Source: Candidatus Woesearchaeota archaeon (GTDB lineage: Archaea > Nanobdellota > Nanobdellia > Woesearchaeales > GW2011-AR9). From it: a stretch of DNA of 49,934 nt. Of this stretch, positions 1-49,934 are shown in pieces. How positions within the stretch are numbered: the stretch's first letter is position 1; every line of letters starts with the position of its first letter. The stretch covers positions 1 to 49,934 of the forward strand of contig JABHXC010000022.1 in the NCBI GenBank assembly GCA_018657475.1, in the 5' to 3' direction. The translations under genes were made by a program, and so were the position numbers. The notes beneath the pieces were generated by a model, which did not search any database, had not been told where the DNA came from, and saw only the letters and a list, made by a program, of their open reading frames with translations.

Positions 1-710
1 ACATCCATAAGCATATCTTTATTTGGATCTGTTAGGCCTAAAAGAATCATTTCTGGTTCAACATGTGAGCGTTCATAAACTCCTAACATATTTATAATAT
101 CTATCATATCTTTATTTCTTGGTAAATTGTCACCGGTAATGATCCCTAATTTCATTCTCATGAGCCCACCTAGTCTGTAAGCCGGGATTTTTACTCCATA
201 CACAGAAACATTTTGTGTTGCTTCAAAATCTTCTTTTTGTAACTCGTGGTTTGCGACTCTAATTATGTCATGAAATCTATCTGGATAGTATAAATCTATT
301 TCTGCAAGTGATTCTCTTCCTAAAACTTCGTCAATTCCCCTATCATGAATTTTCATTCTTTTTTTATCAGGTAGTGAAAGTGATTGATGTGATTCTGATC
401 CTAAGCGATTTTCTAGAAATTTTGTTGCAGATGGTGATGCACATGCTACATCAAGATCGTGTGAACCTCTCCAATAAGGAACAATTTCTGGTCCTTCAGT
501 GTAGATCATATGTGCAAGAACTCCAAACCCACCTAAAACTAATAATTGATCTTTTGAATAAAAAGGGTCTTGTTCAAATTCATCAGCTAAACCTAAAAGG
601 TGCAGAAAAACGTCTCCATATCTTGGGTCTTTTTCTAGAACTTTCTGAATATATTCCTCAAATTTTTTACCTTTTTCAAGATTTTTAAGTCTAACATCAT
701 CGAATGCCAT
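1..710 (-). CDS. hypothetical protein, truncated by the window edge; possible nucleotidyltransferase fold (AbiEii-like GG..G ... S-H-D-L-D motif)
   Basis: Absent from the ORF track because it is open at position 1. Hand translation of the minus strand from ATG 710-708 gives MAFDDVRLKNLEKGKKFEEYIQKVLEKDPRYGDVF...LVLGGFGVLAHMIY...WRGSHDLDVACASP... with no stop before the window edge. The + ORF 308..688 is its antisense shadow. Confidence 0.6.
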   Translation of the reverse strand, partial: MAFDDVRLKNLEKGKKFEEYIQKVLEKDPRYGDVFLHLLGLADEFEQDPFYSKDQLLVLGGFGVLAHMIYTEGPEIVPYWRGSHDLDVACASPSATKFLENRLGSESHQSLSLPDKKRMKIHDRGIDEVLGRESLAEIDLYYPDRFHDIIRVANHELQKEDFEATQNVSVYGVKIPAYRLGGLMRMKLGIITGDNLPRNKDMIDIINMLGVYERSHVEPEMILLGLTDPNKDMLMD

Positions 711-923
711 ATCTAATTTACTTTACTTCTATTTATAAATCTTTCCTTTTTGTAGTCACTTAAAAGTGGGAACTATTCGTCTTTTGAAGCATAGATAAAT
801 TTTTAAATGGTTCTAAAGTGTTAAATTAAGATAAATCTGCTTAATATTACCCTTTGATATATTTGGTAGTTTTATTAACTGGTGGGTAGCAACATTTATA
901 AATGGCGCTGATTTTTACAATAA

Positions 924-1538
924 ATGGCACAAGAACTTTTTGATATTGATTCTGTAGATTCACTTGTTCGTCAAGTTTGGGCACAGCGAAAAACTATTTC
1001 TTTAGATCAATTTGAAATGCCTACTTATGAAATTCCTGATAGTTATACCATAAAAGAATTTAATTTTAGTTCTGAGGATAATATATATCGTAAAGAAATA
1101 AAATGTGCGCTTGATGATATTGCAAATAAATCAATGGCCGCAGGATATCCAATAAGTGTTTTTACTGCACTTTATGAAGCTGTACTTAATGCTCATCAAC
1201 ACGGAAATAAAAAAGATTCTGCAAAGAAAGTTGTTATTGCTTATAAGATTGATAATGAAACTGTTGAAGTTGGAGTTATTGATGAAGTAGGGGAGTTAAC
1301 TCCAGAATTTTTTCCATTTGTTCAGAGACATCGTGAAGGTCTTGAGCCAGTACTAGATTTTTATAAATTTTCAGGTAGGGAAGCACAAGGTCCAAATTTA
1401 GGTACTGGGACTTCTTTTATGCATATGTATGCCGATAATGTTCAATATTTTAAATCTTCTGAAAGTGGCTTAGTTGCTCATTTGACATTTCAACGAGAAA
1501 AAGATTTATCTGGAAATCAATCTAAAAACATAAACTGA
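924..1538 (+). CDS. GHKL/HATPase-like protein (anti-sigma-factor-type Ser kinase-like ATP-binding domain)
   Basis: N-box-like ALYEAVLNAHQHGN and G-box-like GPNLGTGTSFMH. TTTATAAA box at 895-902 lies exactly 22 nt before the ATG. Confidence 0.5.
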   Translation: MAQELFDIDSVDSLVRQVWAQRKTISLDQFEMPTYEIPDSYTIKEFNFSSEDNIYRKEIKCALDDIANKSMAAGYPISVFTALYEAVLNAHQHGNKKDSAKKVVIAYKIDNETVEVGVIDEVGELTPEFFPFVQRHREGLEPVLDFYKFSGREAQGPNLGTGTSFMHMYADNVQYFKSSESGLVAHLTFQREKDLSGNQSKNIN

Positions 1539-2611
1539 TAGTCATATGCAGAAGAAGATCCAAAGGATTCTATTTCTAGTTGTTCAACATTTCCTCTATC
1601 AATTGAATATAAACTAACATCATTGACTTTAGAATTATCACCATAAGTTGCAATCATTACTTTACCATCTTCTGCATCTATAGCTATTCCCTTTTCCGTA
1701 TTGTCTAACTCTACTTCTGCCATTGCAGTAGATTCCCCTTCTAAAGGAAATCTATGGATTTGGAATATTTTATTACTCATTTTAACTACTCTATACAACG
1801 CATCATCTCCAGCTACAGTGGTAGTAAACTCTGTTCTTGGAATCCCACTAATTATAGTTTTCTTAACATTACCATTATTATCATGTGATCTTACTGAATA
1901 AGTATCGGTTTCTATATCATATGCTAAAGTAACTAAAATATCTCCCACTCCATATAATACTCCTTTATTACTTTTATCTTCGTATGATAAAACTTCTTCT
2001 GCTATTCCACCATTAAGACTTTGGCGCATTAATTGCCCTCCGCCAGTTCTTTTACCATACAGATCTGTACCTATTTTTTTCCTATAATAAGCATAGTCCC
2101 CAACAATAACAACATTATTTGCTTGTACACTTGTATGAGTTATTGTTTCAGCAGTTTTAGGATTTAATTCATAAATTGATGTTACTGTACTTCTACTAGT
2201 GATTGAGAAAAGTTTTCCATTCATAGTAAATGGTTTAATTGAACTTTTTGAATAAGAAGTTGAACTTGTTGTACTCATAACATCAAATTTTTCTGCAACG
2301 GGAATGTACCTGATGACACCTTTACCTGTAGTTTCCCACCTGATATTTGTAGCATAGCCACCACCTTCATTATTTGTATATTGTACACTAACAGGAAGTC
2401 TATGGGCTTCATCACTTAACACAGTTCTATAGAAAAATGCTGGACTGCCTGGAGGGATAGATTCTTCTTTTACTTCTTTAACATTTGTTTCTTCTGTTTC
2501 TATAGTTGTTTCAGAAGTTTCTGTAGATTCAACATTTTCATTGTAATTAATTTGTTCAGAACAGCCAATGATAAGAATTGTGATTAATAATAGAAGTAAT
2601 ACTTTTTTCAT
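1517..2611 (-). CDS. secreted lipoprotein-like hypothetical protein
   Basis: N-terminus MKKVLLLLLITILIIGCSEQ is a signal peptide with a lipobox-like Cys, followed by an acidic Thr/Glu linker and a beta-rich body. Confidence 0.6.
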   Translation of the reverse strand: MKKVLLLLLITILIIGCSEQINYNENVESTETSETTIETEETNVKEVKEESIPPGSPAFFYRTVLSDEAHRLPVSVQYTNNEGGGYATNIRWETTGKGVIRYIPVAEKFDVMSTTSSTSYSKSSIKPFTMNGKLFSITSRSTVTSIYELNPKTAETITHTSVQANNVVIVGDYAYYRKKIGTDLYGKRTGGGQLMRQSLNGGIAEEVLSYEDKSNKGVLYGVGDILVTLAYDIETDTYSVRSHDNNGNVKKTIISGIPRTEFTTTVAGDDALYRVVKMSNKIFQIHRFPLEGESTAMAEVELDNTEKGIAIDAEDGKVMIATYGDNSKVNDVSLYSIDRGNVEQLEIESFGSSSAYDYQFMFLD

Positions 2612-2685
2612 ATGTTAAGTATAATATTTTTGTTTATAATGATTTCTTTTAGAATTGAAAATTATAGAAAAAAAGAAAAAAAGAA

Positions 2686-2940
2686 TTAACGTCTTTTTCG
2701 TGTAGCTTTTTTCTTAGCAGTTTTTTTAACTACAGGTGCTGGAGCACATGAAGCGTTACATCCTTTGCATTTATTTGGCATTACTAACATTAAGAATCCA
2801 CCAATTGTCATTAATACTGCGACCCAAGCAATCCAACCTGTTAAATCATTCCATCTTGGCCAAACAAAAGCATTTAACAAAAGTAATGCGCCAAGAATTA
2901 ATTTTGTTGAACCCATACATTTTTTACAATTTCCCATCAT
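2686..2940 (-). CDS. small membrane protein with CxxC pairs and a basic tail
   Basis: 84 aa with two hydrophobic helices, CKKC and CKGC motifs, and a KKTAKKKATRKRR tail. Confidence 0.5.
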   Translation of the reverse strand: MMGNCKKCMGSTKLILGALLLLNAFVWPRWNDLTGWIAWVAVLMTIGGFLMLVMPNKCKGCNASCAPAPVVKKTAKKKATRKRR

Positions 2941-2994
2941 ATTTACCTCAATTTTTATTAGAAAGAAATCTTTATGGTTTAAAAATGCTGTGGT

Positions 2995-3456
2995 TTATTC
3001 GTCATCACTGTCTTCACGGCGGATAACTTTTACAGCATCCATTTTAACAGTAATTGGAATTGGTACTGCCGCTTCTAACAATTCTACAACAATATCTTCT
3101 TTTTGTTTATTTAATCGCATAACTTTTGCGTTTTCTCTTTTGAAAGGACCAGAGATGATTTCAACAATATCTCCTTTTTGAATGTTCATTTCAACTTTTA
3201 CTTGTTGTAACATATGTTCAATTTCTGGATAAGGAATTTCTGTTGGAAGAATACCTCTTGCATAAGGAACACCTTGAACTGCCATTTCTGCATCACTTTT
3301 AGAAGCTACTTCGATAAAAATGTAACCTCTCATTCCATGTGGACGGATAACTGAATAAACTTGAACTTTTGTAGCACGTTCTAGCTTAGCTATTAGATAA
3401 TCAACTACTTGATCTTCTCTGTTCGCTGCTGTTCTTATACTGTATATTTGGCTCAT
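2995..3456 (-). CDS. spt5: transcription elongation factor Spt5 (archaeal NusG)
   Basis: NGN domain followed by KOW motif KGDIVEIISGPFKRENAKV. The start overlaps the secE stop, the conserved archaeal secE-nusG arrangement. Confidence 0.9.
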   Translation of the reverse strand: MSQIYSIRTAANREDQVVDYLIAKLERATKVQVYSVIRPHGMRGYIFIEVASKSDAEMAVQGVPYARGILPTEIPYPEIEHMLQQVKVEMNIQKGDIVEIISGPFKRENAKVMRLNKQKEDIVVELLEAAVPIPITVKMDAVKVIRREDSDDE

Positions 3457-3653
3457 TTTAGTAACACTTCTTGAACAATCAATTTAACCATAAAAATGGC
3501 AAAACCGATGATCCCTACAATTGCAATTCCCAAACCTGTAACCTTTACCAGATTTTTATACTCTTCCCTAGAAGGTTTCTTGAGAATACGCATAACTCTG
3601 ACTGTTTCTTTAAAAAACTTTTTGATTCGGCTACGTTTTTGTGGTTGTTCCAT
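3453..3653 (-). CDS. secE: protein translocase subunit SecE / Sec61-gamma
   Basis: 66 aa with a basic N-terminus and a single C-terminal TM helix (VTGLGIAIVGIIGFAIFMV), sited between ftsZ and spt5. Confidence 0.85.
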   Translation of the reverse strand: MEQPQKRSRIKKFFKETVRVMRILKKPSREEYKNLVKVTGLGIAIVGIIGFAIFMVKLIVQEVLLK

Positions 3654-3699
3654 GAATAAGCTTCAAAACCTGAAGTTGCTTTATAAAGGTTTTGCTTAC

Positions 3700-4842
3700 T
3701 TAATTAACAATGTCGATCCCAAGCTCGGATTCCATAGCTTGTTGTCTTTGAGTGAACAGTTGATGACCTTCTCCAAAGATTTGTTCAGAATTAACTCCTG
3801 TTACAATTAACATTGTTCTTATTGTTTTTTCAAGATCTTTATAGATTTGAGCTCCCCAAATAATCTTTGCTTTTGGATCAAGTCTTTCAGCGACTGCTTC
3901 AACAATTTGTCTAGAATCATCTAAAGTAAGTGAATCTCCTCCAGAAATGTTGATCAAAGCACCTGTAGCGTCAGAGATGTCAACGTCAATTAAAGGATTC
4001 TCTAATGCTTTTTGTACAGATTCAGAAGCTCTATGTTCAGAATCTGATTCTCCAACACCAATCATTGCCACGCCACCTTCACTCATAATAGCTTTAACGT
4101 CAGCAAAGTCTAAATTTACCAATCCTGCTTTTGTTACTAACTCAGCGACACCTTTAACAGCATTAGTTAAAATTTCATCTGCAACTTTAAATGCAGTCTG
4201 TAAAGGTAAATGTGGAGCTAACTCTAACAATTTTTCGTTAGGAATAACAATTAAGGTATTAACAGATTGTTCCATTCTTTCTAAGCCAGTAATTGCATTC
4301 TCAAACCGATGGGATCCTTCCATAGTAAACGGAATTGTAACAATACCCACACTAAGAATACCCATTTTTTTTGCCAAAGCTGCCATGAACGGTGCTGAAC
4401 CCGTTCCAGTTCCACCACCTAAACCTGCAGTAATAAAGATCATATCTGAACCAGTAATTAACTTTTTTAGTTCACCCTCATTTTCTTTAGCAGCTGCTTC
4501 ACCTACTTTTGGGTTTGAACCTGCACCCAAACCTTGAGTTAACTCTTTTCCAATAAGCAACTTTTTTTCAGCATTTGTGTATAACAAATCTTGTGCATCG
4601 GTATTAATTGCTATAGTTTCAATACCTTTAACTCCAACTTCAGAAATTCTATTAATTGTATTATTGCCTGCTCCACCACACCCTACAACTTTGATCCTGG
4701 TTTTTTGACTAGCAATTAATTGTTGTAATTCATCATCTAAATCTTGATTAGCTTTTTTATGAGAAATTTCTTGCGTTTGAATGGTAGGTTGACCATTCGG
4801 TTGTTGATATTCTCCTCTTTGTTCTTCGTACATAAATTTCAC
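3700..4842 (-). CDS. ftsZ: cell division GTPase FtsZ
   Basis: Tubulin signature GGGTGTGSAP, plus GCGGAGNNTINR. The ORF-track start is GTG at 4842. ATG at 4833, preceded by the SD-like GGGGTGA, is the more likely start. Confidence 0.95.
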   Translation of the reverse strand: MKFMYEEQRGEYQQPNGQPTIQTQEISHKKANQDLDDELQQLIASQKTRIKVVGCGGAGNNTINRISEVGVKGIETIAINTDAQDLLYTNAEKKLLIGKELTQGLGAGSNPKVGEAAAKENEGELKKLITGSDMIFITAGLGGGTGTGSAPFMAALAKKMGILSVGIVTIPFTMEGSHRFENAITGLERMEQSVNTLIVIPNEKLLELAPHLPLQTAFKVADEILTNAVKGVAELVTKAGLVNLDFADVKAIMSEGGVAMIGVGESDSEHRASESVQKALENPLIDVDISDATGALINISGGDSLTLDDSRQIVEAVAERLDPKAKIIWGAQIYKDLEKTIRTMLIVTGVNSEQIFGEGHQLFTQRQQAMESELGIDIVN

Positions 4843-4897
4843 CCCAAATACAGTTTATTTAGGGAAAGAATGGATATATAAATATTATGCCAGTGAA

Positions 4898-5563
4898 CTA
4901 GCTGGATTGTTTTGTAGGGAATTCTACTTCTTTTATTCCAGTAACTTCTTGCAACTTTTTTGTTAACACTTCAAGAACAGGAGCGGGAAGTGGCATTGGT
5001 AAACTTACTTTTGCTTTATCTTCTTTAACTTCAACTGTTATTTTATCTTCTGGAATACGTAATGTTCTATTAAGAAATTTACTGATTTGTTCATTTTTTT
5101 GAGTAATCTTTTTTTGGATAGTAAACTCGTACATTACTTCTTTACCTGCTAATGGGTGATTAAAATTAACAATAACTCTTCCTCCAGCAACTCGAGTAAT
5201 TGTGCCTATTTGACCATCAACATTAATTTGTAAACCTGGTTGAGGAGTCATTTTATGTTCTTTAAAAGCTCCCATAGGCATGATTCTCATATTTTTAACA
5301 TCTCTTTTACCAAAAGCTTGTTCTGGTGTTAAGGTTGCAGTATAAGTTTTACCTACCTCCTTATCAATAAACTCATTATCTAGTCCTGGTAATAATTGTT
5401 TTTCACCAACACAAACAGTTGCAGGATTATACGGATGTTTATCTGAAAATAGTCCATTATCTTTAGCTACTTTAGCAATAGTAGTATCAAAAACTGTACC
5501 ATCTTGTAACTTGCCAGTATATTCTACTACAATAAAATCGTGTGTTTTAACAGTTTCTGTCAT
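4898..5563 (-). CDS. FKBP-type peptidyl-prolyl cis-trans isomerase (SlyD-like, with IF insert)
   Basis: VEYTGKLQDGTVFDTT ... VNFNHPLAGKEVMYEF is the typical archaeal long FKBP pattern. Confidence 0.85.
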   Translation of the reverse strand: MTETVKTHDFIVVEYTGKLQDGTVFDTTIAKVAKDNGLFSDKHPYNPATVCVGEKQLLPGLDNEFIDKEVGKTYTATLTPEQAFGKRDVKNMRIMPMGAFKEHKMTPQPGLQINVDGQIGTITRVAGGRVIVNFNHPLAGKEVMYEFTIQKKITQKNEQISKFLNRTLRIPEDKITVEVKEDKAKVSLPMPLPAPVLEVLTKKLQEVTGIKEVEFPTKQSS

Positions 5564-5586
5564 AGTGTGAGAAGAAGATATATTCT

Positions 5587-6072
5587 TTATAAGTCTTTTT
5601 GTGAGGTAGTATGGTCTTTGGAGAGTTTTCCAATAATTTTTAGTTTTGTTAGACTTATTCCTAAACTTAATATCTCTTCTTTTGAGAGATTTGGCATGCT
5701 AGATGAATATCTATCTATAATTGCTTTTTTGAGACTTTCAACGTCTTTAATGTGTGAAAAAGAAAATTTAAAATCTTCTTTGGTTAAATCATTGTATGAT
5801 AAATTATTTTTTACTTCAACACAAACTCCCACATAAGAATTTTTAATATCAAGTTCAGGTAAAACTTGATCTTCTTTAGATTTAAAATAGCCTCTTTTTA
5901 GAATTTTAGTTAAAAGATAAGCAATTCCAACGTCATGACCGCTGGATTGTAAATTAAAATGATTTAAAAAAGTTGTATTTTTTTTAATGGAATTAAAATC
6001 TTCTGGTTGTAATCTGATAACATTAAGAATTTGACTTTTTAAATAAGTGTTTCTTTCAATTAAATTAACCAT
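5587..6072 (-). CDS. hypothetical protein, co-transcribed with cmk
   Basis: 161-aa ORF whose start overlaps the cmk stop by 8 nt. No motif recognised. Confidence 0.5.
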   Translation of the reverse strand: MVNLIERNTYLKSQILNVIRLQPEDFNSIKKNTTFLNHFNLQSSGHDVGIAYLLTKILKRGYFKSKEDQVLPELDIKNSYVGVCVEVKNNLSYNDLTKEDFKFSFSHIKDVESLKKAIIDRYSSSMPNLSKEEILSLGISLTKLKIIGKLSKDHTTSQKDL

Positions 6073-6631
6073 GTAAAAACTCTAAAATTTTTTCAGTTAC
6101 TTCTTTAGCAGAAATTGTTGTTGAATCAACTATAAAATCATAATTACTTTTTTTTCTATGGTCAATATTGTAATATTCCATATATCTTTCTGCATCTTCT
6201 GCGTCTCTTTTTTTAACACTATCTTGGACTTCTTTTAATGAATTAACTGAATCTTCATTTCTTTCTTGTTGTAATGCTTTATCTTGTAAATCTTTCCAAA
6301 CACGTTTTGCTCCTTCTTCTGGATTAACTGTGATGAAAATCTTTTTTGATTCAGGGAGAAAATGAAATTGTGTTCTTCCTTCAACAATAACTGTTTTTCT
6401 AGAATTTGTGAGTTCTCTAGCTTTTGCTGCAACTTTTAGATCTATTTTTTTATCAATTTCTGGATCTGATTTTGTTATTTCATTTAATTCCTTTAAAGTT
6501 ATATTTTTTTCTCTAGCCAGTTCTCTAAACATTCCGCCAGCATAGACTCTTTCTGCATTCAGCTTTTTTTGTAGTAGTTTAGCAACAGTACTTTTTCCAC
6601 TGCCAGGATTACCTGAGATAGTAATTATCAT
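6065..6631 (-). CDS. cmk: cytidylate (CMP) kinase, archaeal type
   Basis: P-loop ISGNPGSGKST. Size and layout match archaeal CMP kinases. Confidence 0.8.
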   Translation of the reverse strand: MIITISGNPGSGKSTVAKLLQKKLNAERVYAGGMFRELAREKNITLKELNEITKSDPEIDKKIDLKVAAKARELTNSRKTVIVEGRTQFHFLPESKKIFITVNPEEGAKRVWKDLQDKALQQERNEDSVNSLKEVQDSVKKRDAEDAERYMEYYNIDHRKKSNYDFIVDSTTISAKEVTEKILEFLHG

Positions 6632-6713
6632 ATCTGTAAATTGTGTGAACTATAACTTATAATAGTTTCTACTCTGGAAATACTTATATCTTTGTTTAAT
6701 ATTTAACCTATAA

Positions 6714-7325
6714 ATGGAAAAAAAGAAGGATGTTAAGTGGTTTCATTGGCAGTACCTCATTTTAGTGTTATTCTTGATTTTTTTAGTAGCATTTGTTGTT
6801 AAGCCAGGTATTGTAGGTTATACAGTTTATCAGAATGTTAAAGAAACAAATTATTCTTTAGAAACTTATGGGCAACAAGTTAATACTTTAGAAAGTTCTC
6901 TTGTTAGTTTAAAAGCAAACTTATTAGGACAGGAAAAGTTAGTTGATGTTTTACAAAAACAAGCTTCTGAAAACAAGGATGAACTAAAAATTTGTATGAA
7001 TGAGAGAGAAAAATATTTACTTAATTCACAGAAATTTAAGCAAGAAACAGATTTACTCAATGAACAACTTCTTAAAATTGAAAGTGATAAAATTTCTCAG
7101 GTTAAAGAAAAAGTTGAGGAAGAAACTGTCAAACTTAATGATAGGTTATCTATCTGTCAAAATAATTTAGACATTGTTGAAGACAATTTTGCTGGTTTTG
7201 TTAATAACATTGCAAGGAGTGTTTGTTGTAAAGAACTTGTAGATGATCCTACAATAAACTCTTTTGAAATTGTTAATGATAAGTTGGTTTGTGGTTCTGA
7301 TTTAGAAAGTTCTCTTACTTGTTAA
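6714..7325 (+). CDS. membrane-anchored coiled-coil protein
   Basis: N-terminal TM helix (WQYLILVLFLIFLVAFVV), a long heptad-like region and a Cys-containing C-terminus. Confidence 0.55.
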   Translation: MEKKKDVKWFHWQYLILVLFLIFLVAFVVKPGIVGYTVYQNVKETNYSLETYGQQVNTLESSLVSLKANLLGQEKLVDVLQKQASENKDELKICMNEREKYLLNSQKFKQETDLLNEQLLKIESDKISQVKEKVEEETVKLNDRLSICQNNLDIVEDNFAGFVNNIARSVCCKELVDDPTINSFEIVNDKLVCGSDLESSLTC

Positions 7326-8005
7326 CGTATTCTTTCATAGTCAGTATCTTTAACGTTACTAACTAAATTTTTGCCCCATTGTTTAATCCAAAATGTAGTG
7401 GCTTTTGTTAAACCCCATTTTTCAAATCTTCTCATTGAGGTAACAGCTTTTGTGTTTACACATTGGTACTTACCATGACTTAATAATTTGTTTGTTAGTT
7501 CTTTATGCTCTTTAACTATAATCTCTGGGTTATAACCGTTTACTAAATCAAAATCTTTTTTTCTACAAATTAAAACACCACTACAACCTTTATAGAAACC
7601 AGTAGAATTATAAAAATTCTTGAACCACATAGCGAACTTGTATTTATTCTTAGAAATGTCAGGTGTTACTTTAGTTGTTGCAACACTGAACTTTTTAGTA
7701 AACTGGTTGTGGATTGTTTGTAATGCATTTTTAGGCAGTAGTGTATCTGCGTCAAGAAAAACTAAAATGTCTCCTTTTGCTTTTCCAGCACCATAATTTC
7801 TTGCTCGGCTAACATGTGGTTTTACAGAATTGAAATGTTTTACCCAAGGTTGTTGTTTAACTAAATTTTCTGTTTTATCTGTACAGCCGTTTGTAACTAC
7901 AATAGTTTCATGGTCGGCAAATGATTGTTGTTTAATACTTAACAATGTGTCACTAATATATTGCTCTTCATTATGGGCAGGTATGATTAGCGAGAACGTT
8001 GGCAT
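7322..8005 (-). CDS. family 2 glycosyltransferase
   Basis: FSLIIPAHNEEQYI ... VFLDADT are the GT-A/GT2 motifs. Confidence 0.85.
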   Translation of the reverse strand: MPTFSLIIPAHNEEQYISDTLLSIKQQSFADHETIVVTNGCTDKTENLVKQQPWVKHFNSVKPHVSRARNYGAGKAKGDILVFLDADTLLPKNALQTIHNQFTKKFSVATTKVTPDISKNKYKFAMWFKNFYNSTGFYKGCSGVLICRKKDFDLVNGYNPEIIVKEHKELTNKLLSHGKYQCVNTKAVTSMRRFEKWGLTKATTFWIKQWGKNLVSNVKDTDYERIR

Positions 8006-8052
8006 GTTAACTCTATGAATGAAATGCTTTTAATTGATTGTTATACTGGAAA

Positions 8053-8319
8053 CTATAGTTTGTTCTTATAGATTTTCTTTCTATGACCTAATTCAATAAC
8101 GAAGATTATTAATTTATTATTGTCTATACTTAAAATGATTCTATAATCTCCTACTCTTAATCGAGAAAATGATTTTCCTATAAGATTTTTTACATAAGAA
8201 TGAGGTCTTATTTTAATTCTTTCTAAAACGCCAACAATTCTTTTTTGAATATCTTTTTCAAGCTTGCTTAGTTGTTTTTCAGATTTTTTAGAAAAAATAA
8301 TTTGATACAAAAATACCAC
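8053..8319 (-). CDS. RelE/ParE-family type II toxin
   Basis: 88 aa. SRLRVGDYRIILSIDNNKLIIFVIELGHRKKIY is the classic RelE/ParE C-terminal pattern. It directly abuts the upstream small ORF. Confidence 0.8.
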   Translation of the reverse strand: MVFLYQIIFSKKSEKQLSKLEKDIQKRIVGVLERIKIRPHSYVKNLIGKSFSRLRVGDYRIILSIDNNKLIIFVIELGHRKKIYKNKL

Positions 8320-8538
8320 TTATAACCCCAATCTTTTCTTAACTTCTTCAAGAGTGTAGAATTCGCCTCTTTCAATCTCTTTAATTGATTGTGAAATATC
8401 TTTTTTAGTTTGTTTACTTAATTCTTGTGTGTCTTCAATTAGATCCCAAATGACCTCTTCGTAGCTTTCACTATCTGTGAATTTTCTTTTCTTTAATTCT
8501 TGAACTAACTCTTGACTAACTTGGATTGTTGTCGCCAT
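8320..8538 (-). CDS. putative antitoxin partner of the RelE-like toxin
   Basis: 72-aa acidic helical protein whose stop is contiguous with the toxin start (8320/8319). Confidence 0.6.
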   Translation of the reverse strand: MATTIQVSQELVQELKKRKFTDSESYEEVIWDLIEDTQELSKQTKKDISQSIKEIERGEFYTLEEVKKRLGL

Positions 8539-8585
8539 AGTGGGCTATAGCAAGATATAGTATTTAAAACTTTTGTTAAAAAAAG

Positions 8586-8732
8586 CGGACCTGGGAGGAC
8601 TTTCAAAGATTCTCAGATTTATGAGCGGGAACGCAGTTGACCGCGAATCCCCCTACCAGATCTGGGAGATCTGTTTGAACCCCCGATCCCAACCTTAGGA
8701 GGGTTGTGCCCTATCCACTAGGCTACAGGTCC
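8586..8732 (-). tRNA. tRNA-Arg(CCU) with a 74-nt intron in the T-loop (59/60)
   Basis: Hand fold: GGACCTG TA GCCT AGTGGATA GGGC A CAACC CTCCTAA GGTTG GGATC GGGGG TTCAAA[intron]T CCTCC CAGGTCC G. The spliced product is a canonical 73-nt cloverleaf. Confidence 0.85.
8600..8673 (-). other. BHB intron of tRNA-Arg (position 59/60, 74 nt)
   Basis: Outer helix GGGGG/CCTCC, central 4-bp helix TTCA/TGAA, bulges AA|C and AG|T. Splicing restores the T-loop TTCAAAT. There is an internal hairpin CAGATCT-ccc-AGATCTG. Confidence 0.75.
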
Positions 8733-8761
8733 GTAGAAATGAAGTTTAGTCAATAACTTTT

Positions 8762-11700
8762 TTATAACTTTTCATTCAAATGTTTAGTTCTTCTGAATAA
8801 GATTATACTTAATAGTACTAAAGCTAGGATAAATGGAAGTATTATTAAGAATCCGCTAAATTTGCTGGTTTTTTTACCAGAACCGAAGTTCATTTCAAAT
8901 TCATCTTCAACAATAACATCTCCACCACGATAAATTTTTGTTTGAACTGTGTTAGTTCCAGAATATTTTTCTGAGTTATATTTTAATTGTTGAGCAAAAA
9001 CTAAACTTTGATCTTCTTTAATTTTGTACGGGCCATACAAATCTCCAAAAGAAGAACCGTCTTGATTAATTGTAAATTCTAAGAAATATTCATCAGACTT
9101 TTTAGGAGGCTCCGCTACTGCTGCTCCTGTAATTCCATTACCAGCATAATACTCTTCTAATTCTTCAGTTAGAGGAACAATAACAACATAAAGGTCCATT
9201 AAATTGTTTTCTGAATCTAAATCTATGGCTGTACCAGAAAATGCTTTCTGTTGGACTTCTTCTTCATACACCACTTCTCCCAAAGTTGTGAATTGAACTT
9301 TAATCTGTCTAGGGATTTTGAAATCTTCATCAATTTCAATAACTGTTTCTTTCTTTTCTCCCGGTTCAAGAACAATTCTTTCATCATTTTTGATTCTTGC
9401 GTTTAATAATCTACCAGAGATAGTGTTTTCTGAATATGCCATTCCTGACATTTGATCAAACAATGAATCTTCAAAACCTAAAGTTTTTCTAGTGATGATA
9501 AAAAATGGATCGTCATAATCTTGTAAAAGTTGTGGTAACAATAACATTGTTTTATCTCCAGTATTTTCCAAAGTAAATTTTATTTTTGTACCAAACTGGT
9601 CAAAGTCAACTTCAGATTGTGATGTAAGGAACTTTTTTGCATCACTGGGAGAGTAGAAACTTGACGGATTAGCTGTTGTTGCAGTAGATGGTGCAGATGC
9701 TGCTGGGGGTAAACTACCTCCACTTCCTGAATCTGTGGATGATGATCCACTAGAACTTGTGCTACCTAGGAAAACTACTGCAGCTGGACATTCTTGGATT
9801 AAAGGACCGTAATCTATAACTCCAGCGTTGTCATTAGTTGGATCGAAGATTTTTGAAGAAATGTTTTCTGAGTAGGGCCACTCATCTGCTGCTGAAGTAT
9901 TATCAGCATAACCATCTCCGTTTTCATCTGTTCCCATATCACAATAATCAGCATAGGCATTACCTTGTGGGTAGCCTGCTACTGAGGTGTTGAATTCATT
10001 ACCTCCTCCGGTTTGGTTGTAATAGTAATAATGATAAGTATTATTTGAAAAATTATTATAATAAAAATTGTTTGAAGTACTTGAACTGTGTAACCATATT
10101 GCACGGTTTAATCTGTTGAAACTATTGTTTGAAATAACACCATTGTCTACATTACTTAGTAAAATCCCCTCTCCAGATCCTGCGGAAGTTACTGATTTTT
10201 CAAAACTATTATTAGTTATATTAACTCCTTCAACACCAGACAAATCTACAAGTGAGACATCACTATAACTAACCATATTTGAATTTTCTAGCAAGAAATT
10301 TCCAGTTGTTCCAGTAACTTTAATTCCAAGAGAATTACTATCAGCTGATGTTTCAACATTAACATTACTAATTGTAACATTTCCTCCACTATTTATAAAA
10401 ATCCCACCACCTTTGTAATCACTTAAGTTACATCCAGTGATTGCATTGTTATAATTTCCACCAGAATAAATTCCAAAACGAGAATACCTGATGCTCTGCT
10501 GTTCTTGACTTAAAACTGTATTGACACAAGTTAAAGATGAATTTAGTTGTAAATAAATACTATGGGCAGTGAAAGACCCTGGACAAAAAGTAGTATCTTC
10601 ATAAATTTGCATATCCGTATATGGAACAAAACAATCTAAATCTAGATTCATACTAACATTGGTGTTATTAGTTTGAGTTAAATTAATTGAAGTAGAATTT
10701 ATGTCTGTTCCAGGGATGGTAGAAAAAGAAAGTGTAACATTGTGTGGAGTTAAATAATATGTTCCAGTACTATTTTTCTTTAATTCTGATAACAGTAATC
10801 TTGCTTGACCATTACTATCTGTTGATTGAGTGTAATCTAAAATTCCTGAACTGTTAAAATAACCAGATGCTTCAGCACCGGGTAGATTCTTGACGTTTCC
10901 ATCATTATCAGTATAATTGGCATTAACGGTAACATACCACTGTGAAAATACTTGTGCATCATTTTCGGTAGTAATATTGTTTAAATCTCCAGTGTAATTA
11001 ATTAAATAATTTGATGTGTTACCATTCACATAGATATCAAAAGTATTATTATTGAATATACCATCTAAAACTTTACTATTATTTGAATTGTTAAAAATAA
11101 CCCCATCTGTGTTGTTGATTATGGTAACTCCACTGAGATTAGAATTGTTAGTATTATAAAAATAAATACCTTGTGTAAAATTGCTTATTTCTAAATTGAT
11201 GACACTAACATTTACTCTTCCACTTGAATTAATTCCATTTCCAGAATTATCTCCTGTAAGGTTATAACCATTACCATTAATAGTAATTCCATCTGTACCT
11301 ATAATAAATGCGTTATTACAATTGTAGTTATTTCCAAAATTAAAATCATTTGTTAAAGTAGCCCCACAATTAATTGCAGTAAGAGTAAGATTTGCTTGTG
11401 CATAAGTGAGATTTAATAGGTTTACAGAAGTATTGTTTTGTGTATAATTTGCTTTACTAGCAGTAATTTCTGCTGGAACAATATAATAAGTTACATTATT
11501 ATATGTATAATACTCTGTAATTTTTAATCTTGATAATCCTGAAGAATTAGTTAGTATTGTGTCTTCAAGATCGCCAATTGAATTGTAAGCCTTTACAGTC
11601 GCGTTTGCTAAGGCGTTTTGAGAAGTATCAGTTACATTAACATCAACATACCATTTATAAAAAACTTGCATTAAATCATTAACTATAAATTTACTTGTAT

Positions 11701-13639
11701 TAACAGTATAATTAACAAAAGAAATACTGCCAACTGTGTTTTCAATATAAACATCAAAAGTATTATCTTGAAATGTGGGATTTTCAAATGTGTTGTCAGA
11801 GATAGTTGTTACAAGAGCATCGATTAAAATTCCTCGAGAATGGTTAATTATTTGTTCATTGGTAAAATTATTGTTTTGACTGTTTTCTCCAATATAATAA
11901 CCAATAGAATTGTTAAAAAGATAGTTACTTTCAAAATTATTGTTACTACTTTTAGTAACATTAACCCCACTTTCTCCTGAATTTGAAATATTGTTATTTC
12001 TTATTATTGCATAACTTGTGTTTAAAATAGATATGCTCACTTTTGGTAATCCTAAAACACTACTATTTTCAATAATTATATTGTCTGTTACTATTAACTT
12101 TATTCCTTGTTTATCAAATGTAACATTTGTAACATTAATATTGCTTGAGTTTATAATTGCTAAAAAACTAATATTTTCAGTATTTTCAATTATATCAGAG
12201 TAATTTTCGAAAAGATAATAAATTGATTCTTCTTGATACGTGTTAGTTGTGTCTATTGTATGGTTATAATTGGAATAATCTACATTTGGATCAAAATAAA
12301 ATGGTGCATTAGTAGTGTTGAAAGAATTGTTCCAAAAATAACTGTGCAGTGAAGTAGAGATAGTTAATCCATATGCTGAACTCCCATTTGTAGAAATGTT
12401 ATTGCCAGTAAAATTTCCTGCTGCAAGTCTGATTGCGTCAAAAGTATTTGAATATCCTCTAATTGAATTAAAATTTATGGCGTGATTCCAACTAGCAGCA
12501 CTATCTAGTGCGTAATATTCATAAGAAGTAATAGTATTGTTAATCATATTATAATAATGGGATAATAATCCTGGTAAAACACCAGCAGAAAAATCTCCAT
12601 AAGTAGTGATATTATTATTAGTTATATTGTTGTAACGAGATAAACTACCATCTATACCATGCGAGGTATTTCCATATGTGATAATCGTATTGTTATCTAT
12701 TAATGTATAGAATGTTGAAATTAAGTCTAGTGCACCATTTTCATAATTGCCATACATAGTTATCTGGTTATGGTTGATGATAGATGAGTCTGAATCATCT
12801 AGGTAAATCCCATCCATAGGTATGGCAACAGTACCGGTAAAAACAAAAGTATGATTCCCAGTAATAATATTACTTGTTAGGTTGTTGGAATAGGAATCCG
12901 ATAAATGAACTGCATTATTGTATTCGCTTGTAATGTTAATCACATTATCGATTACTAATGTATTATTAACAAAATTAAATCTAATTCCATTACTAAGATT
13001 ACTAGTACTGCCTTCATTAATAATGGTATTGTTTTGTATAGTTCCATTAACTGAGTTAGAATAAAATATTGCATGTTTAGAACTGGTTGTAATATTTTCT
13101 TCAAAAATATTGCAATTCTTAATAGTAACATTACTGAAACCAGTATTATTTATACCATATCCAAATACTCCTGCAGTAGAATAATTAATGTTATAACCTG
13201 CACAATCTAATGTCGTATCAGAAACATTAATATTAAAACATGTTCCGCTGGAATTAACATTAGTTGTTAATGTAATACTCTCATTAACATAACCACATTG
13301 TGTGGAATTTGCATCAATTTGTAGGCCTAAATTAAATTGTGGAGTTAAATCAATCTCTACATTATCTAAAAAATCTTTTGTTGTATCATTTAATATTAGA
13401 TTGTCTTTTAAAAAATCATTTGGTAAAACAATTGTTGTATTCTCAACTGTTGTGTCATTAACAATTTCTATAGATTTGTTATTTGTAATATTTTCTATGG
13501 GAACACTTATTGTGATCTCTTCACTAACAACTGCTCCTGTGATCCCTCCTTCTAAAAACAAAAATCCAGAAATAACTACTATCATAGCTAAAACTACAAA
13601 CATTACAAAGAATCCTCTTTTTTCTATGTACATAAACAT
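8762..13639 (-). CDS. giant (1625 aa) membrane-anchored surface protein with parallel beta-helix repeats
   Basis: N-terminal TM/signal helix, long arrays of N-rich beta-helix-like repeats dense in N-x-S/T sequons, two prealbumin/CarboxypepD_reg-like inserts, a Ser/Thr-rich linker, and a C-terminal TM anchor FLIILPFILALVLLSIILFRRTKH. Confidence 0.8.
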   Translation of the reverse strand: MFMYIEKRGFFVMFVVLAMIVVISGFLFLEGGITGAVVSEEITISVPIENITNNKSIEIVNDTTVENTTIVLPNDFLKDNLILNDTTKDFLDNVEIDLTPQFNLGLQIDANSTQCGYVNESITLTTNVNSSGTCFNINVSDTTLDCAGYNINYSTAGVFGYGINNTGFSNVTIKNCNIFEENITTSSKHAIFYSNSVNGTIQNNTIINEGSTSNLSNGIRFNFVNNTLVIDNVINITSEYNNAVHLSDSYSNNLTSNIITGNHTFVFTGTVAIPMDGIYLDDSDSSIINHNQITMYGNYENGALDLISTFYTLIDNNTIITYGNTSHGIDGSLSRYNNITNNNITTYGDFSAGVLPGLLSHYYNMINNTITSYEYYALDSAASWNHAINFNSIRGYSNTFDAIRLAAGNFTGNNISTNGSSAYGLTISTSLHSYFWNNSFNTTNAPFYFDPNVDYSNYNHTIDTTNTYQEESIYYLFENYSDIIENTENISFLAIINSSNINVTNVTFDKQGIKLIVTDNIIIENSSVLGLPKVSISILNTSYAIIRNNNISNSGESGVNVTKSSNNNFESNYLFNNSIGYYIGENSQNNNFTNEQIINHSRGILIDALVTTISDNTFENPTFQDNTFDVYIENTVGSISFVNYTVNTSKFIVNDLMQVFYKWYVDVNVTDTSQNALANATVKAYNSIGDLEDTILTNSSGLSRLKITEYYTYNNVTYYIVPAEITASKANYTQNNTSVNLLNLTYAQANLTLTAINCGATLTNDFNFGNNYNCNNAFIIGTDGITINGNGYNLTGDNSGNGINSSGRVNVSVINLEISNFTQGIYFYNTNNSNLSGVTIINNTDGVIFNNSNNSKVLDGIFNNNTFDIYVNGNTSNYLINYTGDLNNITTENDAQVFSQWYVTVNANYTDNDGNVKNLPGAEASGYFNSSGILDYTQSTDSNGQARLLLSELKKNSTGTYYLTPHNVTLSFSTIPGTDINSTSINLTQTNNTNVSMNLDLDCFVPYTDMQIYEDTTFCPGSFTAHSIYLQLNSSLTCVNTVLSQEQQSIRYSRFGIYSGGNYNNAITGCNLSDYKGGGIFINSGGNVTISNVNVETSADSNSLGIKVTGTTGNFLLENSNMVSYSDVSLVDLSGVEGVNITNNSFEKSVTSAGSGEGILLSNVDNGVISNNSFNRLNRAIWLHSSSTSNNFYYNNFSNNTYHYYYYNQTGGGNEFNTSVAGYPQGNAYADYCDMGTDENGDGYADNTSAADEWPYSENISSKIFDPTNDNAGVIDYGPLIQECPAAVVFLGSTSSSGSSSTDSGSGGSLPPAASAPSTATTANPSSFYSPSDAKKFLTSQSEVDFDQFGTKIKFTLENTGDKTMLLLPQLLQDYDDPFFIITRKTLGFEDSLFDQMSGMAYSENTISGRLLNARIKNDERIVLEPGEKKETVIEIDEDFKIPRQIKVQFTTLGEVVYEEEVQQKAFSGTAIDLDSENNLMDLYVVIVPLTEELEEYYAGNGITGAAVAEPPKKSDEYFLEFTINQDGSSFGDLYGPYKIKEDQSLVFAQQLKYNSEKYSGTNTVQTKIYRGGDVIVEDEFEMNFGSGKKTSKFSGFLIILPFILALVLLSIILFRRTKHLNEKL

Positions 13640-13811
13640 TTAAATGATCGATTTAGAGTATTTAAATATTTGGAGGAGGGATTTATAGAATCAACAAATA
13701 GTTGAAGATGTTATTTTTAGTATAAAACACACATAGTTTAACCTCTTTGTTGTCACTATTAAGCGATAAACCCTCCAAAAAATTTATAAACTGTTAATTA
13801 ACAATTCTCCT

Positions 13812-15185
13812 ATGAGAAGATTTATTCGGAACTTGGCAGTTGCTTTAACCTTAGCTAGTCCTTTTGCTTCTCAAGCTCAGGATTTAGAAGAAGCAGTAAT
13901 CCCTATCTCTCAAACTCAAGAAACTCAGGTTTTAACAGACGTAAATGATAATAATGAATCTCTTGAATTAAGACTCACAGTTGATTTTCCTCTTGGTGAT
14001 TTTAGTGTTAGCCAGGAGATGTTAACAGATATAGGGGATTCTTCCAACTCATTATTACAATTTGGGATGAGTTTTCTACAACCAGAAGATGATGGAGTTT
14101 TAGGTGTTCTAGAAAGAACTGGTTATTTGGGATTAGATACTTATGCTACTTTAATTTTAGCTACAATTAATCATGAATTTGGACACTTATTCCAATATAG
14201 AAATATTGGTTTTAATGATAACCATCTTGATTTAAGTGAAATCTATTTTTTAGATGGATCTATTCATAGAAATGAATTAATACAATATAGTCATTTTAAT
14301 AATAGAGGTGATAGAAATGCTATATTAGGGGAAGAGGCAATGGCAGTAAGTGGTTCTGGATTGTTAAGAAATAGTTTGTTGGCCGAAAGAATTTTAGAGG
14401 ATTCTATACAGAATGGGCTAAGTTTACAAGATTCATTAAGTTATATTATTTATCACAGTGATATTACTAGGATGGTATTATCTAACATTAATCAAGAAGT
14501 AAATGAAGGAGATTATGAGAATGATGCAGATGTTTATAGTAGGGAATTGCAAATAAATACATCTATTCATGGTCCTAGAAATCCTGATTTAAGCCAGGGA
14601 GAGATGGACGAAATAATTACTGAAGTTAGGGGGATTATACAAAATAATGAATCTCCAAGAGATTCTCAATTAGGAGTAGCTATTCTTAATGGTTTAGATC
14701 CTCATAGTATTGCGGCTGCTTATAATATTATTAATTATTTAATCACCGGGGATGATGATCCGATAGCTTTGCCTCAGTGGGTACCACAAATTAATGGATA
14801 TCTTGGTGTTCCTGGTCCAATTTTAGAATTAAAGATGAATTATCCTTTTAGAGATGGAATAATTAGTGGTGGGATTCGTGGAGGTTATTTTCCTGAAGCT
14901 TCATTTGCTGCAGAATTTGGTTTTAGAAATATTTCTGTTGGAGAAAATGGTGTAGAGATTAGTGGAAGAATTGAAGCTGGATTAAGAAAAGATGGTAGTA
15001 TTCTTTTTGATGAAACTATTGTTGGAGTTGGAGGATCGGTTGAAATTGAGATGCCAATGACACAAAATTCAGATATGATCATGAGATACACTTTTGAACC
15101 AAAAAGATTTTGGAGTCCAAACACATTTTATCGTCAGGACAATGCACATTTTTTAAGTTTGGGTGTTCATTGGGATTCGGAATAA
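13812..15185 (+). CDS. secreted putative zinc metalloprotease (HExxH)
   Basis: Signal peptide MRRFIRNLAVALTLASPFASQAQ and motif INHEFGHLF. TTTATAAA box at 13783-13790, 22 nt before the ATG. Confidence 0.55.
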   Translation: MRRFIRNLAVALTLASPFASQAQDLEEAVIPISQTQETQVLTDVNDNNESLELRLTVDFPLGDFSVSQEMLTDIGDSSNSLLQFGMSFLQPEDDGVLGVLERTGYLGLDTYATLILATINHEFGHLFQYRNIGFNDNHLDLSEIYFLDGSIHRNELIQYSHFNNRGDRNAILGEEAMAVSGSGLLRNSLLAERILEDSIQNGLSLQDSLSYIIYHSDITRMVLSNINQEVNEGDYENDADVYSRELQINTSIHGPRNPDLSQGEMDEIITEVRGIIQNNESPRDSQLGVAILNGLDPHSIAAAYNIINYLITGDDDPIALPQWVPQINGYLGVPGPILELKMNYPFRDGIISGGIRGGYFPEASFAAEFGFRNISVGENGVEISGRIEAGLRKDGSILFDETIVGVGGSVEIEMPMTQNSDMIMRYTFEPKRFWSPNTFYRQDNAHFLSLGVHWDSE

Positions 15186-15189
15186 ACTT

Positions 15190-16179
15190 TTAGGATGATA
15201 ATAAACTCATAAACTCTTCTGGATTTTGTAAATACATATTGGTAACTGCATGTAATCCCCTATCTTGGATCAATTCTCTAGCTTCTGGAACATGGCGATA
15301 AATAGGGCCAGCATTCACCATATTCTCAAAAGCAGCAAGAACATGTTCCTCTCCACCGGGAATTGATTGTTGCTTAACATATTGCTGAGCAATTTCTGCA
15401 GCAGCTGCTTCAACAAAAGTTTCATCGGCAAGATAAGCTACAGTAGAACCAACTTCTGTAACATAATCTCTAAAAACATCTCTTGTTGCAAGATGAAGTG
15501 TCTCCGAAAATGGTGCATTTAATGACCCTTCTCCTGCAACTAATGCAATAAAATAATTATTTTCATTATCTCTCACAGAACCATGACCTCGATTTTCTTT
15601 AAGTCTAGTAATAGTAATTCTCTCTTCATTTCCATCTGTTGAAATTAAGTAAGTGAACTCATGGACCATATGGACCCCATTAGTAATAAACGCTTTTCCT
15701 GCATAGTCAGAATCTCCTAAAGTAAAAGTAAGATCTTGTAACGGCAATTCTGAGATAGTTTCATGTAAAAAATTACGAGCACCACTTGCATATTCAGTAA
15801 AAGCTTGTCCAACTAAATAGTCTAAGGGTGTCCCATAAAGCTGAGCAGTAACTTGTATTAGTTGAGGATCAGTTACTAGGGTTCTTCCGGAATCTTGCAC
15901 AAATCGCATTAACCTATTTCGGCTTCCTTGTTCTTGTAAGTGAATTAAAGGATCATTGGGACTGTGAGAAATTAGTGGACCTATTTCAATACATCTTGCA
16001 CGTATATCTTCAACATTTTCATATGAGGGTTTAATGTGGTTCATAAAAGTCCAAGGTGAAGTAATTTCTGAAACAGGTATCTCTGAACTATTTGGTGTTT
16101 GTTCATCCATACCAAAAACAAGAGCTACTAATCCGCCCATTAAAAAAGTTCTTCTATCCATATTTGTATTTATATCCAC
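15190..16179 (-). CDS. hypothetical exported protein with a Tat-like signal
   Basis: N-terminus MDINTNMDRRTFLMGGLVALVFG resembles a twin-arginine motif (RRxFL). No catalytic motif recognised. Confidence 0.5.
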   Translation of the reverse strand: MDINTNMDRRTFLMGGLVALVFGMDEQTPNSSEIPVSEITSPWTFMNHIKPSYENVEDIRARCIEIGPLISHSPNDPLIHLQEQGSRNRLMRFVQDSGRTLVTDPQLIQVTAQLYGTPLDYLVGQAFTEYASGARNFLHETISELPLQDLTFTLGDSDYAGKAFITNGVHMVHEFTYLISTDGNEERITITRLKENRGHGSVRDNENNYFIALVAGEGSLNAPFSETLHLATRDVFRDYVTEVGSTVAYLADETFVEAAAAEIAQQYVKQQSIPGGEEHVLAAFENMVNAGPIYRHVPEARELIQDRGLHAVTNMYLQNPEEFMSLLSS

Positions 16180-16247
16180 TGTTTCTACTATAAGGGTTCA
16201 GATTATTTAATATTTATGTAAATTTTTTTATTATAAGAAAATAATGT

Positions 16248-16469
16248 TCATTTCTTTCTCAATTTATCTAACTCTTTAATTTCTAGTCTTTTAATCTCAA
16301 CTAATGTTTTAGATAGATTATTCATTAATTCACTTTGTTTCTTAGATTGGTTCATATGTTTAATTAAAAGAATGATGACAACTGCAGCTTCAACTAAAAC
16401 AAGAATTTGAATTATTCCTAAAGCTATGATTATTTCAATTAAAGGAATGTCAACACCAAAGATTATCAC
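16248..16469 (-). CDS. small membrane protein
   Basis: 73 aa with an N-terminal hydrophobic segment and a charged helical tail. It lies downstream of the pilin gene on the same strand. Confidence 0.45.
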   Translation of the reverse strand: MIIFGVDIPLIEIIIALGIIQILVLVEAAVVIILLIKHMNQSKKQSELMNNLSKTLVEIKRLEIKELDKLRKK

Positions 16470-16507
16470 ATTTTCACCTAAATTATTTTATCTTATAAAG
16501 TTTCCTT

Positions 16508-16966
16508 TTAACAGTTAGGAACTTTTTCAATAGTTAACGCCTTTTCAATACATACTTGTTGTTCATCGTACAAAGTTATTGCTGGAGTTAACTTAATTTG
16601 TCTAATCTCTCCTGATTCTTGAACATTGTAAGAAACTTTGCCTACATAGCTTCCTACTTTTTCCATTTTAGCATTGTTGATTTCAATAGTTTCTGCTTTT
16701 TCTGTTCCAATAATATTTGCTACTAATCTATCCACTGCAATATTTGCACCGTTCTCTATTGTAAACTTAATTTGATTTGATGAAGAATCAAAACATATTT
16801 GTTTTTGCCCACTTATTACAGAAAGTTTTAGTCCAATGTTTAATGGACATTGAGCTTGAGTTTCAACTTGTGCTTTACCAAAAGTCATAACTACAACTCC
16901 AATAGCTACTGCAAAAGAAATTAGTAACAGCGTAGCAATTACTGGTGAGATACCTCTTTTGTTCAT
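16508..16966 (-). CDS. archaeal type IV pilin-like protein (class III signal peptide)
   Basis: MNKRGISPVIATLLLISFAVAIGVVVMTF is the canonical archaeal prepilin N-terminus (KRG|ISPVIATLLLI). Confidence 0.8.
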   Translation of the reverse strand: MNKRGISPVIATLLLISFAVAIGVVVMTFGKAQVETQAQCPLNIGLKLSVISGQKQICFDSSSNQIKFTIENGANIAVDRLVANIIGTEKAETIEINNAKMEKVGSYVGKVSYNVQESGEIRQIKLTPAITLYDEQQVCIEKALTIEKVPNC

Positions 16967-17128
16967 AACAAGGAATAGAATTATTTTAGGTTTATAAATG
17001 TTGAGTGTGGTTAATTTTGTTTTTTATGTCTTTATAATTGCTTGTTGTTTATTCACTAATTAGTAAGAACACTACAAAAAGTTTATAAATGGCTTTTATT
17101 GTGGTATATTGTTTAAAACTGGTGAACT

Positions 17129-17755
17129 ATGGACATTATTGAACTTAAAAAAGAGCAATTGAAGCTGGCTAGTAAAGTCGTTCTTAGAGATAGTTTTACA
17201 CAAGTTAAAACTGTTGGAGGGGCTGATTATTTTCCAGTTGGTGATAAAATATTAGCTGCAGTAGTTGTTTGTAAATATCCTTCTTTTGAAATTGTTGAAA
17301 AGAAAACATTTCTTTTAGATAATCCATTACCTTCGCGTTCAGAATATTTAGCTTACAGAGTTATGCCTGCTATAATTGAAGCATTTAATGAGTTATCTGA
17401 AGAGCCAGATGTATTATTTGTTCATGGGAATGGAATTAACCATCCTAGAAAATTTGGTTTAGCTTCACATTTAGGTTTAGCTTTACAAATTCCTACATTG
17501 GGTGTTGTAACTAACAATAATGTTGGGAATATTGAGAATGGAAAAATTATGTTTGAAAATGAAATTGTTGGTTTTGCTATAACAACTAGAGAACATGCTA
17601 ATGAGATTTATATTTCACCTGGACATTTAATGTCTTTAGGATCTGCATTACAATTAGTAAAAGATTCAGTAAGATTTCCACATAAAATGCCTGAACCGTT
17701 ACATATTGCACATAAGTTAGCTAAGAAAAAAGCGAAGAAGATGGTGGAAGAATGA
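17129..17755 (+). CDS. nfi: endonuclease V
   Basis: VGGADYF ... FVHGNGINHPRKFGLASHLGLALQIPTLGV matches the EndoV core. SD-like GGTGA precedes the ATG, and a TTTATAAA box sits at 17082-17089. Confidence 0.85.
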   Translation: MDIIELKKEQLKLASKVVLRDSFTQVKTVGGADYFPVGDKILAAVVVCKYPSFEIVEKKTFLLDNPLPSRSEYLAYRVMPAIIEAFNELSEEPDVLFVHGNGINHPRKFGLASHLGLALQIPTLGVVTNNNVGNIENGKIMFENEIVGFAITTREHANEIYISPGHLMSLGSALQLVKDSVRFPHKMPEPLHIAHKLAKKKAKKMVEE

Positions 17756-18744
17756 CGCTTAAAACTACTGGACTAAACGAACTATTAGAGAGTTGTAATA
17801 CATATTCAGAAAATAATAGTATTATCAAAGAACGAATTACTGATTTAGAAGCAAGAGTAAATGATTTTGTTATTGAACGGAATTATGAAGAAACTAAAGT
17901 TAATGCTGCTCATGTTGTTCTTAAACTTGTAACAGAAAGTTTAAAGGAAGGATTATTTTTAGGTGTAGAGGTAATGAATCCTATATATAAAATTAATTTT
18001 GCGCGCTATATAAGGTCAAAGAAGACTCGTAGAGATGTAACTTCAAGATTGTACTCTACATTTAAAAACTTGCCAAAATTTCCTATTTCTTCAGGAGCTA
18101 GGATTTTTTTTGCTGAGGAAATAATTGATCTTTTAGATCCTGAACATTGTTATGGGGCAATTGTTGGAGAAGGGATTTTAGATTCTGAAAAGGAAAACTA
18201 TTTTGCTATGATTAAACCTCATTATGAAAAATTAATTAGTCAAATTAGTAAAAGTGTAAAATATGCTGATAAAACACTGCGAAATTTTCCTTTATTAACT
18301 GCACCATATTTTGATCAATTAATTAATGGTATTTTTGTAAATGGTCCGTTAGCTGTTCTTGATATTGTCAAAAAGAATGATAATGCGGCTGGAATGATGA
18401 CAAAGAAACATGTTGAAAGATTAATTGAAGATGCTGCTGAAGATCCTATTGATTATAGTAATATATTTAGATACTTGCCAGACAAATTATTTGATGAATA
18501 TAAAACACTAATTTGTGTGACTGCAATAAGTAATCCACTAATATATCAAACAATGCAGGAATTAGATCTATTTGTAGATGCAGCTCAACCTATTGAAAGT
18601 CGTTTAAATTTTTTAATGCAGTACAGAGAAAAGCTTAGAATGAATGCAGGAGCATTATCTATTTCTCCTGTTAATGTAGAAGGTGGAGAATTATCTTTGG
18701 GCTATGAAGAAAATGGATTAGCGCTAATTGAGGATTTAGAATGA
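17752..18744 (+). CDS. hypothetical protein, translationally coupled to nfi; C-terminal LSLxYxxxxLxLIE[DE] tail
   Basis: ATGA start/stop overlap with nfi. 330 aa, helical, no recognised domain. Confidence 0.65.
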   Translation: MTLKTTGLNELLESCNTYSENNSIIKERITDLEARVNDFVIERNYEETKVNAAHVVLKLVTESLKEGLFLGVEVMNPIYKINFARYIRSKKTRRDVTSRLYSTFKNLPKFPISSGARIFFAEEIIDLLDPEHCYGAIVGEGILDSEKENYFAMIKPHYEKLISQISKSVKYADKTLRNFPLLTAPYFDQLINGIFVNGPLAVLDIVKKNDNAAGMMTKKHVERLIEDAAEDPIDYSNIFRYLPDKLFDEYKTLICVTAISNPLIYQTMQELDLFVDAAQPIESRLNFLMQYREKLRMNAGALSISPVNVEGGELSLGYEENGLALIEDLE

Positions 18745-20141
18745 AACTTAGATTGCCTTTTTTCGGAAAGAAAGAACCTGATAATCCTAAATTAGAAGAT
18801 GTCTTAGCTAACTGTGCAAGTGATCTTGGTAGAGCAAAAGTTATTAAAAAACTTTTATTAGAAACAGATTCTTCTATTCCTCAACAACTTGTATTAAGAG
18901 CAGTAAAAATCTTTGAAAAAGCTGATGACTACACTTCTGCAACCAGATTAACTTCTGAATTAGGTATGGTTGATGAAACTATTGAAATATATGTTAGAAA
19001 TAAAAATTATTTCCGAGCTGTAGAGGTTGCTGAAAGAAACTATTTAACAGAACTTGCTCAGAATCTAAGAGAAGAAGGATTAGATTACAATGAAAAGAAA
19101 GGGAATTTTTTAGTAGCAGCTATGTTCGCTAGCAAACTTGAACTTTATGATCGTGCTAGTGGATTATGTGAACAAGTTGAAGAATTTGAATCTGCAGCGA
19201 AATACGCAGAAAAAGCTGGTCAGAAAGAAAGAGCAGCTCGGATGTATCAGTTAGCAGGAAGTCCAGATAAAGCCATCCGAATTCTAGAAGATATGGGAGA
19301 TTTAGAAGAAGCCTTAGATATCTGTCTTGAAATAAACAATATTGCTAAAGCAGCTTCGATACTCGATGATTTAGAAAGATTTGAAGAAGCAATTGAATTA
19401 CAAGTTAATGCTGGAAATTTATTTGGAGCTGCATTAATTGCAGAACATGCTTTTTTAACCGAACGAGCAATAGACTTGCACAAACAGGATGGTGGTTATT
19501 ATTGTGCTTCTGAATTAGTTGAAGATCCTCTTCAGAAGAGAGTAATCTTCTTAGAAGGAATGAATCGTTTTTTTAATGAAGACAATTTAGCAGATGCTGC
19601 TAAATACGCTAGTTTAGCAGGATTAAAAGTTCAAGCCAGTGAATTATATGAACAGGCTAAAGATTATGTCTCAGCAGCACAATGTGCTAATGCAACTGGA
19701 GACTTAGAAAGAGTTATGGAATTACATAAAAAACATAGACAAGTATCTCTCACTGCTCCCATATTGTTAGAGGCTGGTTTAGTAGAAGAAGCTAGCCAAG
19801 TTTATGCTGAAAGAAAATTTTATAGAGAAGCGATCAATGTTTTAACTAAAGCAGGATTAAAAGACAAAGCTGAAGAAGTTGCTTTCAGAGCCTTTGAATA
19901 TCATGAAGGAAATGAGAATTATAAATCTGCATATGAGATAGCAGAGTTAGCTGGTTTATCAGAACAAGCAGAACATTATGTGTTACTAGAAAAACTTTTA
20001 GGAGATTCGAATAGTAATGGAACATTTGAACTCGACACAACCACTTCAGATACTAACGGCTTAGCTTTATATGATGAAGGAGATGCAAAGTTATCATTAA
20101 CTTATGATCAGGGGACATTAGAGTTAATTGAGGAAAAATAA
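18741..20141 (+). CDS. alpha-solenoid (TPR-like helical repeat) protein with the same C-terminal tail motif
   Basis: ATGA overlap with the upstream ORF. It has repeated units of the form Y..AA.YAEKAG..E.A, and the tail is KLSLTYDQGTLELIEEK. Confidence 0.65.
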   Translation: MKLRLPFFGKKEPDNPKLEDVLANCASDLGRAKVIKKLLLETDSSIPQQLVLRAVKIFEKADDYTSATRLTSELGMVDETIEIYVRNKNYFRAVEVAERNYLTELAQNLREEGLDYNEKKGNFLVAAMFASKLELYDRASGLCEQVEEFESAAKYAEKAGQKERAARMYQLAGSPDKAIRILEDMGDLEEALDICLEINNIAKAASILDDLERFEEAIELQVNAGNLFGAALIAEHAFLTERAIDLHKQDGGYYCASELVEDPLQKRVIFLEGMNRFFNEDNLADAAKYASLAGLKVQASELYEQAKDYVSAAQCANATGDLERVMELHKKHRQVSLTAPILLEAGLVEEASQVYAERKFYREAINVLTKAGLKDKAEEVAFRAFEYHEGNENYKSAYEIAELAGLSEQAEHYVLLEKLLGDSNSNGTFELDTTTSDTNGLALYDEGDAKLSLTYDQGTLELIEEK

Positions 20142-20188
20142 AGTATAGTTACAAAGTCTTTAAATAATTCTTTCAGTTTGGATCTGTA

Positions 20189-20707
20189 ATGCAAGCATTA
20201 AGAACTATGCACCCTTGGAATTTGTTGTATGGGAATGCACCTATTGAAAGTCCTTTAAGTGATAATGAAAAAAGATTAAGGGATTTTGCAGGTGATGTTG
20301 CAGAATTTTATGGGTATCATATTGGTGGTGATTCATTAAAAGATCTTGCATTAGGTACATATTCTCCCAGAGAAAGGGGTATTGTTGAAGTTCATAAACG
20401 ACATTTAGTAACATTTGATGATGATGCTCAAATGGGGATTTTTGAACCTTTATGGGCAAGATTAGAACGAAAGCATGCATTTTTGCCGAGAGTAATGGCT
20501 ACAACTTCTGTTTTAAAGGCAGGAATTGATGAGTTTAGAAATGATATCTCTTCTTTAGTATGTGTTTATGATTCTAGCTTTCTTCCTCCTGAAGTTCTTG
20601 AACATCATATAACACAAACCTTTCCTAAACTTGAAAAGAAAAGGGTGAAATATAAACCAATGCAGGATGGGCATTCAGATGTGCTCGATACAGATTTTCA
20701 ATTTTGA
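20189..20707 (+). CDS. hypothetical protein
   Basis: 172-aa ORF 47 nt downstream of the previous gene on the same strand. No motif recognised. Confidence 0.5.
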   Translation: MQALRTMHPWNLLYGNAPIESPLSDNEKRLRDFAGDVAEFYGYHIGGDSLKDLALGTYSPRERGIVEVHKRHLVTFDDDAQMGIFEPLWARLERKHAFLPRVMATTSVLKAGIDEFRNDISSLVCVYDSSFLPPEVLEHHITQTFPKLEKKRVKYKPMQDGHSDVLDTDFQF

Positions 20708-20788
20708 AGCTTGAAACGATATTTTGTGATTCCGCAAGCTTTATAAATTCAAAATAAAACAGTTCTAGGTGCAAAGAGGGAATTTTTA

Positions 20789-23700
20789 ATGACTAGAATT
20801 AACAGAATTACCATTCACGGTTTCAAAAGTTTTGCTCATAAAACTGAAATTCCATTTGATGGAGAGTATAACTGTATATTAGGACCTAACGGTAGTGGTA
20901 AATCGAACATAGGAGACGCTATTTGTTTCGTTTTAGGAAGATTATCATCTAAATCTTTACGTGCTGAGAAAGCTGCTAACTTAATATTTAACGGTGGGAA
21001 AAGAGCTAAACCTGGTTCACAAGCTTATGTTGAAATTGCTTTTGATAACAAAAGTAAAATATTTCCAACTGATGGTAAAGAAGTAATAATTAATAGAGCA
21101 ATAACAAAAAAAGGTAACAGTGTTTACAAAATTAATGGAAAGAAAAGAACAAGAGGTGAAGTTCTTGACACGTTAGGTATAGCAAAAATTAATCCTGATG
21201 GTTATAATATTATTCTTCAAGGTTCAATAACTAAATTTGTTGATATTTCTGGTAATGAAAGAAGGAAAATTCTTGAACAGATAAGCGATGTATCTGTATA
21301 TGAAGATAAAAAACATAAAGCAATGTTAGAATTAAACAAAGTTGAAGATAAACTTAACAATGCGCATATTATTTTAAAAGAACGTAAAACTTATTTGAAA
21401 GAATTAAAGAAAGATCGTGATCAAGCATTGAAATTTAAAGAATTACAAGATTCTATTGATTCTCATAAAGCGACATTAGTACACACAAAATTAACTGAAC
21501 AACAAAGATTAAACAAAAAGTTTGAAAGTCAAGTTAATGAACATAAAAAAAAGTTGCAAGCAGCTGAAGAAAAAATAGCTGGATTAAAAAAACAAGTTGT
21601 TATTGCAAAAGATAAATCTGATGCATTAAACAAAAAAATTGAACAACAGGGAGAAAAAGAACAATTAAAAGTTCACCGAGATTTAGAAGAATTAAAAATT
21701 TCTCTTGCACAAAATAAAACTAGAATTTCTACATTAAAAGATGAAATTAATAAAATTCAATTAAGAAAAGATCAATTTGAAGAAGAAAGTAAAGAATTAG
21801 CAGCTAAATCTGATGCATTACAACAACAACGTAAAAAACAGAAACAGGAATTGTTAAACAAACAGCGAGATTTGAAAGAATATGAAAAAAAGATTGCTGA
21901 TTTTAAGAAGAAAAATAAAATTGAATCTTCACAAGCTTTAGAAGAAGATCTTGAAATTAAAGATAAATTAATTGAAGTTAAACAAGATGAAGTTCAAAAA
22001 GTTAGACAACAACAGCAAGAACTTTTACGTGAAAAAGATAAATTAGAATATCAGGTTCAAACTATTGATGAACGTATCGCAAAAGTTAAAGAAGTTGCAC
22101 AGGAACATAAAGGTCAAGTTAGAGAATTACAACAGTTTAAGAAAAATTTTACTCAAGCAACATTAAGATTAAACAAATGTTTAGAACAAGATAGTGGTTT
22201 TGCTGCACAGGTTGGAAATGCACGAAGAAAATTAGAAGATTTACAAGAAAAACGTGCACAGTTAAATGCAAAGACAGCTTCAATGCAAGCTTCTTTATCA
22301 AGTAATTTTGCAGTTAATACAATTATTGAAAATAAGAGAAAATTTCCTGGTGTTCATGGTACGATTGCAGAACTTGGGCAAGTAAACAAGAAGTATGCTC
22401 CAGCACTGGAAACTGCTGCCGGAGGAAGAATGAACAATTTGGTTGTTGATTCTGATAAAACTGCTGCGGAATGTATCAGATTCTTAAAAGAAAAAAGAGC
22501 AGGTTCTGCTTCTTTTGTTCCATTAAACAAAATTAAATATCGTGAAATTACTGCTGCTGATAAACCTTTAAAGAAAAATTTAGGTGTACATGATTTTGCA
22601 TTAAACTTAATCTCTTACCCTTCAAAGTACAAAAAAGCATTTGCATACGTTTTTGGTAACACTTTAGTTGTTGATGATTTGCAAGCAGCAAGAAAAGTTG
22701 GTATAGGAAGAGTGAAAATGTCAACTTTAGATGGAAACATAGCAGAAGCTTCTGGAGTAATGCGTGGTGGATTTAAATCTCGTCGTTCTGGAGTTGGATT
22801 TCAAGAAAAGGGTGCTTTAAAAGAATTAGAAAAAGTTGAAAGTGATATTGCTGAGTATGAAGGAGTGATTGCTAATGTACGGGAAAGAAGGTCTGCTAAT
22901 GAAGAAGAAATTACGACATTACGTCAACAACGTGCAGAATTAGAAGGTGAAATGATTAAACTTGAAAAATCACTTCACTTAAACACTAGTGATTTAGAAG
23001 CTACAGCTAACTTAAAGAAAGAACTTCGTGAACAATTAAATGATGTTGATCAGAAATTAAACACATTTCAAAAAGAAATTTCTATCTTAAATAGAGATTT
23101 AGCTGGATTAAAATCTAAAAAACATATGTTAAGATCTCAAGTTAGTCAATTACGAAATCCTCGTTTACTTGCTCAATTACAAGCATTTGAAGAAAGTAAA
23201 CAACAATGTAGAGAATCAATTGTAAGATTAGAAAGTGAAATAAATAACGCTTTAACACAAATGGAACAGCTTTTATCTCCTGAACAACAGAAGATGAAAG
23301 AAATTATGAAACAGCATGAAAAAGAGGAGAAAACTTTTGGTAACGAAATTACGCAATTAACTTCTTCCATTAAACATCAGGAAAAAGATTTGAAATCTAA
23401 AGAAGCGGCAAGTAAAGAATTTTATGCAAAGTATAAAGGTTTATTCCAACAAAGAGAAAAGTTAGGTCAGGAAATTAATACTGCGGAAACTAGAATGGAA
23501 TCTTTCAGAGAAAAGCAAAGGGGAGCTGAAAGAGAAATTAATTTAGTTTCTTTAAAGAATGCTGAAGCTAAAGCTAAATTGGCTGGTTTAGAAGAAGAGT
23601 TTAAGAAATATGAAGATGTTAAATTGTTAAAAAATAAACCATTACAAGAATTACAACGTGAAGTAAGTAAATTTGAAGTTATGCTTGGACAGATGTCTGC

Positions 23701-24280
23701 AGTTAACATGAAAGCTTTAGAAGTTTATGATCAGGTTGAACATGAATATAATAACCTGATTGAGAAAAAGTCTGAATTAGAAACAGAAAAAGTTGATGTT
23801 TTAACAATGATGAATGAAATTGAAACTAAAAAGAAAGAACAGTTCATGACTACATTCAAAAAAGCTAACGATAATTTTCAACGAGTATTTGGTTCATTGT
23901 TTAAGAAAGGTAGAGCTCATTTACAATTAGATAATCCTAACAAACCATTTGAAGATGGTGTTAGTATTAAAGTTAGATTGACTGGAAAAAGGTATTTAGA
24001 TATTAAATCTTTATCAGGTGGAGAAAAAACATTAACTGCATTATCATTCATTTTTGCTATCCAAGAATATCAACCTGCTTCATTTTACATTTTAGATGAA
24101 ATTGATGCCGCATTAGACAAACATAATTCTGGTAGATTATCTCAATTAATTAGATCTTATTCAGGAAATGCACAGTACATTTTAATTTCTCACAATGATG
24201 CATTGATTTCTGAAGCCGATACTTTATTCGGAGTTAGCATGAATGATGGAATTAGTAAAATTACTAGTTTGAAAATTTAA
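20789..24280 (+). CDS. smc: chromosome segregation protein SMC
   Basis: Walker A GPNGSGKSN, long coiled coils with a central hinge, signature LSGGEKTLTAL, Walker B FYILDEIDAALD. Confidence 0.95.
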   Translation: MTRINRITIHGFKSFAHKTEIPFDGEYNCILGPNGSGKSNIGDAICFVLGRLSSKSLRAEKAANLIFNGGKRAKPGSQAYVEIAFDNKSKIFPTDGKEVIINRAITKKGNSVYKINGKKRTRGEVLDTLGIAKINPDGYNIILQGSITKFVDISGNERRKILEQISDVSVYEDKKHKAMLELNKVEDKLNNAHIILKERKTYLKELKKDRDQALKFKELQDSIDSHKATLVHTKLTEQQRLNKKFESQVNEHKKKLQAAEEKIAGLKKQVVIAKDKSDALNKKIEQQGEKEQLKVHRDLEELKISLAQNKTRISTLKDEINKIQLRKDQFEEESKELAAKSDALQQQRKKQKQELLNKQRDLKEYEKKIADFKKKNKIESSQALEEDLEIKDKLIEVKQDEVQKVRQQQQELLREKDKLEYQVQTIDERIAKVKEVAQEHKGQVRELQQFKKNFTQATLRLNKCLEQDSGFAAQVGNARRKLEDLQEKRAQLNAKTASMQASLSSNFAVNTIIENKRKFPGVHGTIAELGQVNKKYAPALETAAGGRMNNLVVDSDKTAAECIRFLKEKRAGSASFVPLNKIKYREITAADKPLKKNLGVHDFALNLISYPSKYKKAFAYVFGNTLVVDDLQAARKVGIGRVKMSTLDGNIAEASGVMRGGFKSRRSGVGFQEKGALKELEKVESDIAEYEGVIANVRERRSANEEEITTLRQQRAELEGEMIKLEKSLHLNTSDLEATANLKKELREQLNDVDQKLNTFQKEISILNRDLAGLKSKKHMLRSQVSQLRNPRLLAQLQAFEESKQQCRESIVRLESEINNALTQMEQLLSPEQQKMKEIMKQHEKEEKTFGNEITQLTSSIKHQEKDLKSKEAASKEFYAKYKGLFQQREKLGQEINTAETRMESFREKQRGAEREINLVSLKNAEAKAKLAGLEEEFKKYEDVKLLKNKPLQELQREVSKFEVMLGQMSAVNMKALEVYDQVEHEYNNLIEKKSELETEKVDVLTMMNEIETKKKEQFMTTFKKANDNFQRVFGSLFKKGRAHLQLDNPNKPFEDGVSIKVRLTGKRYLDIKSLSGGEKTLTALSFIFAIQEYQPASFYILDEIDAALDKHNSGRLSQLIRSYSGNAQYILISHNDALISEADTLFGVSMNDGISKITSLKI

Positions 24281-24304
24281 TTAAGTTTTATAAAAAATTA
24301 GAAA

Positions 24305-27532
<3,228 letters not shown>

Positions 27533-27627
27533 TTATCGTCGAGAAAGACGTGTTTTTGATAGAATTTGGAGGTTTATAAATGTATCGAAAAATCCCTCTA
27601 TTTTTTTCGGAAATTGTCACTATTGTA

Positions 27628-28785
27628 TCAATCTGTCTTTTTTGCTTTATAAAATTCTAATTCTGCTAAATTTTCATTCACATAATTTGGATTTTCTTTG
27701 AAGAATTTTTCTTTAACATGGTCAGGCATATTATCAATTGTACCTTTGCCCGATAATCCTACTTGAGGTGTTTTTTTACAATAGTCCATTGCATTAAATG
27801 GTTGATTAGAATTTACTAATTCGTCATATTTTGGGAAATCTATCCAAGTATTCCAAACATTGTTTACTTTGAATTTTTTTCTTGCTAACATGACGACTCT
27901 TGAAGGAATATGTTCAGAAACAATTTCGTAGTCTTCTAGATGTTTAGATAATTGTTTTGTAAGAGAAACAACTTCTTCATGTAATGGCATGTTTTTCCGA
28001 CTTAATCGTTGTTGTGATGGGCCAACGTGCATGTACGCTTTAACTTCAATAAAGTCTGGTTGGCCTCTATTAATTAATTCTGCATACTTATCTAGATGTG
28101 AATCATTAATGTTTTTAATAATAGTCAATCTTACAGCGGTACGTTGTTGTTTCTCTTTTAGATAGTCTAATGATTGGTGTAATCCTTCCCAGAAATCTTT
28201 GAATAACGGAACATCAACTTCTTTTAACATTTCTTTAGTTGGTGCATCAATTGAGATGTAAAGTTGTGTTATTGGGTGTAAATCTTTAATTTGTTCTGGA
28301 TACTGGCCATTGGTAACAAGAAATGTTGAAATGCCATCTTTATTGAATAAATCTATTGACTGGTTAATTTGTGGATAAAAAATTGGTTCTCCAGTAAGTG
28401 AAAGAGCTACATGTTTTACTGTTCTTGACTTATTATATGCCGTTTTATTTGCTTTATCACTACCATTAAATCCAATGAGAAGTTTGTGGTGTGCTTCTAA
28501 TGATTCTTTATGGATTTTTTCAGGATCATCATTATCCCATTTCCACTCTGTTGCAACGGGTGCTTTGTAACCTCTCCAGCAAAACGTACATCGATTAGCA
28601 CAACTGATAGAGGTTGTCATTTGTAGACATTGATTACTCATAATACCATAGAATTTTAATTTATAACAGCCACCTTGGCCACGGATCATAGTTTTTGTCC
28701 AGCCACAAGTTTTTACAGCTGAATGATTACCTACTACTCTATAACCTTGTTTTTCTAGTTCTAGTTTAGCTTCTTGAGTTAACAT
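27628..28785 (-). CDS. taw1: tRNA 4-demethylwyosine synthase (TYW1/Taw1), radical SAM
   Basis: CANRCTFCWRG radical SAM cluster motif and overall TYW1-like sequence (KLKFYGI, SLTGEPIFYP). Confidence 0.85.
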   Translation of the reverse strand: MLTQEAKLELEKQGYRVVGNHSAVKTCGWTKTMIRGQGGCYKLKFYGIMSNQCLQMTTSISCANRCTFCWRGYKAPVATEWKWDNDDPEKIHKESLEAHHKLLIGFNGSDKANKTAYNKSRTVKHVALSLTGEPIFYPQINQSIDLFNKDGISTFLVTNGQYPEQIKDLHPITQLYISIDAPTKEMLKEVDVPLFKDFWEGLHQSLDYLKEKQQRTAVRLTIIKNINDSHLDKYAELINRGQPDFIEVKAYMHVGPSQQRLSRKNMPLHEEVVSLTKQLSKHLEDYEIVSEHIPSRVVMLARKKFKVNNVWNTWIDFPKYDELVNSNQPFNAMDYCKKTPQVGLSGKGTIDNMPDHVKEKFFKENPNYVNENLAELEFYKAKKTD

Positions 28786-28930
28786 GGATTGATTATTTTT
28801 TAGTTGTTTTATAAGAATTTTGTATGTTTTAGCGTAGCAGAATATTTTTAATTGGTATATTGGCTATTATTCTCCAGTGAGTTTAACACCTCTTTGTTTG
28901 TTGAGGTAGGGTCTTTATTTTATTAAATTT

Positions 28931-28968
28931 AAAAAAAGTGAAAAAATGCGATTCTTATTAGGAATCGC
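28931..28968 (-). terminator. hairpin plus oligo-T terminator ending the RiPP-like operon
   Basis: Minus strand reads GCGATTC-CTAATAA-GAATCGC followed by ATTTTTTCACTTTTTTT. The hairpin spans the peptide stop codon. Confidence 0.6.
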
Positions 28969-29149
28969 AGTTGCTACCATCTCCACAGTCACAGTCATAT
29001 TCTACACTACGTGGCATAATATTGTAAGACAAGTTGCCTTTATTTGCTTCACAATTATTTGCGATGTAATCTTTCATTTCTTTATTTGTTTCAAATGAAT
29101 ATTCACTTGCAACGTCTTCTAATTTGTCAACCATTTTTTTAACCTCCAT
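28958..29149 (-). CDS. candidate RiPP precursor peptide with a Cys/Asp-rich C-terminus (DCDCGDGSNCDS)
   Basis: 63-aa ORF, or 58 aa if it starts at the second ATG (29134), which is preceded by the SD-like GGAGGT. It sits immediately after the radical SAM/SPASM gene and is followed by a terminator. It has an acidic helical leader-like N-terminus. Confidence 0.6.
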   Translation of the reverse strand: MEVKKMVDKLEDVASEYSFETNKEMKDYIANNCEANKGNLSYNIMPRSVEYDCDCGDGSNCDS

Positions 29150-30445
29150 CTCGTCCTAAATTGTTGTTTATTAATGTGGCAAATAGTGCACTAACGTACT
29201 GGTTATCTACACCTATATCACTACCAATGAAGACAAGATCATTACGGTTAAGAACTCTTATGGGGTATTTTTCTTTTATATAAAATGTTGTGAAATTATC
29301 TAAATATGCATATGCAGATGGGTCTTTAAATAATGTTGAGCCAAAACTTTCATCTCTAATCTTAAGATCTCTCTTTAGTTGAACACTATTAACTGGGTCA
29401 AAACTAGAAATTTTTGTTTTTTTATTATTTTTAATTGTATCTTTTTTAAGATTATCTTCGCCAGCCATATCTTTGTTTATTTTGTATGCATTTTCTTTGC
29501 AACCACCACCGCACTTGAAATCATATGCGCAACCAGTACAAGTATCATTATGGTATTGTTTTTTCCAAATAGGAATTTCTGCCCAGATCTCTAGCAATGG
29601 TCTTTCAAAAATATTACCATATGTTATATCAAAATGTTGACATGCTCTCAAATCACCATTACTTGCAACACCAGCAGAAGTTAGTCCAGCAACACAACTA
29701 CGATTAAAGATTGATCCATATTTATTAATATCATCAACCGCACAATAAGGAAGTGCATTTAATGTTCCTACTTGCATCCCAAAGTCACTCTTTAGTTCCA
29801 TTAATTGGTCTAGAAGAATAACAATATCTTTATTATTTAATATAAGTGAATCATAATTTTGAATCATGCCATTATTTGAAGGACTTATTCTTGTAGCGTT
29901 AAAACCTTTAAAACCTAGCTCATAAGCAAACTTTCCAGTATCATAAACAGAATCAAGTGTACTTTTATTTACAACCATATTTGCGCTTAAATAGATCCCT
30001 TTATTAGATAATAATTGAGCCCCTTTTACAAATCGTTTGAAACTCACTTTATTTTGAGTTGTTTTATTAAATTGATCTTCATCATGTGAAATGATGCTTG
30101 AGAGAACACCTACATTATATTCCATTAATATATCACAGATTTCATCATTAGCAAGAGTAATATTTGAATTAATACGAATACCTACATTACTTTCTCTATA
30201 GAGCTTTATTATCTGTTCAAGATTTTTTCCAAATAAAAATGGTTCACCGCCCGTTAAAGTAACATGAAAAACATCCGCTTCTATTATTCTTTCACTTATT
30301 TCTAATGCTCTATTTAGTTGTTTTTCAGTTGGTTTTTGCAGTTTCTCATCCTCTGATCTCCAGAAATTATAACAGTTGTACAACTATGATTACAATCATT
30401 GATTAATTCAAATTGTACTGCAATGGGGGATTTTGGTTTAATCAT
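29139..30445 (-). CDS. radical SAM/SPASM peptide-maturase-like enzyme with a PqqD/RRE-like C-terminal tail; reading frame disrupted near 30380
   Basis: SPASM motif CTGCAYDFKCGGGC with upstream C-x17-C; GGEPF. Frame A from ATG 30445 reads MIKPKSPIAVQFELINDCNHSC, and frame B (the ORF track) continues YNCYNFWR. Joined, they give CNHSCYNC, a CxxxCxxC motif. There is an ATGA overlap with the upstream peptidase gene. Confidence 0.75.
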
Positions 30446-30873
30446 CCTAATAACTTTTTAACAGCAAGATATCCTTTACTGTAATTTGGTTTTTTGAAAA
30501 ATGTGATAAGGTCTTTTATAGTAAATTCTTCAGCAGATTTTTTTTGGTCAGCAATATAACATGCTAATCCTTCAAACAACCATGCAGGGTCACTTGTTTC
30601 AAAACAACGTAGATAGTAAATGTGTACCATCTCATGAACAATTACTTTAAGCCACTCTTCATAATTTCTGTTTATTTCATCTTGATTAAGCACAAAAACT
30701 ATCTGTTTTCTGGGATATGCAAAGCCAACAACCCAATCCTGCTGCTTCATTTTTTCAAGATCTTTTTTTGAAAGTTCAATAACGTAAACGTCGTTAAGGG
30801 TTATATTAAATAATTCGTCAAGATATTCTTTTTTTTCAACAAGTAATGGGTTGATTTCAGAGATAGATCTCAT
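30442..30873 (-). CDS. small HExxH gluzincin-like peptidase (Peptidase_MA_2-like)
   Basis: VHEMVHIYY ... PAWLFEGLACYIA follows the HExxH ... W..EG.A.Y pattern. It is the first gene of the operon, and a TATA-like TTTTTATATAG lies about 25-35 nt upstream on the minus strand. Confidence 0.6.
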   Translation of the reverse strand: MRSISEINPLLVEKKEYLDELFNITLNDVYVIELSKKDLEKMKQQDWVVGFAYPRKQIVFVLNQDEINRNYEEWLKVIVHEMVHIYYLRCFETSDPAWLFEGLACYIADQKKSAEEFTIKDLITFFKKPNYSKGYLAVKKLLG

Positions 30874-31002
30874 ATATAGTATATTTTGTTTGTTTCTATA
30901 TAAAAATTTCTCAGTTTTTTACTATTTTATAGAAAAAACATAACTTTCAAAGTTTCTATTAAAAAACAATTGGAAACTGTCATATGTGACATATTTCCCC
31001 CA

Positions 31003-31020
31003 CAAACCCCAACACTTAAA
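31003..31020 (+). promoter_or_regulatory. 18-nt promoter element CAAACCCCAACACTTAAA (copy 1)
   Basis: Exact 18-mer repeated at 31651-31668. It ends 27 nt before ATG 31048, and its 3' part forms a TATA-like TTAAATAT. Confidence 0.55.
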
Positions 31021-31047
31021 TATTTATTTGTAATTTGTTTTATTGAT

Positions 31048-31281
31048 ATGAGATTTAAGCCATCTTTGCAAGAAGTTATTTTTGAACCAGACATTGATGA
31101 AAATTTAAGATTACTTAATAGGGATATTAGACGTTTGGATAAAAGTTTAGAAAGAGCAAGAGAATTAGCTTTTCCTGGACCTTCTCCTACTGTGGACGAG
31201 TATATAGTTGATTTTTATCATTCTTGTCAAGAAACAGCAGGTAAAGTTAAGAATTGGTTAGTAGATAGAATATATCGTTGA
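31048..31281 (+). CDS. hypothetical small protein (77 aa)
   Basis: The ORF track starts at TTG 30970, but that extension would cover the promoter element. ATG 31048 fits the TATA spacing. Confidence 0.5.
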   Translation: MRFKPSLQEVIFEPDIDENLRLLNRDIRRLDKSLERARELAFPGPSPTVDEYIVDFYHSCQETAGKVKNWLVDRIYR

Positions 31282-31364
31282 ATTTGTTTTTAACTATTTT
31301 CTAAAAAAACTTTAGATTATTTGAAATGAGAAATTTATTATACTATTTTCTTATTCTATAATTA

Positions 31365-31631
31365 ATGGATGATTTACGGGAAAGAATTATGGGGATGTAT
31401 AAAACAATTGATGGTTTGTTACGTAATCGTGAATTTAGTAAATGTGATGAAGTTTTACAAAATGTTGATGTTTCTGGGTTAAATGAAGTGCAATTAGTAG
31501 GATATCTTAGGATTACTTTTCCAGCTCGGAATGAACTTCCTTATTGGAGAACATTGTTAGATGAAGTAAAAACTGAATTAAAAGAACGTGATGAATATGA
31601 TAATAGTATTTTTGTGGGATTAGAATATTAA
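31365..31631 (+). CDS. hypothetical small protein (88 aa)
   Basis: ORF with an AT-rich TATA-like sequence upstream. No motif recognised. Confidence 0.45.
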   Translation: MDDLRERIMGMYKTIDGLLRNREFSKCDEVLQNVDVSGLNEVQLVGYLRITFPARNELPYWRTLLDEVKTELKERDEYDNSIFVGLEY

Positions 31632-31650
31632 ATGATGAGATAATCAACTC

Positions 31651-31668
31651 CAAACCCCAACACTTAAA
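31651..31668 (+). promoter_or_regulatory. 18-nt promoter element CAAACCCCAACACTTAAA (copy 2)
   Basis: Identical to 31003-31020. It ends 26 nt before ATG 31695 of the DHH gene. Confidence 0.55.
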
Positions 31669-31694
31669 AATCTATAAGTAATTCATTTTAAAGT

Positions 31695-32723
31695 ATGTTA
31701 ACTGATAAAGAAGTCAATTTTTTACGTGAAGAGCTTGAAACAGCTAAAAATCCGCTTTATTTTTACGATACTGATCCTGATGGATTGTGTTCTTTTTTGT
31801 TGTTATACAGAGTTTTTAAGGAAGGTAAAGGGATATTGATTAAAGGTGCTCCAACATTAGATGACAGATTTTTAAGAAAAGTTGAAGAGTATCAACCTGA
31901 TAAAATTGTAGTTTTAGATAAACACATGATTGAGCAAAGTTTTGTAAATAAAGCTAAAAGGCCAGTATTTTGGATTGATCATCATGATCTTGTTGATCTT
32001 GAAAATGTTCATTACTTTAATCCTAAAAAACGTGACCCTGACATTTACATGCCAACAAGTAGAATGGCATATCAAATTTCTAATGATCCTGAAGATTTAT
32101 GGATGGCGACAGTTGGATGTTTAGCTGATTATCATATGCCAAATTTTATTGATGCATTTATTGAACAATATCCTCATTTGTTAAAAGAAAAAACAGATTT
32201 ACCAACAGCATTGTATAAACGGCCAATAGGTGTATTAGTAAGAGTATTTTACTTTTTGTTAAAAGGACCGACTAATGAAGTAAGAAAAAGTATTAACATT
32301 CTTACAAGAATTAAAGATCCTGATGAAATTATGAAACAAACAACACCGCAAGGAAAATTTTTGTGGAAAAGGTTTCAACAAATTAATGAAAAATATAAAG
32401 AAATTTACAAAGATGCAACCAAAAAAGTTACTAGTAGTAAACTTTTATTGTACAAATATGATACTCAACGTTGGTCTTTTACTGTAGACTTAGCAAATGA
32501 ATTGGCATGCAGATATCCTAAAAAAGTTATTATCATTGCAAGAAGAAAAGAAGATGAAATGCGATGTAGTTTACGAGCAAAGTTTACCATCAATAAAGCA
32601 TTAGCAAGAGCATTAGAAGGAATTGAAGGGCGTGGTGGTGGTCATCCTGAAGCTTGTGGTGCTGGGATTAAAATTAAAGATTGGGACAGATTTTTAGAAA
32701 ATTTTAAGAGGGAACTGAAATGA
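31695..32723 (+). CDS. DHH/DHHA1-family phosphoesterase (archaeal RecJ/GAN-like)
   Basis: DTDPDG, WIDHHD (DHH motif), and C-terminal GGGHPEACGAG (DHHA1 motif). Confidence 0.8.
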   Translation: MLTDKEVNFLREELETAKNPLYFYDTDPDGLCSFLLLYRVFKEGKGILIKGAPTLDDRFLRKVEEYQPDKIVVLDKHMIEQSFVNKAKRPVFWIDHHDLVDLENVHYFNPKKRDPDIYMPTSRMAYQISNDPEDLWMATVGCLADYHMPNFIDAFIEQYPHLLKEKTDLPTALYKRPIGVLVRVFYFLLKGPTNEVRKSINILTRIKDPDEIMKQTTPQGKFLWKRFQQINEKYKEIYKDATKKVTSSKLLLYKYDTQRWSFTVDLANELACRYPKKVIIIARRKEDEMRCSLRAKFTINKALARALEGIEGRGGGHPEACGAGIKIKDWDRFLENFKRELK

Positions 32724-33115
32724 TCTGGCAACCTGCATTATTATATTTTTTAGGATTGTCTGGTGTAGGTGCTGGTGTATTACTAGCATTAATTGCACCA
32801 GAAGAACTCTTACCTGGAGAAAAATATTTAAGAAGGTTACAAAGTGTGTTACTTGGTTTATTATTCGCTACCGGGATTTTTGTTTTAACACAAGCAAGAG
32901 AATGGTTAATCTTAGCGATTTTTATAGTTTTGTTTTTAACAGTGATAGTGATATCTACACTTAGAACACGTATCCCTCATGAAATTTATTTTGTTTGCAT
33001 CTTACCTTTTGTTCATACATCTTTAGTTACATTATTTACAGTTATTCTTTTCTTATATGGTTTACCAACGGGCACATTACTATGGGGACAAAAAAAGATC
33101 TTGAAGCAACGTTAA
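32720..33115 (+). CDS. integral membrane protein
   Basis: 131 aa with four hydrophobic helices. ATGA overlap with the DHH gene stop. Confidence 0.6.
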   Translation: MIWQPALLYFLGLSGVGAGVLLALIAPEELLPGEKYLRRLQSVLLGLLFATGIFVLTQAREWLILAIFIVLFLTVIVISTLRTRIPHEIYFVCILPFVHTSLVTLFTVILFLYGLPTGTLLWGQKKILKQR

Positions 33116-33744
33116 AAGAAAAAGTTGTTCCATTATTAGAAGAAACAATGGAAAAGCATTGGGGTATCACTATCCCAAAACTTGAAGATGATATAACTGA
33201 TCAACTAAGACAACCGTTTGTTCAAGTTTATGTTTCTTCAAGTTCTACATTTAAAGAAGCAAAGAAAAAATTTAAAGCTCAATTCTTAGAGAAAGAATTA
33301 AAGTTACATCGTGGGAACGTATCTCAATTAGCAAAGCATTTAGGGATTGATCGACGAAGTGTACATCGGGCAATAAAAAATTTAGATATTGATATTGAAG
33401 CTGTAAGAGATACAGAAGTGACTGAACAGTTTGAACAAGAAAAAGCAGTAGATCACACATTACGTGCAAGTTTAAATCAGTATCGTGACATTATTCAACC
33501 TGAAAAACTTGAACCAATGTATAAAGAAATTCCTCAATTATCTAGAAACATTGCACAATTTTTACCTCACCAAGAATTAACAATGAAAGAAGCTGAACAA
33601 GAATTTGAAAAACAATTTCTTGGGCAAGTGTTATTAGAACATAAAGGTGATATACAAGAAGCTGCTCAACAATTACAAATTAGAGTTGAAACGTTGTATA
33701 GGAAAGTTAAAAAGTTGAAAATAGCTTCAGGGAAAAATATATAA
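33082..33744 (+). CDS. DNA-binding protein with two Fis-type (HTH_8-like) helix-turn-helix motifs
   Basis: LHRGNVSQLAKHLGIDRRSVHRAIKNL and HKGDIQEAAQQLQIRVETLYRKVKKL. The start is uncertain: 33082 or 33148. The ORF-track start at 32995 runs through the membrane gene. Confidence 0.6.
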   Translation: MGTKKDLEATLKEKVVPLLEETMEKHWGITIPKLEDDITDQLRQPFVQVYVSSSSTFKEAKKKFKAQFLEKELKLHRGNVSQLAKHLGIDRRSVHRAIKNLDIDIEAVRDTEVTEQFEQEKAVDHTLRASLNQYRDIIQPEKLEPMYKEIPQLSRNIAQFLPHQELTMKEAEQEFEKQFLGQVLLEHKGDIQEAAQQLQIRVETLYRKVKKLKIASGKNI

Positions 33745-33767
33745 GCGGCTAAAATGTCCTTTTTTGT

Positions 33768-34199
33768 ATGGTTAGAAAAAAAGGTAGTAGCTTAGTTAAT
33801 CATAAACATCCTACAAAACATAAAAATCATCCTGTTTTTCGGCAGAGGTTAACTGCTGGGCAAAAAGCGGCTGATACTGTTGCACGGTTAGGAGGGAGTT
33901 GGGGATTTCTTGGAGTTTTTGCTATTATTCTTATAATATGGATTGTAGCAAATGCAGTATTATTATCTGCAAAACCGTTTGATCCTTACCCATTTATCTT
34001 GTTGAATTTATGTTTATCAGTGGTTGCAGCAATGCAAGCTCCAATAATCTTAATGACACAAAATCGTCAGGCTGAAAGAGATAGAATTGATGCTCATTAT
34101 GATCATGCAGTTAACAGAAAAGCAGAAAGAGAAATTCAACAGATATTGAAAGACATTGAAGTGATTAAAAGAACTTTAAGAGAAATAAGAAAGAAGTGA
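33768..34199 (+). CDS. DUF1003-family membrane protein
   Basis: GSWGFLGVFAIILIIWI ... FDPYPFILLNLCLS ... QAPIILMTQNRQAERDR is the DUF1003 signature. Confidence 0.75.
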   Translation: MVRKKGSSLVNHKHPTKHKNHPVFRQRLTAGQKAADTVARLGGSWGFLGVFAIILIIWIVANAVLLSAKPFDPYPFILLNLCLSVVAAMQAPIILMTQNRQAERDRIDAHYDHAVNRKAEREIQQILKDIEVIKRTLREIRKK

Positions 34200-34202
34200 G
34201 TG

Positions 34203-34982
34203 TTATTTTTTCTTGAACTGTTTGCTTTGTTTCCAAAACCATTCAAAATAATTTTTAAAAGAATCAGCAACTTGTTGACTTGATATTTCAAATGCGAAGG
34301 GCATATCTCCTTGTGGAATAGCAATTAATGTTACATCTTTGTAAATCATTACCCAAGAAGGAGATTCTATCTTTAATGGCATTCTTCTTGCTTCGCAAAG
34401 TTTGTAACTGTTTCTATTTTTTAGGTTTTCATCAGTTACATCTGGATGATATAATAATCGTGACTTTATTCCTAATTTATCTAGTTTAGCATTAGCTTTT
34501 TTCCAATAAGCATGATGAAATCCTGGTTGTTTAGATGGAAGACCATAAAGAACAACTTCATCTCCCTCTTTTAATTTTTGATATCTATTTTCATAAGCAG
34601 TCATTAATCCTCTAAATCCCTCATAAATATTAGCTTCGCTTTTTTTAGCTAATTTTTGTTTTAGTATTAACTTAGGAATCATCTCTTGAATCTTGCTTTT
34701 GTTATTTTGAATTTCTTTTTCTCTTGATTCAACATAATCCAAGAGTTTATTTGGGGGAGCTGCTTGATAATGTTTTGTTTTTTCTTTTGTAATGTAGGAA
34801 ACAAGTCCTTTCTTGATCAATTTCTCAAGTATTCTGTAGATAATTGATCTGGTAACACCTGATTTTTCAAGAATTGGGCCAATTGTTGATGATCCTAACT
34901 CTAACAATGCTAGATATGTTCTTGTTTCTCCATCAGTTAATCCTGCTTCTTTTAATGCTGAAGTGTCCATTATTAGTTTCAA
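34203..34982 (-). CDS. TrmB-family transcriptional regulator
   Basis: N-terminal winged helix LTDGETRTYLALLELGSSTIGPILEKSGVTRSIIYRILEKLIKKGLV. Confidence 0.8.
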   Translation of the reverse strand: MKLIMDTSALKEAGLTDGETRTYLALLELGSSTIGPILEKSGVTRSIIYRILEKLIKKGLVSYITKEKTKHYQAAPPNKLLDYVESREKEIQNNKSKIQEMIPKLILKQKLAKKSEANIYEGFRGLMTAYENRYQKLKEGDEVVLYGLPSKQPGFHHAYWKKANAKLDKLGIKSRLLYHPDVTDENLKNRNSYKLCEARRMPLKIESPSWVMIYKDVTLIAIPQGDMPFAFEISSQQVADSFKNYFEWFWKQSKQFKKK

Positions 34983-35097
34983 TTGGTTGTTTTATTTAAA
35001 TCTTTTTAATAAGCATACCTGTGGTGGTATGATAAGAATAATAAACTTGTATGTTGTTACTTATCAATAATAAACCTGACCAAGAGGTAAAATAAAA

Positions 35098-35685
35098 ATG
35101 ATAATTGATGAAAGAAGTGAAAAGAATCAAAGGATGTTAGGAGAACTTCAAGATAGATTTAATTCCATCCCAGAAATTGAAGGAAGTAGAATATTAAATG
35201 GTGACCCTGATTTTGTAAGAAGATGGGGTTCTGTTTTTAATTTCAATTATGACGGAAGATGGAATGGTGAAGTTAGCAATTTATTCGTAGAACGAAGAGA
35301 TCGTGATTTAGATTATAGTATCGAAAATGCAATAAAAGACGGGGTTCTACGATACTGCCACGACAACGGATTGGAAGTTTTCGAAGACTTATCTGGAAAT
35401 CCTGCGGGTGTTGTTCTAAGACGTGATAGGTACTCGCCTACCCCCGTAACATACACCACTTCATCTCATAGAAGGACTATACAAATATCACTTTTAGGAG
35501 GAGTTGGAGGATATTCAGATGCTTTGTCCTATCAAGAAGGAAAAGTTCTAGTGAGAGGAAGTCCAAACCCAAATATTTATTGGACAGGATTTCCTAAAAA
35601 CATACATGATTTTCGTTGCGGACAGGAATTGGTAAAACCTAAAGAAGGCGAAATTGTTGAACTTCCTAGATTTTCTTCAAAATAA
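35098..35685 (+). CDS. hypothetical protein
   Basis: 195-aa ORF. No motif recognised. Confidence 0.5.
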   Translation: MIIDERSEKNQRMLGELQDRFNSIPEIEGSRILNGDPDFVRRWGSVFNFNYDGRWNGEVSNLFVERRDRDLDYSIENAIKDGVLRYCHDNGLEVFEDLSGNPAGVVLRRDRYSPTPVTYTTSSHRRTIQISLLGGVGGYSDALSYQEGKVLVRGSPNPNIYWTGFPKNIHDFRCGQELVKPKEGEIVELPRFSSK

Positions 35686-35809
35686 TTTTTTTTAAAGAAA
35701 CTCCCCATTAAAGTGTTATATGAATTTTGTTTATTTTTTGTAATTCTTTAAGAAAGAAAAATTTTAATTTAGTATATATTAAAATAAAAAAATAAAATAA
35801 AAAAAAGAA

Positions 35810-37816
35810 TTAAATTAAAGTTAAACCGTACATCACAAATAGTGGTGCGAAGACGATTGCTAAAGTGTTAATAACTTTAATTAATGCGTTTAATGCTGGT
35901 CCTGCTGTGTCTTTAAATGGGTCACCAACAGTGTCACCGATAACAGCAGCTTTATGAGCATCTTTACCTTTTCCACCAAGGTTACCATCTTCAATGTACT
36001 TCTTTGCATTGTCCCATGCTGCTCCAGCATTTGCCATGAATAATGCTAAAAGTAAACCGCTTAAGATAACTCCAATAAGTAAACCACCTAATGCATGAAG
36101 ACCTAACAATAAACCAACAAGTAACGGTGCAGATACAGCAATTACTGCTGGAACGATCATGTTACGAAGAGCTGCTTTTGTTACGATGTCAACACATTTA
36201 CCATATTCAGGTTTTGCTTTACCTGCCATTAAACCTTTAATTTCTTTAAATTGTCTACGTACTTCAACAACAATTTTATGGGCTGAAGAACCAACTGCTT
36301 TCATTAACACTGCAGAGAAAATAAATGGTAATAAAGCTCCAATAAACAAACCAACAACAACTGCAGGATCTGTTAAGAGAAATTGTAATGGTTCTGAAAC
36401 TAAATGACCAATTTCTTGTGTAAACGCAACAAACAATGCTAAAGCACCTAATGCGGCTGAACCTATCGCATAACCTTTAGTTACTGCTTTAGTAGTATTA
36501 CCAACAGCATCTAATGCATCAGTTGTTTTTCTTACTTTTTTGTCCAAACCAGCCATTTCAGCGATTCCGCCTGCATTGTCAGTAATTGGACCGTAACTAT
36601 CAAGAGCGATAATTACTCCAGTTAAAGATAACATTGCAAGTGCAGCTATAGCAATCCCATAAACTCCAGCTAATAAGTAAGCTGCGATAATTCCTGCACA
36701 AATGATTAACACAGGGAAAAGAGTGGATTGTAACCCAACTGCTAAACCTGTAATTAAATTTGTCCCAGCACCAGTAACTGATGCTTCAGCAATACTTCTT
36801 ACTGGTTTATATTTTGTACTAGTATAATATTCAGTAATAACATTGATTAAAATTGTAATAACTAAACCTACAAGAGTTGCTAAGAACAAGTTTAATGGGT
36901 TATTAGTAAGAACTGTTACAATGTAAAAACCGATCGCAGCAACAACTCCAGAAGCAAAGAGGCCTTTATACAATGCCCCCATAATGTTCCCGGATTTACC
37001 TAAACGAACGAAAAGTGTTCCAATAATAGAAGCAATAATAGCTACTACACCAAGCATTAATGGATATTCAATTGCCATATTGAAAGATTTTGATACTGAA
37101 GGCATTAGTGCAAGTAACATTGCAGCAAGCATTGTTACTACATAAGTTTCATACAAATCTGCACCCATTCCTGCACAATCTCCAACATTGTCTCCAACAT
37201 TATCAGCAATAGTTGCAGGGTTTCTTGGATCGTCTTCAGGAATATTTTTTTCAATTTTTCCTACTAAATCTGCACCAACATCAGCAGCTTTTGTGAAAAT
37301 CCCACCACCTACTCTTGCAAATAATGAGATTAATGATGCTCCAAAACCTAAACCGATTAACATAACTGGATCTTTAAAGATTGTATAAAAAACGCTTACA
37401 GCAAGTAATGCTAAGCCGACAACTGCCATTCCTGTAACTGAGCCACCTTGAAATGCAACTTTTAATGCTTCTTTAACTCCAACTTTTGCTGTTTCAGCGG
37501 TTCTTACATTAGCTCGAACAGAAATGCTCATACCAATATATCCAGATAATCCTGATAGGATTGCTCCAAAAATAAAACCACCTGCGACTATCCAATTGAA
37601 CAGGAAACCTAAGATGATAGTAATAATAACTGCAAAAATTGCAATTGTTTTGTATTGCCTGGCCATATAAGCCATTGCTCCTTCTCTAATAGCACCAGCA
37701 ATAGCTTGCATTTTTTCTGAACCCGGTTTAACTTTAAGAATTCTGAATGATAAAAATCCTGCATAACCTAATGCTAATAAACTAACAATAATTGCGATAA
37801 TTCCAACATTAACCAT
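35810..37816 (-). CDS. hppA: membrane-bound H+-translocating pyrophosphatase (K+-independent signature)
   Basis: [19 protein letters not shown], plus [16 protein letters not shown] with the Lys/Thr pair characteristic of K+-independent enzymes. Confidence 0.95.
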
Positions 37817-37883
37817 AGTATTTCTTCCCCCACTTACGTGATTCTTTGCAATGTTGAAAGTTGGTTTATATATTTTACTATTC

Positions 37884-38255
37884 TTATTTAACTAAAATGA
37901 CTTTCTTCTTCTGCCTAATAGTAAGATAAGGTCTTTTTAACCTATTGCGTAATTCTTTATCTTGAGTTAAAATTAAATCGCCTAGTTTAGAATATTTTAC
38001 TAAAATATCATCTACTAAACCTTTACTTGGAATAACTTCTACATCTCTTGCTTTAAGTAAAGCTAATCCTAATTTAGCTGCAGCTTTATGTTTTCCTGGT
38101 TGTTCATGTTGAATTTTTTCTAGTTCGTCAATTGTCCCTTCAAGTATGTAAATTTCATAATGGAAGTCACAACATTCTTCTAAAGCAGAAAATATATCTA
38201 ACTGCAAGCCTGCGATTGCCATCACGGCATTTGTATCAAGTATTATTCTTTTCAT
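37884..38255 (-). CDS. PIN-domain protein (Fcf1-like)
   Basis: MKRIILDTNAVMAI ... LTQDKELRNRLK, about 120 aa, the typical archaeal Fcf1/PIN layout. Confidence 0.7.
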   Translation of the reverse strand: MKRIILDTNAVMAIAGLQLDIFSALEECCDFHYEIYILEGTIDELEKIQHEQPGKHKAAAKLGLALLKARDVEVIPSKGLVDDILVKYSKLGDLILTQDKELRNRLKRPYLTIRQKKKVILVK

Positions 38256-39057
38256 TGTTTAACGCCGCAATCCAGAATATTCTAGTTAAAATGAGAACAC
38301 TTACAACGATAATTGTGAGAATAACAACTAACCAAGCAAGTTCAGTAAATGTTAAGACTGAATATAACCCATATAAAATGCTTCCAAGAATTGCTAAATT
38401 AATTAATAACACCATTAGGGTTTTAGGTAATTTCTTAATTGTTGTAACAAAAATTTTCTTTGGCCATTTTTTCCATGAACTGGTTAATGCTGCTGCAGAA
38501 TTTAACAATAAGAAATAAAAAATTATAAACAAAACAGTGAAAGTTGTTCCCCAAGTGTTAATACTTCCAGGGGATATTGCAAGACTTGTAATTTGTTTAG
38601 AAAAAATCCAAATTAGGATTATATATGGTATTGTTACAATTAATGTTGCGGTTATATACTGTAAACAGTATGTTTTCCATAATCTCCAAGAAAACTTTTC
38701 TGAAAGAATTGAATGTGACCCTGTCCATAAAATACTGTTTAAAATAAGAAAAATCAGTAAACTCCACAGTATCATTTGAAATGTGTTTTTTATCATTGAT
38801 TTGTAACTTTGTAAAATAAGTGCAGTATCTTGCAGAAATGGTTGTCCTGCATCGATTAACTCAGGGTTTGTATTGGCCCCTTCCACAGCAGTCATTATTG
38901 ATTCTACATCTTCAAGAATTTTAATTTGAAAACCTAACACTAATGTTGCAAGGATAACTATTAAGACTAATTGTAAAGCAGCTAAGCTTAGAAATAATCC
39001 TGGCTTTTTTTTAATGCCATGAAACGTTTGACTTAGGCTTTTTTTAAGATATTGCAT
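38236..39057 (-). CDS. polytopic membrane protein
   Basis: 273 aa with at least 6 hydrophobic helices. Its 3' end overlaps the PIN gene start by 20 nt. Confidence 0.6.
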   Translation of the reverse strand: MQYLKKSLSQTFHGIKKKPGLFLSLAALQLVLIVILATLVLGFQIKILEDVESIMTAVEGANTNPELIDAGQPFLQDTALILQSYKSMIKNTFQMILWSLLIFLILNSILWTGSHSILSEKFSWRLWKTYCLQYITATLIVTIPYIILIWIFSKQITSLAISPGSINTWGTTFTVLFIIFYFLLLNSAAALTSSWKKWPKKIFVTTIKKLPKTLMVLLINLAILGSILYGLYSVLTFTELAWLVVILTIIVVSVLILTRIFWIAALNNEKNNT

Positions 39058-39081
39058 ATAATAAAAAGAAAAAGAGGAGGT

Positions 39082-39282
39082 TTAAAAGATTTCCTCTAAG
39101 TCACTGTCTTCAAAAGGGCTAAATGATGGATCTGTGGCTCCCCTGACGAAACCTGCTTCCCAAGGAGCAATCTCATCATCATCTACAAGCAATGCTCTAC
39201 CTTCATCGGTGTAAATACTCTTATCAAATTGGTATTCTTCTTCCTGCAAGAACTCTTTCCATTTTTTTGGCATTTTAACCAC
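39082..39282 (-). CDS. small acidic hypothetical protein
   Basis: 66-aa ORF upstream of the membrane gene on the same strand. Confidence 0.4.
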   Translation of the reverse strand: MVKMPKKWKEFLQEEEYQFDKSIYTDEGRALLVDDDEIAPWEAGFVRGATDPSFSPFEDSDLEEIF

Positions 39283-39439
39283 CCCAGGTTATTGATATTA
39301 TTAACATAAGTTTTAAATATAAATACATTTCCTAAATGGTATATATCACTCTATTTGTGGTATATGCATACTTATAGAAAGTAACAAAGGAATATAGGGA
39401 AATTTGGAAAGAATTTTTGAACTCTATTTTGAGTAATGA

Positions 39440-40399
39440 ATGTTAAAAATGGAATATAGAAAGTTAATAGCGTTTGGAAAAAGTAGTTATGTTATTTCTT
39501 TACCTAAAGCATGGATTCGTCAACAGAAGATGAAGAAAGGAGACTTAATTTATCTTGAAGAACGTGAAAATAGTCTTTTATTGAGTTCTAAAATTCAGGG
39601 ATCTCCTGAACCAAAGAAAATAACGATATCTGTAGATAATAAAAAAATACCGCAAATTAGAAGAGAAGTTAATGCAGCTTATATTGAAAATTATCGTGAA
39701 ATTGCTCTAGTTGGTAAGCAATTAAAACAACAATCAGCAGAACTTTTAGATATGGCAAGAAGCTTAATAGCTTTAGAAGTTTTAGAGATTACTACTGAAA
39801 AAATAGTTACAAAAGATTTTTTGGATATGGACAAAGTGTCTATTAAAGAATTAATTAAAAAAATGGATATGATTGTTCGTTCTATGTTAAAAGATTGTAC
39901 ATTAATGTTTGTTGAAGACAGTGCAGAGAATATTGCTTTACGGGATCACGACGTAAATCGGCTAAGTTTTTTACTATTTAGAGTAATTCGATACAGTATG
40001 CGAAATCCTGCTCGGGCTTTTAAAAATTCTTCATTGTCAATTCCTGAGTTGTTAAATCATTATATTTTAACTTCTTTATTAGAAAATATTGCAGATGAAG
40101 CAAAGAGGATGTCACGTGTTATGAAAAAGATGAAATTATCAAAAAAAGAGAAAGAAGATTGTATTCAAGTTCTTAAAAATGTTGAGGAATTGTATTTAGC
40201 TATCATGAAAGCATATTATATTGAGGATAGAAATTTATCATTAGAATTATCTAATAAAAAGCATGATCTTATTAATTTAATTAACACATTTCAGGATAGT
40301 GTAAAAACTTCTACTAAAGAATTAACTTATTTTGTTGATCGATGTCGCCGTTTAGTTGGTCAAACACATGAAACAGGTAGATTAACATATCAGCAATAA
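39440..40399 (+). CDS. AbrB/SpoVT-domain plus PhoU-domain regulator (archaeal PhoU-like)
   Basis: N-terminal KLIAFGKSSYVISLPKAWIRQQKMKKGDLIYL is a swapped-hairpin AbrB motif, followed by two PhoU-like helical repeats. Confidence 0.7.
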   Translation: MLKMEYRKLIAFGKSSYVISLPKAWIRQQKMKKGDLIYLEERENSLLLSSKIQGSPEPKKITISVDNKKIPQIRREVNAAYIENYREIALVGKQLKQQSAELLDMARSLIALEVLEITTEKIVTKDFLDMDKVSIKELIKKMDMIVRSMLKDCTLMFVEDSAENIALRDHDVNRLSFLLFRVIRYSMRNPARAFKNSSLSIPELLNHYILTSLLENIADEAKRMSRVMKKMKLSKKEKEDCIQVLKNVEELYLAIMKAYYIEDRNLSLELSNKKHDLINLINTFQDSVKTSTKELTYFVDRCRRLVGQTHETGRLTYQQ

Positions 40400-40477
40400 C
40401 TATCACTTAATGGTAAATATATACAAAATATTTATAAAATATATTTTTCTTAATGTTTTTGGGGGACAATAATACAT

Positions 40478-41869
40478 ATGACTATAAATTTGCTGCCTTT
40501 AGGACAGAAACCATTGAATGAATTTACATTAGAAGATTTTCGTGAACAGAGAGTTCTTGGTGAAACTTATCTTGGTTCAGATATTACTGGTGTAAAAAAT
40601 AATGCATCAATGGGTTCAGGGCATTCAATATCCGGTATTCTTTATTTTACCGGTCAAGGAAATGGTTATGGAGCAGTTGATCGTCGTTTGTTTGCAAAAC
40701 AGTTGTTGCCAACAGTTGATCATTCTGATACATACAAAGTAGGTAGGGAACCTTATGTTTTGTACTTTAGAGAATTACAAGCACTTAAAACTGTTAGTGT
40801 TGGTGTAGGAACAGATTTGACATTTCCTTTTGTTGCGCAGGATGATACTAGATTAATTTTCTTTCAACGATATGCACGTGCGAAGTCTGATGCTGATCGG
40901 TTAACTGAAATGACACATCCCATTGCAAGAAAAAGAGTAGCTTATGCTGGACATCGTAGTATTGCTTGTCTTAATGCGAGATTGCGGACAAGAAAATATT
41001 GTTTTCACGATTCACTTCTTGTTGATAAGTTTAGTGTTGATAAAAAAAGTGCTGATATTGTAGATTATTTTGAAACTTGGAGATTGTATTCAAGTGATTA
41101 TTCTCGGGAAGAAATAGTTAATCTAACTGCTAATGGGATGAAAAAAGTTTTAGATGAACTAAAACTAAAAAATCTTGAAAGTGATGTTTCTATCTTAGTT
41201 GGCGAGGGATGGAAAGCGTTAGAATTTTTATCTGAACCAGGACACGGTGATATGCGTGCTCACCATGTTATTGGGCCAGAAGAAACTCGTGCTGATAGGC
41301 CTAAACAAAGAAAATTTATTGATTGGGATCGGTTTGGATTATACCCAAATGTTTTAAGTCATGTTACTTATTCAAGTATGGAAGGTGGTCTTGCAGAAAT
41401 TCCTTTAGATGAAATATGTGGTCTGGGGGGAAGAGTTTTGGCATATGATAAAGCAGCTTCGAATAATGATGCTAAAATTAGAAATCGATCTTTAAGAAAT
41501 CTTGATAAGATGTCACACAAAAAGGTTATTGCTTCTGTTAAATCTTCATTAAAAAATAAATTTGCTGTACAATACTTGGCTTTAGCTATTGAAGATCATA
41601 TGCATTTACAATCAAGTAGTCTTCGTTGGCCAAGAAATCAACTTGCAGGATTAATTAGTGGTATTCCTGGATGGAGTTTGGAAAAGATGGTTAACACTAG
41701 ACCGCAAAAAATTGTTGAAATTTTAGATTTTGTTGCACAAAATAAAAAATTACTAAATTCTATGGATGATCCTGTTGGTGCACGCAAATACTTTGCACGT
41801 TTAGGAGATAAGCTTATTCAGGCTGAATTGGTTGATGTTCCTGAAACTGTTTTAAGTAGGTTGAAATAA
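40478..41869 (+). CDS. hypothetical protein (463 aa)
   Basis: Long ORF, richer in Arg and Gly than its neighbours. No motif recognised. Confidence 0.55.
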   Translation: MTINLLPLGQKPLNEFTLEDFREQRVLGETYLGSDITGVKNNASMGSGHSISGILYFTGQGNGYGAVDRRLFAKQLLPTVDHSDTYKVGREPYVLYFRELQALKTVSVGVGTDLTFPFVAQDDTRLIFFQRYARAKSDADRLTEMTHPIARKRVAYAGHRSIACLNARLRTRKYCFHDSLLVDKFSVDKKSADIVDYFETWRLYSSDYSREEIVNLTANGMKKVLDELKLKNLESDVSILVGEGWKALEFLSEPGHGDMRAHHVIGPEETRADRPKQRKFIDWDRFGLYPNVLSHVTYSSMEGGLAEIPLDEICGLGGRVLAYDKAASNNDAKIRNRSLRNLDKMSHKKVIASVKSSLKNKFAVQYLALAIEDHMHLQSSSLRWPRNQLAGLISGIPGWSLEKMVNTRPQKIVEILDFVAQNKKLLNSMDDPVGARKYFARLGDKLIQAELVDVPETVLSRLK

Positions 41870-41876
41870 TTTTTTG

Positions 41877-41897
41877 CACTGGTCAACTGGACAAGTG
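41877..41897 (+). promoter_or_regulatory. 21-nt motif CACTGGTCAACTGGACAAGTG upstream of LAGLIDADG gene 1
   Basis: 19 of 21 positions identical to 44618-44638. Both copies end exactly 38 nt before the start codon of a LAGLIDADG gene. The motif contains a tandem ACTGGNCA 8-mer. Confidence 0.55.
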
Positions 41898-41935
41898 TAA
41901 GTAGAGTTTATATTCTAATAAATTATTTTTAATGT

Positions 41936-42688
41936 ATGAAAGAATTAGAAGCAGAATTTCTTGGAAGATATTTTGGGGATGGTTGTTTAACTGTAAAAAA
42001 TAATAAAGCACAATTTTCTATAACTGGTGATTTAAAAGAAGAAAAAGAGTTTTACAAAAGAGTTGTTGTTCCAGAATTTAATGAATTGTTTAATCTTTCT
42101 TTAAAGTTAAGAGAGTATAAATCTAATGGTGTTTGTGGTTTATATTATTCAAGTAAAAATTTTGCAAGAGAATTACAAGAAACATATAATCTTAAACCTG
42201 GAAAGAAATTAAATGTTAATTTACCTCTTCTTAAGACTAAAAATGAAAAAATAGCTTTTTTAAGAGGAATTTTTGATACCGATGGTAGTATTTATTTTTG
42301 TAAAAGTTATTTTAAAACTAAAAAACCAACTTTTTGTAACTCATTTCATTATAAACCAAAGATAAAAATAGCTTTAATCTCTGAAAAAATAATCACTTTT
42401 ATTTATAACATATTCTTGGAACTTGATCTCTCTCCAAGGATGTATTCTCCAAGAAAGCAAAAAAAACAAGAAAACATAATTTATGCGTTGGTATTGGATA
42501 ACGATAAAGATGTTAAAAAATGGATCACAGAAATTGGTTTTAAAAATATTAAACATAAAACAAAAGTAAAAGTTTGGGAAAAATATGGTTTTTGTCCGCC
42601 AAAAACAACAATAAAAGATAGATATATGATTCTTCAAGGGGTTTTAGATCCACTAACATTTTATTCTTGGAAACAGAATGATTTATAA
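41936..42688 (+). CDS. free-standing double-motif LAGLIDADG endonuclease-like protein
   Basis: LGRYFGDGC and LRGIFDTDGSIYF. TTTATATT box at 41907-41914, 22 nt before the ATG. Confidence 0.8.
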   Translation: MKELEAEFLGRYFGDGCLTVKNNKAQFSITGDLKEEKEFYKRVVVPEFNELFNLSLKLREYKSNGVCGLYYSSKNFARELQETYNLKPGKKLNVNLPLLKTKNEKIAFLRGIFDTDGSIYFCKSYFKTKKPTFCNSFHYKPKIKIALISEKIITFIYNIFLELDLSPRMYSPRKQKKQENIIYALVLDNDKDVKKWITEIGFKNIKHKTKVKVWEKYGFCPPKTTIKDRYMILQGVLDPLTFYSWKQNDL

Positions 42689-42781
42689 ATAACTTCTAGG
42701 TTCAGATTATAAACTTACTATGCGAAGAGACACCTGTGATACAGACATGCGGGGGTAGCAAAGTCTGGTTAAATGCGCAGG

Positions 42782-42802
42782 AGGGCTTTAGTGCTCTGCG
42801 AA
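42782..42802 (+). other. BHB intron 1 of tRNA-Leu (30/31, 21 nt)
   Basis: Central helix CGCA/TGCG, bulges GG|A and AA|A, inner hairpin GGGC-TTTAGT-GCTC. Confidence 0.75.
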
Positions 42803-42809
42803 ACTTAAG

Positions 42810-42852
42810 ACCAGCTTGATAGATTCTCTATTGAGCTAAGATTGTGTAAGCA
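42810..42852 (+). other. intron 2 of tRNA-Leu (canonical 37/38, 43 nt)
   Basis: Anticodon-loop CTTA pairs with TAAG 2 nt before the 3' site. Bulges AG|A and CA|A, outer helix CAGGA/TCCTG. The inner part is an 11-bp hairpin AGCTTGATAGA/TCTATTGAGCT, so the form is relaxed (BHL-like). Confidence 0.65.
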
Positions 42853-42973
42853 ATCCTGTCTCTTAGTGGGTTCGAGGGTTCAAATCCCTTCCCCCGCACA
42901 TTTTCTTTTTATTTTCTTTAATTGCTATATTTGAAACCATAGTTTTATAAACTGACCATTCAATTTGATGATT

Positions 42974-43369
42974 ATGGCATTCAGAAGAGAAAGTTCAGAC
43001 AGATCAAGTGCAAGGGGATCAAGAACCTTTGCAGGTAGAGATACTAATAAACGAGGTTCTCATCGTTCTGAAAGAGGTAGTTCTGGTGGATACGGTAAAA
43101 GAAGTTCTAGAGATTTTGGTGGAAGAAATTCTGACAGAAGAGGTTCTGACAGAAGAGGATCAGATCGTCCAGAAATGACTAAAGTAACTTGTGATTCATG
43201 TGGGAAAAGATGTGAAGTACCATTCAAACCAACTTCTAACAAACCAATTTATTGCAGTGATTGTTTTAGAAAAGAATCTAGCCCAAGATCAAGCGGTTCT
43301 GGTAGTAAAGATTTAGCTGAAATTAACAAGAAGCTTGACAAAATAATGGATGCATTAGATATTAATTGA
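42974..43369 (+). CDS. CxxC-x17-CxxC zinc-ribbon protein with an Arg/Ser/Gly-rich N-terminus
   Basis: CDSCGKRCEVPFKPTSNKPIYCSDC. Start chosen at ATG 42974, exactly 22 nt after TTTATAAA (42944-42951). The ORF-track start is 42965. Confidence 0.7.
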   Translation: MAFRRESSDRSSARGSRTFAGRDTNKRGSHRSERGSSGGYGKRSSRDFGGRNSDRRGSDRRGSDRPEMTKVTCDSCGKRCEVPFKPTSNKPIYCSDCFRKESSPRSSGSGSKDLAEINKKLDKIMDALDIN

Positions 43370-43492
43370 TTATTAATTTTATTTTTATTGTTTATTCATT
43401 ATTATTTGTTTTTCATTAAGATTCTATTTTAATTTATTTTTATAAAAATAAAAAGAAGATATATAACAGATACTTCTTTTTTTAGATAATAA

Positions 43493-44605
43493 ATGGGAAA
43501 TTTCAATAAATTAGGTTTGAAAAAGGAAATTCTTGAAGTTTTGTCTAGATTGAAATTTACTAATACGCTTGAAGTGCAAGATCAAATTGTACCTTTAGTA
43601 ATGAAAAGAAAAAATGTTGTTTTCACATCAAGAACAGGTAGCGGGAAAACTCTTGCTTACCTTTTAGGTTATTTAGGAAAAATTAATAAAAAACGAAATG
43701 CTCAAATGATTGTTCTGGTACCCACAAGAGAACTTTGTATTCAAGTTGGTAAAGAGATTAAAACATTTTGTGACATTTTAGGAATTAATGTTGGAATGCT
43801 TTACGGTGGTAGAGAAATTAAAGGTGATTACAGAACTTTAAACAAAAAAAATCAAATTATTGTAGCAACTCCAGGAAGATTAATTTTACACGTTAATGAC
43901 AAAAAGATTAAAGTTGGTGAAGTGAAATATTTAGTTTATGATGAGTCTGACCAGATGTTTGATCACGGATTTTATGATGATTGTTTATATTTGAAAGAAA
44001 GAATTAGCAATGATGCACAAATTGTATTATCATCAGCAACCATAACTAAAAAAGTTGATAATTTTATTAAAGAAGAAATAGTTGATTATGAATTATTACA
44101 AATTGGAAGTTTGATTCCTGAAAATATCTTACAAGAAAAGTTGTATTGTGAAAAAATAGAAAAAAATGAAATATTGTTAAATTTATTCTCAAAAAGGAAA
44201 TTTAAACGGGCCATGGTATTTTGTAACACTAAACAAAAATCGTATAACATTGCTCAATTTTTTCAAAAAAATAAATTTAATGCAAAATCGTTAAGCGGTG
44301 ATCTTGAGCATAAAGAAAGGCAGAACCATCTTAATTTGTTTAAAGCAGGAAAAATTAAAATTTTAGTGGCAACAGATGTTGCTTCTCGTGGTCTTCACAT
44401 TGAAACAGTTGACATAATCATAAATTATGATGTACCTACAAAAGAAGAATTTTATGTACACCGGATTGGAAGAACTGGAAGAGTTGATAAAAAAGGGTAT
44501 TCTTTAACACTTGTTTGTCCAGAAGATGTAAAAAGATTATCTGATATTGAATTAAAGTATGATCTGATAATTGAGGAAATAAATAAAAAATCTGCTTCTA
44601 ATTAG
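43493..44605 (+). CDS. DEAD-box ATP-dependent RNA helicase (DESD variant)
   Basis: Q-motif region, TGSGKT, PTRELC, DESD, SAT, HRIGRTGR. Confidence 0.9.
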   Translation: MGNFNKLGLKKEILEVLSRLKFTNTLEVQDQIVPLVMKRKNVVFTSRTGSGKTLAYLLGYLGKINKKRNAQMIVLVPTRELCIQVGKEIKTFCDILGINVGMLYGGREIKGDYRTLNKKNQIIVATPGRLILHVNDKKIKVGEVKYLVYDESDQMFDHGFYDDCLYLKERISNDAQIVLSSATITKKVDNFIKEEIVDYELLQIGSLIPENILQEKLYCEKIEKNEILLNLFSKRKFKRAMVFCNTKQKSYNIAQFFQKNKFNAKSLSGDLEHKERQNHLNLFKAGKIKILVATDVASRGLHIETVDIIINYDVPTKEEFYVHRIGRTGRVDKKGYSLTLVCPEDVKRLSDIELKYDLIIEEINKKSASN

Positions 44606-44617
44606 GCTTTCATCATT

Positions 44618-44638
44618 CACTGGACAACTGGACAACTG
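44618..44638 (+). promoter_or_regulatory. 21-nt motif CACTGGACAACTGGACAACTG upstream of LAGLIDADG gene 2
   Basis: Second copy of the 41877-41897 motif, at the same 38-nt distance to the start codon (GTG 44677). Confidence 0.55.
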
Positions 44639-44676
44639 CAGGGAAAACATTTAAATTAATTCATCTTATTAAATTT

Positions 44677-45330
44677 GTGATAGAACTTAATGAAGAAATT
44701 TGTGAATTTATAGGGGCTTTAATTGGTGATGGTTATATTGGTAATTATGGTTCAAGAAAGCAGCAATATCTTATTGGGTTGGTTGGACACAATAAACTGG
44801 ACAAAAATTACTTTGTAGATTATCTTTATCCTTTAATTAAGAGAAATTTTAATTTTGTAAATCCACATATTTATTATAGATCTGATGAGAATACTATTCG
44901 CTTGGTTATTTATTCTAAGCGTTTGTTTATGTTTCTTACGTCTCTTGGAATGCCAATAGGCAAGAAGTCAAGAATCATTAAAATTCCTCAAAAGATTTTA
45001 GAAAAAGAAAGTCATATTTGTGCAACAATAAGAGGAATTTTTGATACAGATGGTTGTGTTTTTTTGGATCGTCGTTTGAAATATAAACAACCTTATCCTC
45101 GTTTGGTGCTTCAATCAGCAAGTATTCCATTGATTGAACAGCTAGAAAATTATCTTGGGAACTATTTTACGCTTTATGTGAAAAAAAATAATCGAGATGG
45201 TTATAGGAATAATTTAGAGATTTATGGCCATCAACAGCTAGAAAGCTTTTTAAAGCGAATAGGTCTTTCGAATCAAAGACACCTGTCTAGGTGCCCCCAT
45301 GGCCTAGCGGTAAGGTTTTCACCTCGCTAA
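44677..45330 (+). CDS. free-standing double-motif LAGLIDADG endonuclease-like protein
   Basis: IGALIGDGYIG and IRGIFDTDGCVFL. GTG start. The 3' end reads into tRNA-Thr exon 1 and intron 1. Confidence 0.75.
   Translation: MIELNEEICEFIGALIGDGYIGNYGSRKQQYLIGLVGHNKLDKNYFVDYLYPLIKRNFNFVNPHIYYRSDENTIRLVIYSKRLFMFLTSLGMPIGKKSRIIKIPQKILEKESHICATIRGIFDTDGCVFLDRRLKYKQPYPRLVLQSASIPLIEQLENYLGNYFTLYVKKNNRDGYRNNLEIYGHQQLESFLKRIGLSNQRHLSRCPHGLAVRFSPR
45312..45330 (+). other. BHB intron 1 of tRNA-Thr (D-loop, 20/21, 19 nt)
   Basis: AGCG GT|A AGGT-TTTC-ACCT CGCT AA|A: central helix AGCG/CGCT with two 3-nt bulges. Confidence 0.75.
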
Positions 45331-45338
45331 ATGGCGTT

Positions 45339-45357
45339 AGAACAATAGTTCCGCTAA
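45339..45357 (+). other. BHB intron 2 of tRNA-Thr (anticodon stem, 28/29, 19 nt)
   Basis: GGCG TT|A GAAC-AATA-GTTC CGCT AA|A: the same architecture as intron 1. Confidence 0.75.
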
Positions 45358-45413
45358 ACCTTGGTAAGGTAGAGATCCCGGGTTCAATTCCCGGTGGGGG
45401 CTCCATTTTTACT

Positions 45414-46238
45414 ATGGTAGAACTTCCTGAAAAGTTAAGAGATGAACTTAAAACGGTAATTGACATTATTCGGGAAGCCGGAGAAGTTTTACTTTCTTAT
45501 CAAGATACTAATAACGTGAAAAAGAAAGAAGATGGAACTTATGTTACAGAAGCTGATCATGCTGTATCTTCATTTATTCATAAAAACCTTGCATCAAGAT
45601 TTCCAGAATATGGTTATGTTGATGAAGAATTAACTCCATCTGAAGAAGAATTACAAAAAGAGTTTTGTTGGGTTATTGATCCATTAGATAGCACGCGAGA
45701 TTTTGTTGAAGGAAGGGACGGTTTTTCAATCATTATTGGTTTGTTACATAAAGGTAAACCAGTATTAGGAGTAGCTTATCAACCACAACAAGAAGTATTA
45801 TATTATGCTGTTAAAGGAGAAGGAGCTTATGTTGTAAGGTTTGGTAAAACATTAAAGTTACAAGTTTCACAAGATAAAACATTACGTTTAGTTATTACTC
45901 GTTCTAGAAAAGTAGCAGCAGAGACGACATGGTTAAGAGAAGTATTACATCCTGTATCTTTAGTAAGAAAAGGTGGTTCATTAAAAATTGTTGATGTAGC
46001 TACGGGAATGGCAACATTATTCTTAATTTTACCTGTTGGAGTGATGTCTGTATGGGATTTATGTGGGACAACAATCATTTTAGAAGAAGCCGGTGGTACT
46101 ATCACAGACTTTACTGGAGAATCATTAAATTTTTTAACTTTAAAACATACTAAAGGTATACTAGCATCAAACTCAATAGGGCATGAAATGTTAGTACAAA
46201 AATTACAAGATGCTGAAAGAAATCACAAAGAAAATTAA
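45414..46238 (+). CDS. inositol monophosphatase / CysQ-family phosphatase
   Basis: TEADHAV, WVIDPLDSTRDF, WDLCGTTIILEEAGG. Start set at ATG 45414 because the ORF-track start at 45291 lies inside the tRNA. Confidence 0.8.
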   Translation: MVELPEKLRDELKTVIDIIREAGEVLLSYQDTNNVKKKEDGTYVTEADHAVSSFIHKNLASRFPEYGYVDEELTPSEEELQKEFCWVIDPLDSTRDFVEGRDGFSIIIGLLHKGKPVLGVAYQPQQEVLYYAVKGEGAYVVRFGKTLKLQVSQDKTLRLVITRSRKVAAETTWLREVLHPVSLVRKGGSLKIVDVATGMATLFLILPVGVMSVWDLCGTTIILEEAGGTITDFTGESLNFLTLKHTKGILASNSIGHEMLVQKLQDAERNHKEN

Positions 46239-47154
46239 ACAAACAATTGATTCTTATTCAACTACTGATCAGCTTGTTTTTCAAAATCAAGTAATTCCTA
46301 TTCAACAAGGTTATTTTACTTCTTTAGTTGGTAATGGGGTTAAAAAGATTACTTTTATTGATGGTGGACAAGCAGAAATTTTGTCTGCAGCAAATTTTTG
46401 TTTAGGGTTTGTTAGGTTAGCTGCAGCGACATACCAAGGAATCACTTTAATTGATCAGAAAATCATAGAATTTTATGTTTTTGTAAAAGCAGTTTATCAC
46501 GCAAATGAGATTTATTATCAAAGTACATTATTTCCTGTAACTGGAAAATTATTATTTTCTGCAGAAGATTTGTTTATTTCTTCACATGATTCAACTATTA
46601 AAAATGGAACTGAACGAGCAGCTTTACAGAAAGTTGTTGGAATGGCAAGAAGGTTTGGTGAACTTACTTTAGCTGCTTCTTTTGATAATGAAATTGTTGT
46701 TTTAGATGGTACATTAGATGCTACTTATAAAAATGAAAATAAATTTTTATCTTTACTTTCTGAACAAGTTTCCGCTTTAGCAAAGTCATCTTCTTTGTTT
46801 ACTATCTCAGGTAATTCACCAATGATTTTTTTAAACAAAATAGGTCCTGAAAATGAATGTTGGAGTTATTTTGTTACTGGGAAAACTTATTTTGTTAAAT
46901 TACATCCAATAGCAAAACATATTTTTAGGTTTACTGGAAGGAAAGATGTATTATCGTCATTAGTAAAATTAAGTAGTGATGCAGTATTTTTAGGGTATCC
47001 TTACGGGTTAATTGTTGCAGATAAACTGGCTAGAGTAAGTAATGCTGAAAAAAGTTCATTACAAATGCAGTTTTTATTAAAAGAAGAGAACAAAGATATT
47101 GTTTCTTATTTAAGCACACAAAATGTTCATGATATATTGGATAGATTAGGGTAA
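46210..47154 (+). CDS. hypothetical protein, possibly a NurA-like nuclease
   Basis: ITFIDGGQAEIL and IVVLDGTLDATY resemble the DGS / DGSL acidic motifs of NurA. The resemblance is weak. Confidence 0.35.
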   Translation: MLKEITKKIKQTIDSYSTTDQLVFQNQVIPIQQGYFTSLVGNGVKKITFIDGGQAEILSAANFCLGFVRLAAATYQGITLIDQKIIEFYVFVKAVYHANEIYYQSTLFPVTGKLLFSAEDLFISSHDSTIKNGTERAALQKVVGMARRFGELTLAASFDNEIVVLDGTLDATYKNENKFLSLLSEQVSALAKSSSLFTISGNSPMIFLNKIGPENECWSYFVTGKTYFVKLHPIAKHIFRFTGRKDVLSSLVKLSSDAVFLGYPYGLIVADKLARVSNAEKSSLQMQFLLKEENKDIVSYLSTQNVHDILDRLG

Positions 47155-47186
47155 TTCTTTTAAAGTAGGTTTATTCTTAGAAATTT

Positions 47187-48413
47187 ATGGGGATTTTTGA
47201 TTTTTTAAAAAAGAAAAAAGTAGAATCTGAACAGTTAAAATTTAATGAAGTAGCTAGTTGGCTTGAAAAAGAGTTTAGTAAAGAAATGGAGATTTTTAAC
47301 CAAAACATTTCTTCATTAAAAGAAAAAATAATTGAAGAGAAAAATAAGACAGAACAACATTTGCAAAAACTTGCTGTAGAGGTGTTAAAAAATGAAAAGA
47401 TACCTGAACGTGCAAAGCAAATGATGGAAGGAAACAGAACTACATATTTACAAAAAGTAAGAGGGTTACTTTCTCAAATAAACCCTCCTGAAAATTATCC
47501 TGAATATGAACAGTTCTTTGTTACTATTGAGAAAGATTTTGATGATTTTGGTAAAGCAACATTAAGAAACTATCAGATTTTACGTGAATTTTTTAGTAAT
47601 GATATTTCTGCTATTGCACGGAATTTGAAAAAATTTAATGAATTACTAAAAGAAATGAAACAAATTGTTATTAAAACTAATATTAATGGAATTATCTTGT
47701 TACAAAATTCTGTTAGAGAATTAATTGTACAACGACAAAGGAAAGAAGAAAATAAAATTAAAGTATTAGAGCTTAAAGAAACAGTTAGTAAAAATGAAAT
47801 TGGTGTACAAAAGATTCAAAAAAAAATTGTTGGCTTAAAAAATGGTGAGATTTATTCTAAACATTTGAACTCTATTAAAGAAAAAGAAAAATTGGAATTA
47901 CAAAGAAGAAATCTTACTAATAGTGTTTTTCAATCATTTTCTGTAATCTCTGCTGGATTAAAAAAGTATGAACGAGTTACTTTAGATGGATCCGTAGTTA
48001 AAGCATATAACTCTAATCCTATATCTGCTCTTTTAGAAGATAAAGAATTGCAGATCATAACGGTTCTTGCGAAAATGAAGGGTGCTTTAAATAAGTTAGA
48101 CTTGAAAGAAAAGAAGCATGTTAAAGTTGAACAAGGGATTAATGTGTTCACTAAAGAGTATCTTCAAGATTTTCTTGTAAAATATGGGCGTTTTAGTAAT
48201 CAGTTAAATGAAGTTGAGAATGTGATTAATTCGGCTTCAATAGTTACAGAACTTGTTTCTTTAGAAGATGATTTGCGAAAAGAACAAATGATTTTACAAA
48301 ATATTCAAGAAAAAGTTTCATTATTAGAAGCAATTAAAGAAGATGATAGTATTGAAGAATTGTCTTCTAGGATTTCTAAACAGTTTGGGAAAGAAATTGT
48401 GATTGTAGTTTGA
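47187..48413 (+). CDS. long coiled-coil protein
   Basis: 408 aa, Lys/Glu-rich heptads throughout. The amphipathic N-terminus MGIFDFLKKKK is reminiscent of PspA/ESCRT-III N-termini. No P-loop. Confidence 0.5.
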   Translation: MGIFDFLKKKKVESEQLKFNEVASWLEKEFSKEMEIFNQNISSLKEKIIEEKNKTEQHLQKLAVEVLKNEKIPERAKQMMEGNRTTYLQKVRGLLSQINPPENYPEYEQFFVTIEKDFDDFGKATLRNYQILREFFSNDISAIARNLKKFNELLKEMKQIVIKTNINGIILLQNSVRELIVQRQRKEENKIKVLELKETVSKNEIGVQKIQKKIVGLKNGEIYSKHLNSIKEKEKLELQRRNLTNSVFQSFSVISAGLKKYERVTLDGSVVKAYNSNPISALLEDKELQIITVLAKMKGALNKLDLKEKKHVKVEQGINVFTKEYLQDFLVKYGRFSNQLNEVENVINSASIVTELVSLEDDLRKEQMILQNIQEKVSLLEAIKEDDSIEELSSRISKQFGKEIVIVV

Positions 48414-48420
48414 AGTGAAA

Positions 48421-49023
48421 TTATTTATTTTGGAGTAGGGATAAAACTTTTTCAAACTCTTCTGCTTGAATAATTGCATCTTCTAGGGCATTGTGTGGTA
48501 AGTCTTCTCCTCTAATTCCTAATTCAACAATATGTGATTGAACAGAACCAGTAACTCCTCGATACATAGAATTGATATCTTCTCCAGTGTGACCAAAAGG
48601 ATTATTTCCATCATAGAAATTATCAAAATACCATGAAGTAAACATTCCATCAAACTTAATTGGAGCTGCAGCTGCAACAGGTTTGAACCCTTCTGTTACT
48701 TTTCTTGTCCAGTCTGCGTATTCTTGCATTACTTTACTTGGTTCATCACCTTTCTCTTGAAGAACTTCTAACACTTTTTTAGCGTTAAATTTTTCACTTT
48801 CTGGATCAAATTCTGGATTATGTTTTAAATCATCTAAACATCTTAATCCTTTAGCACCTACCCTCATAGCAGAAACAATATGATTTTGATTAAGTGGTTT
48901 TATTTCTCTATAGAACTGTGTTGAAGTATCTCCGACAACACATGCGCCAAGGGATAACATTGAATATTTTCCTGGAGTTGGGCCTGAAGCTTCAATATCA
49001 AATGAAATATATTTTTTTTCCAT
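48421..49023 (-). CDS. DEDDh 3'-5' exonuclease (DnaQ/RNase T-like)
   Basis: Exo I FDIEASG, and Exo III HNALEDA near the C-terminus. Confidence 0.7.
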   Translation of the reverse strand: MEKKYISFDIEASGPTPGKYSMLSLGACVVGDTSTQFYREIKPLNQNHIVSAMRVGAKGLRCLDDLKHNPEFDPESEKFNAKKVLEVLQEKGDEPSKVMQEYADWTRKVTEGFKPVAAAAPIKFDGMFTSWYFDNFYDGNNPFGHTGEDINSMYRGVTGSVQSHIVELGIRGEDLPHNALEDAIIQAEEFEKVLSLLQNK

Positions 49024-49088
49024 ATTAATTAGGTATTTGATTTTATTTTAAAACTTATGATTTAATATTGAGTTATATGAATAAAGAG

Positions 49089-49207
49089 CGCCAGCGCCCG
49101 GATTTGAACCGGGATATCCCGAAGGAAACAGGAGTTCAGTCAATCTAGGTTCCAGTCTTACGCCTTCTAAAAGAAGTCTGCGCAGTACCAGATTGTGCCA
49201 CGCTGGC
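49089..49207 (-). tRNA. tRNA-Ser(GGA)-like class II tRNA with one BHB intron plus an unresolved 15-nt insertion
   Basis: GCCAGCG TG GCA CAATCTGGTAC TGC G CAG[20 nt]GA CTGGAAC[15 nt]TCCTG TTTCCTTCGGGATAT CCCGG TTCAAAT CCGGG CGCTGGC G. The discriminator G and the long variable arm fit Ser. Confidence 0.65.
49158..49177 (-). other. BHB intron 1 of tRNA-Ser (29/30, 20 nt)
   Basis: GCGC AG|A CTTCT-TTT-AGAAG GCGT AA|G: central helix GCGC/GCGT. Splicing joins CAG to GA, which completes the stem CAGGA/TCCTG. Confidence 0.7.
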
Positions 49208-49232
49208 TTGAACTTGATCAGAACAAAGCTCT

Positions 49233-49916
49233 TTATAAATTTAATGTTGCTTTAAGAGTTTCTGTCTTCTTCTTGTGATAAAAACCAATAATCTTGTAAT
49301 ATCTTTCTCTTGCACTTTTTTGATTAATGGAAATAATGTGAACTTTTGAATAGGTTTCTTGTTTGGGCTGATATTTATAGTTACAATGATTTATTTGAAA
49401 CTCAGAAAGAAGATTTGAAATATTTTTCATTCCATTTTCATTCACTGTTTGAACCCTAATTGTCTTTTTTCCAACATATGCTTCTGCTGAGAAAAATGCT
49501 CTCAGCCAATTTATTTTTGATTCTTGACAAGTAAGAATAGAGTTTGGGAGGTTCCAGTTATGAGTATCAAACTTTGCAAGTTTTAAAAGGTCAGTAACGA
49601 TTAATTTGGAAGTTTTTCTAACTGCAAAATAATTCTTTAATTTTTTTGTAGAGGGATTTTTTAAGTAAACTTTGTTTAATGCGTCAATATATACATCTTT
49701 CATTAACTCATCATCAGGAAAAAAATCTAATTGATAATGATTATAACTCTTTTCTCTTCTAACTTGCACACTTCCATCTCCAGCGAGAAAACCACATAAC
49801 ATTGCTTTTAAGATTCTTGTTTCTTCATTTTGTATCATTGCTGCTTTTTCTTTAGCAATTTTACTCTTCCAACGGGAATCAGCAATTTTCTTATTTCTTT
49901 TAGACAAATCTAACAT
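49233..49916 (-). CDS. free-standing double-motif LAGLIDADG endonuclease-like protein
   Basis: LCGFLAGDGSV and LRAFFSAEAYV. Its stop codon overlaps the TATA box (TTTATAAA 49232-49239) that sits 24 nt upstream of tRNA-Ser. Confidence 0.7.
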   Translation of the reverse strand: MLDLSKRNKKIADSRWKSKIAKEKAAMIQNEETRILKAMLCGFLAGDGSVQVRREKSYNHYQLDFFPDDELMKDVYIDALNKVYLKNPSTKKLKNYFAVRKTSKLIVTDLLKLAKFDTHNWNLPNSILTCQESKINWLRAFFSAEAYVGKKTIRVQTVNENGMKNISNLLSEFQINHCNYKYQPKQETYSKVHIISINQKSARERYYKIIGFYHKKKTETLKATLNL

Positions 49917-49934
49917 TTTTATTAATTTTAAATG

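Follow-up and report, generated by a model that had tools for sequence, protein, structure and literature searches.

A three-gene radical SAM/SPASM cassette in a Woesearchaeota archaeon as a probable RiPP biosynthetic system of an uncharacterised family

Do three short, tightly coupled genes in a Woesearchaeota archaeon constitute a complete pathway for a modified peptide, and what kind of product would such a pathway make? The question is raised by the minus strand of the window (the whole 49,934-nt stretch of DNA that was analysed), where ~1.9 kb (positions 28958-30873) contains the genes for an HExxH protein of 143 aa, a radical SAM/SPASM enzyme and a peptide of 58 aa. An earlier note, made from this DNA alone, had interpreted the combination of peptidase, radical SAM/SPASM enzyme and Cys-rich peptide as a RiPP cluster. 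Our analysis supports this interpretation through the co-conservation of the genes, the peptide maturases among the relatives of the enzyme and the scores that set it apart from anSME. We consider it quite probable that the locus is a self-contained RiPP biosynthetic cassette of an uncharacterised sacti/ranthipeptide-like family, for which we infer the leader binding, the role of the peptidase, the nature of the cross-link and the biological function.

Archaeal radical-SAM RiPP clusters appear in published surveys only as genome-mining predictions, and the number of archaeal RiPP products identified is small (PMC12144867, PMC13635244). Our literature searches on DPANN/CPR RiPPs, SPASM, C-terminal RRE and HExxH returned generic surveys and no description of the cassette family, and the curated models (PapB, anSME, NirJ2/AhbD, PqqD) claim none of its three proteins.

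Layout of the cassette and the split enzyme frame

The three genes lie where the earlier note had placed them and are tightly coupled, with the start of gene 2 overlapping the stop of gene 1 (ATGA). The features used below are counted from the first letter of the window.

30906..30897, minus strand: TATA-like box TTTTTATATA, ~28 nt 5' of the gene 1 ATG, from direct reading
30873..30442, minus strand: gene 1, 143-aa HExxH protein, with HEMVH at 30636..30622 and Glu101 (WLFEGLACY) at 30573..30571
30445 (ATG)..29139, minus strand: gene 2, radical SAM/SPASM enzyme, stop codon 29141..29139; the intact allele encodes 435 aa
30372..30394, minus strand: CxxxCxxC radical SAM motif of gene 2, split; Cys codons 30394-92, 30382-80 and 30374-72
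29454..29744, minus strand: SPASM auxiliary Fe-S region, with invariant C235, C251, C269, C303, C306, C312 and C316 and invariant D331
29142..29387, minus strand: C-terminal tail of the enzyme, ~80-100 aa, predicted winged-helix and RRE-like, with conserved R-x-E-x-F-G
29142..29147, minus strand: Shine-Dalgarno-like GGAGGT, 7 nt upstream of the gene 3 start codon (ATG, 29134), from direct reading
29134..28958, minus strand: gene 3, 58-aa precursor MVDKLEDVASEY...MPRSVEYDCDCGDGSNCDS, with an alternative 63-aa start at 29149
28961..29011, minus strand: predicted core RSVEYDCDCGDGSNCDS at the C-terminus of the peptide (alignment A6)
28937..28969, minus strand: terminator-like hairpin and T-run

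The proposed terminator is present as an 8-bp stem (28969..28947) that extends across the stop codons, with TTTTTT after it and a fold z-score of -2.4. At the other end, the TATA-like sequence described in the earlier note is in place and may imply a leaderless or near-leaderless archaeal transcript, but its value as a promoter is weak evidence by itself because the genome is AT-rich (31% GC). A sigma-70 promoter scan returned 14 sites against 14.1 expected, a model that is uninformative for an archaeon. The adjoining gene at 27628..28785 is TYW1, as had been proposed (Pfam Wyosine_form, 2.6e-27).

The broken frame of the enzyme gene, already noticed in the earlier note, results from a 1-nt deletion, the loss of a C between positions 30377 and 30376, where the window reads GTACA-ACTG and the intact allele reads GTACACACTG. 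The intact allele encodes ...CNHSCTHCYNFW... (contigs L016-L020), with the motif CNHSCTHC. As the deletion splits CxxxCxxC, the NCBI record calls only a 414-aa ORF from the TTG at 30383. Of nine near-identical assemblies, whose contigs all share at least 99.5% identity with the window, three carry the deletion (the window, L014 and L015) and six are intact. DNA alignment (A1) placed the deletion in the former and an intact frame in L016-L020, and the sixth intact assembly is a further JGI contig that encodes a 435-aa product. These alleles were compared on contigs that carry the HExxH gene; the peptide-bearing contigs all break off within the enzyme gene.

Intact alleles are present in the same population, and for this reason the window's copy of the maturase is probably a null allele of natural origin, as judged from these alignments. 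A sequencing or assembly error, with a working maturase in the window organism, would be in keeping with a single-base difference in MAG data, with the six intact assemblies and with the lack of further lesions in the rest of the gene. It is harder to reconcile with the occurrence of the identical deletion in three contigs of different records, produced by different assemblers to judge from the styles of contig names (NODE_ versus k141_), at a site that is not a homopolymer. The deletion-bearing contigs also form one haplotype, 99.96-99.98% identical to the window, and we regard an error as rather unlikely.

The maturase, its C-terminal tail and the HExxH protein

Domain models agree with the radical SAM/SPASM identity that had been assigned to gene 2. 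The frame-repaired protein exceeds the cut-offs for Radical_SAM (PF04055; 2e-12, 48.1 bits against 29.5), SPASM (PF13186; 27.6 bits against 21.5) and the NCBIfam model TIGR04085 (44.1 bits against 27), and contains GGEPF, C-x17-C and CxxCx5Cx3C; the invariant SPASM columns given above were taken from family alignments A2 and A3. Homologues cover 99% of the protein length. An AF2 model (pLDDT 92) has SuiB, SkfB, TigE, CteB, anSME and PqqE as its top Foldseek neighbours, in whole-enzyme alignments that span the core and SPASM only (about 310-330 columns), and the best solved relatives by profile are SkfB (1.6e-24), SuiB (1e-19) and PqqE (1e-18). Profile and model comparisons together support the peptide maturases SkfB, SuiB, PqqE, TigE and CteB as the closest solved relatives, ahead of anSME.

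The earlier note had allowed that the enzyme might cluster with anaerobic sulfatase-maturase or other non-peptide radical SAM families. It falls outside them: no curated non-peptide family in NCBIfam claims the enzyme, and the scores lie 4-10 times under the cut-offs. NirJ2, which is not a peptide enzyme, gives the top family score (93.9 bits against 500, 1.3e-26), and AhbD (66.7 bits against 500, 2.4e-18) and anSME (TIGR03942; 55.8 bits against 349, 3.8e-15) are similarly far from their thresholds. The same holds for the PapB-family ranthipeptide maturases (NF047865; 63.9 bits against 340), for the sactipeptide maturases StsB (53.4 against 625), SkfB (42.3 against 300) and AlbA (40.8 against 850), and for the cofactor-type enzymes PqqE (41.3 bits against 381) and MftC (50.6 against 265), and the SCIFF-maturase model is absent from the best 25 NCBIfam matches. 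With NirJ2 as the best match and PapB well short of its cut-off, sequence alone therefore does not put the enzyme among the thioether formers.

The C-terminal tail had been likened to a PqqD-type recognition element. The likeness appears to lie in the fold only: the AF2 model of the tail comprises four strands (333-361) and then three helices at pLDDT > 90, to be compared with the three-stranded sheet and three helices of a PqqD-type element, and its profile gives weak winged-helix matches that include residues 24-70 of SuiB (RRE region, E = 0.18). It does not extend to the PqqD family itself, as PF05402 matched neither the window tail nor any of 31 family tails or 10 stand-alone relatives. 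A profile search with the tail yielded 240 proteins, mostly matching the C-termini of 415-470-aa enzymes. R364, E366 and G369 do not vary in the family alignment. From profile and model we predict that the tail is a leader-peptide binding domain.

The gluzincin pattern claimed for gene 1 is confirmed at the level of its residues. The protein has HExxH and the downstream Glu ligand (HEMVH and Glu101), and H80, E81, H84 and E101 do not vary among six orthologues, which are 46-58% identical. Its match to Pfam Peptidase_MA_2 (PF13485) falls under the cut-off (4.7e-4, 20.4 bits against 32.4), which is passed by relatives, namely the accessory protein of the CPR locus L024 (43 bits against 32.4) and P0128 as a precomputed match. 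For the AF2 model (pLDDT 87.5) the Foldseek neighbours are all zincins (selecase, abylysin, collagenase and HtpX), although these matches are weak (E at least 0.03, TM about 0.4-0.5); the profile gave weak matches to M1 aminopeptidases. An NCBIfam scan at E <= 0.1 returned flagellinolysin and archaemetzincin only, both weak, and no HEXXH-domain family. Reading of the protein revealed no obvious signal peptide or membrane segment. We predict that the gene 1 product is a minimal gluzincin-type leader peptidase. Its closest counterparts would be the minigluzincins (selecase, proabylysin and projannalysin) and Peptidase_MA_2 proteins, small soluble HExxH...E metallopeptidases of ~100-150 aa; the minigluzincins are zinc metallopeptidases, some of them archaeal, and Foldseek places them at the top for gene 1, within the limits of the Foldseek and Pfam scores just given. 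None of these proteins is known to act as a RiPP leader peptidase.

A different role for gene 1 is suggested by the ChlBH-type systems, in which a radical SAM peptide maturase is paired, and in some cases fused, with an alpha-KG HExxH oxygenase; the alpha-KG HExxH enzymes of RiPP clusters act on Asp, His and Gln (PMC12636437). Gene 1 would then encode an alpha-KG/Fe(II)-dependent HExxH oxygenase that hydroxylates the Asp-rich core, and the leader would be cut by a housekeeping protease. The cassette resembles the ChlBH type in pairing a radical SAM peptide maturase with an HExxH protein and in its Asp-containing cores, ChlB is itself a structural neighbour of the gene 2 enzyme (rank 27 in Foldseek), and the peptidase-family matches of gene 1 are under cut-off. 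However, the HExxH protein here is a separate, gluzincin-like protein of 143 aa, and the NCBIfam search for the HEXXH domain (IPR026337) found no such family, although that library may not hold the model. Every match obtained for gene 1 (Peptidase_MA_2, BSP, M1, selecase, abylysin and collagenase) belongs to the hydrolytic zincins, the third gluzincin ligand, Glu in xEG, is invariant, and relatives from CPR loci pass the Peptidase_MA_2 cut-off. Moreover, the oxygenase chemistry requires O2, and many of the hosts are anaerobes. We consider an oxygenase very unlikely and retain the peptidase prediction.

Precursor peptide and distribution of the cassette

The short Cys/Asp-rich peptide gene of 58-63 aa described in the earlier note is present as a 58-aa ORF with its GGAGGT and the longer alternative start, and orthologous peptides begin at the Met equivalent to the 29134 start. 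The start of the leader, M-V-x-x-L-E-x-I (MVxxLExI), is conserved among the peptides. In the core (alignment A6), a variable Cys/Asp/Gly tail comes after a conserved (S/T)(V/T)(E/D)Y(D)CD block; core length and sequence are highly variable between close relatives, and the Glu-Tyr block is conserved within the DPANN clade and not outside it. The exact 58-aa peptide was found on 10 contigs. Comparison of the peptide block MPRSVEYDCDCGD with that of L001, the locus of a 59%-identical relative, identified six synonymous and no non-synonymous differences, and the peptide is, on this codon-level record, under purifying selection. The small ORF thus has the coding signal, as well as the conservation beside homologues, on which the earlier note had made its interpretation depend.

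A word-indexed search with the 58-aa peptide returned itself and one relative only, so further relatives were reached through the neighbours of the enzyme. The window peptide matched no family in Pfam or NCBIfam, including SCIFF, and no NCBIfam precursor-peptide model matched any of six related peptides.

The cassette recurs in nine DPANN loci with differing flanking genes and shuffled gene order. All-against-all BLAST of these loci identified the enzyme (9/9), the HExxH protein (6/9) and the peptide as shared, and nothing else: no transporter or immunity gene and no further common gene such as a sulfatase or a gene of the tetrapyrrole pathway. Peptide orthologues adjoin the enzyme in every DPANN locus examined. 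The locus has the general form of a RiPP cluster, with a short precursor gene of leader/core layout that is adjacent to, and co-conserved with, a modifying enzyme.

The enzyme family with the C-terminal tail reaches Patescibacteria, rumen Bacteroidales and gut Clostridia. Of 76 long-tailed enzyme loci among the matches listed, 49 are followed downstream by an ORF whose last 35 aa contain four or more Cys, against a background of 2.8% among small ORFs; on this and on the recurrence in differing contexts, chance adjacency of the genes was rejected. The residue that follows Cys in the family ORFs is Asp at 121 of 305 positions (40%) and Asn at 32. A nearby HExxH protein is encoded at 37 of the 54 peptide-positive loci, many with the same HExxH...W-L-x-E-G motif. 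These metagenome and genome scans yielded, among the matches listed, mostly relatives at 24-36% identity, with the nearest ones under-sampled. The earlier note had expected such a module to be unusual in a reduced archaeal genome; this expectation was not upheld, as DPANN archaea and Patescibacteria are the commonest taxa among the named loci in the matches listed. The radical SAM proteins found on viral contigs were all distant (~22% identity across the N-terminal half), and the cassette is therefore not evidently viral.

This distribution bears on the family scores of the enzyme. Taken by themselves, the NirJ2, AhbD and anSME matches, and the name 'AdoMet-dependent heme synthase' given by JGI to one relative, would suggest a SPASM enzyme that matures small molecules or proteins (NirJ2/AhbD tetrapyrrole or anSME formylglycine chemistry) beside an unrelated small ORF and HExxH gene. 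However, the peptide and the HExxH protein accompany the enzyme across contexts and gene orders, and the shorter homologues without the tail (340-390 aa) are also without the peptide. Given the sub-cut-off scores, this co-conservation and the lack of a shared sulfatase or tetrapyrrole gene in the nine DPANN loci, anSME and NirJ/AhbD functions were rejected; we consider them exceedingly improbable.

Proposed pathway, related systems and significance

The gene anatomy, domain identities and co-conservation of the three genes are observations, and the pathway outlined here is a proposal built around them. The 58-aa precursor would carry an N-terminal leader, beginning with the conserved M-V-x-x-L-E-x-I, that is bound by the putative C-terminal winged-helix (RRE-like) domain of the enzyme. 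Using its SAM cluster and two auxiliary Fe-S clusters, the enzyme would abstract an H atom in the core RSVEYDCDCGDGSNCDS and most probably link Cys sulfur to carbon of neighbouring residues as thioethers, either of the sactipeptide type (to C-alpha) or of the ranthipeptide type (to C-beta/C-gamma of Asp or Asn). The small cytoplasmic HExxH gluzincin-like protein may then remove the leader.

We infer the Cys-Asp thioether chemistry by analogy. The thioethers made by PapB connect Cys S with Asp or Glu across C-Xn-D motifs (n = 0-6; PMC9413430), so cross-links at CD motifs are chemically precedented, and PapB offers the closest chemical precedent for a core rich in CD. PapB/PapA (freyrasin) shares with the cassette a radical SAM/SPASM maturase that acts on a Cys- and Asp-rich core, but the cassette differs in the low score of its enzyme on the PapB model, in core motifs of C-D, C-x-D or C-N rather than a regular C-X3-D, and in having a dedicated mini-zincin and no transporter. 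The position of the putative recognition domain also differs, being C-terminal in the cassette enzyme. In PapB, CteB and SuiB this domain is N-terminal. SCIFF/CteB (thermocellin), SkfB and AlbA are likewise SPASM/twitch peptide maturases, and their products carry Cys thioethers. Of the solved enzymes, SkfB is closest in sequence, and both SkfB and CteB rank among the top structural neighbours. Unlike these systems, the cassette falls short of the StsB, SkfB and AlbA models and its precursor matches no SCIFF model.

PqqE/PqqD and MftC/MftB offer a third comparison, as they combine a SPASM enzyme with a winged-helix RRE chaperone, a short precursor and a dedicated peptidase, the corresponding binding domain of the cassette being a predicted one. 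The differences lie in the PqqE and MftC scores, in a tail without PF05402 and in precursors that are Cys-rich and hypervariable throughout the cassette family. Following the logic of PQQ and mycofactocin, the same genes could produce an intracellular peptide-derived cofactor or metal-binding molecule, and not a secreted bioactive, with the Glu-Tyr-Asp-Cys block or the Cys/Asp/Gly tail providing the functional group or metal ligands. The lack of a conserved transporter or immunity gene in the nine DPANN loci, an HExxH protein without obvious signal peptide or membrane segment, the place of PqqE among the closest solved relatives and the resemblance of Cys/Asp/Gly runs such as CDGDGGCDGGCDGGD to metal ligands are all compatible with such a product, as is the fact that the hosts are metabolically reduced symbionts. 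However, a core that is hypervariable between close relatives is what bioactive RiPPs typically show, unlike cofactor precursors, and conservation of the Glu-Tyr block stops at the DPANN clade. The presence of null and intact alleles side by side in one population argues against an essential cofactor. We consider a cofactor product improbable and favor a modified peptide of the sacti/ranthipeptide-like kind.

The cassette is a small and defined system of ~1.9 kb for which an intact allele sequence and a conserved precursor motif are at hand, and it represents an uncurated family with members in DPANN archaea, Patescibacteria, rumen Bacteroidales and gut Clostridia. Its solution could show that C-D or C-N motifs are cross-linked by a new chemistry, that the peptide-recognition domain can take a new position and that a leader peptidase can be minimal, and it could reveal a specialised metabolite from very reduced genomes. 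Pairs of 'Radical SAM protein' and 'hypothetical protein' in CPR/DPANN MAGs could also gain a new annotation.

As a broader and tentative suggestion, which we rate as rather unlikely, these loci may represent an undescribed cross-domain RiPP family defined by a SPASM enzyme with C-terminal recognition, a 'CD-repeat' precursor and a mini-zincin, found, among the matches listed, mostly in ultra-small episymbionts (DPANN archaea and Patescibacteria) and apparently moving between them as a three-gene unit. Its product could be a Cys/Asp peptide dense in thioether bridges, or a peptide-derived metal/redox cofactor, and would act within the cell or at the symbiont-host interface rather than as an exported bacteriocin of the classical kind. 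If this is correct, the intact and null alleles within one population would mark a dispensable trait that depends on frequency or on host interaction.

Organisation and conservation of the cassette

The window, a contig from a Candidatus Woesearchaeota MAG (49,934 bp, GC ~31%), carries three minus-strand genes arranged head to tail that encode an HExxH protein, a radical SAM/SPASM enzyme and a short peptide. The best reading of these genes is a cassette for a ribosomally synthesised, post-translationally modified peptide (RiPP), essentially as the earlier note had proposed, with three corrections concerning the enzyme's C-terminal tail, the host range and the probable inactivation of this copy.

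Features of the cassette and its flanks in the window
30873..30442, minus: gene 1, HExxH protein, 143 aa; HEMVH, with the Glu of WLFEGLACY 16 residues past the second His
30445 (ATG) to 29141..29139 (stop), minus: gene 2, radical SAM/SPASM enzyme; its start and the stop of gene 1 overlap in ATGA
29134 (ATG), minus: gene 3, 58-aa peptide MVDKLEDVASEYSFETNKEMKDYIANNCEANKGNLSYNIMPRSVEYDCDCGDGSNCDS; GGAGGT 7 nt upstream
28969..28947, minus: terminator-like hairpin, 8-bp stem across stop codons, then TTTTTT
~28 nt upstream of the gene 1 ATG, minus: TATA-like TTTTTATATA, weak evidence, the DNA being AT-rich
27628..28785: TYW1, a separate gene downstream of the cassette
24305..27508, minus: GyrB ORF, 1067 aa, intein with a homing-endonuclease-like insert; also separate and downstream

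An identical GyrB gene on contig L006 of another assembly has a precomputed Intein_splicing Pfam match. Two small divergent ORFs beside the cassette (30970..31281 and 31365..31631, plus strand; 103 and 88 aa) have no Pfam match and are not kept beside it in other loci. Rfam places a tRNA at 8662..8728 (minus) with 31.7 bits, barely above the gathering score; ARAGORN finds none in the whole window.

Relatives of the enzyme (36-59% identical, 88-99% of the query spanned) occur in other DPANN MAGs and metagenomes. All-against-all BLAST of nine DPANN loci identified only the enzyme (9/9), the HExxH protein (6/9) and the peptide as common genes, the flanks being unlike in every locus and including a rhomboid protease, restriction-modification genes, an integrase, tRNA synthetases and a NYN nuclease. 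At L001, L002, L003-5, L183 and L184 an ORF of 57-84 aa lies directly downstream of the enzyme and a 143-163-aa HExxH protein lies nearby, upstream or downstream depending on the locus; at L023, L181 and L182 the enzyme is likewise followed by a related peptide gene, with no HExxH protein nearby. Alignment of the peptides revealed a common N-terminal start, M-V-x-x-L-E-x-I, and a common block, (R)(S/T)(V/T)(E/D)-Y-D-C-D, followed by a variable Cys/Asp/Gly tail. Across the 13-codon block MPRSVEYDCDCGD the window and L001 differ by six synonymous and zero non-synonymous changes, which is direct evidence that the peptide reading frame is under selection.

In the gene 1 protein, H80, E81, H84 and E101 are kept in six orthologues. 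Pfam (Peptidase_MA_2, BSP, SprT-like, M1), Foldseek (the minigluzincins selecase, abylysin and jannalysin; also collagenase, IrrE and HtpX) and a PDB profile search (M1 aminopeptidases) each gave weak matches, all in one direction. Some HExxH proteins encoded in RiPP clusters are instead alpha-KG oxygenases, with Asp or His as the hydroxylated residue (PMC12636437), and gene 1 could be one of these; its matches, though weak, point to peptidase and zincin families, and we consider an oxygenase very unlikely.

The enzyme, its tail and a one-base deletion

Frame-repaired gene 2 scores above the Pfam cut-offs for Radical_SAM (2e-12), Fer4_12 and SPASM and matches TIGR04085 (44.1 bits, cut-off 27); three SAM-cluster and seven auxiliary-cluster Cys are invariant among its relatives. 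The NCBIfam equivalogs all stay well short of their cut-offs: NirJ2 (93.9 bits against 500), GeoRSP (76.8 against 400), PapB (63.9 against 340), anSME (55.8 against 349) and PqqE (41.3 against 381). Since the domains match and the curated equivalogs fall far below their cut-offs, we assign gene 2 to an uncurated SPASM enzyme family. The AlphaFold2 model is confident (pLDDT 92), with SuiB, SkfB, TigE, CteB, anSME and PqqE as structural neighbours, and the family profile places SkfB (1.6e-24), SuiB, PqqE and TigE far ahead of anSME (7e-10). The nearest solved relatives are peptide maturases.

The earlier note had likened the tail after the SPASM motif to a PqqD-type element. Its residues R364, E366 and G369 are invariant in the family alignment, and in the AlphaFold2 model residues ~354-433 form, with high confidence, four strands and then three helices, an arrangement shared by winged-helix RiPP recognition elements (RREs). 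The tail profile matches the winged-helix domains of eS25 (1e-3), MCM, SelB, BlaI and TFE and, weakly (E = 0.18), SuiB residues 24-70, a stretch within its N-terminal RRE. Pfam PqqD gave zero matches for the window tail, 31 family tails and 10 short relatives. The tail thus appears RRE-like in fold and is not demonstrably a PqqD family member. Against 1.84 billion representatives its profile retrieved 240 proteins, most matches being C-termini of 415-470-aa proteins. Many chains of 85-135 aa (proteins P0130-P0270), again without a PqqD match, are also retrieved and may be stand-alone recognition domains or fragments.

In the window the SAM-cluster motif reads CNHSC-TT and the frame shifts thereafter; NCBI annotates just a 414-aa ORF from TTG 30383. 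We aligned contigs from other assemblies with an identical HExxH protein, all ≥99.5% identical to the window. The deletion (GTACA-ACTG) is present in the window, L014 and L015, whereas L016-L020 have GTACACACTG, encoding CNHSCTHCYNFW; a JGI contig with the same HExxH protein has a gene 2 product of 435 aa. The site is not a homopolymer, and the three contigs with the deletion come from different records, with names that point to different assemblers. This is likely a real loss-of-function allele segregating beside an intact one, and because the deletion breaks the gene 2 frame, the window copy of the cassette is probably inactivated.

Many independent assemblies of this population (L006-L013, L016-L020) break within gene 2 (window 29140..30445), and MAG GCA_018667585.1 has the gene split over two contigs, which suggests strain-level heterogeneity at the locus. 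At a low-coverage contig end (L017:3720-3807), gene 2 (window 29954) is joined in frame to the peptide gene (29045) across AAATAAA microhomology (…NMVVNK|GNLSYNIMPRSVEYDC), representing either a rare ~909-bp deletion variant or an assembly chimera.

The wider family and its proposed chemistry

Genome and metagenome collections yielded at least 160 enzyme loci among the matches listed; in 76 complete ORFs the SPASM motif is followed by a long tail. At 49 of these 76 the next ORF is small, on the same strand and has at least four Cys in its last 35 residues, against a background of 2.8% for small ORFs in the same loci. Cys is followed by Asp in 121 and by Asn in 32 of 305 cases; examples are CDSCDSGDCDSCDSCDCDCD (Bacteroidales), CDCDCNCDCDATCD (Nanoarchaeota) and CSCDGSCHCECDGGGDCDWG (gut Clostridia). 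An HExxH protein lies within ~1.5 kb at 37 of 54 peptide-positive loci among the matches listed, many carrying the same HExxH...W-L-x-E-G signature, and one, at L024, exceeds the Peptidase_MA_2 cut-off. Tailless homologues of 340-390 aa, mostly from Chloroflexota, have a Cys-rich peptide in just 4 of 36 short-tail loci. No curated NCBIfam model matched six related family precursors or the accessory proteins.

Leader motifs point to clade specificity: precursors from Saccharibacteria, Clostridia, Bacteroidales and unclassified bacteria (L044, L050, L051, L055, L057, L124, L139) have another leader start in common, (R/T/Y)FF(V/I/L)(N/D)P…, and those of rumen Bacteroidales have …(V/I)(V/A)YD(F/Y)(S/G)(D/N)L… in common. 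In the Patescibacteria locus L024:5308-6337 the enzyme is followed by the Peptidase_MA_2 protein and a different peptide type with Pro-rich Cys repeats (…PPCVGKPPPPCVGKPPPPCYGAPPCVGVPPCFNTCYGG). A sister subgroup with 140-154-aa tails lacking R-x-E-x-x-G (L028, L033, L036, L039, L043, L053 and others), from Pelagibacter/Pelagibacteraceae, Prochlorococcus and Alphaproteobacteria, has no adjacent Cys-rich ORF and probably a different function; at two of its loci, methyltransferase-like and HisF/HisH-like genes, judged by sequence only, are among the neighbours.

In the proposed pathway the tail would bind the precursor leader, radical chemistry by the enzyme would introduce Cys cross-links of sacti- or ranthi-type into the C-terminal core, perhaps with the conserved Tyr taking part, and the mini-zincin would remove the leader. 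PapB joins Cys with Asp or Glu across C-Xn-D motifs, n = 0-6 (PMC9413430); given this precedent, the Cys-rich cores and the SPASM architecture, thioethers are the favoured cross-links. In the nine DPANN loci the cassette has neither a conserved transporter gene nor a conserved immunity gene beside it, and for that reason we retain an intracellular cofactor or metal binder as an unlikely alternative product.

Genome-mining surveys record rSAM RiPP clusters from archaea as well as CPR bacteria, and this family is described in none of those found. The cassette is of the SPASM-dependent Cys-rich RiPP type, its own family being absent from the literature surveyed. Named hosts among the matches listed are mainly DPANN archaea and Patescibacteria (Azam-, Pacei-, Davies-, Kaiser-, Morani-, Kerfeld-, Uhr- and Saccharibacteria), together with rumen Bacteroidales and a few Clostridia and Deltaproteobacteria. 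The module, which the earlier note considered unusual in a reduced genome, is therefore typical of reduced-genome lineages, Patescibacteria and DPANN among the loci listed.

Follow-up and report, generated by a model that had tools for sequence, protein, structure and literature searches.

The window analysed here (the whole stretch of 49,934 nucleotides of contig JABHXC010000022.1, from a Candidatus Woesearchaeota archaeon) encodes three LAGLIDADG proteins, designated LAG1, LAG2 and LAG3. As an earlier note on this DNA had reported, each ORF lies directly upstream of an intron-bearing tRNA gene, namely tRNA-Leu(UAA), tRNA-Thr(GGU) and tRNA-Ser(GGA), respectively (Table 1). All three proteins match the same Pfam family, and no further LAGLIDADG ORF was found in the window with HMMs of their three families. 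The LAG2 gene has a GTG start codon and its last 38 nt overlap the tRNA-Thr gene, and the upstream region of LAG3 extends beyond the edge of the window. ARAGORN, and Rfam at the gathering threshold, missed all three partner tRNAs; their identities rest on in-silico intron removal followed by folding of the spliced product with ARAGORN, which gives canonical cloverleaves in all three cases. Every partner tRNA carries introns in the anticodon arm; with lengths of 15-43 nt, these leave no room for a coding sequence. The earlier description of these genes as multi-intron tRNAs holds for tRNA-Leu and tRNA-Ser and not for tRNA-Thr, for which a single intron was reconstructed. The exon blocks of tRNA-Leu are conserved and its introns variable in the related loci L001, L003 and L005, and tRNA-Thr occupies the same position in orthologous loci as in the window.

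Table 1. Genes, tRNAs and sequence elements of the three endonuclease-tRNA units (positions in the window; TATA-like boxes are predictions)
Feature	Position	Strand	Description	Basis
LAG1 upstream element (21-mer)	41877..41897	+	two tandem CACTGG(A/T)CA copies, 8-nt offset	
LAG1 TATA-like box TTTATATT	41907..41914	+	22 nt before ATG	read from sequence
LAG1	41936..42688	+	250-aa double-motif LAGLIDADG protein, tRNA-Leu(UAA)-associated family	Pfam LAGLIDADG_3, E 2.5e-6
TATA-like box ATTATAAA	42706..42713	+	about 36-43 nt upstream of tRNA-Leu	read from sequence
10-mer AGACACCTGT in tRNA-Leu leader	42728..42737	+	11 nt before tRNA 5' end	
tRNA-Leu(UAA)	42749..42898	+	exons 42749-42782, 42804-42810, 42854-42898	Rfam tRNA, E-value mode, E 1.5e-5
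tRNA-Leu(UAA) introns	42783-42803; 42811-42853	+	21 nt, at 31/32; 43 nt, at 38/39	
LAG2 upstream element (second 21-mer copy)	44618..44638	+	two CACTGGACA units	
LAG2 TATA-like box TTTAAATT	44650..44657	+	20 nt before GTG start	read from sequence
LAG2	44677..45330	+	217-aa double-motif LAGLIDADG protein, tRNA-Thr-associated family	Pfam LAGLIDADG_3, E 1.8e-8
10-mer AGACACCTGT in LAG2	45277..45286	+	6 nt before tRNA-Thr 5' end; coding	
tRNA-Thr(GGU) with encoded CCA	45293..45405	+	exons 45293-45319, 45358-45405	acceptor/T-arm scan
tRNA-Thr(GGU) intron	45320-45357	+	single, non-canonical, 38 nt, at about 28/29	
LAG3	49233..49916	-	227-aa double-motif LAGLIDADG protein, tRNA-Ser(GGA)-associated family	Pfam LAGLIDADG_3, E 2.7e-11
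tRNA-Ser TATA box TTTATAAA	49232..49239	-	about 25 nt before tRNA 5' end; includes LAG3 stop codon	
tRNA-Ser(GGA)	49089..49207	-	exons 49207-49178, 49157-49150, 49134-49089	comparable genes in LAG3 loci
tRNA-Ser(GGA) introns	49177-49158; 49149-49135	-	20 nt, at 29/30; 15 nt, at 37/38	

The three proteins fall into as many diverged families, all of them found conserved among DPANN archaea; the catalytic residues are invariant in each, so that the lack of catalytic acidic residues that had been considered possible does not apply. Indeed, (i) LAG1 has 64 homologues in Woesearchaeota (50-60% identity), with D15 and D116 invariant in the family, and its profile matches in the PDB are PI-PfuI, I-Tsp061I and I-DmoI; (ii) LAG2 has 119 homologues, with D18 and D125 invariant, and its AlphaFold model (pLDDT 94.2) is structurally closest to I-Tsp061I (TM 0.73) and I-DmoI (TM 0.65-0.80), with the bI3 maturase and WhiA among the neighbours at lower rank; (iii) LAG3 has 147 homologues, mostly of exactly 226 aa, with G46-D47-G48 and S143-A144-E145 invariant, and has a PDB profile match to PI-PfuI at 4e-12. 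The ORFs are intact in 79/80 and 28/29 loci, a figure biased by the search patterns. From these data we infer that LAG1-3 are free-standing genes for monomeric, I-DmoI-like LAGLIDADG homing endonucleases, with predicted nuclease activity and a predicted target. The proposal that the units of the window repeat one cassette was not borne out, LAG1 and LAG2 being only distant homologues (phmmer 1e-7) and LAG3 matching neither of them.

Furthermore, the adjacency of ORF and tRNA is directly observed in dozens of related genomes, in which each family is tied to one isoacceptor. A tRNA-Ser(GGA) on the same strand begins 6-54 nt after LAG3 in 26/26 loci with enough downstream sequence; these come from Woesearchaeota, Pacearchaeota and 'Micrarchaeota' bins, with 37-61% protein identity and differing flanking genes. 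A tRNA-Thr lies beside the LAG2-like ORF, on the same strand, on the opposite strand or upstream, in about 74/74 loci with enough sequence, some near-identical pairs among them: complete tRNA-Thr(GGU) beginning 3-71 nt after the ORF (about 47), tRNA-Thr on the opposite strand at 10-59 nt (about 14) or complete tRNA-Thr(CGU) directly upstream (about 13). LAG1 adjoins tRNA-Leu(UAA) in seven of seven loci (the window, L001, L003, L005, L159, L160 and L161), on either side of it and on differing sides in syntenic genomes, and additional paralogues adjoin tRNA-Leu (L116) and tRNA-Gln(CUG) (L098). Two features of the window thus turned out not to be obligatory: co-orientation, given the opposite-strand tRNA-Thr genes and the variable side of LAG1, and the link to introns, which many partner tRNAs of other loci lack (8 of about 26 tRNA-Ser genes, and the majority of the tRNA-Thr genes next to the long LAG2 subtype).

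The 21-mer CACTGGWCAACTGGACAASTG is found in the window only at the two sites listed, each copy ending 38 nt before the start codon of its ORF, as the earlier note had it; none is expected by chance, as none appeared in 100 shuffles even with three mismatches allowed. In 750 kb comprising the window and related loci, the element followed after 5-24 nt by a TATA box gave 24 matches, of which 19 precede LAGLIDADG genes, with all three families represented, and three precede a PD-(D/E)XK nuclease gene. A role as cassette end or obvious cleavage site was rejected for this doubled element, which lies near promoters and is common to the three families and the PD-(D/E)XK gene. The 21-mer is predicted to be a doubling of the promoter-proximal element CACTGGACA, located about 9 nt upstream of the TATA box, and not part of the target; it probably binds a putative regulator that also controls the PD-(D/E)XK repair-type nuclease gene. 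No published description was found. The geometry of the TATA-like box of LAG1 matches that of orthologous loci, and its distance from the ATG implies a predicted promoter that would give a leaderless mRNA. The box ATTATAAA is the probable promoter of tRNA-Leu itself. The arrangement by which the LAG3 stop codon is included in the tRNA-Ser TATA box (..TTTATAAA..) is found again in most LAG3 loci.

Fragments of a second tRNA copy are likewise directly visible: in many loci, 5' and/or 3' pieces of another, disrupted copy of the tRNA (hereafter, ghosts) flank the endonuclease gene and its complete tRNA. Both halves flank the cassette in four loci (L019, L087, L114 and L042), and their acceptor strands pair together yet differ from the cassette's own tRNA. 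In L019 the halves read GCCCGGATGGGAC.. upstream and ..CCTGGTCCGGGCG downstream, in L087 GCCTGTGTAGCTCAGTTGGCA and ..CAGCACAGGCT, and in L114 GCCCTTG.. and ..CAAGGGCT. The DNA enclosed in these four loci measures about 1-1.3 kb and consists of promoter, LAGLIDADG ORF and one complete tRNA; no integrase was found between the halves. A single 3' fragment follows the intact tRNA in ten loci (L050, L060, L068, L071, L072, L076, L077, L087, L088 and L090), LAG1 in L001 and tRNA-Gln in L098. Upstream of LAG3, a 5' tRNA-Ser ghost, in which (C)TGGTACTGCG is fused to TAGTAATAGAA, is present in 13/29 loci and amounts to a full 5' half in L014, L016, L019, L028 and L030. In L016 and L027 the ghost ends at about 29/30, the site of the first mini-intron in tRNA-Ser of the window and, by eye, of L009, L010, L018 and L023. 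Across loci the junctions differ (D-loop, 26-32, about 49), which does not allow one cleavage position to be derived from them. No tRNA fragments flank the three units of the window itself. The search for empty sites in related genomes yielded one only, L111, which does not belong to a close relative of an occupied genome: there, intronless tRNA-Leu(UAA) and tRNA-Thr(GGU) lie 5 nt apart without an endonuclease gene, in a slot that holds LAG2 or LAG1 in L008, L040, L046, L085 and L159. The presumed ancestral state, an ORF inside a tRNA intron, was not found in any locus; one candidate, L116, was rejected, as it consists of a complete tRNA, an ORF and a fragment.

These data point to a selfish element that brings its own replacement for the tRNA gene it invades. 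The reading we favour, with a probability of roughly two in three, is that homing endonuclease genes, free-standing and accompanied on the move by a replacement tRNA gene, invade resident tRNA genes, one isoacceptor per lineage. The mobile LAGLIDADG-plus-tRNA unit proposed earlier is therefore strongly supported in its core by the comparative data (specific pairing, disrupted resident tRNA halves), and not as a single repeated cassette. Cleavage, target site, homing and immunity through introns are here read from static genomes. The mobile unit would be a cassette of roughly 1 kb, made up of promoter, endonuclease gene and one complete tRNA gene of the kind that is targeted. The enzyme would cut a resident tRNA gene that is still naive, probably within the anticodon arm or close to it, and the break would be repaired from a cassette-bearing donor, with the conserved D-arm and T-arm/acceptor segments flanking the cassette as homology. 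The recipient would gain the endonuclease and the replacement tRNA, and the ends of its own tRNA would persist as 5' and/or 3' ghosts. The cassette tRNA may escape cutting through its differing sequence or through a mini-intron interrupting the site; given the many intronless partners, introns cannot be the general means of immunity.

Domestication, the other possibility raised earlier, is the weaker reading and appears unlikely. LAG1-3 would then be vertically inherited host proteins, no longer selfish nucleases, serving the neighbouring tRNA as gene-specific DNA-binding regulators (WhiA-like) or as folding or splicing cofactors of intron-rich pre-tRNAs (maturase-like), and the ghosts would be relics of one ancient insertion. 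That the families are widespread, uniform in length and almost always intact also fits a host-beneficial, vertically inherited gene and counts against homing. The bI3 maturase and WhiA among the lower-ranking structural neighbours, the non-canonical introns in all three partner tRNAs of the window and the LAG3 stop codon locked in the tRNA-Ser TATA box of most genomes point the same way, as does the GGTACTGCG..TAATAGAA ghost junction, which was kept while the remaining ghost decayed and suggests a putative functional binding site. However, maturases and WhiA have typically lost the catalytic acidic residues that are invariant here, Pfam detects no HTH or additional domain in LAG1-3, and the pairing holds with intronless and opposite-strand tRNAs, contrary to a role in splicing or co-transcription. 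Moreover, the side of tRNA-Leu occupied by LAG1 varies among syntenic genomes, and the ghosts differ from the cassette tRNA and between lineages, which indicates several independent invasions and not one.

The tRNA neighbourhood could also be incidental. Insertions classically cluster at tRNA genes, and the adjoining spacers could be tolerated landing or retention sites for any small mobile gene, or old synteny could have been frozen by overlapping promoters, without any functional or targeting link; the overlaps of LAG3 with the tRNA-Ser TATA box and of LAG2 with tRNA-Thr would indeed make separation costly. Such passive association is improbable, since it predicts a mixture of tRNAs, whereas each family has one isoacceptor in about 100% of loci though other flanking genes differ, the partner stays constant when orientation and side change, and the tRNA copy within which the cassette sits, itself disrupted, is of the same type. 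The hallmark of integrase-mediated insertion into tRNA genes is partial tRNA duplication on the flanks of the inserted DNA, and L010 has a phage-integrase gene at about 2 kb from LAG3; the tRNA pieces could have been left by integrative elements or viruses targeting tRNA genes, with the LAGLIDADG genes as cargo or leftovers. This origin is highly improbable in view of the short, integrase-free DNA enclosed in the four two-half loci and of the co-occurrence of 5' and 3' fragments with the middle of the resident gene missing, a pattern that does not resemble plain att duplication of the 3' end of a tRNA.

For the invading endonuclease with a replacement tRNA, the closest analogue would be SegB of phage T4, a homing endonuclease whose free-standing gene lies in a cluster of tRNA genes; it recognises a conserved tRNA T-psi-C motif, cleaves genomes lacking SegB and drives its own gene's co-inheritance with neighbouring tRNA genes (PMC2330249). 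SegB and other free-standing Seg/Mob enzymes ('intronless homing') share with LAG1-3 a free-standing endonuclease gene among or next to tRNA genes, and SegB behaves as the LAG1-3 cassettes, of predicted activity, would. However, SegB is a GIY-YIG enzyme of a phage, acting during co-infection, whereas LAG1-3 are LAGLIDADG proteins of cellular DPANN chromosomes, with each lineage tied to one isoacceptor, a complete replacement tRNA in the unit and resident gene halves left behind. I-DmoI, I-Tsp061I and I-PorI, from bulge-helix-bulge introns of archaeal rRNA genes, have the same protein architecture, an archaeal host and a stable-RNA gene target (predicted for LAG1-3), but are encoded within the intron they mobilise, whereas LAG1-3 lie outside complete tRNA genes. 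In collaborative homing, the intron of a neighbouring gene keeps a nearby free-standing endonuclease from acting on the host copy, and the two undergo co-conversion. T4 mobE/I-TevIII combines a free-standing endonuclease and an intron disrupting its site (PMC2790892). The idea of protection by a neighbouring intron is shared, but group I introns in phage protein-coding genes are replaced here by protein-spliced tRNA mini-introns, whose protection is conjectural and which many partners lack. Archaeal tRNA genes may also be split or fragmented, as in the split tRNAs of Nanoarchaeum and the tri-split tRNAs of Caldivirga. Split tRNAs and mobile tRNA introns are summarised in a meeting report (PMC10714607). 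Common to these, to tRNA-targeting integrative elements and to the LAG loci are tRNA halves that foreign DNA keeps apart, a cell that stays viable through a replacement or reconstituted tRNA, and the DPANN neighbourhood; unlike integrative elements, the LAG cassettes have no integrase, and unlike split tRNAs, the separated halves lack an anticodon arm and look non-functional.

Finally, the 10-mer AGACACCTGT, noted earlier just upstream of tRNA-Leu and tRNA-Thr, is an exact match at both sites. Counted as a k-mer over the whole window, it falls short of significance (4 found vs 1.95 expected with one mismatch allowed), yet its paired position is striking. In the second unit it is coding sequence, for the C-terminal R-H-L of LAG2 that the family conserves. 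The copy before tRNA-Leu belongs to a 20-nt leader, GACACCTGTGATACAGACAT, which recurs before tRNA-Leu in L001. This copy reads R-H-L-stop, resembling the C-terminus conserved among LAG2-family proteins, and may be the relic of an ORF end, or a leader or initiator element.

Each of the three LAGLIDADG open reading frames (ORFs) of the window, named LAG1, LAG2 and LAG3 like the families to which they belong, is free-standing and directly adjacent to a complete tRNA gene, and the same is true of more than 100 related loci (designated by L numbers). Indeed, these genes lie between host genes, outside any intron or intein and beside their presumed target gene, as do free-standing homing endonuclease genes. 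In the window (G+C content of about 31%), each ORF has its tRNA gene downstream on the same strand, and no further LAGLIDADG ORF was found there by family HMMs. None of the three partner tRNAs was detected in the window by ARAGORN or by Rfam at the gathering threshold (default settings), an annotation gap of standard tRNA finders (3/3 missed here) that is flagged as systematic. The tRNA-Leu was recovered in the E-value mode of Rfam and all three tRNAs by a scan for acceptor and T arms, in agreement with orthologous loci.

LAGLIDADG ORFs and partner tRNA genes of the window, with intron positions in tRNA numbering
Feature	Coordinates	Strand	Pfam domain	Intron position	Introns
LAG1	41936-42688	+	LAGLIDADG_3		
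LAG2	44677-45330	+	LAGLIDADG_3		
LAG3	49233-49916	-	LAGLIDADG_3		
tRNA-Leu(UAA)				31/32 and 38/39	two
tRNA-Thr(GGU)				~28/29 (38 nt)	one
tRNA-Ser(GGA)				29/30 and 37/38	two

Introns were defined by cross-genome comparison, in which variable segments were removed, followed by folding of the spliced product. Once the segments that vary between genomes were removed, canonical cloverleaves were obtained for all three partner tRNAs, and the acceptor and T arms were retained in folds of the whole pre-tRNAs. The introns of these tRNAs measure 15-43 nt in the window and are located in the anticodon arm in all three. A rerun of ARAGORN after deletion of every possible interval was far too permissive for intron definition and was discarded; for tRNA-Ser genes, automatic assignment of intron positions was ambiguous, and only the split between intronless and intron-bearing genes was used. 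The ORFs and spliced folds agree with the earlier note on this DNA, which had reported three LAGLIDADG ORFs each followed by an intron-bearing tRNA; its description of these tRNAs as multi-intron holds for tRNA-Leu and tRNA-Ser, tRNA-Thr having a single intron in the reconstruction.

In related loci, each family is consistently paired with its own tRNA. In brief: (i) for LAG3, a same-strand tRNA-Ser(GGA) starts 6-54 nt past the ORF in 26/26 distinct loci with enough downstream sequence, the LAG3 stop codon usually lying inside the TATA box (TTTATAAA) of the tRNA-Ser gene, and the anticodon arm is intron-free in eight of the partner tRNA-Ser genes of these 26 loci; (ii) for the LAG2-like set (80 metagenomic loci, 74 of them with enough sequence), a complete tRNA-Thr(GGU), into which the ORF often reads, starts 3-71 nt past the conserved C-terminus ..RHLxKI in ~47/74 loci, a tRNA-Thr lies immediately downstream on the opposite strand in ~14/74, and a complete tRNA-Thr(CGU) is found just upstream of the ORF in ~13/74; (iii) for LAG1, tRNA-Leu(UAA) is downstream in the window, L160 and L161, and upstream in L001, L003, L005 and L159, L001 also having an upstream 463/467-aa gene in common with the window. 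Additional paralogues in the flanks adjoin tRNA-Leu (L116) and tRNA-Gln(CUG) (L098). From ~45 tRNA genes per ~1000 genes, the chance of a given isoacceptor lying beside a given gene is estimated at ~0.1%. Since the partner remains constant while side, strand, introns and neighbours vary, neither co-transcription nor intron processing nor chance accounts for the association; as a general cause, co-transcription is ruled out by the loci with the tRNA upstream or on the opposite strand.

In L098 (1680-2878, minus strand), the tRNA-Gln(CUG) directly follows a second LAG2-like gene and has a duplicated 3' fragment (AATCCTGGCGGGGCT) behind it, and the pairing of endonuclease and tRNA therefore extends to further tRNAs. 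A complete extra tRNA is present just upstream of LAG3 in L009 (tRNA-Met CAU, 2856-2928) and also in L011, L021 and L038, from which the LAG3 unit appears to tend toward tRNA-rich spacers. In L009 and L010, the LAG3 unit follows EF-1alpha/S10 genes.

The three families are distinct, each with 40-65% identity across many DPANN genomes. LAG1 and LAG2 share remote homology only (phmmer, 1e-7) and LAG3 matches neither, which rules out the recent duplication of one cassette in the window. The families comprise 64 (LAG1), 119 (LAG2) and 147 (LAG3) clusters, the LAG3 proteins being mostly exactly 226 aa long, and the LAG3 profile retrieved 87 clusters (50% identity) at E<=1e-30 among 1.84 billion representatives. 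The closest relatives of the window proteins are from bins named Woesearchaeota, Nanoarchaeota or Pacearchaeota. A scan of viral contigs with the LAG1 alignment yielded distant LAGLIDADG relatives only (20-35% identity).

Two LAGLIDADG motifs are encoded per polypeptide in LAG1 (FLGRYFGDG and FLRGIFDTDG), LAG2 (FIGALIGDG and IRGIFDTDG) and LAG3 (LCGFLAGDG and LRAFFSAEA). The acidic residue ending each motif is invariant in the family alignments (LAG1 D15/D116, LAG2 D18/D125, LAG3 D47/E145); its loss, which had been put forward as an argument against an endonuclease, is seen in none of the three families, and the catalytic sites are apparently intact. Sequence profiles match PI-PfuI, I-DmoI, I-Tsp061I and intein endonuclease domains. 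The AlphaFold model of LAG2 (pLDDT 94.2, pTM 0.91) has the expected order of helices and strands, forming the pseudo-symmetric double alpha-beta-beta-alpha-beta-beta-alpha fold with a beta-sheet DNA-binding saddle; its top Foldseek matches are I-Tsp061I (2dch; E 9e-11, TM 0.73) and I-DmoI. LAG1-3 genuinely have the monomeric LAGLIDADG endonuclease fold, as supported by a structure model for LAG2 and by sequence profiles against the PDB for LAG1 and LAG3. They differ from non-nuclease LAGLIDADG derivatives (maturases, WhiA) in that they keep the catalytic residues and, by Pfam, have no HTH domain; WhiA and the bI3 maturase rank lower among the structural neighbours of LAG2.

Some family members depart from the usual architecture. 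The top match of the LAG3 profile among the representatives, P0304 (454 aa), is double the usual length with two matched stretches, and could represent either a tandem fusion or a pair of neighbouring genes annotated as a single one. A long LAG2-like subtype (~325-336 aa; L053-L119, e.g. L116 3635-4645 and L111 3608-4591) has an N-terminal extension of ~120 aa with a conserved ..NWG..KGGK..Y..N...F.EGR.KG.. pattern and no Pfam match, which may be an extra DNA-binding module. Internal stop codons interrupt LAG3 of L016 (1609-2250), a locus that keeps a complete 5' tRNA-Ser half upstream, and LAG2 of L042 (4001-4612), and L113 is frameshifted relative to the near-identical L111; these three are possibly decaying copies, sequencing error being an alternative.

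Remnants of disrupted resident tRNA genes, hereafter ghosts, flank the endonuclease and tRNA cassette in many loci. A tRNA-Ser D-arm piece, (C)TGGTACTGCG, is fused to TAGTAATAGAA upstream of LAG3 in 13/29 loci, the ghost junction being GGTACTGCG/TAGTAATAGAA, and the entire 5' half is kept in L014, L016, L019, L028 and L030. The order in L019 is 5' half, LAG3, complete tRNA-Ser and 3' half (variable arm, T arm and acceptor TCCGGGC), and the two ghost halves pair with each other and not with the complete tRNA-Ser. Likewise, both halves of the resident tRNA-Thr surround an insert of 1-1.3 kb in L087 and L114, in which the ORF is accompanied by a TATA box and by a tRNA-Thr that is complete and differs from the resident one. 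In these three loci, a foreign-looking tRNA accompanies the ORF and the resident acceptor halves are retained. Shorter remnants include a 22-nt tRNA-Thr 5' fragment (L042), a T-arm/acceptor fragment past the intact tRNA-Thr in about ten loci, a tRNA-Leu 3' fragment right after LAG1 (L001) and a tRNA-Gln 3' fragment (L098). The tRNA-Ser ghost ends at ~29/30 in L016 and L027, which is the first mini-intron position of the live tRNA-Ser. The sole empty site seen is in L111, where tRNA-Leu(UAA) and tRNA-Thr(GGU), both intronless, lie 5 nt apart without an endonuclease gene; the same slot is occupied by LAG2 or LAG1 in L008, L040, L046, L085 and L159. Thus, the search of related genomes proposed in the earlier note confirmed the adjacency of ORF and tRNA and yielded this one empty site, no closely related pair of occupied and empty genomes being found among the loci compared.

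The preferred reading, to which a probability of roughly 0.65 is given, is that these genes would be free-standing, tRNA-targeting homing endonuclease genes that move together with a replacement tRNA. The endonuclease would cut the resident tRNA gene, and the break would be repaired from a cassette-bearing donor, with homology provided by the conserved segments of the D arm and T arm; the cassette-borne tRNA would have to be immune to cutting. The proposal fits because the middle of the ghosts (anticodon arm) is missing, the outer parts are those of the recipient and the intact tRNA appears foreign; the isoacceptor specificity of each family also fits, given that isoacceptors are told apart by the anticodon arm. 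For a putative site-specific cut through both strands of a ~20-bp target, and for homing of the enzyme's own gene, the genomic evidence is indirect and consists of the cassettes within disrupted tRNA genes and the one empty site. A ghost end at the intron site fits either protection by the intron or an origin from an intron that carried an ORF, and since intronless partners are common, sequence divergence must also confer immunity. Of the earlier proposal of a repeated, mobile LAGLIDADG-plus-tRNA cassette, mobility is supported by the ghost-flanked loci and family pairing, and repetition is not, the families having diverged.

Other explanations are less probable. That the families are broad, uniform and intact would suit domestication of the LAG proteins as regulators or maturase-like helpers, and binding to RNA or regulatory sites is conceivable; however, the catalytic residues are invariant, partner tRNAs are intronless or on the opposite strand in some loci, and multiple independent ghost patterns occur, so that domestication is considered unlikely. 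Passive insertion at hot spots beside tRNA genes is more doubtful still, as it leaves the family-to-isoacceptor specificity unexplained. The cassettes with both ghost halves (~1-1.3 kb) consist of the LAGLIDADG ORF and one tRNA only, and do not have the integrase and direct tRNA 3' repeats at both ends of integrase-mediated tRNA-targeting elements; duplication of an att site by an integrase is therefore very improbable for such 1-kb inserts. Archaeal endonucleases encoded in bulge-helix-bulge introns have their ORF inside the intron of the target stable-RNA gene, whereas the ORFs described here lie outside complete tRNAs, and no ORF-in-intron intermediate was found among the loci examined. L116 and L111 were considered as a tRNA-Thr with a 1-kb LAGLIDADG intron, and this was rejected: the upstream tRNA-Thr(CGU) is complete, and what follows the ORF is a duplicated 3' fragment.

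The 21-mer (of CACTGGACA type) upstream of LAG1 and LAG2 and the 10-mer shared by their units (42728-42737 and 45277-45286) were both found where they had been reported. The 21-mer is made of two overlapping copies of CACTGG(A/T)CA. In the 750 kb formed by the window and related loci, this 9-mer occurs 36 times, ~28 of them 30-100 nt before a LAGLIDADG start, and the element with a TATA box occurs 24 times, of which 19 precede LAGLIDADG genes of all three families and three precede a gene for a 281-aa PD-(D/E)XK (Cas4/Dna2-like) nuclease. The constant 38 nt to the start codon results from a fixed layout of element, ~9 nt, TATA box, 20-22 nt and leaderless start. The CACTGGACA element is read here as a probable binding site of a shared regulator. 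Its interpretation as a tRNA-Leu D-loop remnant (AAGTCTGGTCAAAT vs CACTGGTCAA; AAGTCTGGACAAAT in L008) was set aside because the element also precedes tRNA-Ser-linked LAG3 and PD-(D/E)XK genes at a fixed TATA distance. At L010 5560-5640, L017 6612 and L027 2656-3553 (all on the minus strand), the gene for the 281-aa nuclease (Pfam PDDEXK_1, 7e-29; Dna2- and Cas4-like) has a CCAC(T/A)(G/A)GACAAC element ~10 nt upstream of its TATA box, as do LAGLIDADG genes. The common upstream element suggests that the nuclease genes share a regulon; speculatively, a homing element could benefit from being expressed together with a recombination nuclease. As for the 10-mer, it codes in unit 2 for the conserved R-H-L end of LAG2, and in unit 1 it is part of the tRNA-Leu leader, within a 20-nt stretch kept in L001, where it could be a relic of an ORF end or a leader/initiator element.

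Among known systems, SegB of phage T4 is a free-standing GIY-YIG endonuclease encoded in a tRNA gene cluster, which recognises a tRNA motif and drives the inheritance of nearby tRNA genes (PMC2330249). By analogy, SegB is regarded as the closest functional analogue of the LAG units. These would work like the T4 Seg/Mob family without being members of it, since Seg/Mob enzymes are of the GIY-YIG or HNH type with a phage host and the LAG units are of the LAGLIDADG_3 type on a DPANN archaeal chromosome. Structurally, they are most closely related to I-DmoI and I-Tsp061I, two archaeal enzymes encoded in rRNA introns. Unlike SegB and these two enzymes, the LAG units combine a LAGLIDADG enzyme, encoded in cellular archaeal chromosomes outside introns, with an entire replacement tRNA and with ghosts of a resident copy. 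In DPANN archaea, Nawrocki et al. described group I introns that carry LAGLIDADG ORFs, in rRNA genes only (PMC6125680). No description of LAGLIDADG genes paired with archaeal tRNA genes was found in a full-text literature search.

If correct, the homing reading would give archaeal cells a counterpart of phage 'intronless homing', with a selfish endonuclease that carries a spare of the essential gene that it destroys. It would explain the non-canonical introns littering some DPANN tRNA genes, orphan tRNA halves and the horizontal replacement of tRNA alleles. The reading is directly relevant to how tRNA introns and fragmented or split tRNA genes arose in archaea, an old question that would become experimentally approachable. 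Furthermore, it would yield at least three LAGLIDADG families of interest for meganuclease engineering, whose enzymes are compact (~205-250 aa) and whose natural targets, in tRNA genes, would be predictable. A broader and more tentative view, held to be possible rather than probable, is that a long-running conflict between tRNA genes and tRNA-specific LAGLIDADG endonucleases shapes the architecture of DPANN tRNA genes. The non-canonical anticodon-arm mini-introns (29/30, 31/32, 38/39 etc.) would then be immunity devices directed at the neighbouring endonuclease, or else decayed ORF-bearing introns, cassette insertion would split resident tRNA genes and offer a route to the fragmented or split tRNA genes of Nanoarchaeota, and the CACTGGACA element would co-regulate endonucleases and recombination nucleases, so that cutting coincides with repair capacity.

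The sole other tRNA detected in the window (8662-8728, minus strand) is intronless, has no LAGLIDADG neighbour and is apparently Arg-CCU (Rfam 31.7 bits; anticodon loop CUCCUAA; not reported by ARAGORN); a 650-nt gap (8005-8662) lies downstream of it. The first 38 nt of the tRNA-Thr are overlapped by the LAG2 ORF, so that 5' processing of the tRNA would strip the stop codon from any shared transcript. This tRNA gene encodes its own 3' CCA (45403-45405), and an ORF of the inositol monophosphatase family starts 9 nt past it, at 45414. Between the LAG1/tRNA-Leu and LAG2/tRNA-Thr units are encoded a small Arg/Ser/Gly-rich protein with a treble-clef zinc finger (42965-43369; zf_Tbcl_2, 2.5e-16) and a DEAD-box helicase (43493-44605); in several relatives, tRNA-Leu and tRNA-Thr are directly adjacent or have only an endonuclease gene between them.

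Follow-up and report, generated by a model that had tools for sequence, protein, structure and literature searches.

Four introns of 19-21 nt interrupt three tRNA genes in the window, as we call the whole 49,934-nt stretch of DNA that was analysed. Most probably these mini-introns are ordinary archaeal bulge-helix-bulge (BHB) tRNA introns of a Woesearchaeota-like DPANN archaeon, near-minimal local versions of introns that occupy the same positions in relatives, and their likeness to one another does not indicate recent copying between tRNA genes.

The mini-introns are spread over tRNA-Leu(TAA), tRNA-Thr(GGT) and tRNA-Ser(GGA), and all four lie in the 5' half of the tRNA. Leu-1 (AGGGCTTTAGTGCTCTGCGAA, 21 nt, 42782-42802, + strand) is inserted at position 30/31 of tRNA-Leu; Thr-1 (AAGGTTTTCACCTCGCTAA, 19 nt, 45312-45330, + strand) and Thr-2 (AGAACAATAGTTCCGCTAA, 19 nt, 45339-45357, + strand) are inserted at 20/21, in the D loop, and at 28/29 of tRNA-Thr; and Ser-1 (ACTTCTTTTAGAAGGCGTAA, 20 nt, 49177-49158, - strand) is inserted at 29/30 of tRNA-Ser. 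An initial sequence-only reading had proposed the same introns at the same non-canonical positions, and both points were borne out, the positions by an independent cloverleaf parse and solver. Two of the host genes carry a further intron: tRNA-Leu (42749..42898, + strand) has a canonical 43-nt intron at 37/38 (42810..42852, + strand; central helix CTTA/TAAG, worked out by hand from the sequence), and tRNA-Ser (49089..49207, - strand) has a 15-nt anticodon-loop intron (49135..49149, - strand). tRNA-Thr (45293..45405, + strand), with encoded CCA, has no canonical intron. ARAGORN found no tRNA in the raw window, and Rfam at the gathering score, run over the whole window, missed these three tRNAs and gave nothing beyond a partial match at 8662-8728; in E-value mode it matched tRNA-Leu at 39.1 bits. 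Once all six introns were cut out in silico, normal cloverleaves were regained and ARAGORN called intact tRNA-Leu(taa), tRNA-Thr(ggt) and tRNA-Ser(gga), the Leu and Ser calls requiring removal of the anticodon-loop introns as well; tRNA-Thr(ggt) was also the best cloverleaf-solver solution for its locus, and tRNA-Ser was recovered with the class II solver.

The anticodon-loop intron of tRNA-Ser is peculiar. Its boundary slides over five registers, from 33/34 to 37/38, none of which offers a 4-bp central helix; instead, the intron's 5' end carries CTAG, which pairs with exon CTGG. It has no recognisable BHB, and at least one splice in the set is thus unexplained by the standard motif. We also note a fourth disrupted tRNA, overlooked in the sequence-only reading: tRNA-Arg(CCT) (8586..8732, - strand), whose 3' exon was located by pattern search, bears a 74-nt T-loop intron (8600-8673) at 59/60 with central helix TTCA/TGAA and bulges AA|C and AG|T, and its spliced sequence is called tRNA-Arg(cct).

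Could the genes be decaying pseudogenes, with insertions that are never removed? The failure of ARAGORN, the Rfam gathering-score result (only a partial match, to the fourth tRNA), the second Ser intron without a BHB, and the fragmentary tRNA remnants that exist beside related endonuclease genes all lean that way. We nevertheless give this reading almost no chance, given that the exons join into perfect cloverleaves, mature sequences keep 79-94% identity from genome to genome, dozens of genomes repeat this gene structure, central helices show compensatory changes (below), and TATA-like boxes precede the genes.

In a BHB scan, all 4 bp of the central helix were paired in every mini-intron and both bulges were 3 nt long, confirming that the intron tetramer pairs with an exon tetramer. 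The exon/intron helices and the 5' and 3' bulges are CGCA/TGCG, GG|A and AA|A for Leu-1; AGCG/CGCT, GT|A and AA|A for Thr-1; GGCG/CGCT, TT|A and AA|A for Thr-2; and GCGC/GCGT, AG|A and AA|G for Ser-1. The intron hairpin h' has 4 bp in the first three and 5 bp in Ser-1. The outer exon helix has only 0-1 contiguous pairs, and helix h is missing in three of the four. The minimum free energy (MFE) fold of the whole pre-tRNA contains the BHBs of Leu-1, Thr-2 and Ser-1; that of Thr-1 was not found in the global MFE fold.

Splicing is predicted from these sequence features as follows. The intron tetramer would pair with the four exon bases that immediately precede the splice site, forming the 4-bp central helix; one 3-nt bulge would consist of the two exon bases before the site and the first intron base, the other of the last two intron bases and the next exon base; and the intron hairpin would provide the flanking helix h'. 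By established knowledge, the tRNA splicing endonuclease EndA would cut both bulges and an RtcB-type ligase would join the exons. The three mini-introns without helix h would be relaxed HBh' motifs needing a broad-specificity EndA, so their predicted cleavage depends on EndA specificity; the window encodes no EndA gene. Archaeal BHB introns, non-canonical positions and both the hBHBh' and relaxed HBh' motifs were reportedly described by Marck and Grosjean in 2003 and by Sugahara and colleagues in 2008.

The mini-introns do share a layout, as the sequence-only reading had pointed out in treating them as one family. In BHB geometry, the bulge sits 3' of each central-helix strand, so that every BHB intron consists of one bulge nucleotide, the h' hairpin, four exon-pairing nucleotides and two bulge nucleotides. 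The layout is therefore real, but it is the geometry of the motif and not a mark of common ancestry. The remaining points of likeness are common across the clade. Our census of related DPANN (Woesearchaeota-like) loci, ~170 in all, yielded 78 unique BHB introns. In part it relied on a solver that demands a paired central helix and an h' of at least 2 bp, and it counted introns only where h' has at least 3 bp, which biases the census toward good BHBs; within it, the first nucleotide is A in 72%, the ending is AA in 53%, and the central helix is 67% G+C, features common to many positions and many tRNAs. The likeness of the four would then follow from the geometry of the BHB, from bulges rich in A and, the genome being AT-rich, from the requirement that the 4-bp helix be stable.

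The sequence-only reading had instead favored transposition or duplication of one intron family between tRNA genes, as proposed for Thermoproteales, over independent origin. Several observations could be taken in its favor: the 6-mer CGCTAA is common to Thr-1 and Thr-2; three of the four mini-introns, inserted no more than 3 nt apart, form their helix with one GCG-containing exon stretch (nt 23-28); exon contexts are nearly identical, Leu TGCGCAGG|A versus Ser TGCGCAG|GA; and Leu-1 is variably present among closely similar tRNA-Leu(TAA) genes, so intron gain or loss does happen. CGCTAA, however, is the BHB-constrained part, pairing with exon AGCG or GGCG. The hairpins, which alone escape that constraint, resemble one another no more than shuffled sequences do (p=0.10 by summed local score; p=0.35 by longest common substring). 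The transposition inference is unsupported; as far as the data go, the mini-intron sequences do not cluster beyond what a minimal BHB imposes, and the same design recurs clade-wide at many sites.

Comparison with relatives at the same positions speaks further against such spread, each mini-intron having orthologues at its own site in other genomes. Introns occur at Ser 29/30 in 35 loci (27 distinct versions, 19-46 nt), at Thr 28/29 in 16 other loci (19-31 nt) and at Leu 30/31 in 12 other distinct loci (17-37 nt); for Thr 20/21, there is a near-identical intron in locus L048 and an intron at the same site in L022. The tetramer follows the exon: AGCG/CGCT of Thr-1 in the window becomes AGTG/CACT in L048, CGCA/TGCG of Leu-1 becomes GGCA/TGCC in L170, and at Ser 29/30 exon GCGC accompanies GCGT (18 versions) and exon GCAC accompanies GTGT or GTGC (nine). 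Hairpin arms vary between orthologous introns with pairing kept. The mini-introns look old and position-specific rather than recently transposed, and we consider spread of a single family very unlikely. The hairpins evolve fast and could conceal an ancient transposition event.

Unexpectedly, a LAGLIDADG homing-endonuclease gene (HEG) lies beside each of the three tRNAs, and this linkage, which is new, holds across DPANN. The three LAGLIDADG ORFs of the window all abut the mini-intron tRNAs, and all match Pfam PF14528. HEG_Leu (41936..42688, + strand; E=2.5e-6, above the curated cut-off) ends 60 nt upstream of tRNA-Leu; among its 64 homologues, one adjoins tRNA-Leu(TAA) in each of 8 other loci. 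HEG_Thr (44677..45330, + strand; E=1.8e-8) overlaps the first 38 nt of tRNA-Thr with its 3' end, the final three bases of Thr-1, TAA, being its stop codon; it has 121 homologues, adjoined by tRNA-Thr in at least 50 of 80 loci. HEG_Ser (49233..49916, - strand; E=2.7e-11) ends 25 nt upstream of tRNA-Ser; it has 147 homologues, and in 62 of 80 loci tRNA-Ser follows downstream at a distance of 0-65 nt, most of the other loci being on cut-off contigs. A motif, CACTGGTCA upstream of HEG_Leu (41877..41885, + strand) and CACTGGACA upstream of HEG_Thr (44618..44626, + strand), is positioned 12-16 nt before a TATA box in LAGLIDADG genes of all three families.

Perhaps these free-standing enzymes cut intron-less tRNA alleles at or near the insertion site while the intron protects its carrier, break repair then copying endonuclease gene and intron together into new genomes. 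Such collaborative homing would be compatible with ordinary BHB introns at the RNA level. The conserved linkage in all three families is consistent with it, as are the invariant metal-binding acidic residues of both LAGLIDADG motifs and the location of all four mini-introns in the 5' half. HEG_Leu homologues may lie upstream, downstream or on the opposite strand relative to tRNA-Leu, and locus L161 has a duplicated tRNA 3' end, which points to repeated insertion beside the same gene. All 9 loci with HEG_Leu have the Leu 30/31 intron, versus 4 of the 11 without HEG_Leu (one-sided Fisher, 0.004), in a small test (n=20 loci) sampled through the endonuclease genes themselves and uncorrected for phylogeny. 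At the exon site CAAAYGCGCAGG|ACTTAAGATCCTGTC just two of these loci deviate, intron-less L077 and intron-bearing L170, by a few bases 5' of CAGG, and intron-bearing and intron-less loci interleave by tRNA identity. Yet many HEG_Thr and HEG_Ser homologues adjoin an intron-less tRNA, for example in L010, whose exon sequence equals that of the window; introns at 28/29 and 29/30 also occur without a matching endonuclease gene (L172; tRNA-Ser(TGA) in L015); and high protein conservation and uniform length could equally mean a domesticated host function. We regard collaborative homing as improbable, and retain the view of position-specific BHB introns.

The mini-introns resemble known archaeal non-canonical BHB introns (PMC4090602) in the 4-bp helix, two 3-nt bulges, hairpin h' and several introns per gene, but differ in belonging to an AT-rich DPANN lineage and not to Crenarchaeota and, for three of four, in lacking helix h; they are only slightly longer than the 18-nt minimum. 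Known non-canonical sites include 20/21, 29/30, 30/31 and 59/60, and 28/29 is absent from the list in the relevant part of that source. For Thermoproteales, the 2010 study as summarised there proposed intron gain at the DNA level by an unknown mechanism, a case resting on very similar full-length introns at different sites. The window likewise carries numerous non-canonical introns, spread over different tRNAs of a single genome, but that signature is not seen: only BHB-constrained bases agree, and each intron has same-site orthologues.

Reports of multi-intron tRNAs in these lineages already exist. The sequence-only reading had named an alpha2beta2 or epsilon2 EndA as what would explain the relaxed position specificity. 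Kaneta et al. 2018 (PMC5829648) described markedly increased disrupted tRNA genes in Pacearchaeota and Woesearchaeota, with an alpha4 EndA bearing an L3 loop, multiple and non-canonical introns, and tRNA sets incomplete in standard predictors, much as here; the relevant passages give per-genome proportions rather than these sites or their conservation, and make no mention of neighbouring LAGLIDADG genes. Phage free-standing endonucleases, namely F-CphI at psbA ('collaborative homing'), T4 mobE/I-TevIII (PMC2790892) and T4 SegB in a tRNA gene cluster (PMC13096335), similarly have their own promoter and adjoin, rather than lie inside, a conserved gene, and in the phage model the intron interrupts the target site. 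Unlike them, the LAGLIDADG genes here are in cellular archaeal chromosomes, next to protein-spliced BHB introns rather than group I introns. Among PDB sequences, both family profiles best match I-DmoI-type enzymes (PI-PfuI, E=2.4e-12; I-DmoI, E ~1e-4), the group of monomeric two-motif LAGLIDADG enzymes of archaeal rRNA BHB introns and inteins that includes I-DmoI, I-Tsp061I and PI-PfuI. The window families share the two motifs with conserved Asp/Asp or Asp/Glu, but their genes lie outside introns and inteins, and a given family keeps to a single tRNA gene.

Archaeal genes of the window, whose G+C content is 31%, include those for Spt5, FtsZ, a wyosine-synthesis radical-SAM enzyme, TrmB and endonuclease V. 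ARAGORN called no tRNA gene in the raw sequence, and Rfam at its gathering score gave a single partial tRNA (8662-8728), with an additional tRNA at 42749-42898 in E-value mode. The window holds four tRNA genes, all four disrupted, with seven introns altogether. tRNA-Leu(TAA) (42749-42898, + strand) bears a 21-nt intron at position 30/31 (Leu-1, 42782-42802, +) and a 43-nt canonical intron at position 37/38 (42810-42852, +). tRNA-Thr(GGT) (45293-45405, +) bears two introns of 19 nt, Thr-1 at position 20/21 (45312-45330, +) and Thr-2 at position 28/29 (45339-45357, +), and tRNA-Ser(GGA) (49207-49089, - strand) bears a 20-nt intron at position 29/30 (Ser-1, 49177-49158, -) and a 15-nt intron in the anticodon loop (49149-49135, -). 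A review gives 20/21, 22/23, 25/26, 29/30, 30/31, 45/46, 53/54, 56/57 and 59/60 as known non-canonical intron sites (PMC4090602). In-silico excision restores the canonical cloverleaf: on the spliced sequences ARAGORN recognises complete tRNAs for Leu(taa), Thr(ggt) and Ser(gga), and an independent cloverleaf solver returned the same solutions and positions. The sequence-only reading had listed the four mini-introns (Leu-1, Thr-1, Thr-2 and Ser-1), and its places and positions for them hold in every detail that could be checked in this way. CCA is encoded after the discriminator base of tRNA-Thr (45403-45405, +), and the window's other three tRNAs have none.

Missing from that list was tRNA-Arg(CCT) (8732-8586, -), which is also interrupted, by a single 74-nt T-loop intron (8600-8673, -, position 59/60) that begins with C and ends with AG. 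This gene is missed by ARAGORN, partly matched by Rfam and has no LAGLIDADG neighbour. The tRNA at 8732 was also considered as a 3'-truncated or split tRNA-Gly(TCC), which is ruled out by its 3' exon, found 74 nt downstream, and the anticodon CCT makes it a tRNA-Arg.

The bulge-helix-bulge (BHB) motif has two 3-nt bulges on opposite strands with a 4-bp helix between them, and cleavage falls two nucleotides into each bulge. A motif scan found 4/4 central pairs and 3-nt bulges in all four mini-introns. In Leu-1, exon CGCA pairs with intron TGCG, and the bulges, with a slash at the cleavage site, are GG/A (5') and AA/A (3'); in Thr-1, AGCG pairs with CGCT (bulges GT/A and AA/A); in Thr-2, GGCG with CGCT (TT/A and AA/A); and in Ser-1, GCGC with GCGT (AG/A and AA/G). 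The intron-side hairpin h' has 4 bp in the first three and 5 bp in Ser-1. The T-loop intron of tRNA-Arg and the canonical intron of tRNA-Leu likewise have two 3-nt bulges around a 4-bp helix. In the same scan the exon-side flanking helix h reached only 0-1 contiguous pairs in all four mini-introns, which places them in the relaxed HBh' rather than the strict hBHBh' form; in Thr-1 the D stem gives three pairs beyond a T-T mismatch. Minimum-energy folds of the whole pre-tRNAs reproduced the BHB of Leu-1, Thr-2 and Ser-1, and that of Thr-1 was absent from its fold. Thus the four are predicted BHB introns of the relaxed form, and the structural part of the sequence-only reading, an intron tetramer pairing with an exon tetramer in the central helix, was right. 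For the 15-nt Ser intron five boundary registers are equivalent, and none of them gives a 4-bp central helix; CTAG at the intron's 5' end pairs with CTGG of the exon. This intron (49135-49149, -) is surrounded by a near-repeat of GACTGGAAC and GACTGAAC.

The design common to the four mini-introns had been taken as a sign of transposition or duplication between tRNA genes. In a canonical BHB intron, nucleotides 32-35 are followed by a bulge made of 36, 37 and i1. Because a bulge lies 3' of each central-helix strand, any BHB intron consists of one bulge base, h', four exon-pairing bases and two bulge bases; the supposed design is exactly this geometry, whatever the site, and 18 nt is the shortest possible intron of the kind. 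Beyond geometry there remain four traits: A as the first base, AA as the last two, a tetramer rich in G+C and any likeness between hairpins. The hairpin parts (AGGTTTTCACCT, GAACAATAGTTC, GGGCTTTAGTGCTC and CTTCTTTTAGAAG) are no more alike than their shuffles, either by summed local score (45; null 39.2 +/- 4.1; p=0.10) or by longest common substring (p=0.35), and the only long shared word, CGCTAA of Thr-1 and Thr-2, falls in the BHB-constrained part. The other three traits are clade-wide, as appears from a census, in about 170 related loci, of 78 different BHB introns with an h' of 3 bp or more, which come from the D-loop, 22/23, 28/29, 29/30, 30/31 and other sites of many tRNAs: the first base is A in 72%, the end is AA in 53%, and the central helix is 67% G+C. 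Moreover, the intron tetramer depends on the exon. In tRNA-Ser, GCGC occurs with GCGT (18 distinct introns) and GCAC with GTGT or GTGC (9); the tRNA-Leu of one locus (L170) joins intron TGCC to exon GGCA, and Thr-1 in two others (L048 and L022) joins CACT to AGTG.

Introns at the same sites were compared among 172 DPANN loci (L001-L172), collected from Woese-, Pace-, Nano-, Iain-, Aenigm- and Micrarchaeota assemblies through homologues of the three LAGLIDADG proteins that neighbour the tRNA genes. The census solver required an h' of at least 2 bp and allowed one free anticodon-loop intron; a solver judged by ARAGORN was dropped, being far too permissive and yielding many false isotypes. Same-site introns turned up for all four mini-introns. 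Of the solved loci, 35 have the Ser 29/30 intron, in 27 different sequences of 19-46 nt, while tRNA-Ser(GGA) is intron-less in about 20; the Thr 28/29 intron is found in 16 other loci (19-31 nt, ending in AA in all), the Leu 30/31 intron in 12 other distinct loci (17-37 nt, with A, T or G as first base), and the Thr 20/21 intron in L048, where the hairpin is nearly identical, and L022. The window's mini-introns lie at the short end of each size range. Ser 29/30 and Thr 28/29 are widely common to the same site, and Leu 30/31 is both present and absent among near-identical tRNAs. The h' arms co-vary among orthologues; those of Leu-1, for example, differ and still pair (GGGC/GCTC, GAGC/GCTC, GACA/TGTC, GAGTT/AACTC), as in a selected RNA structure of functional genes, which argues against a reading of these loci as pseudogenes.

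From these comparisons, each mini-intron appears to be old and tied to one position in the gene family of its tRNA, and nothing in the sequences points to recent copying between genes. The step from shared design to transposition or duplication is therefore unsupported, since a minimal BHB imposes the design and each intron would be inherited with its tRNA gene. Stable introns at fixed positions, common to many genomes, speak against using BHB layout as evidence of transposition. The mini-introns may have a very old common origin, since hairpins evolve fast.

A LAGLIDADG gene stands immediately upstream of each of the three multi-intron tRNA genes, in the same orientation. HEG_Leu (41936-42688, +) stops 60 nt before tRNA-Leu, HEG_Ser (49916-49233, -) stops 25 nt before tRNA-Ser, and HEG_Thr (44677-45330, +) runs 38 nt into tRNA-Thr and stops at the TAA that ends Thr-1. 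These are the window's only LAGLIDADG ORFs, and all three score above the Pfam curated cut-off for PF14528. Homologues (35-72% identical) number 121 for the Thr family, 147 for the Ser family, whose length is almost uniformly 226 aa, and 64 for the Leu family. Two LAGLIDADG motifs are present, each with an acidic residue, and the metal-binding acidic residues of both are invariant (for the Thr family in GDG and DxDG, for the Ser family in GDG and SAE); profile searches of the PDB with these two families showed distant likeness to PI-PfuI, I-DmoI and I-Tsp061I.

The link of the three families to tRNA-Leu(TAA), tRNA-Thr(GGT) and tRNA-Ser(GGA) holds across dozens of DPANN genomes. By the solver, at least 50 of 80 loci have tRNA-Thr adjoining a Thr-family gene, and inspection by eye adds others; the two share a strand in Woese-, Pace- and Nanoarchaeota and lie on opposite strands in Iainarchaeota. 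tRNA-Ser lies 0-65 nt downstream of a Ser-family gene in 62 of 80 loci, the rest being mostly truncated contigs; in L081 (Ga0209775_1061531) both HEG_Ser and tRNA-Ser are identical to those of the window. tRNA-Leu(TAA) adjoins the homologue in all eight further Leu-family loci examined, with the gene upstream, downstream or on the other strand. We found no description of LAGLIDADG families linked to particular tRNA genes in the searchable literature. One Leu-family locus, L161, is syntenic with the window over 2100-3300, but has its LAGLIDADG gene downstream of tRNA-Leu; this tRNA-Leu carries at least four introns, and a second copy of the tRNA 3' end (TCCCTTTCCCCACATTTTTTT) follows the LAGLIDADG gene. 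A LAGLIDADG gene is flanked by tRNA fragments in L062, L064, L067 and L072 as well; a repeat search found no tRNA remnants around the endonuclease genes of the window. Such variable placement and flanking fragments fit predicted free-standing homing endonucleases that insert beside their target tRNA gene. A role as maturases or splicing cofactors is unlikely, as homologues stand beside intron-less tRNAs and, in Iainarchaeota, on the opposite strand.

In the four loci just named, the layout of tRNA fragment, tRNA and endonuclease recurs (e.g. L072 5479-6650): first a tRNA 5' fragment of 15-20 nt (acceptor and D stem), then a TATA box and an entire tRNA-Thr(CGT), next a LAGLIDADG gene that is longer (about 330 aa), and last a 3' fragment (T arm and acceptor). 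The two fragments can pair through their acceptor halves, fully or with one or two mismatches. This looks like a tRNA-plus-endonuclease cassette inserted in a tRNA-Thr gene near the D loop. Many tRNA-Thr genes of the collection (L002-L009, L014, L015, L027, L055, L062, L064 and L067) have the T loop TGCAAAT or TGCAACT and therefore G at position 55, a place that U (pseudouridine) takes in almost all known tRNAs; the T loop of the window's tRNAs is normal, TTCAAAT or TTCAATT.

Several further features accompany the endonuclease genes. In all three families the TATA box of the LAGLIDADG gene is preceded, at a distance of 12-16 nt, by the motif CCACTGG(A/T)CA, at times in two copies; in the window the motif is at 41877-41885 and 44618-44626 (both +), and 31 of its 42 matches in 1.2 Mb of related loci fall within 160 nt upstream of a LAGLIDADG gene. 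It may be a shared operator or the edge of a mobile cassette. The 10-mer AGACACCTGT occurs 11 nt before tRNA-Leu (42729-42738, +) and 7 nt before tRNA-Thr (45277-45286, +). At Thr it codes for Arg-His-Leu, conserved at the C terminus of the LAGLIDADG protein; the copy at Leu is non-coding, reads RHL-stop in one frame, and is kept in L161, where no endonuclease gene lies upstream. This second copy may be a fossil of the end of an earlier endonuclease gene. tRNA-Leu(TAA) and tRNA-Thr(GGT) are neighbours in many genomes (L001, L008, L010, L015, L069, L163 and L172), and a LAGLIDADG gene from one or the other family then lies between the two or next to them; in the window, where both endonuclease genes are present, genes for a zinc-ribbon protein and a DEAD-box helicase lie between the two tRNAs.

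The endonucleases and the introns might also have spread together. All nine distinct loci that have a HEG_Leu homologue carry the Leu 30/31 intron, against 4 of 11 that lack one (one-sided Fisher 0.004, with kinship ignored); the sample is small, and its loci were gathered through the endonuclease genes themselves. By the solver census the split had been perfect (intron present wherever the gene was, and absent from all 6 other loci), and it weakened when a solver-independent regex search added four loci that carry the intron but lack the gene. Eighteen of the 20 loci are identical in exon sequence across the site; the other two, L077 (intron-less) and L170 (intron-bearing), differ by a few bases 5' of CAGG. 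By sequence identity, tRNA-Leu genes with the intron interleave with those that lack it, L008 and L069 being among the latter. Two scans of viral contigs gave no match to tRNA-Leu patterns. The distribution of the Leu intron agrees with the prediction of collaborative homing, in which no endonuclease gene stands beside an intact target and introns outlast a lost endonuclease gene, and the Leu data lean toward endonuclease and intron belonging together. For Thr and Ser, collaborative homing as it stands is not supported: many loci have the endonuclease gene beside an intron-less tRNA (e.g. L010, whose exon sequence is identical to the window's), and introns occur in loci that have no matching endonuclease gene (L172 and L015). 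The full proposal is that each of the three free-standing families targets one tRNA gene and that, at least for Leu(TAA), endonuclease and 30/31 intron would have co-spread, the intron interrupting the target, protecting its carrier and being co-converted into cut intron-less alleles. Judged on the sequences at hand, we consider this improbable as a whole.

The sequence-only reading held that an alpha2beta2 or epsilon2 splicing endonuclease (EndA) would explain the relaxed choice of positions. The window has no EndA gene by Pfam search of its 39 ORFs or by phmmer with the Methanocaldococcus jannaschii enzyme. The sole EndA in the 1.2 Mb of related loci belongs to L026, a distant relative; it is a single N+C unit of alpha type, 45% identical to the alpha4 EndA of M. 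jannaschii. Kaneta et al. 2018 (PMC5829648) describe an alpha4 EndA with an 'L3' loop in several DPANN lineages, Pace- and Woesearchaeota among those analysed, link it to a marked increase of disrupted tRNA genes, and state that predictors leave tRNA sets incomplete; with that increase on record there, the intron phenomenon is known in outline. To it our analysis adds well-documented, near-minimal non-canonical BHB introns from a DPANN lineage, and that standard finders missed all four tRNA genes bears on how the completeness and coding capacity of such genomes are judged.

The more interesting outcome is that the three LAGLIDADG families are tightly and widely linked to particular tRNA genes and that one of these families partly co-occurs with the Leu intron. 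If these enzymes cut intron-less tRNA genes, the gain of archaeal tRNA introns, a long-open question, would become directly testable. The case for transposition in Thermoproteales rests on highly similar intron sequences at different sites, with the mechanism unknown (PMC4090602); the four mini-introns lack such full-length likeness across positions and tRNAs, and were the Leu endonuclease and intron to have spread together, they would offer a DNA-level mechanism for the intron gain that the literature calls unknown.

Follow-up and report, generated by a model that had tools for sequence, protein, structure and literature searches.

The window (the whole stretch of 49,934 nt analyzed here) carries a tRNA-Thr(GGU) gene that is split into three exons by two introns and abuts a free-standing LAGLIDADG endonuclease gene, denoted LAG_Thr; tRNA-Leu(UAA) and tRNA-Ser genes, each with a LAGLIDADG gene upstream, lie in the same window (Table 1). 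On reading the sequence, we found two 19-nt introns around an 8-nt exon, both introns ending in CGCTAA, just as a preliminary description of this DNA had stated. The non-canonical sites (20/21 and 28/29) and the encoded CCA given there were likewise confirmed, and relatives use the same two sites; the encoded CCA is not conserved in those relatives. The introns had also been called near-twins, which is true of their structure, whereas in sequence they agree at only eight of 19 positions, namely the initial A, a single position in the loop, and the CGCTAA tail, which pairs with similar exon sequences. The TATA-box-like element upstream of the gene falls in the 3′ end of the LAG_Thr coding region, over conserved "FLK" codons, and TTTTTAAA(A) is present at the equivalent place in two related loci (L130 and L131).

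Table 1. Positions of the tRNA genes, their parts, and the adjoining LAGLIDADG genes in the window
Feature	Position	Strand	Description
LAGLIDADG gene (second)	41936-42688		Upstream of tRNA-Leu(UAA)
tRNA-Leu(UAA), two introns	42749..42898	+	Spliced product called by ARAGORN as tRNA-Leu(taa), 118.1
tRNA-Leu intron, 21 nt	42782-42802	+	Site 30/31
tRNA-Leu micro-exon ACTTAAG	42803-42809	+	7 nt
tRNA-Leu intron, 43 nt	42810-42852	+	Site 37/38
LAG_Thr	44677..45330	+	Free-standing two-motif LAGLIDADG endonuclease gene; Pfam LAGLIDADG_3 (PF14528)
TATA-box-like TTTTTAAA	45247..45254	+	About 40 nt upstream of tRNA-Thr; putative promoter element
tRNA-Thr(GGU), three exons and two introns	45293..45405	+	Anticodon GGT 45363-45365; encoded CCA 45403-45405
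Exon 1 (GCCCCCATGGCCTAGCGGT)	45293-45311	+	Positions 1-20: acceptor 5′ strand, T8 G9, D-stem 5′ strand GCCT, D-loop AGCGGT
Intron 1 (AAGGTTTTCACCTCGCTAA), 19 nt	45312-45330	+	D-loop, 20/21
Micro-exon (ATGGCGTT), 8 nt	45331-45338	+	A21, D-stem 3′ strand T22-C25, G26, T27, T28
Intron 2 (AGAACAATAGTTCCGCTAA), 19 nt	45339-45357	+	Anticodon stem, 28/29
Exon 3	45358-45405	+	A29-C31, anticodon loop TTGGTAA, GGTAG, variable loop AGATC, T-arm CCGGG TTCAATT CCCGG, acceptor 3′ strand TGGGGGC, T73, CCA
T run directly 3′ of CCA	45406..45410	+	Likely archaeal transcription stop, judged by sequence
tRNA-Ser (GGA or UGA)	49088..49207	-	
tRNA-Ser intron ACTTCTTTTAGAAGGCGTAA, 20 nt	49158-49177	-	Site 29/30; same layout as the tRNA-Thr introns
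LAGLIDADG gene (third)	49233-49916	-	Upstream of tRNA-Ser

Removing both introns leaves a 75-mer that ARAGORN calls as tRNA-Thr(GGT) with a score of 119.1. The product is a canonical cloverleaf (U8, A14, G18G19, A21, G26, U33, G53-C61, and a TTCAATT T-loop) with the best profile score of the alternatives considered, in agreement with the clean cloverleaf that the preliminary description had attributed to the two-intron reading. Across 631 BHB-compatible one- and two-intron excisions in the region, a threonine tRNA resulted only from the pair of intron 1 and intron 2, aside from a variant with intron 1 in a 17-nt register. Scored with a profile HMM built from 62 intronless tRNA-Thr(GGU) genes, the two-intron product obtained 48.7 bits, the variant with 17- and 19-nt introns 47.0 bits, and a one-intron product proposed by ARAGORN 41.6 bits. 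The restored junction (GCGTT^ACC TTGGTAA GGTAG, with the caret marking the splice site here and below) agrees with intronless tRNA-Thr(GGU) genes of Woesearchaeota and Nitrososphaera, and the GCGTTACCTTGGTAAGGTAG core is found in intronless tRNA-Thr(GGU) genes (e.g., L017 and L093). A syntenic tRNA-Thr(GGU) gene occupies the same position in locus L121, and in Woesearchaeota GCA_016185625.1 a tRNA-Thr(GGU) gene precedes the IMPase and NurA genes. An exact pattern of the 3′ half had no matches in our genome collection; a looser pattern matched at least 120 loci, mostly intronless tRNA-Thr genes of bacteria and Methanobrevibacter, which were used as a reference set only. A metagenome scan returned two unrelated intronless genes.

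Both introns have a 4-bp central helix (H) and two 3-nt bulges on opposite strands, the arrangement that defines BHB introns. In intron 1 the central helix is AGCG/CGCT, the 5′ bulge GT^A, the h′ helix AGGT/ACCT, the loop TTTC, and the 3′ bulge AA^A; the D-stem serves as outer helix and begins with a T13xT22 mismatch followed by 3 bp, and the isolated fold is ((((((((...((((....)))))))))...))) at -10.6 kcal/mol. In intron 2 the corresponding elements are GGCG/CGCT (with one G.U), TT^A, GAAC/GTTC, AATA, and AA^A; this intron is without an outer helix, and its isolated fold has an energy of -7.4 kcal/mol (z = -2.7). With an h′ of 4 bp in both and deficient outer helices, neither intron has the strict hBHBh′ form. 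Calling them textbook BHB motifs, as had been done, was therefore an overstatement, since the outer helix is missing in one and mismatched in the other; both are of the relaxed HBh′ type, which is a recognized BHB variant (PMC3239211). Motifs of this kind (H of 4 bp, bulge, and h′ of 4 bp, 14-40 nt) showed no excess in the window, with 219 and 198 on the two strands versus ∼235 per strand in dinucleotide shuffles. Because such motifs alone occur at chance frequency, the argument is carried by the restoration of the cloverleaf and by covariation.

Evidence of the latter kind came from five other Woesearchaeota/Nanoarchaeota contigs (L128-L132) that have introns at the same sites. The 28/29 intron is present in all five and the 20/21 intron in three (L128, L130, and L132); L129 and L131 are without a D-loop intron but have the 28/29 intron, and the tRNA-Thr gene of L132 has three introns. 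In L128, the closest relative, both sites are occupied by an intron. Compared with the window, its GAAC/GTTC helix has become GGAC/GTCC (a compensatory change), CGCT has become CGCC (turning the G.U into a G-C pair), and exon position 22 has changed from T to A, restoring a T13-A22 pair. Its intron 1, in a homologous 18-nt register, forms a strict hBHBh′ motif whose outer helix has 4 bp. The intron stems of L129 to L132 are quite different from those of the window. In an alignment of 10 introns from six loci, which is biased toward structure because the boundaries in relatives were set by a BHB search (with exon junctions fixed independently by the cloverleaf), 97.5% of cells were paired versus 69.7% in shuffles, and none of 500 shuffles reached 97.5%. 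Seven out of eight helix pairs had changed on both sides in these 10 introns, and slid controls stayed at or below 44%.

We weighed these observations against other readings of the locus. When run with the -i option on the unspliced gene, ARAGORN finds a single 37-nt intron at 31/32 (45324-45360), with part of what we call intron 1 (AGGT, TCACC) acting as the 3′ strand of the D-stem and the 5′ strand of the anticodon stem. The ARAGORN check suggested in the preliminary description gave a divided answer: the two-intron product is recognized as a threonine tRNA, but the 76-nt product of the single-intron rival scores as highly (119.9 vs. 119.1). As ARAGORN does not discriminate between the two, the case rests on the BHB that the rival lacks, on the profile score, and on the relatives. 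By hand check, the splice sites of the single intron are without a BHB, having three of four H pairs and no h′, and its product is 7 bits lower in profile score. Moreover, it requires the D-stem and the anticodon stem to be separated by two nucleotides, as well as a C28xA42 mismatch. Intronless relatives have GCG-TTACC and not TT-TCACC. The alternative can also be drawn in L128, but not in L129 or L131, which have the 28/29 intron and no D-loop intron. We consider a single 37-nt intron highly improbable.

A second possibility retains the two-intron architecture and shortens intron 1 to 17 nt (45313-45329), with a central helix GCGG/TCGC and a 9-nt D-loop AGCGGTAAA. ARAGORN gives its product 119.1 too, its profile score falls short by only 1.7 bits, and the splice junction is ambiguous between the two registers by sequence. 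The shorter register nevertheless pairs fewer bases and pairs them more weakly (with a G.U in H and 3 bp in h′), whereas the 19-nt register mirrors intron 2, has its homologous counterpart in the strict motif of L128, and keeps the usual A21 right before the D-stem, giving the D-loop AGCGGTA; we judge the 17-nt register unlikely. Finally, the locus could make no functional tRNA at all, being either a pseudogene in decay or a tRNA-like remnant next to a mobile LAGLIDADG gene. The adjoining gene is indeed of a selfish type, the D-stem has its T13xT22 mismatch, and with a view limited to 50 kb of the genome a second tRNA-Thr(GGU) copy may lie elsewhere. Against decay, the universal tRNA positions are all intact, compensatory changes maintain the BHB helices and the cloverleaf across six diverged loci, and the gene fills the syntenic tRNA-Thr(GGU) slot, which makes this the least credible of the readings, with next to no probability in our estimation.

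We are confident that 45293-45405 is a functional tRNA-Thr(GGU) gene with two 19-nt BHB-class introns at 20/21 and 28/29, presumably spliced by EndA in a low-GC archaeon of the Woesearchaeota/Nanoarchaeota type (DPANN). In the precursor, the CGCT of each intron's 3′ tail would pair with the exon bases immediately before the 5′ splice site (A14-G18 for intron 1 and G23-G26 for intron 2), yielding the central helix of 4 bp; the 5′ bulge would be closed by an intron hairpin, also of 4 bp, and the 3′ cut would fall in AA^A. EndA, the tRNA splicing endonuclease, would cut each 3-nt bulge behind its second base, and an RtcB-type ligase would join the three exons, with the micro-exon presumably kept in place by its D-stem and anticodon-stem pairs. 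The central helix of the intron 2 motif uses G23-G26 and competes with the D-stem that closes the intron 1 motif. Since this central helix and the outer helix of the intron 1 motif both need G23-C25, the complete motifs cannot coexist, and the introns are probably removed sequentially. It counts against this reading that in the minimum-free-energy fold of the whole precursor, the intron 2 hairpin is formed and the intron 1 motif is absent. No EndA or RtcB genes were found among the window ORFs scanned; we infer which enzymes act, in what order, and that the gene is expressed.

Comparable genes are known from several archaea. The D-loop intron of a threonine tRNA in Aeropyrum pernix, pre-tRNA-Thr2(UGU), has been shown experimentally to be cleaved by EndA (PMC3241643), and as the enzyme used was purified (alpha-beta)2 EndA, a BHB in the D-loop is a workable substrate. 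That tRNA differs from ours in having a single intron, in being another isoacceptor, and in its crenarchaeal host. Closer to our host is ARMAN-2, also a DPANN archaeon, in whose tRNA-Pro two short BHB introns interrupt one arm and enclose a micro-exon of 6 nt, compared with 8 nt here (PMC3239211); those introns lie in the T-loop and are described as strict hBHBh′, and the enzyme there is the epsilon2 EndA, which was tested in vitro, whereas ours are relaxed and lie in the D-loop and the anticodon stem. Many disrupted tRNA genes have been described in DPANN lineages with an L3-loop EndA (PMC5829648). For Thermoproteales (Sugahara 2007/2008; Fujishima 2010), summaries of the work describe up to three BHB introns per tRNA gene at non-canonical positions, often with relaxed HBh′/hBH motifs, and look-alike introns across genes and positions have been interpreted as intron "transposition" (PMC4033280, PMC4090602). 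The multiple introns, non-canonical sites, and relaxed motifs of our gene resemble these; unlike the crenarchaeal hosts there, the host here is low-GC and DPANN/Woesearchaeota-like, probably with an EndA of a different type, and these two summaries report no endonuclease gene adjoining the tRNA genes. Multi-intron tRNAs with micro-exons were thus already known (Thermoproteales, ARMAN-2), and the tRNA-Thr of the window adds a well-supported DPANN example with an 8-nt exon.

Genes of this type are easily overlooked. Default ARAGORN found no tRNA anywhere in the window, and an Rfam search of the whole window at the gathering threshold returned only a tRNA-like element at 8662-8728, missing tRNA-Thr. 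A permissive Rfam search produced an antisense "Plastid-ycf2" match over the tRNA-Thr gene, which we dismissed as spurious. Gene callers read through the gene, and translated tRNA forms part of a public 315-aa "nucleotidase" and of a 217-aa "homing endonuclease". The practical point of the finding is that the gene escapes default ARAGORN and Rfam; hidden genes like this one could plausibly explain why tRNAs are apparently missing from DPANN genomes, as suspected previously (PMC5829648).

The unexpected part of the locus is a homing-endonuclease gene lying directly against tRNA-Thr, here and in many relatives. The conserved part of LAG_Thr stops ∼10 nt 5′ of tRNA-Thr; as there is no earlier stop, the ORF overlaps the first 38 nt of the tRNA gene and terminates at a TAA in intron 1. 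LAG_Thr has more than 120 homologs (40%-72% identity). Its LAGLIDADG helices read IGALIGDGY and IRGIFDTDG, with D18 and D125 invariant in an alignment of 30 sequences, and each of the two catalytic Asp residues is retained by at least 90% of 88 family members. The predicted fold is a two-domain alpha-beta-beta-alpha-beta-beta-alpha (AF2 pLDDT 94.3, pTM 0.91), and a Foldseek search with the model identified I-Tsp061I (E 9e-11, TM 0.72) and I-DmoI (TM up to 0.81). The product is 71% identical to its L128 homolog, compared with 42% for the flanking genes, which is at most an indirect hint of homing, and viral contigs in IMG/VR contained only relatives at 24% identity. The homing-endonuclease family is conserved and apparently active.

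I-DmoI and I-Tsp061I are archaeal rRNA-intron homing endonucleases that mobilize BHB introns at the DNA level. LAG_Thr shares with them a monomeric two-domain fold (TM 0.67-0.81 for the predicted structure) and both catalytic acidic residues; their genes lie inside an rRNA BHB intron, whereas LAG_Thr lies outside the tRNA gene, whose introns are far too short to encode anything. In its family the gene is not encoded in an intron or intein and is free-standing, either upstream of or convergent with the tRNA gene. We also considered an ORF placed inside an intron of tRNA-Thr and rejected it, as no further exon on the upstream side is needed to complete the tRNA. Homing endonuclease genes that are free-standing are also known from other systems. 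In the collaborative homing of F-CphI and the psbA intron of cyanophage S-PM2, too, a free-standing endonuclease gene sits beside a gene with an ORF-less intron, which offers a possible model of mutual benefit between the two. There the intron is of group I, the setting is a phage, and the nuclease belongs to another family (the enzyme is described in PMC6083498); the likeness is a lead and not a test.

The tRNA-Thr(GGU) gene adjoins the LAG_Thr gene in seven out of seven sequenced DNA contexts, and ∼98 of 110 family members have signs of the same adjacency. The 28/29 intron occurs in 6/6 same-strand DNA contexts of LAG_Thr, a count that includes all five other same-strand LAGLIDADG-linked tRNA-Thr genes. 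The endonuclease gene is absent beside intronless tRNA-Thr(GGU) at the 120 loci listed, and from L121. Other cases separate the two elements. In L135, an intronless tRNA-Thr gene is convergent with the endonuclease gene, and the read-through tails of three proteins (P0124, P0156, and P0164) imply linked tRNA-Thr genes with neither the 20/21 nor the 28/29 intron. In L121, the 30/31 intron of tRNA-Leu is present and there is no endonuclease gene.

A sister family of LAG_Thr adjoins the intron-split tRNA-Leu(UAA). We tentatively propose, while regarding it as doubtful, that in Woesearchaeota/Nanoarchaeota every free-standing I-DmoI-like LAGLIDADG family is dedicated to a single tRNA gene (LAG_Thr to tRNA-Thr(GGU) and the sister family to tRNA-Leu(UAA)), and that non-canonical BHB introns interrupt the endonuclease's DNA target and travel with the endonuclease gene by co-conversion. 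If true, this would supply a missing DNA-level mechanism for the spread and persistence of non-canonical archaeal tRNA introns, and it would be a concrete case of the Randau-Soll idea, according to which introns are said to shield tRNA genes from attack at the DNA level. An endonuclease family fixed against one intron-rich tRNA gene in ∼100 contigs, with a sister on another tRNA, offers a concrete system for in vitro tests.

The neighboring tRNA genes of the window show related arrangements. The tRNA-Leu(UAA) gene scores 39.1 bits against the Rfam tRNA model, with a 71-nt insertion, and its two-intron architecture is the same in L121, L138, and L140. In L128, a second endonuclease gene is located upstream of a tRNA-Leu whose intron is at 9/10. 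In the tRNA-Ser gene, a second intervening sequence of 15 nt gave no BHB fit by hand. The introns of tRNA-Leu and tRNA-Ser share the layout of the tRNA-Thr introns, A-stem-loop-stem-H*-AA.

The tRNA-Thr(GGU) gene is very probably split by two short introns into three exons. Direct reading of the sequence agreed with the preliminary description on the coordinates, the two 19-mers, their common CGCTAA tail, the 8-nt middle piece and the encoded CCA. Default ARAGORN found no tRNA over the window, Rfam at the gathering score missed the locus, and a permissive Rfam search over it returned nothing but a spurious antisense match. Removing both introns left a 75-mer that ARAGORN called tRNA-Thr(GGT) (score 119.1), regaining the predicted cloverleaf, and in standard numbering the splice sites fell at 20/21 and 28/29, as proposed. 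The spliced product has a 7-bp acceptor stem followed by T8 and G9; a D-stem GCC(T)/(T)GGC with a T13xT22 mismatch; a D-loop AGCGGTA containing A14, G18G19 and A21; G26; an anticodon stem TTACC/GGTAG with loop TTGGTAA; a variable loop AGATC; and a T-arm CCGGG-TTCAATT-CCCGG followed by T73 and CCA. We enumerated every excision, single or paired, in which the central helix had 4 bp, each bulge 3 nt and at least one of the inner and outer helices 2 bp or more. Among 631 combinations compatible with a bulge-helix-bulge (BHB), a Thr tRNA arose only from the proposed pair and from a variant with intron 1 at 45313-45329.

Coordinates of interrupted tRNA genes and adjoining LAGLIDADG_3 ORFs in the window
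Feature	Position	Strand	Details
LAGLIDADG_3 ORF	41936-42688	+	upstream of tRNA-Leu(UAA)
tRNA-Leu(UAA)	42749-42898	+	21-nt intron at 30/31 (42782-42802); 43-nt canonical intron at 37/38 (42810-42852)
LAGLIDADG_3 ORF	44677-45330	+	upstream of tRNA-Thr(GGU)
tRNA-Thr(GGU)	45293-45405	+	exon/intron/exon/intron/exon: GCCCCCATGGCCTAGCGGT / AAGGTTTTCACCTCGCTAA / ATGGCGTT / AGAACAATAGTTCCGCTAA / ACCTTGGTAAGGTAGAGATCCCGGGTTCAATTCCCGGTGGGGGCTCCA; introns 45312-45330 and 45339-45357
tRNA-Ser, class II	49088-49207	-	clear 20-nt BHB intron at 29/30 (49158-49177)
LAGLIDADG_3 ORF	49233-49916	-	upstream of tRNA-Ser

With introns allowed, ARAGORN proposed instead a single 37-nt intron at 31/32. Its product scored 119.9 against 119.1 for the two-intron product, so ARAGORN is unable to choose between them. 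The single intron has several faults, however: it requires a C28xA42 mismatch and two bases separating the D and anticodon stems, and a hand check of the sequence found no BHB at its splice sites. We trained a profile HMM on 62 distinct tRNA-Thr(GGU) genes without introns; it gave 48.7 bits to the two-intron product, 47.0 to the 17+19 variant, 41.6 to the one-intron product and 40.9 to the unspliced gene. Moreover, the string gcgTTACC-TTGGTAA-GGTAG, present in intronless Woesearchaeota and Nitrososphaera genes, is the exact junction left by removal of intron 2, and a single intron is impossible to draw in two related loci (L129 and L131).

Under the two-intron reading, exon bases and intron tail form 4-bp central helices, AGCG/CGCT for intron 1 and GGCG/CGCT (one G.U) for intron 2, and both introns share a 5' bulge of 3 nt, an inner stem of 4 bp capped by a tetraloop, and a 3' bulge AA/A (slash, splice site). 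The motifs had been described as textbook BHBs, but the outer helix is absent for intron 2 and opens with the T13xT22 mismatch for intron 1, so both are relaxed HBh' rather than strict hBHBh' motifs. Cleavage of relaxed motifs is known only for broad-specificity endonucleases (PMC3239211, PMC5829648). The introns had also been called near-twins. They are alike in layout, but just 8/19 bases are identical, mostly in the tail, which must pair with similar exon contexts (T-AGCG-GT/A and T-GGCG-TT/A). All four non-canonical introns of the window have a common layout (A, 4-bp stem, 4-6-nt loop, stem, 4-nt exon-pairing tail, AA), so the twin look is a house style of the genome and not specific to this gene. 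Motif counts on the two window strands (219 and 198) were not in excess of chance (∼235 per strand in shuffles), and the motif count alone therefore has no weight.

We reached relatives of the gene through the LAGLIDADG_3 ORF directly upstream. More than 120 homologs of this ORF, at 40-72% identity, come from Woesearchaeota, Nanoarchaeota and unclassified-archaeon MAGs. In the closest dissected locus, L128, the gene reads GCCCCCGTGGCCTAGCGGT / AGGGTTTCACCTCGCTAA / AAGGCGTT / AGGACAAAGTCCCGCCAA / ACC..., with both introns at the sites seen in the window. From window to L128, the inner stem GAAC/GTTC becomes GGAC/GTCC, the tail CGCT becomes CGCC (turning G.U into G-C), and a T-to-A change at exon position 22 regains the T13-A22 pair; the motif of L128 intron 1 is strict hBHBh', its outer helix having 4 bp. 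All six dissected precursors, spliced in silico, were called tRNA-Thr(GGT) by ARAGORN (scores 108.6 to 122.2).

Introns of tRNA-Thr genes at loci carrying the Thr-linked LAGLIDADG gene
Locus	LAGLIDADG identity	20/21	28/29	37/38	Remark
Window	100%	19 nt	19 nt	none	
L128	72%	18 nt	18 nt	none	
L129	63%	none	20 nt	21 nt	
L130	63%	31 nt	24 nt	none	
L131	60%	none	31 nt	16 nt	
L132	44%	15 nt	21 nt	∼40 nt	
L135	45%	none	none	none	tRNA convergent

For covariation, we aligned the BHB cores of ten non-canonical introns with a fixed spacer in place of the loops. Paired cells made up 97.5%, versus 69.7% in shuffles (none of 500 equaled it), both sides changed in 7/8 pairs, and the covariation score was 0.87 versus 0.26; with partners slid, pairing was at most 44%. 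This alignment leans toward structure because its boundaries were set by BHB search; the exon junctions in relatives were set independently by the cloverleaf.

The central helix of BHB2 occupies G23-G26, the D-stem strand that closes BHB1, so the two full motifs are mutually exclusive and the introns are likely removed sequentially. In the minimum-free-energy fold of the whole precursor, the intron-2 hairpin is present and BHB1 is absent. Transcription would probably start downstream of a TTTTTAAA element (45247-45254), conserved in L130 and L131 and located within the LAGLIDADG coding sequence, and would end at the T-run 3' of CCA. RNase P would then remove the leader, the splicing endonuclease EndA would cleave both bulges in each intron motif, and the ligase RtcB would join the three exons, with the 8-nt exon presumably kept in place by three D-stem and two anticodon-stem pairs. 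Experimentally, purified EndA cleaves the D-loop intron of A. pernix tRNA-Thr (PMC3241643), and ARMAN-2 EndA cleaves relaxed motifs (PMC3239211); ARMAN-2 tRNA-Pro likewise carries two introns, spaced by 6 nt rather than 8. In Thermoproteales and ARMAN-2, multi-intron tRNA genes with non-canonically placed introns are well documented, and increased tRNA disruption has been reported in DPANN lineages including Woesearchaeota (PMC4033280, PMC4090602, PMC5829648). The two-intron tRNA-Thr is thus a well-supported addition to known multi-intron tRNA genes, with an intron architecture that specialists will find ordinary.

Two further tRNA genes in the window are interrupted. We rejected the ARAGORN call of a tRNA-Arg(CCT) with a 69-nt intron in favor of a two-intron tRNA-Leu(UAA), whose anticodon is carried by a 7-nt micro-exon, ACTTAAG, between the introns. 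The same architecture occurs in L121 (Woesearchaeota GCA_016185625.1, which also carries the syntenic tRNA-Thr) and in the related loci L138 and L140. A Lys(CTT) call by ARAGORN proved to be a miscall of the class II tRNA-Ser, whose anticodon is ambiguous between GGA and UGA because of a direct repeat (GACTGGAAC/GACTGAAC); no BHB could be drawn for its second, 15-nt intervening piece. By eye, the L140 tRNA-Leu(UAA) (L140:2720-3030, also L141), preceded by a Leu-family endonuclease gene of 39% identity, has a ∼35-nt D-loop insertion, a 22-nt intron at 30/31 and a ∼100-nt canonical intron, with the micro-exon unchanged. L128 carries a second, different LAGLIDADG gene (L128:1410-1991) upstream of a tRNA-Leu(UAA) (∼2060-2190) that has a 30-nt insertion at ∼9/10 and none at 30/31 or 37/38. 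The sole Rfam tRNA match at gathering score in the window (31.7 bits, anticodon CCT, Arg) lies at 8662-8738 (-); its T-loop is ∼10 nt, its acceptor stem has a C4xA69 mismatch, and a perfect 7-bp palindrome, CAGATCT-ccc-AGATCTG, overlaps its 3' part. This element may represent a pseudogene, an atypical tRNA or a gene whose intron went unrecognized.

The three split genes near this end of the window each immediately follow a LAGLIDADG_3 ORF on their own strand, and the three ORFs are mutually 20-25% identical. In the Thr-linked family, the two motif aspartates are kept by 90% or more of 88 members and do not vary across an alignment of 30 sequences, and the AlphaFold model (pLDDT 94) best matches I-Tsp061I and I-DmoI, endonucleases that mobilize BHB introns of archaeal rRNA genes; on these grounds the family looks like an active enzyme. 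There is good support that individual endonuclease families are linked to specific tRNA genes. In 7/7 DNA contexts fetched, the Thr-linked gene abuts tRNA-Thr(GGU) at the homolog's 3' end, and a gap of 10-18 nt separates its conserved C-terminus from the end of the acceptor stem, for same-strand and convergent tRNAs alike. Residues past the conserved ...SN.RH motif read as translated acceptor-end DNA in 98/110 members (for example, same strand, ASVA(Q), APVA, MPL*, CPxGLAV; opposite strand, AGIEPA, ..GEI), an approximate count because patterns were picked after viewing the tails. The gene is absent from L121 and from 120 listed loci with intronless tRNA-Thr(GGU) genes. Every context fetched for the Leu-linked family likewise has a tRNA-Leu(UAA) split by introns next to the endonuclease gene, with one context divergent and one truncated by the contig end. 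Both families are conserved over many Woesearchaeota and Nanoarchaeota contigs, each beside its own tRNA gene. Between window and L128, the endonuclease is 71% identical (44677-45291 vs. L128:2917-3582) and the flanking host genes, a 463-aa protein and NurA, 42%; the introns match by hand alignment at ∼17/19 and ∼15/19 positions. This pattern fits either lateral movement of an endonuclease-tRNA cassette or unusually strong constraint. A literature search found no paper on such linkage, although one may exist.

An attractive hypothesis from these sequence comparisons is that endonucleases and introns may be causally tied, through target-site immunity, co-conversion or both. We scored a tRNA gene as linked if it lay next to a LAGLIDADG gene, either following it on the same strand or oriented divergently. 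Among the loci examined, 11/11 linked genes and only 1/7 unlinked genes had one or more non-canonical introns (Fisher p = 0.0004, with an effective sample of only three or four because the loci are orthologous). Against this, the endonuclease-linked tRNA-Thr of L135 is intronless, read-through tails of the proteins P0124, P0156 and P0164 imply linked tRNA-Thr genes lacking a 20/21 or 28/29 intron, the L121 tRNA-Leu has a 30/31 intron without an endonuclease gene, and IMG/VR yielded no close relative of the Thr-linked family. The endonuclease-tRNA linkage makes the question testable.

The window (GC 29-35%) encodes archaeal Spt5, FtsZ, a wyosine-synthesis enzyme, endonuclease V, TrmB, H+-pyrophosphatase and NurA. 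The nucleotidase directly downstream of tRNA-Thr has its best named relative in Ca. Woesearchaeota (45% identity) and a 99%-identical copy on a 6.7-kb JGI contig. In L121, tRNA-Thr(GGU) precedes the same nucleotidase-NurA pair; it is interrupted by one canonical intron, at 37/38, and its 20/21 and 28/29 sites are intact. The window locus is an orthologous tRNA-Thr slot whose intron set varies by lineage. Upstream of the L121 tRNA-Thr, where the endonuclease gene is absent, lies a ∼460-nt G+C-rich stretch with no called gene (L121:5440-5900); tblastn for endonuclease remnants there was negative. Public gene calls run through the tRNA gene: the 315-aa nucleotidase call (P0001, window 45291-46238) has a GTG start inside the tRNA region, and C-terminal tails of the endonuclease family (P0121-P0240) are translated acceptor and D-arm sequence. 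Such tails can be used to infer the adjoining tRNA, even its intron state. Elsewhere in the window, a 466-aa protein (18741-20141, +) matches the clathrin/VPS repeat region of Pfam (E 2.4e-12) as well as several TPR models of the intraflagellar-transport type, which is unusual in a DPANN archaeon.
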